A program made the translations under genes and the position numbers. DNA of 32,000 nt from Opitutia bacterium KCR 482 (GTDB lineage: Bacteria > Verrucomicrobiota > Verrucomicrobiia > Opitutales > Intestinicryptomonadaceae): contig CP149973.1 of NCBI GenBank assembly GCA_029269845.2, positions 1,620,001-1,652,000 of the forward strand, in the 5' to 3' direction. How positions within the stretch are numbered: the first letter of the stretch is position 1; each line of letters starts with the position of its first letter. This document shows, piece after piece, positions 1-32,000 of this stretch. A model generated the notes under the pieces. The model did not search any database and was not told the origin of the DNA. It was given only the letters and a program-made list of their open reading frames with translations.

Positions 1-1509
1 GACGAGGAGTATTTCGAAAAATACACGCCGTCGGAAATCTCGCGGCTCGACATCTCGCAGATTCTGCTCTGGCTTTCGGCGGCGGGCGTCTCGCTCGACT
101 CCCTCGACCTCTTCGAAAAACCGCCGACGGAGTCGCTAATCCGCGCGGCGGCGACGCTCAAAACACTCGGCGCAACCGACTCGCTCGGGCGCATTACAAA
201 GCTCGGCCGCGACATGGCGTCGTTCCCGACCGAGCCGCGCTACGCAAAGCTTTTGATTGACGGCGCGCGCTCGAACTGCCTGCGCAAAACCGCGCTCATC
301 GCGGCTCTTACGGACGTCGGGCGCGTGAAGATTCAGCTTTCCGACGCGTTCGCCGAGGCGGAGCGCGACGCGCTTGTGGGCGACGCAAAAAGCGAGCCCG
401 AGGAAAACGCGCGGCTTTGCGAAATCGCAAAGGAAAACTCCTTTGCGGAGGATTTTTGCAGGCGGCTCGGAATCCACTCCGCGAACGCCCGCAAGGCTTT
501 TTACGTGGCCTCCGACTTGGCGCGGCTCGCCCGCAGGTTCGAAAATCCCGACGGCGCGGGCGATTTCGAAATCGCCAAATGCGTGCTCGGCGCGTTCTCC
601 GACATGGTTGGCGTGCGCCTCAACAAGGGCACTCTCGCGTGCAGGTTTTCGGGCGGCAGGCGAGGCGAAATTTGCAGGGAAAGCCGCGCGTACGCCTCCG
701 ACGTGTTCGTCGCCCTCGACATGAGCGAGCGCAACGTCGCGGGGGGAGTTTCGATAATGGCGTCGTCTGTCGTGCCGGTTTCGCGCGGGCTTCTCGCCGA
801 GCTTTTCCCCGACGATTTTTCCGAGACTGTGGAAACGAAATTCGACGAAATCCACAAGCGCGTGGTGTCGTCGTCTTCCGTGAAATTTCGCGACTTGGTT
901 TTGTCGGAATCGTCGTGCGGGCGCGTCGACGCGGACGCCGCGGCGAAGATTCTGCGCGGGGAAATAGAGTCGGGGCGTCTGCGCCTCAAAAACATGGACG
1001 AGGGCGCGGAGGAGTTCATTGAGCGCGTGAATTTTGCGGCGGCGGTCTGCCCCGAAAGCGGAATCGCGCCGATAGACGACGCGGCGAAGTCGGAGATAAT
1101 TTTGCAGATGTGCTGCGGGCTTACGTCCTACGCGGAGGTCAAAAACGCCGACGTCCACGCCGCCCTGCGCGACTGGCTTTCGGCGGGACAGCTTGCGCTG
1201 CTGAAATACCTCGTCCCGAAGACCGTCGAATTTCCGCGCAGAAAAAGGCCGTGCCAGATACGCTACGACGCGTCCGCGCGCCGCGCGACGGTGTCGTCGT
1301 TTTTCAGGGATTTCTTCGATTTCGACCCCAAGAAAATCAAAATCTGCGACGGCAAAATAAAGCCCACTTTCGAGCTTCTCGCACCGAGCGGGCGTCCAGT
1401 GCAGACTACGCAGAACTTGGAGGAGTTTTGGCAGACTTCGTGGGCTGCCGTCAAAAAGGAGCTGAAAGCCCGCTACCCCAAGCATTTTAAGCCCGACGAC
1501 CCCCACTGA
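1..1509 (+). CDS. hrpB: ATP-dependent DEAH-box helicase HrpB, C-terminal part (5' end outside the window)
   Basis: Frame +1 is open from base 1 into the listed ORF 214..1509, with no stop in 1-213. The translation ...SEISRLDISQILLWL...LFEKPP...LKTLGATDSLGRITKLGRDMASFPTEPRYAKLL is the helicase-associated HA2 signature of HrpA/HrpB helicases. A long HrpB-type C-terminal domain follows. Stop is TGA at 1507-1509. Confidence 0.85.
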   Translation, partial: DEEYFEKYTPSEISRLDISQILLWLSAAGVSLDSLDLFEKPPTESLIRAAATLKTLGATDSLGRITKLGRDMASFPTEPRYAKLLIDGARSNCLRKTALIAALTDVGRVKIQLSDAFAEAERDALVGDAKSEPEENARLCEIAKENSFAEDFCRRLGIHSANARKAFYVASDLARLARRFENPDGAGDFEIAKCVLGAFSDMVGVRLNKGTLACRFSGGRRGEICRESRAYASDVFVALDMSERNVAGGVSIMASSVVPVSRGLLAELFPDDFSETVETKFDEIHKRVVSSSSVKFRDLVLSESSCGRVDADAAAKILRGEIESGRLRLKNMDEGAEEFIERVNFAAAVCPESGIAPIDDAAKSEIILQMCCGLTSYAEVKNADVHAALRDWLSAGQLALLKYLVPKTVEFPRRKRPCQIRYDASARRATVSSFFRDFFDFDPKKIKICDGKIKPTFELLAPSGRPVQTTQNLEEFWQTSWAAVKKELKARYPKHFKPDDPH

Positions 1510-1557
1510 GCATTTCGGCGCATGCGGGTTTCCGCCAAAATTTCGGCGCGGAATGGG

Positions 1558-2883
1558 CTACGAGAGCGCGACAAACAGGCACATGACCACGAATATCAGC
1601 CACGTGGTTCTGCGTATTTCCCCTGCGCGTTTTTTCGCCACAAGAATGAGCGTGTAGGCTATGATTCCGAACGCGAAGCCCTCCGAAATTTTAAAGGTCA
1701 ACGCCATTATCATCATGCAAAAAAACGTGGGGATAACTTCGTCGAGGTCGTCGAATTTCAGGTCTTTTAGCCCCTGCATCATCATGATTCCAACGAGCAC
1801 GAGCGCGGGGGCGGTCGCCGCGGCGGGGATTGCGTTTATGAGCGGCGATATGAACAGCGAAAGCAGGAAGAGCGCGGCTACGACAAGCGGCACAATTCCC
1901 GTGCGCCCGCCCGCCTCTATGCCCGCGGCGGACTCGACATACGCGCCCGTCGTGGAAGTTCCCAGCATCGCGCCGCCGATTGTCGCGGTTGCGTCGGCTA
2001 CGAGCGCGCGCCCTATGTTTTTCATATGCCCGTCCTCCGACATCATTCCGGAGCGGCGTCCCAGCGCGACGACCGTCGCGATTGTGTCGAAGAGGTCGAG
2101 GAAAAGCAGCATGAGGATTACGGGCATTGCGCGGCGGAAGTCGCGGAACGGATACGCCCAGTCGAGCTGCATGAAAGTTTCGGAAATTCCGTGCGGGAGC
2201 GAGAATATTGCGTCGGGAATCTGCGCCATTTTGCGCCCCTGCGAGTCCGTCGCAAAGAACGCCACAAGCGTCATGAGCGCGATTGTAGAGATTATCGCGG
2301 GTCTGAATTTTTTGCATGTAAGAATCGAAACCAGCGCGATTCCGCAGAGCGCGAAAAGGCATTCGGGAGAGGTGATGTCTCCCGCCGTCACAAGCGTGTT
2401 CGGGTTGCCAACTATTATTCCCGCGCTTTTCAGCCCGAAGAACGCGATGAACATTCCTATCCCAGCCTGCAAGCCTATTTGAAGCGCGCGTGGAACGCCC
2501 GCTATGATTTTCTCGCGCACGCCCGTAATCGAAATCAGCAGGAAGAAAAGCCCGTTGTAGAACACGAGCGCGAGGGCCTCGCGCCAGTCCATTCCCATTC
2601 CAACGCAAACGAGAACCGCAAAATACGTGTTCGAGCCCATCGCGGGGGCTACTGCGATTGGCATGTTTGTGAGCAGCGCCATCACGACGCAGCCGAATGC
2701 GGTCGCGAGCGCGGTCACCGTGACGAGCGCCGCCTTGTCCATGCCCGCAAGACCGAGAATCGCGGGGTTTACCGCGAGTATGTACGACATCGTCGCGAAT
2801 GTCGTAAAGCCCGCCGCGATTTCGCGCGGAAGCGTCGTTTTGCGGTCGCGGAGTTTGAAGAATTTTTCGGCAGGGGTTGTCAT
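1558..2883 (-). CDS. NCS2-family purine (adenine/guanine/hypoxanthine) permease
   Basis: This lies in ORF 1558..2997. The conserved part starts at [40 protein letters not shown]..., an AzgA/PbuG-like N-terminus, and the protein is hydrophobic and multi-TM throughout. The ATG at 2883-2881 overlaps the comM stop as ATGA. The 38 codons upstream are Arg/Pro-rich and lie inside comM. Confidence 0.88.
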
Positions 2884-4415
2884 GCGGTTCTGTCGAGGGA
2901 GCGGTAGTTGATTGCCTCGAAAAGGTGGTGGGTTTGGATTTTTTCGGACGAGTCGAGGTCGGCGATTGTGCGCGAGACTTTCAGTATTCTGTCCCACGCC
3001 CTCGCCGACAGGTTAAGCTCTTCCATTGCCGCCGAGAGAATCGACGCCTGTTCGTCGTCGAGGGCGCAGTATTTGCGAATGTCGGCGGCGTCCATCGACG
3101 CGTTGATTTTCGACGGCCTGCGGCTTCCCGCAAAACGCTCCGCCTGAATCCTCCGCGCCGCCGCGACCCTCTTGCGGATTTCCGCCGACGGCTCTCCCTC
3201 GCCCTTCGAGCGTAGCTCGTCTACGGGCAGGGCGGACGCCTCAACGTGAATGTCGATTCTGTCGAGCAGCGGGCCCGAGAGCCTTGCGCGGTAGTCCTGA
3301 ATTTGGCGCGGCGAGCACCTGCACTTGTGGCGCGGGTCGCCGAGGTATCCGCATTTGCACGGGTTCATCGCCGCAACGAGCATGAATTTGCACGGGAGCG
3401 TGGTTTTGCCCGCCGCGCGGGAAATCGTGATTTTCCCGTCCTCGATGGGCTGGCGGAGGTTGTCGAGAATGCTCCCGAATTCGGGAAGCTCATCGAGAAA
3501 CAGCACCCCGTTGTGCGCAAGCGAGACCTCCCCAGGCTTCGGGTTTGGCCCGCCGCCCGCAAGCCCGACGCGGCTTATCGTGTGGTGCGGGGCGCGGAAC
3601 GGACGCCGGAAGCACTTGTTTTCGCCCGACTGCGTAAGCCCCGCCGCCGAGTATATTCCGAGGATTTCGAGAAATTCTTCGAGCGTCGGCGCGGGCATGA
3701 TTGACGGAATCCGCTTTGCTATCATGCTCTTCCCCGAACCGGGAGGGCCGACCATCAGAATGTTGTGCCCGCCTGCGACGGCGACTTCCACGGCGCGGCG
3801 CACAGCCTGCTGTCCCTTGACGTCGCGGAAGTCGGGCATGGCGGAGTCGTCAAATTCGCGGCGGAACGGAGAGTCCTCCGCGCGGACGGGTTTGAGTTGG
3901 GCGTTGCCGTTGAGGAAATCGACAAGCTCGCGCAGGTTCTTCGCCGTGTAGACTTCTATTCCCTCCACGAGCGCGGCCTCCGCGGCGGAGTCGGGCGGAA
4001 GAATCACGCCGCGCATTTTCTTCGACCTTGCCAAAAGCGCGAGCGACACCCCGCCGCAAATCGCGCGGAGGTCTCCCGAAAGGCTAAGCTCTCCCGCGAC
4101 GACGAACTCGCGCAGCTTTGCGTCGTCCACAACCCCCGTGGAGGCGAGGATTCCCAGCGAAATCGGGAGGTCGTAAATGGGACCCTCCTTTTTGATGTCC
4201 CCCGGCGCGAGGTTTACCGTCATCTTCGTCATGGGCATCGCAAAACCGCTGTTTGCCATCGCCGACGAAACCCTGTTTACCGACTCCTTTACGGCGGCGT
4301 CGGGCAGCCCCACCACGAACGTTCGCGGCTCTCCGCGCTCGCCCGAATTTACTTCGACCTCCACGGGCAGAGCCTCCACCCCTATCAACGCGCCTGAATT
4401 TACTTTGGAAAGCAT
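2880..4415 (-). CDS. comM: YifB/ComM-family Mg-chelatase-like AAA+ ATPase
   Basis: 511 aa. N-terminus [22 protein letters not shown]..., Lon-like N domain, Walker [18 protein letters not shown] (Walker B) and a C-terminal Mg-chelatase subunit ChlI-like region. ATG verified at 4415-4413. Confidence 0.93.
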
Positions 4416-4504
4416 GTGAAAAAATTTATCCGCGTTATAATTTCAATATTTCGAATTGTCAATTTATACTTGAAAGCCGCCGCCGCGGGGGTAGTTTTGC
4501 GCGT

Positions 4505-5005
4505 ATGGATTCCGAATTGCAAAACGCAGCGCAAAGGCTTCTCGAAAAATGTACGCGGGCGGGCTTGACCGTCTGCGCGGCGGAGTCGTGCACGGGCGGT
4601 CTTGTTGCGTCGTCGATAGTTTCGGTGCCGCATGCGAGCGGGTTTTTTCTCGGCTCGTCGGTGGTCTACTGCGACGCCGCAAAGGAGAACGTGCTCGGCG
4701 TTCGCCGCGAAACCGTCGAAAAATATTTCGCCGAAAGCCCCCAGTGCGCCGACGAAATGGCGGAATGCGCCGCGCGCGCGTTCCGCGCCGACATCGCCGT
4801 TTCCGCGACGGGCTTTCTCGACTCCAACGTGGGCGGCAAGCCCGCGGCGCTCGCGGGGCGCGTGTTCATCTCGCTTTTCCTGCGCGGAGGCTTCGACAGG
4901 CTCGCGCTGTCGCTCGACGTTTCGCGCGGACGCGCCGAAAACCGAAAGGCGGCGGCTCTCTCCGCGCTCAATCTTATTCTGTCAAAATTGGACAAAATTT
5001 CATGA
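4505..5005 (+). CDS. pncC: CinA C-terminal-domain / nicotinamide-nucleotide amidohydrolase PncC-like protein
   Basis: The internal ATG at 4505 of ORF 4253..5005 gives MDSELQNAAQRLLEKCTRAGLTVCAAESCTGGLVASSIVSVPHASGFF.GSSVVY. The AESCTGG motif is diagnostic of the CinA/PncC deamidase domain. The upstream part of the ORF is Pro/Arg-rich and overlaps the comM start region. Confidence 0.85.
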   Translation: MDSELQNAAQRLLEKCTRAGLTVCAAESCTGGLVASSIVSVPHASGFFLGSSVVYCDAAKENVLGVRRETVEKYFAESPQCADEMAECAARAFRADIAVSATGFLDSNVGGKPAALAGRVFISLFLRGGFDRLALSLDVSRGRAENRKAAALSALNLILSKLDKIS

Positions 5006-6765
5006 AGTATATCATATCGTTTCTCGGCAGCCTTGCGGCGAACCTGCTTTCGCTTGCGGTTTTCTTTCTGATTGTGCCCGCGTTTGCGGTCGCGGCGATT
5101 TTCGCGTTTTTGATGGCGCAGCTCGGTCTTGCGCCGTCGGGAACTTTCGACAACGCGGCGATTGTCCTCAACCTCTCCGACTCCGTGTGCGAGTTTGCGC
5201 CGCCCACCGACGCGCTCTCGAACCTCAAACGCGGCGGGGCGGCGTCGAGCGTGCTTTCCATTTGCTCAAAAATAGAGGCTGCGGCGCGGGACGACTCGAA
5301 TAAGCTGGTTTTCATTTCGGGTTCTTTCGACTGTGCCGCCGAGGACGTCTCATACGCGCAGATTGCCGAGCTTCGCGCGGCTTTGCGCAAGTACGCGGAG
5401 TCGGGCAAGGAGGTTGTCGCGTACCTCGAAAATCCGTCCACGCGCGACTATTTCCTCGCAAGCGCGGCGACCACCGTCTTCCTCAACCCGTTCTCCGAAC
5501 TCGAATTCAAGGGCTTGGGCGGCAACGCGGCGTTCTTCGGCAACGCGCTGAAAAAATACGGCGTCGAAGTCGAGGTCGTGAAAGTCGGCGCGCTCAAAAG
5601 CTTCGGCGAAATGTTCACCTCCGACAAAATGTCCGAACCCGTGCGCGAAAACTACGCGGGGCTTCTCGATTCCGTGTGGAATTCCGTCCTCGAAAGCGTC
5701 GCAAAATCGCGCAAGATTTCCGCCGCCGCGCTTGCTGGCGTCGCCGAAAAAAAGGCGGTGCTCTCCGCCGCCGACGCGCTGGCGGCGCGGCTTGTGGACA
5801 GGCTCGCATACCGCGACGAAGTTATAGACTACATTTCCGAAAAAGTAGGCGCGGACGGGGTTTCGTTCGCCCAGATTTCCGTTGCGGACTACGAATTCCC
5901 CGAGTGCGGCCCCGATTGCGGCGGCGTTGTGGCGGTAGTATATCTTAACGGCGAAATCTCCGCCGCAAAACCCGCAAACGACATCGTGGACGCCGCGACG
6001 TACTGCGTGCTCTTGCGCGAATTGCGCTTCGACGAAAACGTCAAGGCGGTGGTTTTGCGCGTCAACAGCGGCGGCGGCTCGGCCTACGAGTCGGAATCAA
6101 TCAGGCGCGAGGTCGAACTGCTCGCAAAGGCCAAGCCCGTTGTGGCGTCGTTCGGCGGAATTTCCGCAAGCGGCGCGTACTGGATTTCCACCGCCGCAAA
6201 CAAAATCTACGCCGACGCCGAAAGCATTACGGGGTCCATCGGCGTGTTTTCGCTTTTGTTCTCCGCCGAGAAACTCGCGGCGGATTTCGGCATAACCTTC
6301 GACGGCGCAAAAACCGCGCCCATGTCGGACATCGGAACGTTCTCGCGCCGCCCGACCAACGCGGAAATTGCGCGGATACGCGCGGCGACCGACACGGTCT
6401 ATTCGAAATTCGTATCGCTCGTTTCGTCGTCGAGGAAAATCCCGCGCGATGCCGTTTTGAAGCTCGCCGACGGCCGCGTGTTTTCGGGAGCGGCGGCGAA
6501 AAAATTGAAGCTTCTGGACGAAATCGGCGGACTTTCCGAAGCCGTCGAATACGCAAAAAAGGCGTCGAAATGCGAAAGCGCGTGCGTGGCGGAATGCCCG
6601 CAGCGCGACGCCGTGCGCGATTTGCTCGACATGGTTTCGGAGGGCGGCGCGCCGTTCGCAAAATCCGTGCCGATAAAAACGCTTGAAAGATTTAAAAAGC
6701 TGGCGGAAACAAAACGCCGCTCCGCCGTCTACACAAGGATCCCCCTCGATTTCCACATCAGATAA
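5002..6765 (+). CDS. sppA: signal peptide peptidase SppA, 67K (two-domain) type
   Basis: The internal ATG at 5002 overlaps the pncC stop as ATGA and gives MKYIISFLGSLAANLLSLAVFFLIVPAFAV, an N-terminal TM anchor. Two S49 peptidase halves follow (..VVAVVYLNGEI..; ..VKAVVLRVNSGGGSAYESE..ISASGAYWISTAANKIYA..). Confidence 0.9.
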   Translation: MKYIISFLGSLAANLLSLAVFFLIVPAFAVAAIFAFLMAQLGLAPSGTFDNAAIVLNLSDSVCEFAPPTDALSNLKRGGAASSVLSICSKIEAAARDDSNKLVFISGSFDCAAEDVSYAQIAELRAALRKYAESGKEVVAYLENPSTRDYFLASAATTVFLNPFSELEFKGLGGNAAFFGNALKKYGVEVEVVKVGALKSFGEMFTSDKMSEPVRENYAGLLDSVWNSVLESVAKSRKISAAALAGVAEKKAVLSAADALAARLVDRLAYRDEVIDYISEKVGADGVSFAQISVADYEFPECGPDCGGVVAVVYLNGEISAAKPANDIVDAATYCVLLRELRFDENVKAVVLRVNSGGGSAYESESIRREVELLAKAKPVVASFGGISASGAYWISTAANKIYADAESITGSIGVFSLLFSAEKLAADFGITFDGAKTAPMSDIGTFSRRPTNAEIARIRAATDTVYSKFVSLVSSSRKIPRDAVLKLADGRVFSGAAAKKLKLLDEIGGLSEAVEYAKKASKCESACVAECPQRDAVRDLLDMVSEGGAPFAKSVPIKTLERFKKLAETKRRSAVYTRIPLDFHIR

Positions 6766-6769
6766 CACG

Positions 6770-7055
6770 GCGCGAGACGGCGCGTGAAAGCACTTCCCTA
6801 AGGGCGTTTCCCTGTGCCCGCAGACCGCTCGCGTACGAAAGTACGCCACGCACACGGGGCGTGAAAGCACCAGTCTAAGGGCGTTTCACGCGCGTCCCAG
6901 ACCGCTTACATACGCCAAGTATGCTACGCGCCCTGTGCCGCGCGTAAAGCCGCCCTTATACAGGCACTTTGACGCCCCTAAAATTACACGGCGGGAAAGC
7001 CACCGTCTGAACGGCACTCTAACGCGCCTAATATTACAGCGCACGGCGCAGAAGA
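6770..7055. repeat. four degenerate tandem repeat units (about 77, 83, 49 and 50 bp), each able to form a GAAAGC...GC(N)TTTC hairpin
   Basis: Units start at 6782 (gcgtgaaagcac), 6859 (gcgtgaaagcac), 6942 (gcgtaaagccgc) and 6991 (gcgggaaagcca). Units 1 and 2 share gcgtgaaagcac, ctaagggcgtttc and cagaccgct. Units 3 and 4 share aaagcc..cc..ggcact.t.acgc.cctaa.attaca. Unit 2 forms gcgtgaaa-N17-tttcacgc. A second hairpin is gcgtac-gaaa-gtacgc in unit 1 and catac-gccaa-gtatg in unit 2. Confidence 0.7.
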
Positions 7056-7112
7056 TTTTTAAAATGCGCTGGGATAAAAGTGGAGCTAATCAGTTAGCGG
7101 AGAATCCATGTT

Positions 7113-7134
7113 AGCGGATTTCCGCTTTTTGTTT
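7113..7134 (+). terminator. small intrinsic terminator candidate ending the repeat-containing transcript
   Basis: agcgg-attt-ccgct (5-bp stem) followed by TTTTTGTTT. It lies 350 nt after the sppA stop with no plus-strand CDS in between. Confidence 0.45.
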
Positions 7135-7200
7135 ATCCGCGCAACGCGCGTCTATTTTATATATATTTCTTGCAAACGTTCGACAATCCCAACGCCAGTA

Positions 7201-7404
7201 ATTGGCGAAGCCAATACGGACTAATAGAGGAAAGCGGCAAGTAATTTGCCGCGCATTACCACAGAAAGGAACGAAGTTCCGTAGGGAGGCGCACCTTGCG
7301 CCCGAGTGGCGCGGCTCGCGTCGGGGGAGTGGGTGGAGAATTTCGCAACGCGAAATCCACCCCTGGGGGCGCAAGCCCCCAAGTTTCGAGTGGCGCGGCT
7401 CGCG
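7201..7404. ncRNA. candidate structured RNA or repeat element, family and strand unknown
   Basis: A chain of short hairpins: attggc-gaa-gccaat (7201-7215), gcggcaa-gtaat-ttgccgc (7234-7252), ggaac-gaa-gttcc (7268-7280), ggcgc-acctt-gcgcc (7288-7302), gggtgg..atttcgc-aac-gcgaaat-ccaccc (7331-7362) and gggggc-gcaa-gccccc (7365-7380). The 17-bp direct repeat gagtggcgcggctcgcg occurs at 7304-7320 and 7388-7404. Confidence 0.3.
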
Positions 7405-7406
7405 CC

Positions 7407-7688
7407 CTAGGAGAGGAGTTCGAGGGCTTCGCGGCCAGTCATGCCTACTGCGACGCCTTTGGCTTGGGCGGCTTTTGAGACGGCGACGACATTTTTTGCG
7501 AACATGTCGTCGTAGGAGTTCACGCCGGTGACGATTGCGAGGGCGTCGCCGAGTTTGTCGGCGGTTTCGACCTTGACGTATCCGCAGGCGAGCATGCCGT
7601 TTGCGGCGGTTATCGCAAGAAGCGAGGCGTTTGTGGTGGGGATAGTGTAGCCTTTGTATGTTTTTCTGTTGAATGTGATTTCGTCCAT
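7407..7688 (-). CDS. DUF1805 (YunC-like) domain protein
   Basis: The internal ATG at 7688 of ORF 7407..7778 gives a 93-aa protein, MDEITFNRKTYKGYTIPTTNASLLAITAANGMLACGYVKVETADKLGDALAIVTGVNSYDDM... This matches the small YunC/DUF1805 family pattern. Confidence 0.75.
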   Translation of the reverse strand: MDEITFNRKTYKGYTIPTTNASLLAITAANGMLACGYVKVETADKLGDALAIVTGVNSYDDMFAKNVVAVSKAAQAKGVAVGMTGREALELLS

Positions 7689-7802
7689 AAAAAAATCGAT
7701 TCTGTCGACATTGAAGTATATTTTTCGCTCCGTGTGAAGAATAATAGTGTTGGAATTCGGGAAAAAACCTGTCAACATGCGGACAGGAAAATGGAAGGAA
7801 TC

Positions 7803-8345
7803 ATGAAAAGATTTTTAATATTCGCATTGGGCGTCGTTTTGTGTACCGCGTGCAATTCGACAACACGGAAGGAGGCTGCTAGGCAGCTGAGGGAGACCGC
7901 GGCGCAGCCGCTGGCGAACGAGGCGGCGGTCGCGAGGGCGGCGGAGGAGGCGTGCACGGTCTCCGAGCCGTTCAAGTCGGACCTTGCCGACACGACGTGG
8001 GTTCCCGTATTTTTGGCGGGGCAGGGCGAAGCCAAAATGCCGAAATCGGAAAACGAATTCGTCTACCTGCGCTTTGCGCCCGACCTCAAAGTCAGCGGAA
8101 TGTCGGGCAACAACCTGTTCGGCGGCAGCTTCGTAATAGGGCAGAACGGCTCGTTCGGGGCGGCGAACATGTTCTCGACGCGCCGCATGGGCCCGTACGG
8201 CGAGTACGAATATAAATTCATGCAGGCGCTTCAAAAGGCGGACAGAATCTCGATTTCGTCGGACGGCAAAAAGCTCAGGCTTATGCGCGACAAGGACGTT
8301 CTGCTCGATTTCAGGAAAATCCCCAACAACACAGTCAAACAATGA
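7803..8345 (+). CDS. META-domain (HslJ-like) secreted protein, probable lipoprotein
   Basis: ATG at 7803 is preceded by ggaagga. Signal peptide MKRFLIFALGVVLCTAC. META-domain pattern ...TTWVPVFLAG...YLRFAPDLKVSGMSGNNLFGGSF...STRRMGP..EYEYKFMQAL... Confidence 0.82.
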   Translation: MKRFLIFALGVVLCTACNSTTRKEAARQLRETAAQPLANEAAVARAAEEACTVSEPFKSDLADTTWVPVFLAGQGEAKMPKSENEFVYLRFAPDLKVSGMSGNNLFGGSFVIGQNGSFGAANMFSTRRMGPYGEYEYKFMQALQKADRISISSDGKKLRLMRDKDVLLDFRKIPNNTVKQ

Positions 8346-8647
8346 GTCCGAAAACGATTATAGTTTGGGCGGGGCTTCGCGTGAAGCCCGAAGCCGCGGA
8401 GGAGTTTAAGAGACGCGCGTTGGAGGTTGTGGAAAAAACGCGGCTTGAAGAAAAATGCCTGCGCTACGACCTTCTTCAAGACGCCACAAACCCCGCCACA
8501 TTCTACTTCTTCGAAGAGTACACCGACGACGAAGGCTACGCCGCGCACCGAGCAATGTCCTACATGCCGCCGTTCCGCGACTTCCGCGGCACGGTCGTCG
8601 AGGAATACCTCGGCATACGCGTGCTTGACGAAATAGCTTCGCACTAA
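8342..8647 (+). CDS. antibiotic-biosynthesis-monooxygenase (ABM) domain protein, YgiN-like
   Basis: 101 aa, IIVWAGLRVKPEAAEEFKRRALEVVEKTRLEEKCLRYDLLQDATNPATFYFFEEYTDDEGYAAHRAM.., a typical ferredoxin-like ABM fold sequence. The ATG overlaps the upstream stop as ATGA. Confidence 0.85.
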   Translation: MSPKTIIVWAGLRVKPEAAEEFKRRALEVVEKTRLEEKCLRYDLLQDATNPATFYFFEEYTDDEGYAAHRAMSYMPPFRDFRGTVVEEYLGIRVLDEIASH

Positions 8648-8856
8648 GCCGAGCTACGGTATCGAGTTATTGCGCCGTCCGCGCCGCCCGACGTTTTGCC
8701 AAGCTCGTCCGTTGCCGTAGCAACCGCAGATTTCGGCGCGTCCGTTTTTGCTTGCGGAAAACGCGCAAAGGGCTTGAATACACAACCGCAACCGGCAAAT
8801 ACCCGCCGGCTGTTTTTGAAAATTTCAACCAAACAACAAACAATACAAGGAAAATT

Positions 8857-10065
8857 ATGTCGTTAATACTCCGCTCTAAATTGAGCATTATGATGTTCCT
8901 GCAATTCATGCTGGTGGCGTCCTTCTGGGTTCAGCTGTCGAGCTATCTCGATAAAATGCACGTCGAAGGTATAATGTTCGCGCTGATTATGTCCACAATG
9001 GCAATCGGCTCGATTTTCTCGCCGCTGGTCGGCATGTTCGCCGACAGGGTTGCAAACAGCGAAAAGGTTTTGTTCGTGCTGAACGCGCTCGTGGCGGTTT
9101 TGCTGCTCGCCGCGTATTTTACGGTCAACCCGACCATGATTTTCGTATGGCTCGTTTTGGCGATGTGCGCGTACATGCCCACATGGGGTCTTACGTCGTC
9201 GATTGCCATGGCAAACAGCACGCCGGAAGCGTTCCCGCTTATCCGCGTGTTCGGCTCGCTGGGCTGGGTTTGCGCGGCGGTTTTCGCGTTCGGGGCAAAA
9301 TTCTTCTTCGATGCTGTTATCGACGGCACGGCGGTTCCGCTCGCATGCGGCGCGGCGGTTGCGGCGGTTGCGGCGGTTTTCGCGCTCTTCCTCCCAGCGA
9401 CTCCCCCGAAGGCGAAAGGTGAACCGATGTCCGTTGCCGACGCGCTCGGACTTCGCGCGTTTGCAATGCTCAAAGACCGCAACGTTGCGATTTTCATGGT
9501 TTGCGTAATCGTCTGGACGGTGGCGTTCACAATTTACTGGATGTACGGTTCGTTCCTCGCGAGCCTCGGCGTAAAGAACATTACGCCCACGTTGAACGTG
9601 GGTCAGGTTTCGGAACTGCTTTTCATGGTTCTCATTCCCGTCGCCATTAAATGCATAGGCTTCAAGAACACGATGGGCTTGGGCATCTTGGCGATGTTCC
9701 TTCGCTACGTCATGAGCGCGTTCGCGCCCGAAGTCGGCGGACTCTACTGGGGCGCGATTGCAGTTCACGGCATAATCTTCGGCTTCTTCTTCGTAGCCGC
9801 GCAGATGTACATCGACAAAAAGGCGTCCGACGACATCAAGGCTCAGGCGCAGGGCTTGTACTTCTTCTTCTACGGCATCGCGCAGATTTTCGGCACGTTC
9901 TTCTCGACATGGCTGATTTCGCACTACACAAGCAACGCAATCGTCGCCGACGCCGTTCAGGCGAGCACAAGCTGGCAGTCGATTTTCTGGGTTGAAGCGG
10001 CAATTTCGGGCGCGCTGCTCGTGTTCTTCTACCTGTTCTTCAAGGACGACACGAAAAAGGCGTAA
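8857..10065 (+). CDS. MFS transporter, nucleoside:H+ symporter (NHS; NupG/XapB/YegT-like) family
   Basis: The internal ATG at 8857 has aagga upstream. MSLILRSKLSIMMFLQFMLVASFWVQLSSYL...SPLVGMFADR resembles the NupG/YegT N-terminus. About 12 hydrophobic segments. Confidence 0.85.
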   Translation: MSLILRSKLSIMMFLQFMLVASFWVQLSSYLDKMHVEGIMFALIMSTMAIGSIFSPLVGMFADRVANSEKVLFVLNALVAVLLLAAYFTVNPTMIFVWLVLAMCAYMPTWGLTSSIAMANSTPEAFPLIRVFGSLGWVCAAVFAFGAKFFFDAVIDGTAVPLACGAAVAAVAAVFALFLPATPPKAKGEPMSVADALGLRAFAMLKDRNVAIFMVCVIVWTVAFTIYWMYGSFLASLGVKNITPTLNVGQVSELLFMVLIPVAIKCIGFKNTMGLGILAMFLRYVMSAFAPEVGGLYWGAIAVHGIIFGFFFVAAQMYIDKKASDDIKAQAQGLYFFFYGIAQIFGTFFSTWLISHYTSNAIVADAVQASTSWQSIFWVEAAISGALLVFFYLFFKDDTKKA

Positions 10066-10084
10066 TTTGCGTATTTTGAATAGA

Positions 10085-10119
10085 AGAGCCTTCTCCTTTT
10101 GGGGGAGGCTCTTTTTTTG
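10085..10119 (+). terminator. Rho-independent terminator after the nucleoside transporter
   Basis: agagccttctcc-tttt-gggggaggctct, a 12-bp stem including G-U pairs, followed by a T7 run. Confidence 0.85.
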
Positions 10120-10178
10120 TTGCATTGACAGCCCGATTTGGTAAATTCGGCATTTTCATTAAAACAAGGAGAAGTACT

Positions 10179-10397
10179 TTGAGAGACGATTACATCAAAG
10201 AAGCACAGAAAATCATTCCCGACCCCAACATTCTCATCAATGTGGTATCGCGCCGCGTAAAACAGCTCAAAGCGGGGAGCGAGCCTACGGTTAATTCGTT
10301 GGAAAAGCTTGAGCTTGAAGATATTGCGCTGCTTGAAATAATCAGGGGCAATATAAGCTACGAACTCTTCTCGCCGCGCACGGATTCCGTAGAATAG
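10179..10397 (+). CDS. rpoZ: DNA-directed RNA polymerase subunit omega
   Basis: (M)RDDYIKEAQKIIPDPNILINVVSRRVKQLKAGSEP.. is RpoZ-like. TTG start at 10179 with AAGGAG 7 nt upstream. The TTG at 10125 listed in the ORF track is part of a TTGACA hexamer, and the 18 extra codons are not conserved-looking. Confidence 0.8.
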   Translation: MRDDYIKEAQKIIPDPNILINVVSRRVKQLKAGSEPTVNSLEKLELEDIALLEIIRGNISYELFSPRTDSVE

Positions 10398-10427
10398 GCT
10401 TCGTCGGCATTCGGATTGCGGCTGAAT

Positions 10428-10461
10428 CCGCGCGGCATTGCAAATTGCGGCGCGGTTTTTT
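10428..10461 (+). terminator. intrinsic terminator/attenuator between rpoZ and smpB
   Basis: ccgcgc(g)gcatt-gca-aa(t)tgc(g)gcgcgg followed by T6. It ends 11 nt before the smpB ATG. Confidence 0.6.
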
Positions 10462-10472
10462 GTTCGGACAAC

Positions 10473-10949
10473 ATGGCAAAGAAAGAATCGGAAAGAAAGG
10501 CAGTAGAGATTCGCAACCGCAAGGCGAGTCGCGACTTTTTCATAGGCGAAACTTTCGAGGCGGGCATCGCGCTTTCTGGCACGGAAATCAAGAGCCTGCG
10601 CGGCGCGCACGCCCAGATAAACGACGCCTTTGTGCGCGTAGACAACGGCGAGGCAATTCTCTATCAGGCGCACATTTCCGAATACGATTTCGGCAACATC
10701 AACAACCACAATCCGACCCGCCCGCGCAAACTGCTCCTCCACAAAAAGGAGATTCTCAAATTGAAGTCGGCGACCGATTCGGGGGGAACCGCGATTATCC
10801 CGCTTAAAATCTATTTCAAAAAGTCGCTCGCAAAGGTGCTGATAGCGGTCTGCACGGGCAAAAAACTCTTCGACAAGCGCGAGGCAATCAAGAAAAGCGA
10901 GGCGCAAAAGGAAGCGCGGCGGGCGATGTCGAACTTCAAACGCCGATGA
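10473..10949 (+). CDS. smpB: SsrA-binding protein SmpB
   Basis: The internal ATG at 10473 gives MAKKESERKAVEIRNRKASRDFFIGETFEAGIALSGTEIKSLRGAHAQINDAFV...NHNPTRPRKLLLHKKEI..., a canonical SmpB sequence. Confidence 0.95.
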   Translation: MAKKESERKAVEIRNRKASRDFFIGETFEAGIALSGTEIKSLRGAHAQINDAFVRVDNGEAILYQAHISEYDFGNINNHNPTRPRKLLLHKKEILKLKSATDSGGTAIIPLKIYFKKSLAKVLIAVCTGKKLFDKREAIKKSEAQKEARRAMSNFKRR

Positions 10950-11440
10950 AAAGCGAGAATCCGCCCGTACATATAATATTGCACAACCCGAAAATCCCGC
11001 AAAACACGGGGAATATCGGCAGAATGTGCTCGATAATCGGCGCGCGCCTGCACCTGATACACCCGCTCGGCTTCATCATTACGGACTCCAAATTGAAGCG
11101 CAGCGGCATGGACTATTGGTACGAGCTTGACGTTGTGCACCATAAAGACTGGGAGAGCTTCAAGGCGTCGCCGCTCGCGCCCGATTTGTCGCGCATCTGG
11201 CTTTTTACGACAAAGGGCGACAAATGCCTTTGGGACGCAAAATTCGAACACGGCGACGGGCTTCTGTTCGGCGCGGAGGATTGCGGCTGCCCGCAGCGCG
11301 TCCACGACGACCTCGACGGACGCCGCCTGAAAATTCCGCAGTTCGCGCCCAAACTGCGCTCGCTGAACCTTTCAACCTCCGCAGGAATCGCCGCATACGA
11401 GGCAATGCGGCAAATTACGCACGGAAACGGCGGCGTTTGA
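10946..11440 (+). CDS. trmL: tRNA (cytidine/uridine(34)-2'-O)-methyltransferase TrmL (SpoU/TrmH family)
   Basis: 164 aa, IILHNPKIPQNTGNIGRMCSIIGARLHLIHPLGF...KRSGMDYW...LLFGAEDCG...IP......RSLNLSTSAGIAAYEA. ATGA overlap with smpB. Confidence 0.9.
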   Translation: MKSENPPVHIILHNPKIPQNTGNIGRMCSIIGARLHLIHPLGFIITDSKLKRSGMDYWYELDVVHHKDWESFKASPLAPDLSRIWLFTTKGDKCLWDAKFEHGDGLLFGAEDCGCPQRVHDDLDGRRLKIPQFAPKLRSLNLSTSAGIAAYEAMRQITHGNGGV

Positions 11441-11603
11441 TTTCGGCTTCGCATTTTTTTCAATTCAGCCGATTTTTTTCGGCAAAACCAGAGTCGCGCG
11501 GCGGCAATTTGCCCATACATTCTCGCGCGATTTTGCGCGGATTTTCGCAATTTTGCCCGCATTCACGGCTGGTTTTTTTGTTGTGCGTTCGGAGTGCGGG
11601 CGC

Positions 11604-11631
11604 AAAAAAAGGCGCGTCGGGGAGACGCGCC
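11604..11631 (-). terminator. Rho-independent terminator ending the metX-metW-clpP-PepSY-like transcription unit
   Basis: On the minus strand: ggcgcgtc-tcccc-gacgcgcc followed by T7. It lies 28 nt downstream of the stop at 11659. Confidence 0.85.
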
Positions 11632-11658
11632 TATGTTCGGTTCGTTGCCGTGTTCGGG

Positions 11659-12096
11659 CTAATCCAAGCCGATAAAGATGAAGTTGGGGTCGAATTTAAG
11701 CCCCCTGCCGTTCGACAGCTCGATTTCGTAGCCCTTTGCGTCTTTTTCAATCTTTACAATCGGCAGTCCCTTGAAGTTTTCCTTGACGTACTGCCTGATT
11801 TTTTCGGGCACGAGGTCGGCGGGAACTGCCGATGTCTTCGCCTTGATTTCCTTCCAGTTGCCGTCGGCGTCGAATTCGATTTCCGTGCCGTCGGTATAGA
11901 CGATGTTATAGCCCTCGGTGATTGCGCCGAAGAGCATTGTATCGACCTGCGTCGACGCGAGCTGTTTGCCCTTGAAGTTTGCGTTTGCGAACTGTTGCGC
12001 CGCCTGCGGTATCGAGCCGAACGCCACTACTTTCTTTTCGGCGTTCGCGCAGACTGCGGCGAGGACGATTGCCAGAATTGCGGTTGTCTTTTTCAT
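11659..12096 (-). CDS. PepSY-like (DUF2874-type) secreted protein
   Basis: Signal peptide MKKTTAILAIVLAAVCANA. Two PepSY-like halves: ..IPQAAQQFANANF...YTDGTEIEFDADGNWKEI...VPADLVPEKIRQYVKENFKGLPIVKIEKDAKGYEIELSNGRGLKFD. Confidence 0.8.
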   Translation of the reverse strand: MKKTTAILAIVLAAVCANAEKKVVAFGSIPQAAQQFANANFKGKQLASTQVDTMLFGAITEGYNIVYTDGTEIEFDADGNWKEIKAKTSAVPADLVPEKIRQYVKENFKGLPIVKIEKDAKGYEIELSNGRGLKFDPNFIFIGLD

Positions 12097-12119
12097 TGCG
12101 GTGTCTTTCCTTTCTTGAA

Positions 12120-12710
12120 TTAAAGTTCGGTTATGATTCCGTCGGCGAGTCCGTAGTCTACGGCTTCCTGCGCGGTCATGAAGAAGTCGCGGTCGGTGTC
12201 GGCGGCGATTTTTTCGAGCGGCTGTCCCGACGCTTCGGCGAGGATTTTATTCAGCTCTTCGCGCATGCGTTCAAGCTCCATCGCCTGAATGTGCATGTCT
12301 ACCGCCGTTCCGCTCATTTCGCCCATAATCAGCGGCTGGTGAATCATCACGCGCGCGCTGGGGAAGAGGAAGCGTCTGCCTTTGGGGGCTGCGGAAAGCA
12401 GTATCGAGCCCATGCTCATGGCGATTCCCACGACCACCACCTTGACGGGAGCTTTGATGAGTTTCATGGTGTCGTAGACCGCCATGCCCGCGCTGATTGA
12501 GCCGCCGGGGGTGCTCATGTAGAGGGTGATTTCCTTATCGTGGTCGAGCATGTCGAGGTAGAGCAGCTTGCGCACTATGTCCGCCGAGCTTTCGTCGCTG
12601 ACTTCGTCCCAAAGGAATATTTTGCGCTCTTCAAGAAAACGCTTGTTGATTTCGTTGGCGAGCGGGTTTTTCTGCCCGTCGTTTTTTGTTTCGCATTCTT
12701 TTTCGTTCAT
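12120..12710 (-). CDS. clpP: ATP-dependent Clp protease proteolytic subunit, ClpP1-like paralogue type
   Basis: The internal ATG at 12710 overlaps the metW stop as ATGA. The Ser-His-Asp triad context is present (GIAMSMGS, VMIHQPL, DTDRDFFMTAQEA). The N-terminus (..NEINKRFLEERKIFLWDEVSDESSADIVRKLLYL..) lacks the canonical PMVIEQT.RGER.DIYSRLL axial-loop segment. From memory it resembles chlamydial ClpP1. Confidence 0.9.
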   Translation of the reverse strand: MNEKECETKNDGQKNPLANEINKRFLEERKIFLWDEVSDESSADIVRKLLYLDMLDHDKEITLYMSTPGGSISAGMAVYDTMKLIKAPVKVVVVGIAMSMGSILLSAAPKGRRFLFPSARVMIHQPLIMGEMSGTAVDMHIQAMELERMREELNKILAEASGQPLEKIAADTDRDFFMTAQEAVDYGLADGIITEL

Positions 12711-13339
12711 TGTTTTTTGTCTTTTAAAATTTCGAATATCGCGTAGCCCGACAGCAGATTCGGCAGGAGGGCGCATGGCGTTTCCCAGTCTCCCCTCAGA
12801 AAGTGGGAACGCGCTATGGTAATATCGTTTTCTTTGCAGAATTCTTTAAACGAATTTATGGAAATGGGATTCATGGGGCGGGCGGTGTCCCACCTTTCGG
12901 GGAAGACGTCGTTTACTATGCGCGAGCCTGTGAGCGCCATGTAGAGCCTGTTCCGCCAATAGGCGTGGTTGACGAAGCCCACGGCGACGCGCCTGCCCAC
13001 CCTCAACGCTTCGAACACGACTTCCCTTGCGTTTTCGAGTTCGGGGAGCGTGCGCGAGCAGATAATCCAGTCGAAGGAATCGTCGTCAAAGGCGGAGAGC
13101 AAATCCATTATGTCTCCGTGGTAGGCGTTGACGCCGCGCTTTATTGCGCGCGAGATTTTGTCGAAATCCGAATCGACCCCGACGCCGTAGATGTTCTTTT
13201 TCCGAGCAAGTTCGCTCAGCAGGATTCCCCTGCCGCAGCCGAGGTCGAGCACGCGTTCGCCGTCGGCAATCCATTCGCCGATTGCTTTAAGCTCTATCTT
13301 GCGCTTCGAGAGCGATTTTGTGTTTTTATTCTCCGACAT
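12707..13339 (-). CDS. metW: methionine biosynthesis protein MetW
   Basis: 210 aa with an SAM-methyltransferase-like fold (VLDLGCGRGILL) and the typical MetW tail. It overlaps the metX stop by 14 nt, the classical metXW arrangement. Confidence 0.9.
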   Translation of the reverse strand: MSENKNTKSLSKRKIELKAIGEWIADGERVLDLGCGRGILLSELARKKNIYGVGVDSDFDKISRAIKRGVNAYHGDIMDLLSAFDDDSFDWIICSRTLPELENAREVVFEALRVGRRVAVGFVNHAYWRNRLYMALTGSRIVNDVFPERWDTARPMNPISINSFKEFCKENDITIARSHFLRGDWETPCALLPNLLSGYAIFEILKDKKQ

Positions 13340-14489
13340 TCAAAAACGATTCCACCAAGTTGTAAAGTTTAGGAGAGTGAATCAGGAACGAGTCGTGCCC
13401 CAAGTCGCTCTTGATTTCCGCGTATGACGCCGTTTTGCCTATGCGCAGCAGCGCCTTGACTATCTCGCGGTTCTGTTTCGGCGGGAAGAGCCAGTCAGAC
13501 GTGAAGCCGACAACGAGCGTCCGCGCCTCGACGTTTTTAAACGCCGCCTCCAAGCTTCCGCCGTTTGTGCGCAGGTCGAAGAGGTCGAGGGCGCGGGTGA
13601 AGTAGAGGTATGTGTTGGCGTCGAACCTGTTGACGAAGCTTTGCCCTTGATAGTGCAGGTAGTTTTCTATCTCGAAAGACGGCTTGAAAATTTCGTCGCC
13701 CGCGATTTTTTTGTGTTCGCGCCCGAATTTGTCGTCAAGCCCCTTGTCGGAAAGGTAGGTGATGTGCGCCATCATGCGGGCGATTCCAAGCCCTACGCTG
13801 GGCACGCGGGCAAGCTCGTAGTTGCCGCCGTTCCAGACGGGGTCCTGCATAATCGCCGAACGCCCGACTTCGTTGAAGGCTATCGCCTGCGCGTTTTGGC
13901 GCGATGTCGTGGCGAGGGCGCAGATTTTTTCCATGCGGTCGGGAAAGTCAATCGCCCATTGTAGCGTTTGCATGCCGCCCATCGAGCCGCCGATAATCAT
14001 TGCAAGCTTTTTTATGCCCAAGTGCGACACAAGCCGCTCCTCCACCGCGACCATGTCGCGGATTGTGATTGCGGGGAATGTCAGGTTGTAGCGTTCGCCC
14101 GTTTGGGGGTTTATCGACGACGGCCCCGTCGTGCCGCGGCAGCCGCCTATGCAGTTCGAGCAGATGATGAAATATTTGTTTGTGTCGAGCGGCTTTTCCG
14201 GGCCTATGATGTTGTTCCACCAGCCCGATTTTCTGTCGAGCAGCGAATAGACGCCCGCGCAGTGGTGGTCTCCCGTGAGCGCGTGGCACACGAGAATCGC
14301 GTTCGACTTGTCCTCGTTGAGTCTGCCGTAGGTTTCGTAGCGGACGTTGAACGAGTCGAGCTGGCCGCCCAACTCGAAGTCGAGCGGGGTGTCGCAAAAG
14401 AAGTCGGCGCATTCGACAATACCGACGTCGCCGCCGTATTTTTCCCGATGAATGCCTGTGTCGGAGTCGTTCATATTATTGCCATACAT
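13326..14489 (-). CDS. metX: homoserine O-acetyltransferase MetX
   Basis: 387 aa alpha/beta hydrolase: ..NAILVCHALTGDHHCAG...GGSMGGMQ..(nucleophile elbow)...GHDSFL. ATG at 14489 with ggaag upstream. An alternative ATG at 14474 is possible. Confidence 0.92.
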   Translation of the reverse strand: MYGNNMNDSDTGIHREKYGGDVGIVECADFFCDTPLDFELGGQLDSFNVRYETYGRLNEDKSNAILVCHALTGDHHCAGVYSLLDRKSGWWNNIIGPEKPLDTNKYFIICSNCIGGCRGTTGPSSINPQTGERYNLTFPAITIRDMVAVEERLVSHLGIKKLAMIIGGSMGGMQTLQWAIDFPDRMEKICALATTSRQNAQAIAFNEVGRSAIMQDPVWNGGNYELARVPSVGLGIARMMAHITYLSDKGLDDKFGREHKKIAGDEIFKPSFEIENYLHYQGQSFVNRFDANTYLYFTRALDLFDLRTNGGSLEAAFKNVEARTLVVGFTSDWLFPPKQNREIVKALLRIGKTASYAEIKSDLGHDSFLIHSPKLYNLVESFLNVGE

Positions 14490-14530
14490 ACTTCCGATTT
14501 TTTCGAAAGCTTCAACACTTATTTATCGAC

Positions 14531-14559
14531 ATTATGGAACGAATTTTGCGCTTCCGCAA
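14531..14559 (-). promoter_or_regulatory. sigma70-like promoter candidate for metX
   Basis: Minus strand: TTGCGG, 17 nt, CATAAT. It would give a 5' UTR of roughly 35-40 nt. Hexamer matching only. Confidence 0.35.
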
Positions 14560-14637
14560 GCCGCCTTTTTTTGCCTTTTTGCGCAAGCTCGCGGAGGTCG
14601 GCTTGCAATTTCTTCAACTTGCGGCACATGCAAAAGC

Positions 14638-14720
14638 TACTCAGGACGGGACTCGAACCCGTACGACCGTAAAGTCAGCGGATTTTAAGTCCGCTGCGTC
14701 TACCATTCCGCCACCTGAGC
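14638..14720 (-). tRNA. tRNA-Leu (anticodon UAA), type II with long variable arm
   Basis: The minus strand folds by hand as GCTCAGG-TG-GCG(GAATGGTAGA)CGC-A-GCGGA(CTTAAAA)TCCGC-long variable arm-ACGGG(TTCGAGT)CCCGT-CCTGAGT-A. The 1:72 pair is G-U. CCA is not encoded. Confidence 0.92.
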
Positions 14721-14861
14721 AAAATTTCCCTCCGCCTGTCGCGGGGATTTTCCCGTAGCCGAAATTGCGGAGTAAACGCCGTATCGCGAAAAAATCGCCG
14801 TTTCGCGGGCTTCGGTGTCCGCCCGCAAGCCGCTTTTCGCAACATTCGGCATTGTCTGCTT

Positions 14862-14892
14862 CAAAAAATACGCCCTTGGTCTTGGGGCGTAT
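14862..14892 (-). terminator. intrinsic terminator downstream of tRNA-Val
   Basis: Minus strand: atacgccc-caagaccaa-gggcgtat followed by T6. Confidence 0.7.
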
Positions 14893-14921
14893 CGTTCGAA
14901 ATTATAAAAAAACTGCGGCAA

Positions 14922-14995
14922 TGGGGATACTCGGACTCGAACCGAGGACCCTCTGCGTGTGATGCAGATGCTCTAACCAACTGAGCTATATCCCC
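14922..14995 (-). tRNA. tRNA-Val (anticodon CAC)
   Basis: The minus strand forms a clean cloverleaf: GGGGATA-TA-GCTC(AGTTGGTTA)GAGC-A-TCTGC(ATCACAC)GCAGA-GGGTC-CTCGG(TTCGAGT)CCGAG-TATCCCC-A. CCA is not encoded. Confidence 0.95.
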
Positions 14996-15128
14996 TGACT
15001 ATCCGCCCATTCTTTCACATCGGCTTTGCGTTTGTCAAGTATCTTGATTGGCTTTGGCGCATTTTTTCGGCGCGGGGGCGGAAATTTTTGTGTTGAAATC
15101 GCGGCGCGGCGGCTCATTATCGTCGGGT

Positions 15129-15560
15129 ATGAGTAAAGAAATAGAAGAAGGTCTCAATTTGCAGCTCGATTTCACGAAGCTTAAAAAAATCGCGCAATGC
15201 TCCGAGGACGTAATCCCCGCAATCGCGCAATGCGCCGACACGGGCGAAGTTCTCATCGTCGGATACGTCAACAAGCTCGCCCTCGAAACGGCATTCAAAG
15301 AAGGCATGGCTACTTTTTGGAGCACTTCCAGAAACGAACTCTGGATTAAGGGCAAAACCAGCGGCGACTTCCTCAAACTCGTAGACGTTCTTGTGAACTG
15401 CGAGCAGAATTCGGTTGTCTATAAAGTCCGCATGGTCGGAAAAGGCTCGTGCCACACCAAGGACAAGTCCGGCAATCCCCGCCGCGGCTGCTACTACCGC
15501 AGAATAAAATTCGCCGACGGCAAGATTCAGGGACTTGAATTTCTCGACGGCATGGAATAA
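15129..15560 (+). CDS. hisI: phosphoribosyl-AMP cyclohydrolase HisI (monofunctional)
   Basis: The internal ATG at 15129 gives ..IPAIAQCADTGEVLIVGYVNKLALETAFKEGMATFWSTSRNELWIKGKTSGDFLKLVDVLVNCEQNSVVYKV...CHT.., a canonical HisI core. No HisE part is fused. Confidence 0.9.
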   Translation: MSKEIEEGLNLQLDFTKLKKIAQCSEDVIPAIAQCADTGEVLIVGYVNKLALETAFKEGMATFWSTSRNELWIKGKTSGDFLKLVDVLVNCEQNSVVYKVRMVGKGSCHTKDKSGNPRRGCYYRRIKFADGKIQGLEFLDGME

Positions 15561-15662
15561 ATTTTAGCTGGATTTTTCCGCATTTGCATACTATAAAGGG
15601 GGCAGTTTTTATGTCCGATACGTTTCGGATTTAAGCCCCGCAAAAACAACCACCAAACAGAT

Positions 15663-16787
15663 ATGAAGTTCAAAATCAACAAGGAACATTTTGTGACGGG
15701 TTTGCGTCAGGTCGCAAACGTCGTAAGCTCCAAACCGCCGAACGCAGTTCTCAACAACGTGCTCATCAAGGCAGAGGGCGACGTAGTGACCCTCACCACA
15801 ACAAACCTCGATTTGGGCATTCGCTGCTCAATCAAGGCGGAAGTCGAAAACGGCGGCGAAATTACGCTTCCCGTCAAGAAATTCGCGCAGATTGTGGGCG
15901 CGGCTCCCCAGCAGGAAATCACTTTCGAAAGCGACGACGGACAGACCGCAAAGGTGAAGTCGGGCGGCTTCTCCACAAAGCTCAACGGCCTCCGCGCGGA
16001 GGAATTCCCCGCGCTGCCGAGCTTCGTAGACCAGCACAGCTACGAGCTTCCCCCGCAGGAGCTTTTTAACATGCTCCGCTCCGTTTCCTACGCGAAAAGC
16101 TCCGACGAAAACCGCTACATCTTAAACAGCGTGTATTTCAACTTCTCCGAAGGAAAGCTCACTCTCGTTGCGACGGACGGCAAGCGCATGGCTCTCGTCT
16201 CGCGCGACATGAAGATAGAGCAGGAGGACGAAGGCAACGTCATTCTCCCCGCAAAGACCGTCGGCGAGCTTGAAAAGCTCCTCTCGCAGGGCAAGGTCGC
16301 AAAAATCAGCTTCAACGAACGTCAGGTTGCGTTCGACATCGACGTCGGCGGCGACGCCTCCGAAAACGGGCTTGTTGGGTCAATCTACCTCGTTTCGAAA
16401 ATCGTGGAGGGCAGCTACCCGAATTACAAGCAGGTAATTCCCAAAGAGGCGGAGCACAGAATCAAGGTTGACCGCGAGCTCATGCTCGAAACCGTCAACC
16501 GCGTTGCGATTCTCACGAGCGACAAGCAGAATTCGGTAAAGCTTACGATGTCCGAAAACTCGCTCGAAATCTCGACGCGCAGCGCGGAGGGCGACGCAAA
16601 GCAGGCTATCGAAATCGAATATTCGGGTCCCGAAGTACAAATCGGCTTCAACCCCGAATTCCTCAAACAGCCGCTTGGCAGCATTTCGAAAGACGAAGTT
16701 TTCTTCGAATTCAAGGACGAAATGAGCCCCGGAGTTTTCAAGACGCTCGACAACTTTATGTGCGTCGTAATGCCGCTTAGAATCTAA
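15663..16787 (+). CDS. dnaN: DNA polymerase III beta sliding clamp
   Basis: 374 aa, [53 protein letters not shown]...LPVKKF..., with three-domain clamp length and pattern. Confidence 0.95.
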
Positions 16788-17665
16788 TGCGGATATTCGA
16801 AAACCCCGTTTACTTGGCAATCATCGCGCTTTTCGGCGCGATGATTTTCGTTGGCGGGGTCAACGCGCGCTGGTTCGGCTCGGCAAAGCTTGTGCTTTTG
16901 CGTCGCTGGATTCGCGCGGCGTGCTTTTCGCTCGCGGTTTTTGTCTGCCTGCGGCATTTTCTCGACGACCGCCCCGTTTGGGTCTTGGGGGCGAGTTCGG
17001 TTTTGCTTTTTCTGCTGCTCGAATCGGCGTTTTACTGGGCGGGAATTTCGCTTGAAAACACCGACGAGGACATCGAAATGTTCCCGAAGTTCGAGCCTAC
17101 CGAAAGCGCGTGGAGCACCCTCGAACGCCACGCAAAACTGCGCGGGCGCATTCTTGCGGCGGGCTTTTGCGAGAGCGGCAAATTCAAGCTGCCCGTTGAC
17201 GACGAGCTTGGGGTGTCGGTTTTTGCGACAACTTTCGATTCCGCCGACGGGCTTTCGCGCATGTGCGTGATGTTTCCGTTCGGGGGGACGTCGTTTGCGA
17301 TGGCTTCGGTGAAATCGCGGCTTGCCGACGGGCGGGTAATGCTCACCGAGTCGCGCTTCATTCCGAACGGCTTGGACTATCCCGAAAACTACGACGCGCG
17401 GAATTTTCCGCTGGATTCGAATCCGCTTTCGGTCTACGCAAGGCATTTGAAGAGGCTTGCGGCGTGCGGTTCGAGCGCGGTCGCCGTTTCGGAAGACCCG
17501 CTTGCCGACCTCAACGGCACGATAGACGCGGAGCTTGCGGCGAACATCAAGAGCGGTCTGATAAACCTTCCGTCGGCTTGGGACGAAGACGGCGTCTACA
17601 CGGACGAGGGAAAATACCGCATCTGGATTTCGACGATGAAAATGTCGTACATTCCGTTCGTTTAG
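16787..17665 (+). CDS. hypothetical membrane protein (3 N-terminal TM segments plus a roughly 190-aa soluble domain)
   Basis: The ATG at 16787 shares one base with the dnaN stop (TAATG). Amino-acid composition is normal, with TM segments [34 protein letters not shown] and [25 protein letters not shown] recognise no family. Confidence 0.7.
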
Positions 17666-18888
17666 TCGGCGGAATTTTGCGGGGCGTCGTCGCTTTCGCG
17701 CTTTGGGAAGCAGATTTTCTCGACGGCGGACTCGAAGTCTTCCTCGCCGCGGAGAATGTCTATTTCAAGCTTTGTGTAGTAGAACGGGATTTCCGTTTTC
17801 AGGTCGGGGCGAATGCGCACGGCGTCCTTTTCGGTGCAGACGGCAAGCTGCGCGCCCGCGTTTTTTGCGGCGTCGAAAAACGCGTCTAGTTCGGCGTCGT
17901 CGAACCTGTGGTGGTCGAGAAAGCGTTTTTTGTAGACGATTTCCCCACCGAGCTCCACAAGGAATTTTTCGAAGCCTTCGGGCACTGCGATTGCCGAAAA
18001 ACACGCGACTTTCGCGCCTTTAAGTATTTCAAGCCCGACCCTTTCGTTCGTCGAAAATTCCGCAAGGCACGTCGGTCTGTGGGCGCATTCGATTATTTCG
18101 ACCGACGGGTTGTATTTGCGTATTGTGCGCTCCAATTCCGGGTCGCGCCTGCCGTCGGATTTTGTGAGGAAGATGTACGACGCGCGTTTGAGGTGCGAGA
18201 CAGGCTCGCGCAAAATTCCGCGCGGGAGCAGGCTGAAATTGCCGAAGGGGTTTGTCTTGTCGACAAGCAGCAGTTGCAGCTGCCCGCGCAGGGGCAGGTA
18301 TTGGAAGCCGTCGTCGAGCACGAGGGTGTCGGCGCCGAATTCCGTTATTGCGTAGTGCCCCGCGCGTACGCGGTTTTTGTCTACAATTACAATTACCCCG
18401 GGGAGGTTGCGGGCGAGCATGTAGGGTTCGTCGCCCGCGAATTCGGAGTCGAGCAGAATCCGCTTGCCGTCGGAGACCACTTTCGGCTTGGGGGCTTCGC
18501 CGTGGGTGAGCCATCGGACGAATTTTTTCAGCGCGCCGTCCGACTTGCTTTTGTAGCCGCGGCTTAAAATTGCGACTTTTCTGCCGCGCTCGTTGAGGGA
18601 GCGCGCGAACTTTTCGACAATCGGCGTTTTGCCCGTGCCGCCCACCGTCAAATTTCCGACGACGACCACAAGGCAGCCGAGCGGGGCGTCGCGCATGATT
18701 CGTTTTTCGTACATGGCGTAGCGCGTCCGCGCGATTGCCTCGAACACAAACGAGAGCGTTTTCAGAACCGCCGCGTAGACGGAAATCCAGAAGCCCTCGC
18801 GGCGGTCGTAGATTACGTCGGCGGTCAGGTGTGCGAAGTCCTCGCCGAACTTCGACAGCCTGCGTTTCATGCGTTTGAGAAAGCCCAA
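17662..18888 (-). CDS. lpxK: tetraacyldisaccharide 4'-kinase LpxK
   Basis: P-loop context [39 protein letters not shown] is diagnostic. TTG start at 18888 with GGAGG 6 nt upstream. An ATG at 18870 is the alternative. It starts 1 nt after the upstream stop. Confidence 0.9.
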
Positions 18889-18889
18889 G

Positions 18890-20587
18890 TTATTCCTCCC
18901 CCTTTTCGGGCTTCGCCTTTTTCGGCGGGGTCAGCGTTTCGCGCAGTTTTTCAGCCCTCGCTTTCGACAGTTCGTCGCGCGAGGCGCTTACGAACATCGA
19001 CACCACCTTGTTCGCGCTTCGGTAGTCTTCGACCGACACGAAAAGTTTTGCAAGCGGCATCGTTATTTTGCGCAGGCACTCGTCGGGGCAGGAGGTCGAG
19101 TTTCTCACGATATCCTGATATGCGGGCAGGATTTCCGTTTTGTCTTCGGCGCGGGCGAACATGTCGGAAATCTGGTTCGCGTAGATGTCGATGCCAAGCC
19201 CCGTGTCGGAGCGCATTACGCCGCGCATTTCGGCGGTGAGCAGCCTGTCCGCCTCTTTGCCGCGCCTGAGGGCGATGAGGTTTTGGCGGTAGAAATTGAG
19301 CATTGCAATGCACATGTCGGGGTAGCGGCGGAACGCTTCGTAGCTTTTGCGCCAGTAAGAGTCAAGCTCGCCCTGCGACGCCCCGAAGCGCGCGCGCGCC
19401 GAGATGAACGCGATGTACGCCTCCCAGTTTTCGGGATTTTCCTTGCGGGCTTTGTCGGCGAAAACGGCGGCATCGTTGTTTTTGCCCGCGTCGTAGAGCA
19501 TGCGCGAAATTTCGAGGAACACGCGCGAGAAGATTCCCGCCTCCGTCGTGATGTGGCGGCGGGCGAGCATGTCGATGTCGAACTTCTGCGATGTCCTCCA
19601 TGTTTGCGGGTCGAGCGGGCGTCCGAAGAGGTGTTTTGCCTTTTCGCTGCGGGCGACGTCGTGCTTCCAGACCCCCGGCCGCGACATGTACGCAAGCCAC
19701 GCCTGTTTGCCCTCGCGGAAGAAAAGGCAGGGTATGCCGTTGGCGTTTGCGATTCTCCACGCGCAGTAGACTTTTTCCGCCTCCGTGCCGCCGTATTTGA
19801 GGATATTTTTCGGGGTGAATTCGCGCTCCGACGCGTCCCAGTCGGCAACGACTCCGTTTGCGTAGCGCGACTTGTCGGTCTTTATCGAGTGCGCAAGCTT
19901 TTCTATCGCGAACGGCGCAATGCTCGTGTTTTTCAGTCCGCGCAGCTCGTCGAGCGGCCCGCCGATTCCGAACACCCAGATAAGTTCGCCGACCGTCAGC
20001 CTGTCCATCGGGAACACGAACGTATGCGGGTCTTCCGTGAAAATGTTGAAGGTTTCCTCCGCCTGAAACATCGGGACGGGGTCGGACGGCGTTCCGCAGT
20101 TCGGCCAGCCGCCGGGGGGCGGAACGTCGTAGACGAGCGAGACCGCGAACGCGCTCCTCAGGTATTTTTTGAAATTGTCGGGGTAGACTTGGTGGATTTG
20201 CGCGAGCGTTTTGCAGACGCCTTCGAGGTTGTCTTCGGGCTTCATTGTCTCGAAAAAGTCGCAGAGCGCGGGAATGTCGGATAGCATTGCGCGTTTTACC
20301 GCCGTGTGCAAAGACGTCCCCTCCTTCGAGAAGAGGTCCGCCGCCTTGTAGACGTAGAGCCAGCCCGCGGCTTCGGGGTAGAGCTGTTTGAGGGCGAGGT
20401 CGAGGGTTGTCGCGCGGGTCTTTTCGGCGTATTCGCCCCACGCCTGCGCGCTGTCGTTTTCGAGCAGTTTGTCTATGTCCGACTGCGAAATCGGCGAAAC
20501 GGGAAGCTTGGGCAGTTCGGGCACTGCGTGTTGCGCCGACGCCGCGACCGCCGAAATGCAAAAAATTATTGCGCTAAAAAACCTCAT
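18890..20587 (-). CDS. secreted hypothetical protein with a possible transglutaminase-like core and a helical (TPR-like) C-terminal half
   Basis: Signal peptide [19 protein letters not shown]. The segment [25 protein letters not shown]...[17 protein letters not shown] resembles the Cys / (H)AW / D layout of transglutaminase-like cysteine peptidases. The C-terminal half is helical, ending in a Lys/Glu-rich tail. Confidence 0.75.
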
Positions 20588-20838
20588 AAATCCATATTTA
20601 TTCCGCAGTTTTAAATGTCAAGATATGAAAGCGCGGACTGCCCCAAAAATGCAAAACCGAGCGCGGAGTCGGAAGCGGTGCGCGGTGTGGAAAAGGGGCG
20701 CGGATAGGCGAGGGTTGCGAATGCGCGCGCAGGAAGTTGCGCGGAGATAGAAGCATGCGCATAGCGCGTCGTTGCGTCGCCGCTTTGCGTTTGGCGTGTT
20801 GCCGCGCGGGTCATTTTGCGCGTTGCGTTGAATGTCCG

Positions 20839-20869
20839 CAAAAAACGCCCGACCTTGCGGCGCGGGCGT
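20839..20869 (-). terminator. Rho-independent terminator ending the ATPase cluster
   Basis: Minus strand: acgcccg-cgccgcaaggt-cgggcgt followed by T6. It lies 22 nt downstream of the stop at 20891. Confidence 0.75.
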
Positions 20870-20890
20870 CCGAAATCCGAAATTCGGGGC

Positions 20891-21229
20891 TTATGCTGCG
20901 GGCTGTTCTTCCGCGGCGGGGGCAACCTTTGCCGCCTTTGTCTTGCGGCGGCGGCGTTTCGCCTTGGGCTTTTCCTCCGCGGGCGCGGCGGCTTCGCCAG
21001 ATTCCGCGGCAAGTTCGCGTTCGGCGATGATGTCTTCAATCTTTTCTTTGAGCGTCGCGAGCTCTTCGACGGACATATTGTTCAACGGCTTGTTTTCGTT
21101 GACGGGAATGTCCATTCCGTGCGAACGCAGGATTTCGTCGATTTTATCCTGATTCTTTTTGTAGAGGTAGAAGCCTGTCGCTGCGATGCCGATGCCGAGC
21201 GCGGCTCCGATTATATGGTCTCTTGTCAT
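20891..21229 (-). CDS. small membrane-anchored protein with coiled acidic middle and Lys/Arg/Ala/Pro-rich tail (hypothetical)
   Basis: 112 aa. ATG preceded by aaaggaac. TM segment IIGAALGIGIAATGFYLY, then ..MSVEELATLKEKIEDIIAERELAAE.., then ..EEKPKAKRRRRKTKAAKVAPAAEE. It starts 28 nt after the ATPase stop on the same strand. Confidence 0.7.
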   Translation of the reverse strand: MTRDHIIGAALGIGIAATGFYLYKKNQDKIDEILRSHGMDIPVNENKPLNNMSVEELATLKEKIEDIIAERELAAESGEAAAPAEEKPKAKRRRRKTKAAKVAPAAEEQPAA

Positions 21230-21257
21230 GTTTGTTCCTTTCGGTTTTGATTTAAAG

Positions 21258-23477
21258 TTATTTTAGCGAAGGCGGACGCCCCATATCGTAAAACAATATT
21301 CTCATACTGTTGGCTACAACCAGAATTGTCGAGGAATTATGCATCACCGCTCCGAAAATTACGGGAATTGTTCCGAGCGCGCCCAGCATAAGCCCGAGTG
21401 TGTTTATGCCGACCGCCGCTATCAGGTTCTGCCGCACGACGTCCATCGTATACTTTGAAAGCCCGTAGATTCCGGGGAGCATGAGGGCGTTGTCGCCTGC
21501 TATCGTGATGTCGGAAGCCTCCATTGCGACGTCCGTGCGCGTCTTGCCGAGCGCGATTCCAACGTCGGCGTAGGCGAGGGCGGGGGCGTCGTTTATGCCG
21601 TCGCCTACCATCACCACCTTGTTCCCGCGAGCCTGCATGCCGAGCACCACGCGCGCCTTGTCTTCGGGCAGAAGCTCGTACTCGTAGCTGTCTATTCCGA
21701 GTCTGCGAGCCACGACGTCCGCCTGCTGTTCGAGGTCTCCCGTAAGCAGAACGATGTCGTCCACCCCCACGTTGCGCAGGCGGTTGAGAGCCTTTTTCAT
21801 GTTCTCGCGCAGGGGGTCTCTAATTCCGATAAGCCCCGCGATTTCGTCGTCCTTCGAGACGAACACCACGTTTTCGCCCTTTGCGAAAAGCGCGGACGCC
21901 TGTTCGCGCATGGAGTGCGTGTGGATTCCGCTTTCGTTGAGGAATTTCTTGTTGCCCACGCGGATTGTAGAGCCGCCTACCGTGGTGTACACGCCGCGCC
22001 CGACAATCGTATTGACGTCGCCGTGCTGCGGAATGCGGACGCCCTCACGCGTGGCGGCGTCGAGAATCGCCGACGCCATAGGGTGTTTCGAGGTTTCCTC
22101 CGCCGCCGCCGCGTAGCAGACGATGTCTTTTTGCGTAAATTTTTTCGACTGCGGCACTATGCTTTCCACGCACGGTTTGCCCTCTGTGAGAGTGCCCGTC
22201 TTGTCGAGAATGAGCGTGTCCGCCTTGCTCATGGACTCAATCACGCCGCTTCCCTTGATGAGCACGCCCTGCCGCGCCGCAGTGTTGATTGCCGCCGACA
22301 GCGCCGCCGCCGTCGAAAGCTTTATGCCGCAGGAGTAGTCTATGATGAGCATGTTCAACGCCCTGTTCATGTCGCGCGTGAGCGCGTAGACCAAGCCCGC
22401 AAGAACTATGTTGAGCGGCACGAGGGCGGACGAAAATTTGTCGGCGTAGTTTTGTACCTCCGCCTTTTTGCCGCCCGCGTCCTCGACCATTTTTATGATT
22501 TTCGAGACCGCCGTGTTCTCGCCCGCAGACTCCACTTTGCAGGTTATTGTGCCCTCCACCACGAGCGTTCCCGCGAACACCCTGCCGCCCGTCTTGCGCG
22601 AGACGGGTTCGAATTCGCCCGTAATCGACGACTGGTTGATTACCGCGTGCCCCGAGACAATCTCGCCGTCGGCGCAGATTTTTTCGCCAGAATGCACCAC
22701 GATTATGTCGCCCGATTTCAGGCTCTTTGCGGGGATTTTTTCGAGCGGGCTGCCGATTTTGTTTTTCAGCGGGTGCCAGACCGTTTCGTTTTCGACCGAA
22801 AGCATGTCGCGGATTGCGTTGCGCGTGCGGTTCATCGTGTAGACCGTCATCGACTCCGCCAAGTCGTGCAGGAATAGCACCGTCAGCGCCGACGCCGTTT
22901 TGCCCGAAAGCACGCTCGAAAGCACCGCCATTGCGCTCAGCGTGTCGGCGTTGGGAAGCATCGACCTTTTGAACGCGCCGATTCCGCTCTTGAAAAGCGG
23001 GTATGCGAGCGCGAGCGCGCCGATTCCCGGAAAGCCGAAAAGTCTGCCCGCGATTGTCGCAGGCACCGTCTTCTTTGCGAGCCACGAGCCGAGCAGTAGC
23101 GACGCCGAAACCGCGCTCCGCGTAATGAGCGTCGAAAGCGGTTCTTCGTGCAAATCGCGCTCCTCCACCAAAAGCCTGTTCTTTTCCTCCCGCTCCCTTT
23201 GAAGTATGCCGAGCGAGTGCGCGGCGATGATTTCCTCGACCGCCGACATGATTCTGTCGGGCGTAGTTTTTTCGGCGTCGAACTTCACCACGACGGACTC
23301 CGCCGCGGGGTTTATCCTCACCGATTCCACGCCTTCCAAAATCTGGAAGTGCGAAAGCAGGTGTTCGCGCTCGCCGCCTTTCCCGACGTAGCGCAACCCC
23401 CTGCATGTAATCCTTATTCTTCCGCGTAATTCGTGGGCGCGGAAGCATTTCAACAGAGGCGTTTTTTTCTTGAACAT
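21258..23477 (-). CDS. P1B-type (heavy-metal family) P-type ATPase, atypical: S-C-G instead of C-P-C, cysteine-free HMA-like N-domain (P1B-6 / FezB-like)
   Basis: 739 aa with SITGEFEP (TGE), DKTGTLT, SKHPMA (HP), LLTGD and GDGINDAPAL. The TM helix preceding DKTGT reads LIIDYSCGIKLS, where Cu/Zn pumps have CPC. The last TM helix reads MHNSSTILVV. The N-terminal roughly 85 aa (..HELRGRIRITCRGL...VESVRINPAAESVVVKFD..) is HMA-like without CxxC. Confidence 0.9.
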   Translation of the reverse strand: MFKKKTPLLKCFRAHELRGRIRITCRGLRYVGKGGEREHLLSHFQILEGVESVRINPAAESVVVKFDAEKTTPDRIMSAVEEIIAAHSLGILQREREEKNRLLVEERDLHEEPLSTLITRSAVSASLLLGSWLAKKTVPATIAGRLFGFPGIGALALAYPLFKSGIGAFKRSMLPNADTLSAMAVLSSVLSGKTASALTVLFLHDLAESMTVYTMNRTRNAIRDMLSVENETVWHPLKNKIGSPLEKIPAKSLKSGDIIVVHSGEKICADGEIVSGHAVINQSSITGEFEPVSRKTGGRVFAGTLVVEGTITCKVESAGENTAVSKIIKMVEDAGGKKAEVQNYADKFSSALVPLNIVLAGLVYALTRDMNRALNMLIIDYSCGIKLSTAAALSAAINTAARQGVLIKGSGVIESMSKADTLILDKTGTLTEGKPCVESIVPQSKKFTQKDIVCYAAAAEETSKHPMASAILDAATREGVRIPQHGDVNTIVGRGVYTTVGGSTIRVGNKKFLNESGIHTHSMREQASALFAKGENVVFVSKDDEIAGLIGIRDPLRENMKKALNRLRNVGVDDIVLLTGDLEQQADVVARRLGIDSYEYELLPEDKARVVLGMQARGNKVVMVGDGINDAPALAYADVGIALGKTRTDVAMEASDITIAGDNALMLPGIYGLSKYTMDVVRQNLIAAVGINTLGLMLGALGTIPVIFGAVMHNSSTILVVANSMRILFYDMGRPPSLK

Positions 23478-23481
23478 ATCC

Positions 23482-23850
23482 TTATTTTAAATTGTCGAGC
23501 GCGGATTTTATCCGTTTTGCCAGCGTTTTTTCGTCGGCTTCGGCGGCGTCGGGCGAGCACGCAATTTCAAGCGTAGCGTTCCACGCGCCGCGAATCCACG
23601 CCATTACGGCGTCCTCCGACGTCTCGTTCGGATTGTAGGATACAAGCAGATTTCCCGTGATTTTGCAAAGCGAAACTTCCGTAATTCCGACCCTCTTTTT
23701 GAGGGCGTTCAGAAACATCGGCGCGTATTTTTCCGCGTATTCGGGGTACGACTTTATGCCGCCGACGTTGATTCGCAGGCGTCCGCGTATGCTGTGGAGC
23801 ACTTTCAGGCTTCCGACAAACGAAAGCGCGATTTTTTTCAGCGGGTTCAT
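23482..23850 (-). CDS. small cysteine-free HMA-like (HMA2-type) domain protein
   Basis: The internal ATG at 23850 overlaps the upstream stop as ATGA. The 122-aa product reads MNPLKKIALSFVGSLKVLHSIRGRLRINVGGIKS...GITEVSLCKITGNLLVSYNPNETS.., paralogous to the ATPase N-domain. The longer listed ORF (to 24114) is Arg/Pro-rich and lies inside the upstream gene. Confidence 0.75.
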   Translation of the reverse strand: MNPLKKIALSFVGSLKVLHSIRGRLRINVGGIKSYPEYAEKYAPMFLNALKKRVGITEVSLCKITGNLLVSYNPNETSEDAVMAWIRGAWNATLEIACSPDAAEADEKTLAKRIKSALDNLK

Positions 23851-24386
23851 TTGCAGATGTTCACGCTTTGGAAGAGCCACCAGAGCAGGTTCGTGGGGAA
23901 CGACGGCGTTGTTGTCTGTATCTTGAATGTCCTGCGGAGAATCGGTACGGTTTTGAGGAGTTGGAGAATCAGCAGAATCGTCATGAGTGCGCGGAGGTCG
24001 AAAAGTCCCTTTGTGCGCTGCATGAGAGCCTGATTGAACGCGTAGCCTATTGTGGTAAGCTCGCTTGCAAGCAGCGATTTCCTCGACTTCACCTGCGCCT
24101 CGAAGTCGAAGCAATAGGTGAGGGCGGATACCACGATTACGGGCGAAAGCGTCTTGGCGTCGTATTCCACAAGCACCGTTCCGAGCATCGGGTTTGCCGA
24201 TATTTTCCTTATGCCGCCCACTCCCGACAGCGTTTTTACGATTCGCTCCGCAATGGCGCGGTTCGACTTCATCGACGGTATGCGCACGCGCATTCTGCCC
24301 GCTATCGAGTGTTTTACTTCGAGAACTCCCTGAAACGACGGCGCGCGCATGGCGGCGTCCAAAATACTGTTGCCTTGTATATTCAT
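23847..24386 (-). CDS. HMA-like (HMA2-type) domain protein with hydrophobic C-terminal region
   Basis: 179 aa. ..VLEVKHSIAGRMRVRIPSMKSNRAIAERIVKTLSGVGGIRKISANPMLGTVLVEYDAKTLSP.. is followed by hydrophobic LFDLRALMTILLILQLLKTVPIL and PTNLLWWLF. aagagg lies upstream of the ATG. Confidence 0.78.
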   Translation of the reverse strand: MNIQGNSILDAAMRAPSFQGVLEVKHSIAGRMRVRIPSMKSNRAIAERIVKTLSGVGGIRKISANPMLGTVLVEYDAKTLSPVIVVSALTYCFDFEAQVKSRKSLLASELTTIGYAFNQALMQRTKGLFDLRALMTILLILQLLKTVPILRRTFKIQTTTPSFPTNLLWWLFQSVNICK

Positions 24387-24441
24387 TGAAATGTTGCCTC
24401 TTGGTTGGGGGCGTTTGCGCCCATTGTTGAAAAGTTAATTT

Positions 24442-24470
24442 AGTCTAACTTTTCCGTTTCCCATTGTCAA
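24442..24470 (-). promoter_or_regulatory. sigma70-like promoter candidate for the HMA-like/ATPase cluster
   Basis: Minus strand: TTGACA, 17 nt, TAGACT, about 55 nt upstream of the ATG at 24386. A gggcg-caaa-cgccc hairpin sits in the predicted 5' UTR. Hexamer matching only. Confidence 0.4.
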
Positions 24471-24501
24471 GTTTTTTGGGGGGCGTGGCGGTTTGGGGTG
24501 C

Positions 24502-24530
24502 AAAAAAAAGCCCGCCGCATTGCGCGTCGG
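24502..24530 (-). terminator. intrinsic terminator candidate after eno
   Basis: Minus strand: an imperfect hairpin cgacgc-gcaat-gcggcg followed by ggc and T8. Confidence 0.5.
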
Positions 24531-24568
24531 ACTCGTATACTTCATATTTTTCGCGGAATGTCCACTCT

Positions 24569-26107
<1,539 letters not shown>

Positions 26108-26109
26108 TC

Positions 26110-27297
26110 ATGTCAAAAAGACCTCTAAACGTCGGATTAATCGGCGGCGGTTGCGGCGCGTTCATCGCGCAACCCCACCAAAAGGCAATATTCTCGGACG
26201 GCACCCGCAGAGTCGCCGCCGGGGCGCTCCACCCGAATCCCGAAGTCGCGATGAAGGAAGCCGAAAATTGGCCGTACCCCATCAAGGGCTATCCGTCGTA
26301 CGTCGAAATGATTGAGGACCAGAAGAACCTCCCCGAAGACCAGCGTCTCGACTACGTCCTCATCGTAACCCCAAACTTTGTGCACTTCGACCCCGCAATG
26401 AAGGCAATCGAGGCGGGAATTCCGGTCATGTGCGAAAAGCCCCTTACAATCAACCTCGAACAGGCGGACGCGCTCGTTGCAGCCGCCACCGCAAAGGGTC
26501 TGCCGTTTGCCGTAGCGCACACATACCTAGGCCACTGGTCGTCGTGGTTCTCGCGCTTCGTGGTGACAAGCGGTTTGCTCGGCGACGTTCGCTGGGTGGA
26601 TTCGTCCTACATTCAGGGTTGGCTCGCGAAGAAGATTGAACAACAGGGCGGCGAAAGCGGCGCGGACTGGCGCACAGACCCCAAGCGTTCGGGCGGCTCG
26701 CTCTGCTGCGGCGACATCGGCACTCACGCGCTCATGCAGCTGCGCTTCGTGACGGGTCTCGACGTAACCCGCGTTTCGGCGCACTTCGAAACTTTCGTAA
26801 AGAGCCGTCTGCTCGACGACCACGCAACCGTCTACTGCGAACTCTCCAACGGCGGCAGGGGCATGGTCAGAGCCTCGCAGGTTTGCATCGGCCACAAGAA
26901 CGACATGGCAATCGAAGTCGCGGGCACTAAGGGCACGCTTGTATGGCGTCAGGAAGAGCCCGAAAAGGTCGTCATCATGCTGGCGGGACAGCCCGACCGC
27001 GTTTACTGGCGCGGCGACGTCCAGCCCAACGACGGCTTCCTCGGCGACGTTCCCGAATGGCTGCTCAAAGAACCGCGCATTCCGTCGGGACACCCCGAAG
27101 GCTTCCACGACGCCTACGCGCGTCTGCACCGCGAGTTCGAAAAGGACATTCGCGCATGGAAGGAAGGCAAGCCCTTCTCGTACGAACACACCCGCTACGC
27201 CACCGTCCTCGACGGCAGAATGGGCTTGGCGTTCGTAGACGCGTCCATCAAGAGCAACGCCAAGGAAGGCGCTTGGGAACCCGTCAAGCTCAGCTAA
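26110..27297 (+). CDS. Gfo/Idh/MocA-family NAD(P)-dependent oxidoreductase
   Basis: The internal ATG at 26110 is preceded by aaaaggaaaaa. MSKRPLNVGLIGGGCGAFIAQPH (Rossmann GxGxxG) ...YVLIVTPNFVHFDPAMKAIEAGIPVMCEKPLT.. is the family EKP motif. Confidence 0.9.
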   Translation: MSKRPLNVGLIGGGCGAFIAQPHQKAIFSDGTRRVAAGALHPNPEVAMKEAENWPYPIKGYPSYVEMIEDQKNLPEDQRLDYVLIVTPNFVHFDPAMKAIEAGIPVMCEKPLTINLEQADALVAAATAKGLPFAVAHTYLGHWSSWFSRFVVTSGLLGDVRWVDSSYIQGWLAKKIEQQGGESGADWRTDPKRSGGSLCCGDIGTHALMQLRFVTGLDVTRVSAHFETFVKSRLLDDHATVYCELSNGGRGMVRASQVCIGHKNDMAIEVAGTKGTLVWRQEEPEKVVIMLAGQPDRVYWRGDVQPNDGFLGDVPEWLLKEPRIPSGHPEGFHDAYARLHREFEKDIRAWKEGKPFSYEHTRYATVLDGRMGLAFVDASIKSNAKEGAWEPVKLS

Positions 27298-27313
27298 TAA
27301 AACTTGCATACTC

Positions 27314-27357
27314 CGACTCCGCGCGGGCAAAACGCCCACGCGGCGTCGCTGTTTTTT
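27314..27357 (+). terminator. Rho-independent terminator after the oxidoreductase gene
   Basis: cgac-t-ccgcgcgggc-aaaac-gcccacgcgg-c-gtcg (13 paired positions in a 15-position stem, two internal mismatches) followed by ctg and T6. Confidence 0.7.
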
Positions 27358-27562
27358 GGACAAAAAAGCGGTGCTGGACAGGAAAGTTGAGAAAATTTCG
27401 AAATTCTTAGAAAATCGCGTTTTAATTTTGTTGACATTCCCGCAGGCTAAATAAGCTTTTACGCCTTGTAATTGATTTCGGGCATGCGTACGCGCTCCGC
27501 AGGCGGGGTTCGGAAAAATTTGCCCGGGGCATCTATTTCACAACAATAAAATATATCAAACC

Positions 27563-27916
27563 ATGCAAAATCTTACTAAAAGAGAAATTGTGCAAAGAAT
27601 TTATCAGGACAAAGAGGAATGCCGCCGCGGCGACATTCTCCAAAACGATGTAAAAGACATCGTCCAGCGCACGCTCGACATTCTTTCGGAATCGCTCGCG
27701 CAGGGCAAAAACGTAGAGCTTAGAAACTTCGGCGTGCTCGAAGTTCAGGTTCGCAAGCCCCGCGTCGGCAGAAACCCCACGAAGCCCGACCACGACGTCG
27801 TTATTCCCAAGCGCGCAATCGTCAAGTTCAAGGCGGGCAAGGAATTGAAGGCGGCCCTCAAAAACCTCGACCTTTCGCTCGTCGAGGAAAGCAAGGCCGC
27901 CCGCGCCAGAAAGTAG
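27563..27916 (+). CDS. HU/IHF-family DNA-binding protein
   Basis: 117 aa. LTKREIVQRIY...VKDIVQRTLDILSESLAQGKNVELRNFGVLEVQVRKPRVGRNPTKPDHDVVIPKRAIVKFKAGKELK is the classical IHF/HU fold including the RNP arm motif. Confidence 0.9.
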   Translation: MQNLTKREIVQRIYQDKEECRRGDILQNDVKDIVQRTLDILSESLAQGKNVELRNFGVLEVQVRKPRVGRNPTKPDHDVVIPKRAIVKFKAGKELKAALKNLDLSLVEESKAARARK

Positions 27917-27922
27917 GCTTTT

Positions 27923-29218
27923 ATGTTTAAAACGCTGCCGGGGTTCAGGGAGTTTTATCCCGAAGATTGCGCCAAAAAGAACTATATTTTCGGCGTCTGG
28001 CGGCGCGCGGCGCGCTCGTTCGGCTTTTCCGAGTTCGAGCCGCCCGTTCTCGAACAGCTCGACCTCTTCACCGAAAAAAGCGGCGAGGAAATCAAGTCGC
28101 AGCTGTTCGAATTTGTGGACAAGGGCGGCAGGGCGGTTTCGCTCCGTCCCGAAATGACGCCGTCGCTCGCCCGCATGGTCGGCGCGAAGGCGGCGGGAAT
28201 CAGACGCCCAGTAAAGTGGTTTGCGATAGGCGAGAACTACCGCTACGAACGCCAGCAAAAGGGCAGGCTCCGCGCGTTCTTCCAGTACAACGCCGACATT
28301 CTCGGAGAGGAGTCTCTCGATGCCGACGCCGAGGTTATCGCGCTTCTGATAGAATCGCTCCGCGGCTTCGGGCTGACGGAAAACGAGTTCAAACTGCGCC
28401 TCGGCGACAGAACCCTCTGGGTGCTTTTCCTCGAAAGCGCGGGCGTTCCCGACGCGAAAATCATTTCCGTGCTTTCGGTAATCGACAAGCTCGAAAAGGT
28501 TTCGCCCGAAGCCCTGCGCGAAATGACGGTCGCCGCGCTCGACGGCACGGGGCTTGACGCCGACGCGCTTGTCGGCAAAATCAAAAATTTCATTTCGCTT
28601 CGTGATTTGGACTCGATGCGGGCGGCATTCGACGCCGACGGCGAACTCGCCGAACGCGTCGACGCAAGAATAGCCGACTGGCGCAAGCTTGTGTCGATTC
28701 TCGAATCGCTCGGCGTGGGCGCGTTCATCTCGCCCGATTTGGGCATTGTGCGCGGCTTGGCGTACTACACGGGCTTCGTGTTCGAGGCGTTCCAGACGGC
28801 CGGCACGGGGCGCGCGCTCGCGGGCGGCGGACGCTACGACAACCTCGTAAAAAAACTCGGCTATCAGGACATGCCGGCAGTCGGTTTCGGCATGGGCGAC
28901 GTCACGGTTTCCGATTTGCTCGAACTCGTCGGCAAGTCGGGCGAATTGCGCGACGCCCCCGACGCGTATTTCGTGATAGGCTCGGAAAACGTCCGCCCGA
29001 AGGCTTTGGAGATAATCTCCGCGCTCCGCAGGTCGGGCGTCAAGACCGACTACCCGCTCAAACAGGCGTCGTTCGGCAAGCAGTTCAAGCAGGCGGACGC
29101 CGTGGGTGCGGCAAAGGCGTACATTTTGGGCGACGACGAACTCGCGCAGGGAATCGTAAAAATCAAGGATTTGAAATCGGGCGAAACGTCCGCTGTTGCG
29201 CTAAGCTCGCTGCTTTGA
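27923..29218 (+). CDS. hisS: histidine--tRNA ligase
   Basis: 431 aa. ..LPGFREFYPED......FGFSEFEPPVLE...F..KSGEEI..QLFEF.DKGGR.VSLRPEMTPS.AR.. shows class II motifs with a C-terminal anticodon-binding domain. It starts 6 nt after the HU/IHF stop. Confidence 0.95.
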   Translation: MFKTLPGFREFYPEDCAKKNYIFGVWRRAARSFGFSEFEPPVLEQLDLFTEKSGEEIKSQLFEFVDKGGRAVSLRPEMTPSLARMVGAKAAGIRRPVKWFAIGENYRYERQQKGRLRAFFQYNADILGEESLDADAEVIALLIESLRGFGLTENEFKLRLGDRTLWVLFLESAGVPDAKIISVLSVIDKLEKVSPEALREMTVAALDGTGLDADALVGKIKNFISLRDLDSMRAAFDADGELAERVDARIADWRKLVSILESLGVGAFISPDLGIVRGLAYYTGFVFEAFQTAGTGRALAGGGRYDNLVKKLGYQDMPAVGFGMGDVTVSDLLELVGKSGELRDAPDAYFVIGSENVRPKALEIISALRRSGVKTDYPLKQASFGKQFKQADAVGAAKAYILGDDELAQGIVKIKDLKSGETSAVALSSLL

Positions 29219-29247
29219 GCTTCGGCGCACGCGCCGTTTTACAGGAC

Positions 29248-29279
29248 ACTCCGCGCCGACAGGTTGCGGAGTTTTTTTT
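29248..29279 (+). terminator. Rho-independent terminator after hisS
   Basis: actccgc-gccgacaggtt-gcggagt followed by T8. Confidence 0.8.
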
Positions 29280-29406
29280 CGCCGCAAATTTGGCGCGGGG
29301 CCATGCTCGGGCGCGGGGAGGGCGGCGCGGAGGAAAGAGCTGCGATTCTTTTAATTTTTCATGCTTGCTTTTCTTTGTCCGTTTATTATAAATTATAGAG
29401 CATTAG

Positions 29407-31374
29407 ATGAAGATTGATTTAAACAAAAAAACGCTTCTTGCGCTGTCGGCAATTTCCGCGCTTTTCCTTTGCGGGTGCGATTTCGGCGGCGCGGACGCCG
29501 CTGGCAAGTCCGCCGATTCGGCGGAGTCGGCGAAAATTTCGGCGGCGGCGAAAAAATATTTTCCCGACAGCCCCGAACTCCAATCGGAGTGGATTCGCAG
29601 ACAGACCGACGCGCGCGCGGAGCTGTCGCGCTTTCTGCCGAACATATCGGTTGCGGACTTCGCGGAAATCCGCGACAGGGCGGCGGCAAAGTTTCCCGAC
29701 AACTACGCGGAGAGACTCGCCTACACGGTTGAGCAGTGCGACTATTGCGCGGCGGCGGCTTCGGCGTATTCCGCGCTTTCGCAAAGCGACGCCGCGTTTG
29801 TGCGCAAGCTCGCCGAAGCCCGCTACCCCGACGACTACAAGGGGCGGTGCGCCTACGCTGCGGGCTGGCGCGAGGCGTTGTCCGAGCTTGACTACAAACT
29901 GAAACAGTTCCCGTCGGAGGAGTTCGAGCCTCTGCGCGCGCGGGCGATTGCCGCGGCTGGCGGAGACTCCGCAAAAGCCGTAAAACTGCTGGAAGCGCAG
30001 GCGAGGGCAAAGCGCGAGTTCGACTCGTTCCGTCCGCGCAGCATCTCGGTTGCGACGCTCGAAAATTTGAAGAGCGCGGCGATGTCGGAATCCGCCGACT
30101 ATGCGGAGCGGCTCGCATCTCTCAAACGCGCGGTTGTAGGGGCGGCGAACCCGAAGCGGGATTCGGGCGCGTCGGATTCTGAAAGCGCGCCGCCGCTCTC
30201 CCGTGCGGAGAGGATTTTCGCAAAGTCGCTCTTCACAAAACGAGGCGTCGAAAACGAAATCCACGCGGCGGTGCTCGCAAAATTCAAGGGCAGGACGGTC
30301 GTGCTGTGCACAAAGGAATTCATGCCCGAAAAATTCCCCGTGGTGTTCGCAAACGCGGCGGGAAAAGTGTCGTGCTCGCGCGCGTTCGTTTCGGACGAGC
30401 TTCCGCTGCTAATGCTCGTGCCCGATTCCGTGCCGCAGTCGCTCGAAGCCTTGGAGATTGCCGACGACTCCGAAGTCCGCATGGGCGCGGAGCTTCTGGC
30501 GGTCGCCCCCGACGGCGGCGGATTCCGCTCTCTGGGAGTTTCGGTGTTTTCGGCGGACGAAAAATACCTCAACCTCACCGCCGACACGAACCCGCGCGTT
30601 TCGCATAAAATCGACGTAAAACACGTCGGCAGGGACGCAAAGACTTTCGTTTCGGTCTCGGAAATTTCGGAGGTCGGTGACGACGCCGTGGCGGTTGACG
30701 CGAAGACGGGGAAGCTTGTCTCGTTCTCGGTCAGGATATACAATCCGGGGGTGCTGTCGCACCACGGAAAGACGGGGTCAATCATCGGGCACGAAAATTC
30801 GCCCATTCCCGACTTCACGACTTTCGTAAGGCAGTTCGACGGCAGCGTGAACAAGACTTTCGTTCCGTTCAGCTCGATACGCTTCGTCCGCATGGGTGCG
30901 TTGGAAAAATGGAAGCCGCTCGACATCGCAAAATTCGCCCGCCAGAAAAACGAAATCAGGATTCTTACCGACGAAAACAACGACTTCATGATGTTTTTCA
31001 AAAACAACACATTCGGCGAGGCGTTGCGGTCGCGCAGGCTCGGCACAATCGCGGAGCGGTACAAAAAGCCGTTTCTGCACGACAGGCTCAGCCGCGAGTC
31101 CTACGAACGCTCTTACAGAAACTACATGATTGAAGTTTCGTTCGCGCTCAAACGCGAGCTTCAGCACTACGCCAATCCCGACGCATTCTACTCGATTTAC
31201 AGGCAGGAGCTTCTCTACCAGCTGAAACTCCGCCGCTCGATGTACGAATACCTCGCGGAGGGAGTCAAGGACACGAACATCGTAAACATTCTCCACACGG
31301 ACCTCGCAACCCGATACGACAACTGCGGCGTGAACACCGAGCGCGTCGGCGGTTCCATCGGGGGCGGATATTGA
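29407..31374 (+). CDS. hypothetical lipoprotein with five N-terminal helical repeats of about 45 aa and a large uncharacterised C-terminal region
   Basis: Signal peptide plus lipobox-like ALFLCGC. Repeats: AAAKKYFPDSPELQSEWIRRQ; IRDRAAAKFPDNYAERLAYTVEQ; VRKLAEARYPDDYKGRCAYAAGW; LRARAIAAAGGDSAKAVKLLEAQ; LKSAAMSESADYAERLASLKR. Amino-acid composition is normal and there is no better competing frame. Confidence 0.8.
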   Translation: MKIDLNKKTLLALSAISALFLCGCDFGGADAAGKSADSAESAKISAAAKKYFPDSPELQSEWIRRQTDARAELSRFLPNISVADFAEIRDRAAAKFPDNYAERLAYTVEQCDYCAAAASAYSALSQSDAAFVRKLAEARYPDDYKGRCAYAAGWREALSELDYKLKQFPSEEFEPLRARAIAAAGGDSAKAVKLLEAQARAKREFDSFRPRSISVATLENLKSAAMSESADYAERLASLKRAVVGAANPKRDSGASDSESAPPLSRAERIFAKSLFTKRGVENEIHAAVLAKFKGRTVVLCTKEFMPEKFPVVFANAAGKVSCSRAFVSDELPLLMLVPDSVPQSLEALEIADDSEVRMGAELLAVAPDGGGFRSLGVSVFSADEKYLNLTADTNPRVSHKIDVKHVGRDAKTFVSVSEISEVGDDAVAVDAKTGKLVSFSVRIYNPGVLSHHGKTGSIIGHENSPIPDFTTFVRQFDGSVNKTFVPFSSIRFVRMGALEKWKPLDIAKFARQKNEIRILTDENNDFMMFFKNNTFGEALRSRRLGTIAERYKKPFLHDRLSRESYERSYRNYMIEVSFALKRELQHYANPDAFYSIYRQELLYQLKLRRSMYEYLAEGVKDTNIVNILHTDLATRYDNCGVNTERVGGSIGGGY

Positions 31375-31384
31375 GGGCAAATCC

Positions 31385-32000
31385 ATGAAAAATCTGCTGT
31401 TGATTCTTCTGCTCGCCGCAATCGGCGGCTGGTACTGCTACGACAAATACGGAAAAACCGCCGCCCCGCGGGGCGACTCCGCCGAGGTCTCCGACCCGCT
31501 CGCCGCCGAAATCCGCGCCCGCGCAAAAACGCTCTTCCCGACGAGGGAGGGCGACCGAAACGCTTGGATTTCGCGCCAAGTTGCGGCAATGCATGCGCTG
31601 GAATCCCGCGCGGAGGGGCTGTCGAAAAAGGATTTCGACTCAATCATGGACGCCGCCCGCCAACGCTACGGCGCGGACTACGAAAAACGGCTCGAATACG
31701 TTTCAAAGCAGAGAACCGCGGCAATCGACGTTGCGAACATCGAGGCGTCGCTCAAAATTCCGCCCGACGCGCTCGCCGAGCTTTCCGCGCGTTTCAGGGA
31801 GGCGTGCGAAGGCGACTTCTGCGCCATGCGCTCGGCGTATTCGGAGGTGTCTTCCGCGCTTTCGGAAATCGCGCGGAAGTCGGCGTCGCTGCCGGCGTCC
31901 GACGCGAAGAAACTCGCGGCAAAAACCGTTCCGCTGCTGCTGAAAAATCCCGTCCGCGCCGTGGAATTTTTCGACGCGCAGGCTTTGGCGCGGCACAACT
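31385..32000 (+). CDS. hypothetical membrane-anchored paralogue of the preceding lipoprotein (3' end outside the window)
   Basis: Not in the ORF track because it has no stop. I translated it by hand from the ATG at 31385 (GAGGG 7 nt upstream) and it stays open to base 32000. MKNLLLILLLAAIGGWYCYDKYGK...AAEIRARAKTLFPTREGDRNAWISRQ...IMDAARQRYGADYEKRLEYVSKQ... is colinear with repeats 1-3 of 29407..31374. Confidence 0.7.
   Translation, partial: MKNLLLILLLAAIGGWYCYDKYGKTAAPRGDSAEVSDPLAAEIRARAKTLFPTREGDRNAWISRQVAAMHALESRAEGLSKKDFDSIMDAARQRYGADYEKRLEYVSKQRTAAIDVANIEASLKIPPDALAELSARFREACEGDFCAMRSAYSEVSSALSEIARKSASLPASDAKKLAAKTVPLLLKNPVRAVEFFDAQALARHN

Follow-up and report, generated by a model that had tools for sequence, protein, structure and literature searches.

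The window, by which we mean the whole 32,000-nucleotide stretch that was analysed, carries at 20891-24386 one self-contained operon built like a fez (ferrosome) cluster, whose pump is a P1B-type ATPase of the DxSCG clade, related to FezB yet distinct from it. The best explanation overall, with a probability of about 55%, is a scaffolded DxSCG P1B pump operon that likely removes Fe2+ from the cytoplasm. The ORF listing gives four co-directional minus-strand genes (g1 to g4), and public data contain identical entries for all four proteins (WYJ06952-WYJ06955, Opitutia bacterium KCR 482). This organism belongs to Verrucomicrobiota, and hence an earlier note on this DNA was right to propose a PVC-group host. 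The features are as follows.

24442-24470, minus strand: sigma-70-like promoter candidate, TTGACA-17 nt-TAGACT, 55 nt 5' of the g1 ATG
23847-24386, minus strand: g1, 179 aa
23850-23847, minus strand: g1/g2 junction, ATGA overlap, with the g2 ATG over the g1 stop
23482-23850, minus strand: g2, 122 aa, starting with the ATG at 23850
23481-23478, minus strand: g2/g3 junction, gap of 4 nt (ggat)
21258-23477, minus strand: g3, ATPase, 739 aa
23208-23450, minus strand: g3 N-terminal CoBaHMA domain, residues 10-90, KCFRAHELRGRIRITCRG..., with clade-conserved C11 and C25
22326-22340, minus strand: g3 TM4 metal-site motif DYSCG (FezB counterpart, D[Y/F]SCA)
22191-22205, minus strand: g3 phosphorylation motif DKTGT, residue 425
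21327-21341, minus strand: g3 TM6 motif HNSST (HNxxT), with N692-x20 before the motif
21257-21230, minus strand: g3/g4 junction, gap of 28 nt
20891-21229, minus strand: g4, 112 aa
21158-21217, minus strand: g4 glycine-zipper/GxxxG segment, HIIGAALGIGIAATGFYLYK; G8, G12, G19 and Y23 invariant in the family alignment
20996-21070, minus strand: g4 acidic helix, VEELATLKEKIEDIIAERELAAESG; E55, L57, K61, E62, E65, D66, A69 and E70 invariant
20839-20869, minus strand: intrinsic-terminator-like hairpin, GC-rich stem, GCAA loop, then U6; 22 nt past the g4 stop

The overlap and gaps of this unit had been described before, and on re-checking all coordinates matched. The promoter-like site that had been noticed upstream is present, matches at 10 of 12 positions, and is situated past the hairpin and T8 that come after eno. 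Since about 1.5 such sites are expected by chance in the 4.3-kb region and relatives, with their different operon flanks, do not share the site, it is only a plausible g1-g4 promoter. Past g4, the sequence 20869-20839 (ACGCCCGCGCC-GCAA-GGUCGGGCGU, then U6) has the canonical shape of a terminator, although it was missed by the automatic scan. Together with an upstream 5-bp hairpin it makes up a 66-nt stretch with a folding energy of -23.6 kcal/mol. The terminator had been called strong; the hairpin and U6 hold, with a z-score of only -1.5 against shuffles. In the window, we found no Fur-box-like site, no riboswitch, and no iron genes adjoining the operon.

Three domains of the operon are CoBaHMA domains, namely those of g1, g2, and the g3 N-terminus. 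The literature equates CoBaHMA with Pfam HMA_2, having a conserved histidine and basic residues and no CxxC, and proposes an anionic-lipid or regulatory role for it; what Grant et al. call the "R-rich motif" is the same HMA_2/CoBaHMA domain. The assignment follows from this definition, the Pfam HMA_2 matches, the extra b0 strand in AF2 models, and the HMA folds retrieved by Foldseek. In g1, HMA_2 matches with 1.5e-33 over 152 of 154 profile positions; the domain (approximately residues 20-100, AF2 pLDDT 85-91) contains H25 and GRMRVRI, has the order b0-b1-a1-b2-b3-a2, and the model yields TM-scores of 0.70-0.76 against the HMA domains of MerP, CopZ, and ATP7B. The C-terminus then forms a hydrophobic helical hairpin that has a conserved WW, and KD hydropathy places a TM segment at 131-149. 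The g2 protein matches HMA_2 with 1.6e-08, carries H19 and GRLRINV, and by hydropathy has no hydrophobic segment, pointing to a soluble protein. Thus, the membrane-bound, R-rich g1 resembles FezC in architecture, and the soluble, R-rich g2 resembles FezD. At the g3 N-terminus, HMA scores 29 bits, above its cut-off, and HMA_2 scores 28.9 bits, just under its 30-bit cut-off; AF2 models the domain at a pLDDT of about 88 and places b0 at 12-17 and b1 at 20-24. Therefore, the HMA_2-like Pfam match expected by the earlier note was obtained for g1 and g2, narrowly missed by g3, and absent from g4. The same domains had been described as three cysteine-free copies: the number and the lack of CxxC stand, while cysteines are present (two each in g1 and g2, and C11 and C25 in g3).

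As anticipated, the pump has the P-type catalytic motifs (TGE at 286, DKTGT at 425, HP at 465, and GDGINDAP at 625), and a motif scan of the whole protein revealed no CPx, CPC included, and no CxxC. Among the NCBIfam models, the pump matches the generic TIGR01525 (1.2e-159) and no specific equivalog. The membrane part is modelled with pLDDT below 50 and contains 6 or 8 helices.

For Grant et al., FezB pumps are those with D[Y/F]SCA and HNxxT and the corresponding place in the phylogeny. In the portion of their Supplementary Table 1 considered here, 306 rows are FezB, and DxxCG pumps form a separate, unnamed colour group of 40 rows. The motif strings of g3 relatives agree with the latter, and Clostridium acetireducens CLAOCE_12990, 49% identical to g3, is in this group and outside the FezB rows of that portion. 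The SCA-motif FezB of R. palustris, C. difficile, and S. putrefaciens fall within the FezB colour group, and that of D. magneticus is the founding member; according to the parts of the sources used, these four organisms are the ones with experimentally shown ferrosomes, all with an SCA-motif FezB. Thirteen g3 relatives with 48-86% identity all have DYSCG and HNSST, and g3 is 31% identical to a FezB-type pump versus 47-52% to DxSCG pumps of other phyla. We constructed a neighbour-joining, rather than maximum-likelihood, tree of 96 P1B ATPases, anchored by P0111 (Grant pink group), L048 (Grant FezB row, in the FezB-type clade), and L029 (Grant yellow group); it contains none of the four FezB proteins validated by experiment. 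In this tree, the DxSCG and FezB-type clades are each monophyletic in 100/100 bootstraps and are exclusive sisters in just 6/100. The identification of g3 as FezB/P1B-6, made in the earlier note, does not agree with how these are defined, given DYSCG, the separate 100/100 clade, and the grouping of Grant et al. themselves. What persists of the fez-like cluster proposed there is the operon build, a P1B pump lacking CPC and CxxC but having the N-terminal R-rich/CoBaHMA domain and HNxxT in TM6, the FezC- and FezD-like proteins, and the GxxxG protein.

A comparison with related genomes, which had been suggested as a check, demonstrated that the gene set and order are conserved over several phyla. 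The order is a CoBaHMA-membrane protein, a soluble CoBaHMA protein, the ATPase, an optional third CoBaHMA protein, and a glycine-zipper protein, and it is retained in Verrucomicrobiota, Clostridia, Fusobacteria, Bacillales, and other lineages. In particular, we observed it in two verrucomicrobial loci (L089 and L091), Tepidibacter, two Clostridium species, Fusobacterium vincentii, a Priestia megaterium plasmid, Marithrix, a Hyphomicrobiales-labelled MAG, and further metagenome contigs. The third CoBaHMA-membrane gene, the fifth of the operon, is present in many lineages and absent from the verrucomicrobial versions. The exact 122-aa g2 protein belongs to a 74-member cluster, and every related operon examined has an orthologue of 122-130 aa in this place, the sole exception being the Marithrix locus (L087), which has none. 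The flanks differ between close relatives, which shows the unit to be autonomous. Iron-uptake genes adjoin 2 of approximately 13 related loci: feoB-feoA-feoA-feoB lies immediately 5' of the Tepidibacter operon, and an Fe(III)-type ABC importer adjoins the cluster in L093.

The g4 protein had been taken for a tail-anchored one that might not match the described fez proteins, and neither view survives. It is not tail-anchored, as its GxxxG glycine-zipper anchor is at the N-terminus (residues 5-24), and its motif DHIIGAALGIGIAA fits the GxxxG group in the part of Supplementary Table 4 of Grant et al. considered here. Judged by these sequence features, g4 is to be classed with FezA, FezE, and FezG. 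The Ala/Glu/Lys/Arg C-terminal tail is a lineage-specific extension; its Lys/Arg part is absent in the operon of a 70%-identical relative and in other phyla, and an Arcobacter FezB-type cluster encodes a comparable small protein whose tail is rich in Lys. The g4 family, which has no Pfam match, comprises 99 representative clusters among 1.84 billion proteins. It was found in 9/9 DxSCG loci and 0/80 other P1B loci, bar the weak Arcobacter match; the matches to fez GxxxG proteins (E = 7e-4 and 1.7e-3) cover 21-24 residues only. Homologues beside FezB-type pumps, for which the earlier note had called, are hence clear for g1, whose domain is homologous to the HMA2 protein encoded in a FezB-type cluster of Cereibacter (hhalign probability 95%), and weak for g4.

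Could this be a true ferrosome cluster, with g3 a functional FezB orthologue in which the TM4 alanine became glycine, and with membrane-bounded iron-phosphate granules built under anaerobic iron shifts, as in the four studied organisms? Every fez protein class is there (R-rich membrane, R-rich soluble, GxxxG, and HNxxT P1B pump), the 2-10 genes of the clusters of Grant et al. allow four, and Feo or Fe(III)-importer genes lie next to two related loci. Moreover, in the part of their table considered, at least one FezB-coloured row, Coriobacteriaceae 68-1-3, is also DYSCG, and C. kluyveri, C. acetireducens, and Intestinibacter, which have DxSCG pumps, are not among the FezB genomes, compatible with functional replacement. 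Still, we consider this unlikely, given the low identity to the FezB-type pump and the clades standing apart rather than as robust sisters, and Grant et al., in the parts used, split the groups by both motif and phylogeny. The accessory set also differs, with 3-4 CoBaHMA domains per operon and without DUF2202 ferritin-like, FeoA, and DUF4405 genes. Our literature search found no experimental study of any DxSCG clade member. As g3 is not FezB, homology gives no grounds for transferring ferrosome formation to it; nor is the cell biology uniform, since CtpC, a related R-rich pump, is a zinc exporter at the cell membrane.

CtpC is also the model for a second improbable alternative, a cytoplasmic-membrane efflux platform like the mycobacterial PacL-CtpC "effluxosome", exporting excess Zn2+, Mn2+, or Fe2+ to the periplasm, with g4 as a PacL-like chaperone and scaffold, and with g1 and g2 as adaptors that have a regulatory role. 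CtpC falls in the same R-rich, HNxS/T super-group and has been called P1B-6-like. PacL proteins, which have one TM helix with GxxG and Glu/Ala repeats, bind the CtpC metal-binding domain and cluster CtpC; their layout is that of g4, an N-terminal TM helix with small-xx-small followed by an acidic Glu/Ala helix to which the pump N-terminal domain binds. One locus (L005) has a PacL-like 93-aa gene immediately 5' of a CtpC-type pump, and most DxSCG loci, KCR 482 included, lack iron genes nearby. However, TM4 of g3 has SCG, not CPC, and its metal-site residues are nearest to FezB; g4 has no DUF1490 match and no detectable homology to the PacL-like protein (hhalign probability 0.2%), and PacL operons lack stand-alone CoBaHMA proteins. 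A Cu, Zn, Cd, or Co pump is largely refuted: the TIGR01525, Cd, and ZntA matches are generic and all under equivalog cut-offs, and the g3 N-terminus is weakly like HMA and CopZ, but TM4 lacks CPC, SPC, and CPH, there is no CxxC, g3 branches far from the CopA, ZntA/CadA, SPC, and CPG groups in the neighbour-joining tree, as the phylogenetic check proposed earlier was to establish, and the accessory HMA-like proteins carry the basic CoBaHMA signature instead of metal-binding cysteines.

Under the preferred reading, a scaffolded DxSCG pump operon, g3 would use ATP hydrolysis to clear a divalent metal from the cytoplasm, most likely Fe2+, as it shares TM4 Ser-Cys and TM6 His-Asn-Thr with FezB. The g4 protein may oligomerise within the membrane via its glycine zipper, and its acidic helix, anionic lipids, or both would bind the three CoBaHMA domains on their basic face. 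By analogy with the PacL-CtpC scaffold, these contacts would gather the pump into a specialised patch of membrane and stabilise it there. The patch could be a ferrosome-like intracellular iron-storing vesicle, which we slightly favour, or an efflux platform at the cell membrane. In either case, we are dealing with a gut-type Verrucomicrobium that has a fez-like gene set with a pump from a neighbouring family.

The operon comprises four minus-strand genes, g1-g4, of which g3 encodes a P1B ATPase (the pump) and g4 a small glycine-zipper protein. Listed in the direction of transcription, its elements and those of the upstream flank are:

24569-25897, minus strand: eno (enolase), with its own hairpin plus T8 behind the gene
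approx. 24495-24525, minus strand: the hairpin plus T8 ending eno, shortly before the promoter-like TTGACA site
24470-24442, minus strand: promoter-like site, TTGACA-17-TAGACT, 10 of 12 positions matching, with about 1.5 such sites expected by chance in the region
23847-24386, minus strand: g1, 179 aa
23850-23847, minus strand: g1/g2 junction, ATGA, where the stop of g1 overlaps the start of g2
23482-23850, minus strand: g2, 122 aa, starting with the ATG at 23850 and not as the longer TTG ORF
21258-23477, minus strand: g3, 739 aa
20891-21229, minus strand: g4, 112 aa

The junctions described in the earlier note, that is, the ATGA overlap, a 4-nt gap between g2 and g3 ('ggat') and a 28-nt gap between g3 and g4, were all confirmed by reading the sequence. 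A GC-rich, terminator-like hairpin, closed by a GCAA loop and with U6 behind it, is located 22 nt past g4; the 66-nt stretch formed by this hairpin and an upstream 5-bp hairpin has a fold of -23.6 kcal/mol. As eno has its own hairpin and T8 before the promoter-like site, the operon appears to be transcriptionally insulated from it. Public data contain exact copies of all four proteins (WYJ06952-WYJ06955, 'Opitutia bacterium KCR 482', Verrucomicrobiota), where one is annotated only as a heavy-metal P-type ATPase, two as 'HMA2 domain-containing', and one as hypothetical; therefore, the initial guess of a PVC-group bacterium was right. We found no literature on proteins annotated as 'HMA2 domain-containing' or on strain KCR 482.

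The neighbours of the operon in the window are dnaN, lpxK, a gene for an unknown secreted protein, eno, and the genes for a Gfo/Idh/MocA oxidoreductase and hisS. No iron-homeostasis gene (Feo, Fur, DtxR, siderophore receptor) occurs in the window, a search of the window for Fur boxes (7-1-7 consensus, at most three mismatches) yielded zero sites, and Rfam identified no riboswitch there, only two tRNAs. When the sequence upstream of the operon was aligned with that of two relatives, no shared operator or promoter emerged, since the flanks differ among the relatives.

The tRNAs are tRNA-Leu(taa) (14636-14721, minus strand) and tRNA-Val(cac) (14922-14995, minus strand), followed by dnaN (15663-16787, plus strand). 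The region 14636-16787 may lie near the replication origin; the GC-skew profile has no clear switch. Directly 3' of the operon, past the terminator, there is a 565-aa ORF (18890-20587, minus strand), which has no Pfam match, starts with a signal-peptide-like stretch, and is absent beside the operon in the relatives. Another ORF, of 655 aa (29407-31374, plus strand), also has no Pfam match. Opposite the ATPase gene and its neighbours, there are several long ORFs in antisense, such as that of 320 aa at 21915-22877 (plus strand); they are rich in Arg, Ala, and Gly, and we rejected them as artefacts of the high G+C content.

The product of g3 matches the P1B ATPase model TIGR01525 (1.2e-159) and no specific equivalog. 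It carries TGE at residue 286, DKTGT at 425, HP at 465, and GDGINDAP at 625, and a motif scan found no CPx and no CxxC anywhere in the protein, in agreement with the initial description of a pump with catalytic P-type motifs that lacks both CPC and CxxC. The place of the CxxC metal-binding domain is taken by an N-terminal R-rich motif, HELRGRIRITCR. Six or eight helices are compatible with a crude scan of hydropathy and with the AF2 model, whose membrane part has pLDDT below 50. TM4 contains DYSCG, with the glycine invariant in 13 relatives, and TM6 contains HNSST (residues 713-717, with 20 residues between it and N692), that is, the HNxxT signature.

The earlier note read the cluster as fez-like, in which case this pump would be FezB, the ferrosome pump of subfamily P1B-6. 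Here, the definition of FezB is that of a 2020 preprint and its supplementary tables (bioRxiv 10.1101/2020.01.10.902569), in which Grant et al. group pumps by the TM4/6 signature motif plus phylogenetic placement and assign D[Y/F]SCA and HNxxT to FezB/P1B-6; the definition of P1B-6 as the 'SCA' subfamily follows PMC13460109. DYSCG departs from D[Y/F]SCA. Neither HNxxT nor the spacing N-x(n)-HN-x-S/T is specific to FezB, because FezB-type, DxSCG-type (that is, with DYSCG-like TM4 motifs), and CtpC-type sequences have it in common, and the TM4 motif alone is not decisive, because one FezB-coloured row in the accessible part of Supplementary Table 1 also has DYSCG (10.1101/2020.01.10.902569).

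This table contains 306 FezB rows, including RPA2333 of R. palustris, Sputcn32_3193 of S. putrefaciens, a pump of C. difficile, and Amuc_1083 of the verrucomicrobial Akkermansia (DYSCAIK/HNAST), and a separate group of 40 rows coloured pink (#FCE7F1), comprising unnamed DxxCG R-rich P1B ATPases with D[YF]xCG[ILV][KR], HNxxT, and H-x3-GR-x-R-x-x-C[RK] (10.1101/2020.01.10.902569). Among the pink rows are C. kluyveri CKL_1140, C. sporogenes CLOSPO_03649, C. acetireducens CLAOCE_12990, C. botulinum, and Intestinibacter, as well as Fusobacterium, Leptotrichia, Bacillus/Priestia plasmids, Selenomonads, and Spirochaetes (10.1101/2020.01.10.902569). The triplet of the window pump, DYSCGIK / HNSST / HELRGRIRITCR, matches the pink-group pattern, and its homologue from C. 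acetireducens DSM 10703 (P0111, 49% identity) is identical to CLAOCE_12990 in all three motif strings. There is no verrucomicrobial row among the 40, and the two 'Verrucomicrobia' entries examined in the accessible part of the table were the FezB-type Amuc_1083 of Akkermansia.

A profile search of genome contigs with the ATPase alignment yielded at least 80 P1B pumps of at most 38% identity, which we used both as outgroups and for negative comparison; among the matches listed, there was no close relative, nor any of the four model organisms for ferrosomes. The tree, constructed by neighbor-joining (NJ) and not by maximum likelihood (672 columns, 100 bootstraps), comprised 96 P1B ATPases, without the four validated FezB sequences: the window pump, 12 homologues, four plasmid-borne pumps, and 79 from the contig search, all typed beforehand by the motifs aligned in TM4 and TM6. 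It is anchored to Grant's groups by L048 (the FezB row for Anaerotignum lactatifermentans), L029 (Paraburkholderia acidipaludis, yellow group), and P0111 (pink). The DxSCG clade, including the window pump, and the FezB-type clade, including L048, were each monophyletic in 100/100 bootstraps of this NJ tree. They were exclusive sisters in only 6/100, being interleaved with one FezH-like (SCPCATV) and one cyanobacterial-type (DYGTGIR) sequence and with CtpC-type (ACPCAVG) sequences. The window pump is 31% identical to an Arcobacter FezB-type pump and 47-52% identical to the DxSCG pumps of Fusobacteria, Clostridia, and Proteobacteria.

Hence the FezB/P1B-6 assignment could not be retained, given DYSCG, the separate NJ clade, and the place of CLAOCE_12990 in a non-FezB group of Grant et al.; by motifs and phylogeny, we conclude that the pump is a FezB relative outside the FezB clade. 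Of the placement proposed initially, the position outside the Cu/Zn/Co-type groups held and that inside the FezB clade did not. A classical P1B-1, -2, or -4 pump is dismissed, as there is no CPC, CPH, SPC, or CxxC and the protein branches away from those groups in the NJ tree. A lack of CPC together with HNxxT and HMA-like neighbours does not amount to FezB, and an easy annotation error is thereby corrected.

The CoBaHMA domain family was reportedly described by Gaschignard et al. in 2024. This domain is an HMA fold with an extra β0 strand bearing a conserved His, basic β1/β2, and no CxxC; it is equated in the literature with Pfam HMA_2, and the proposed role is anionic-lipid binding or regulation (PMC8890360). 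The 'R-rich motif' is the term of Grant et al. for the same feature (10.1101/2020.01.10.902569). The product of g1 matches HMA_2 (PF19991) over essentially the full model of 154 positions (1.5e-33, 116.4 bits, cut-off 30 bits), and that of g2 over its domain portion (1.6e-08, 35.1 bits, above the same cut-off). The N-terminus of g3 matches HMA (29 bits, cut-off 24.8) and scores 28.9 bits with HMA_2, just under the 30-bit cut-off. This bears out the initial reading of HMA-like domains in three proteins.

All three copies contain H-x3-GR-x-R, in its longer form H-x3-GR-x-R-x-R/I (g1, KHSIAGRMRVRI; g2, LHSIRGRLRINV; g3, AHELRGRIRITCR). In the AF2 model of g1, residues 20-100 form β0-β1-α1-β2-β3-α2 with pLDDT 85-91 (β0, 22-28; β1, 31-35), and Foldseek aligned this model with the HMA domains of MerP, CopZ, ATP7B, and ZiaA at TM-scores of 0.70-0.76. 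The N-terminal domain of g3 is modelled with a hairpin of β0 (12-17) and β1 (20-24) at pLDDT about 88. The predicted domains thus have the β0 strand with His, the basic β1, the HMA fold, and no CxxC characteristic of CoBaHMA. The R-rich motif expected of fez accessory proteins is represented by GRMRVRI in g1 and by GRLRINV in g2, which is soluble. Having a C-terminal hydrophobic helical hairpin with a conserved WW, g1 resembles FezC, an HMA domain with two TM helices (10.1101/2020.01.10.902569), and g2 resembles FezD, a soluble R-rich HMA-like protein. The g1 family is homologous to a fez-cluster protein: at an hhalign probability of 95% and E 4e-8, it aligns with the HMA2 protein whose gene follows that of a Cereibacter FezB-type pump.

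The domains are not cysteine-free, as had been stated; there is no CxxC, but Cys11 and Cys25 of the pump are conserved clade-wide. They are located at both ends of the predicted β0-β1 hairpin (23403-23447; residues 11-25), flanking H-x3-GRxR. In the pump alignment, Cys11 is invariant in 13 relatives and Cys25 is at least 90% conserved, with Ser in Fusobacteria; both are absent from g1, g2, and the FezB-type rows. These residues may form a clade-specific metal or redox site.

The g4 protein starts with a hydrophobic glycine zipper (residues 5-24, HIIGAALGIGIAATGFYLYK, with GAALG and GIGIA), followed by KK and then by a conserved acidic helix, VEELATLKEKIEDIIAERE. It had been described as tail-anchored, which we reject, as the hydrophobic segment is N-terminal; because KK follows the TM segment, the positive-inside rule suggests a cytoplasmic C-terminus. 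The Lys/Arg-rich tail is missing in the operon of the 70%-identical relative and in other phyla, and hence is not a family feature. No Pfam or NCBIfam model matched g4, the matches to Reticulon and H-NS_N being weak and sub-cut-off. The GxxxG motif of small fez-cluster proteins is present, and the N-terminal pattern D-x-[ILV]-x-G-x3-G matches the Group 2-1 GxxxG motifs of Grant et al. (10.1101/2020.01.10.902569), examples of fez GxxxG motifs being 'DFVKGALIGAAATF' and 'QFLLGLLIGGLAAY' of RPA2334 from the same source.

The g4 family comprises 99 representative clusters at E <=1e-3 among 1.84 billion proteins. An HMM of the family found a member in all nine DxSCG loci that cover the relevant side and in none of the 80 other P1B loci, with one weak exception, a 90-aa protein with a Lys-rich tail from an Arcobacter FezB-type cluster ('FIAGVIVGAVGFYAYKNKD', E 7e-4). 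A profile match of g4 to a YtxH-annotated Arcobacter fez protein is weak (probability 15.7%). The search of representatives also returned P0259, a protein of 1238 aa with eight tandem repeats 'VKSTKDKIAEMIENANIPTQT' resembling residues 22-70 of g4; the likeness is probably repetitive or convergent.

The same operon was found in Tepidibacter, two Clostridium species, Fusobacterium vincentii, the Priestia megaterium plasmid pBM400, Marithrix, and several MAGs, so that the proposed comparison of synteny in related genomes confirmed both the gene set and its order in DxSCG loci of several phyla. In nearly all loci examined, a membrane HMA_2 protein with a C-terminal hairpin (165-191 aa) is followed by a soluble HMA_2 protein (122-130 aa), the ATPase, an optional third CoBaHMA protein (198-280 aa, with the CoBaHMA motif at the start and a hydrophobic middle), and a g4-type protein (74-112 aa). 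The exceptions are the Priestia plasmid, where the first two genes are swapped, and the Marithrix locus L087, where the soluble protein is absent. All verrucomicrobial operons, namely those of the window and of the loci L091 (86% identity) and L089 (70% identity), have no third CoBaHMA gene; their flanks differ, and the four genes therefore are an autonomous unit.

Iron-uptake genes adjoin two of about 13 DxSCG loci: feoB-feoA-feoA-feoB is directly upstream of the operon in Tepidibacter hydrothermalis (L085, 1-3881), and a divergent Fe(III)-type ABC importer, along with an extra third upstream HMA_2 protein, stands beside the operon in L093 (403-5915). This adjacency points to iron, and is suggestive only. 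In the metagenome contig L094, a second CoBaHMA-type P-type ATPase (748 aa) and a 78-aa protein are encoded at 119-2573, immediately upstream of a complete five-gene DxSCG operon, and the module appears to be tandemly duplicated.

Ferrosome fez clusters with FezB are said to have been characterized by Grant et al. in Nature in 2022 and by Pi et al. in Nature in 2023. Like these clusters, the window operon is a compact unit, within their range of 2-10 genes, around a P1B ATPase without CPC and CxxC, with HNxxT in TM6, Ser-Cys in TM4, and an R-rich/CoBaHMA domain at the pump N-terminus. It also encodes a membrane-bound (FezC-like) and a soluble (FezD-like) R-rich protein and a GxxxG protein (FezA/E/G-like), and iron-uptake genes including feo sometimes adjoin related DxSCG loci. 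On the other hand, TM4 is DYSCG and not D[Y/F]SCA, the pump is in a separate well-supported clade with ~31% identity to FezB-type pumps, CoBaHMA paralogues are more numerous (three in the window operon, four in most other phyla), and the g4-type family is essentially specific to the DxSCG clade. Moreover, the cluster contains no DUF2202 ferritin-like, FeoA, or DUF4405 genes. By the matches of g1 and g4 to fez proteins, the accessory proteins belong to the two classes found in fez clusters, R-rich/CoBaHMA and GxxxG, with a pump from a different clade.

The operon shares with the pink DxxCG group the motifs DYSCGIK / HNSST / H-x3-GRIRI-x-CR, 47-52% identity across phyla, and the operon organisation, and differs in that the verrucomicrobial forms lack the third CoBaHMA-membrane gene (198-280 aa) and g4 of the window species has an extra Lys/Arg-rich tail. 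As in calcyanin, a member of the CoBaHMA family, the domain co-occurs with a glycine-zipper partner. In calcyanin, in the context of calcium-carbonate biomineralisation, CoBaHMA is fused to (GlyZip)3 (Benzerara et al. 2022, PMC8890360), whereas in the window operon, in the context of a P-type ATPase, three copies are carried by the pump and two stand-alone proteins, and the zipper by a separate one.

Finally, in the M. tuberculosis PacL-CtpC/G/V 'effluxosomes', PacL, a protein with one TM helix with GxxG and Glu/Ala repeats, binds the N-terminal domain of the pump and clusters the pump in the membrane; CtpC is an R-rich Zn exporter with CPC in TM4 (PMC13460109). Like PacL, g4 is a small protein that crosses the membrane once, has a small-xx(x)-small motif in its TM segment and a cytosolic part that is acidic and helical, and is encoded beside an R-rich CxxC-less pump. 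Unlike PacL, whose gene is upstream of the pump, as in L005, where a PacL-like gene precedes a CtpC-type pump, g4 is downstream, and PacL operons have no stand-alone CoBaHMA proteins. No homology was detectable between g4 and the PacL-like protein of L005 (hhalign probability 0.2%), and g4 had no match to DUF1490 even at E up to 10.

As the putative coordinating residues, Ser-Cys in TM4 and His-Asn-Thr in TM6, are those of FezB and not the Cys-Pro-Cys of CtpC, Fe2+ is our best guess for the substrate of the pump. We favour a scaffold model, because the layout of g4 is that of PacL and PacL clusters CtpC in the plasma membrane. By this model, g4 would oligomerise via its glycine zipper, its acidic helix would meet the basic face of the CoBaHMA domain in each of g1, g2, and g3, and the four proteins together would gather the pump in a specialised domain of the membrane. 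FezB-type clusters fill intracellular vesicles (10.1101/2020.01.10.902569). The domain proposed for the DxSCG pump could be a pure efflux platform; a ferrosome-like outcome seems somewhat more likely.

The literature contained, as far as we could find, no name, description, or experiment for the DxSCG clade beyond the rows in the supplementary table of Grant et al., nor were the conserved DxSCG operon and the g4 family described in it. As one member of a widespread family, the window operon represents the minimal four-gene verrucomicrobial form. With a probability of roughly 0.25, we suggest that DxSCG operons are a second class of CoBaHMA-scaffolded metal compartment or platform. This class may extend over gut Verrucomicrobia, Fusobacterium, Clostridium botulinum, C. 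sporogenes, and Priestia plasmids, and its logic may be that of a basic CoBaHMA face combined with a glycine-zipper membrane protein with an acidic helix. The same partnership may then be that of FezB/C and FezA/E/G in ferrosomes, of PacL and the N-terminal domain of CtpC in mycobacterial effluxosomes, and, within a single polypeptide, of CoBaHMA and (GlyZip)3 in the calcyanin of cyanobacterial carbonate inclusions.

Ferrosomes are among the few lipid-bounded organelles known in bacteria and, to our knowledge, all genetic tests of ferrosomes to date concern FezB with the SCA motif. The DxSCG operon is retained in medically or industrially relevant anaerobes, such as Fusobacterium, C. botulinum, C. 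sporogenes, Intestinibacter, and gut Verrucomicrobia, several of which appear, within the accessible part of the table, to have no FezB. If DxSCG operons build iron granules, the distribution of ferrosome-like structures would be wider, and so would be the sequence rules for recognizing them. If they are efflux platforms instead, ferrosomes and mycobacterial effluxosomes would be linked by a common scaffold principle. If the proposed second class is real, bacteria would have in 'CoBaHMA plus glycine zipper' a general module with which specialised metal-handling membranes are built.
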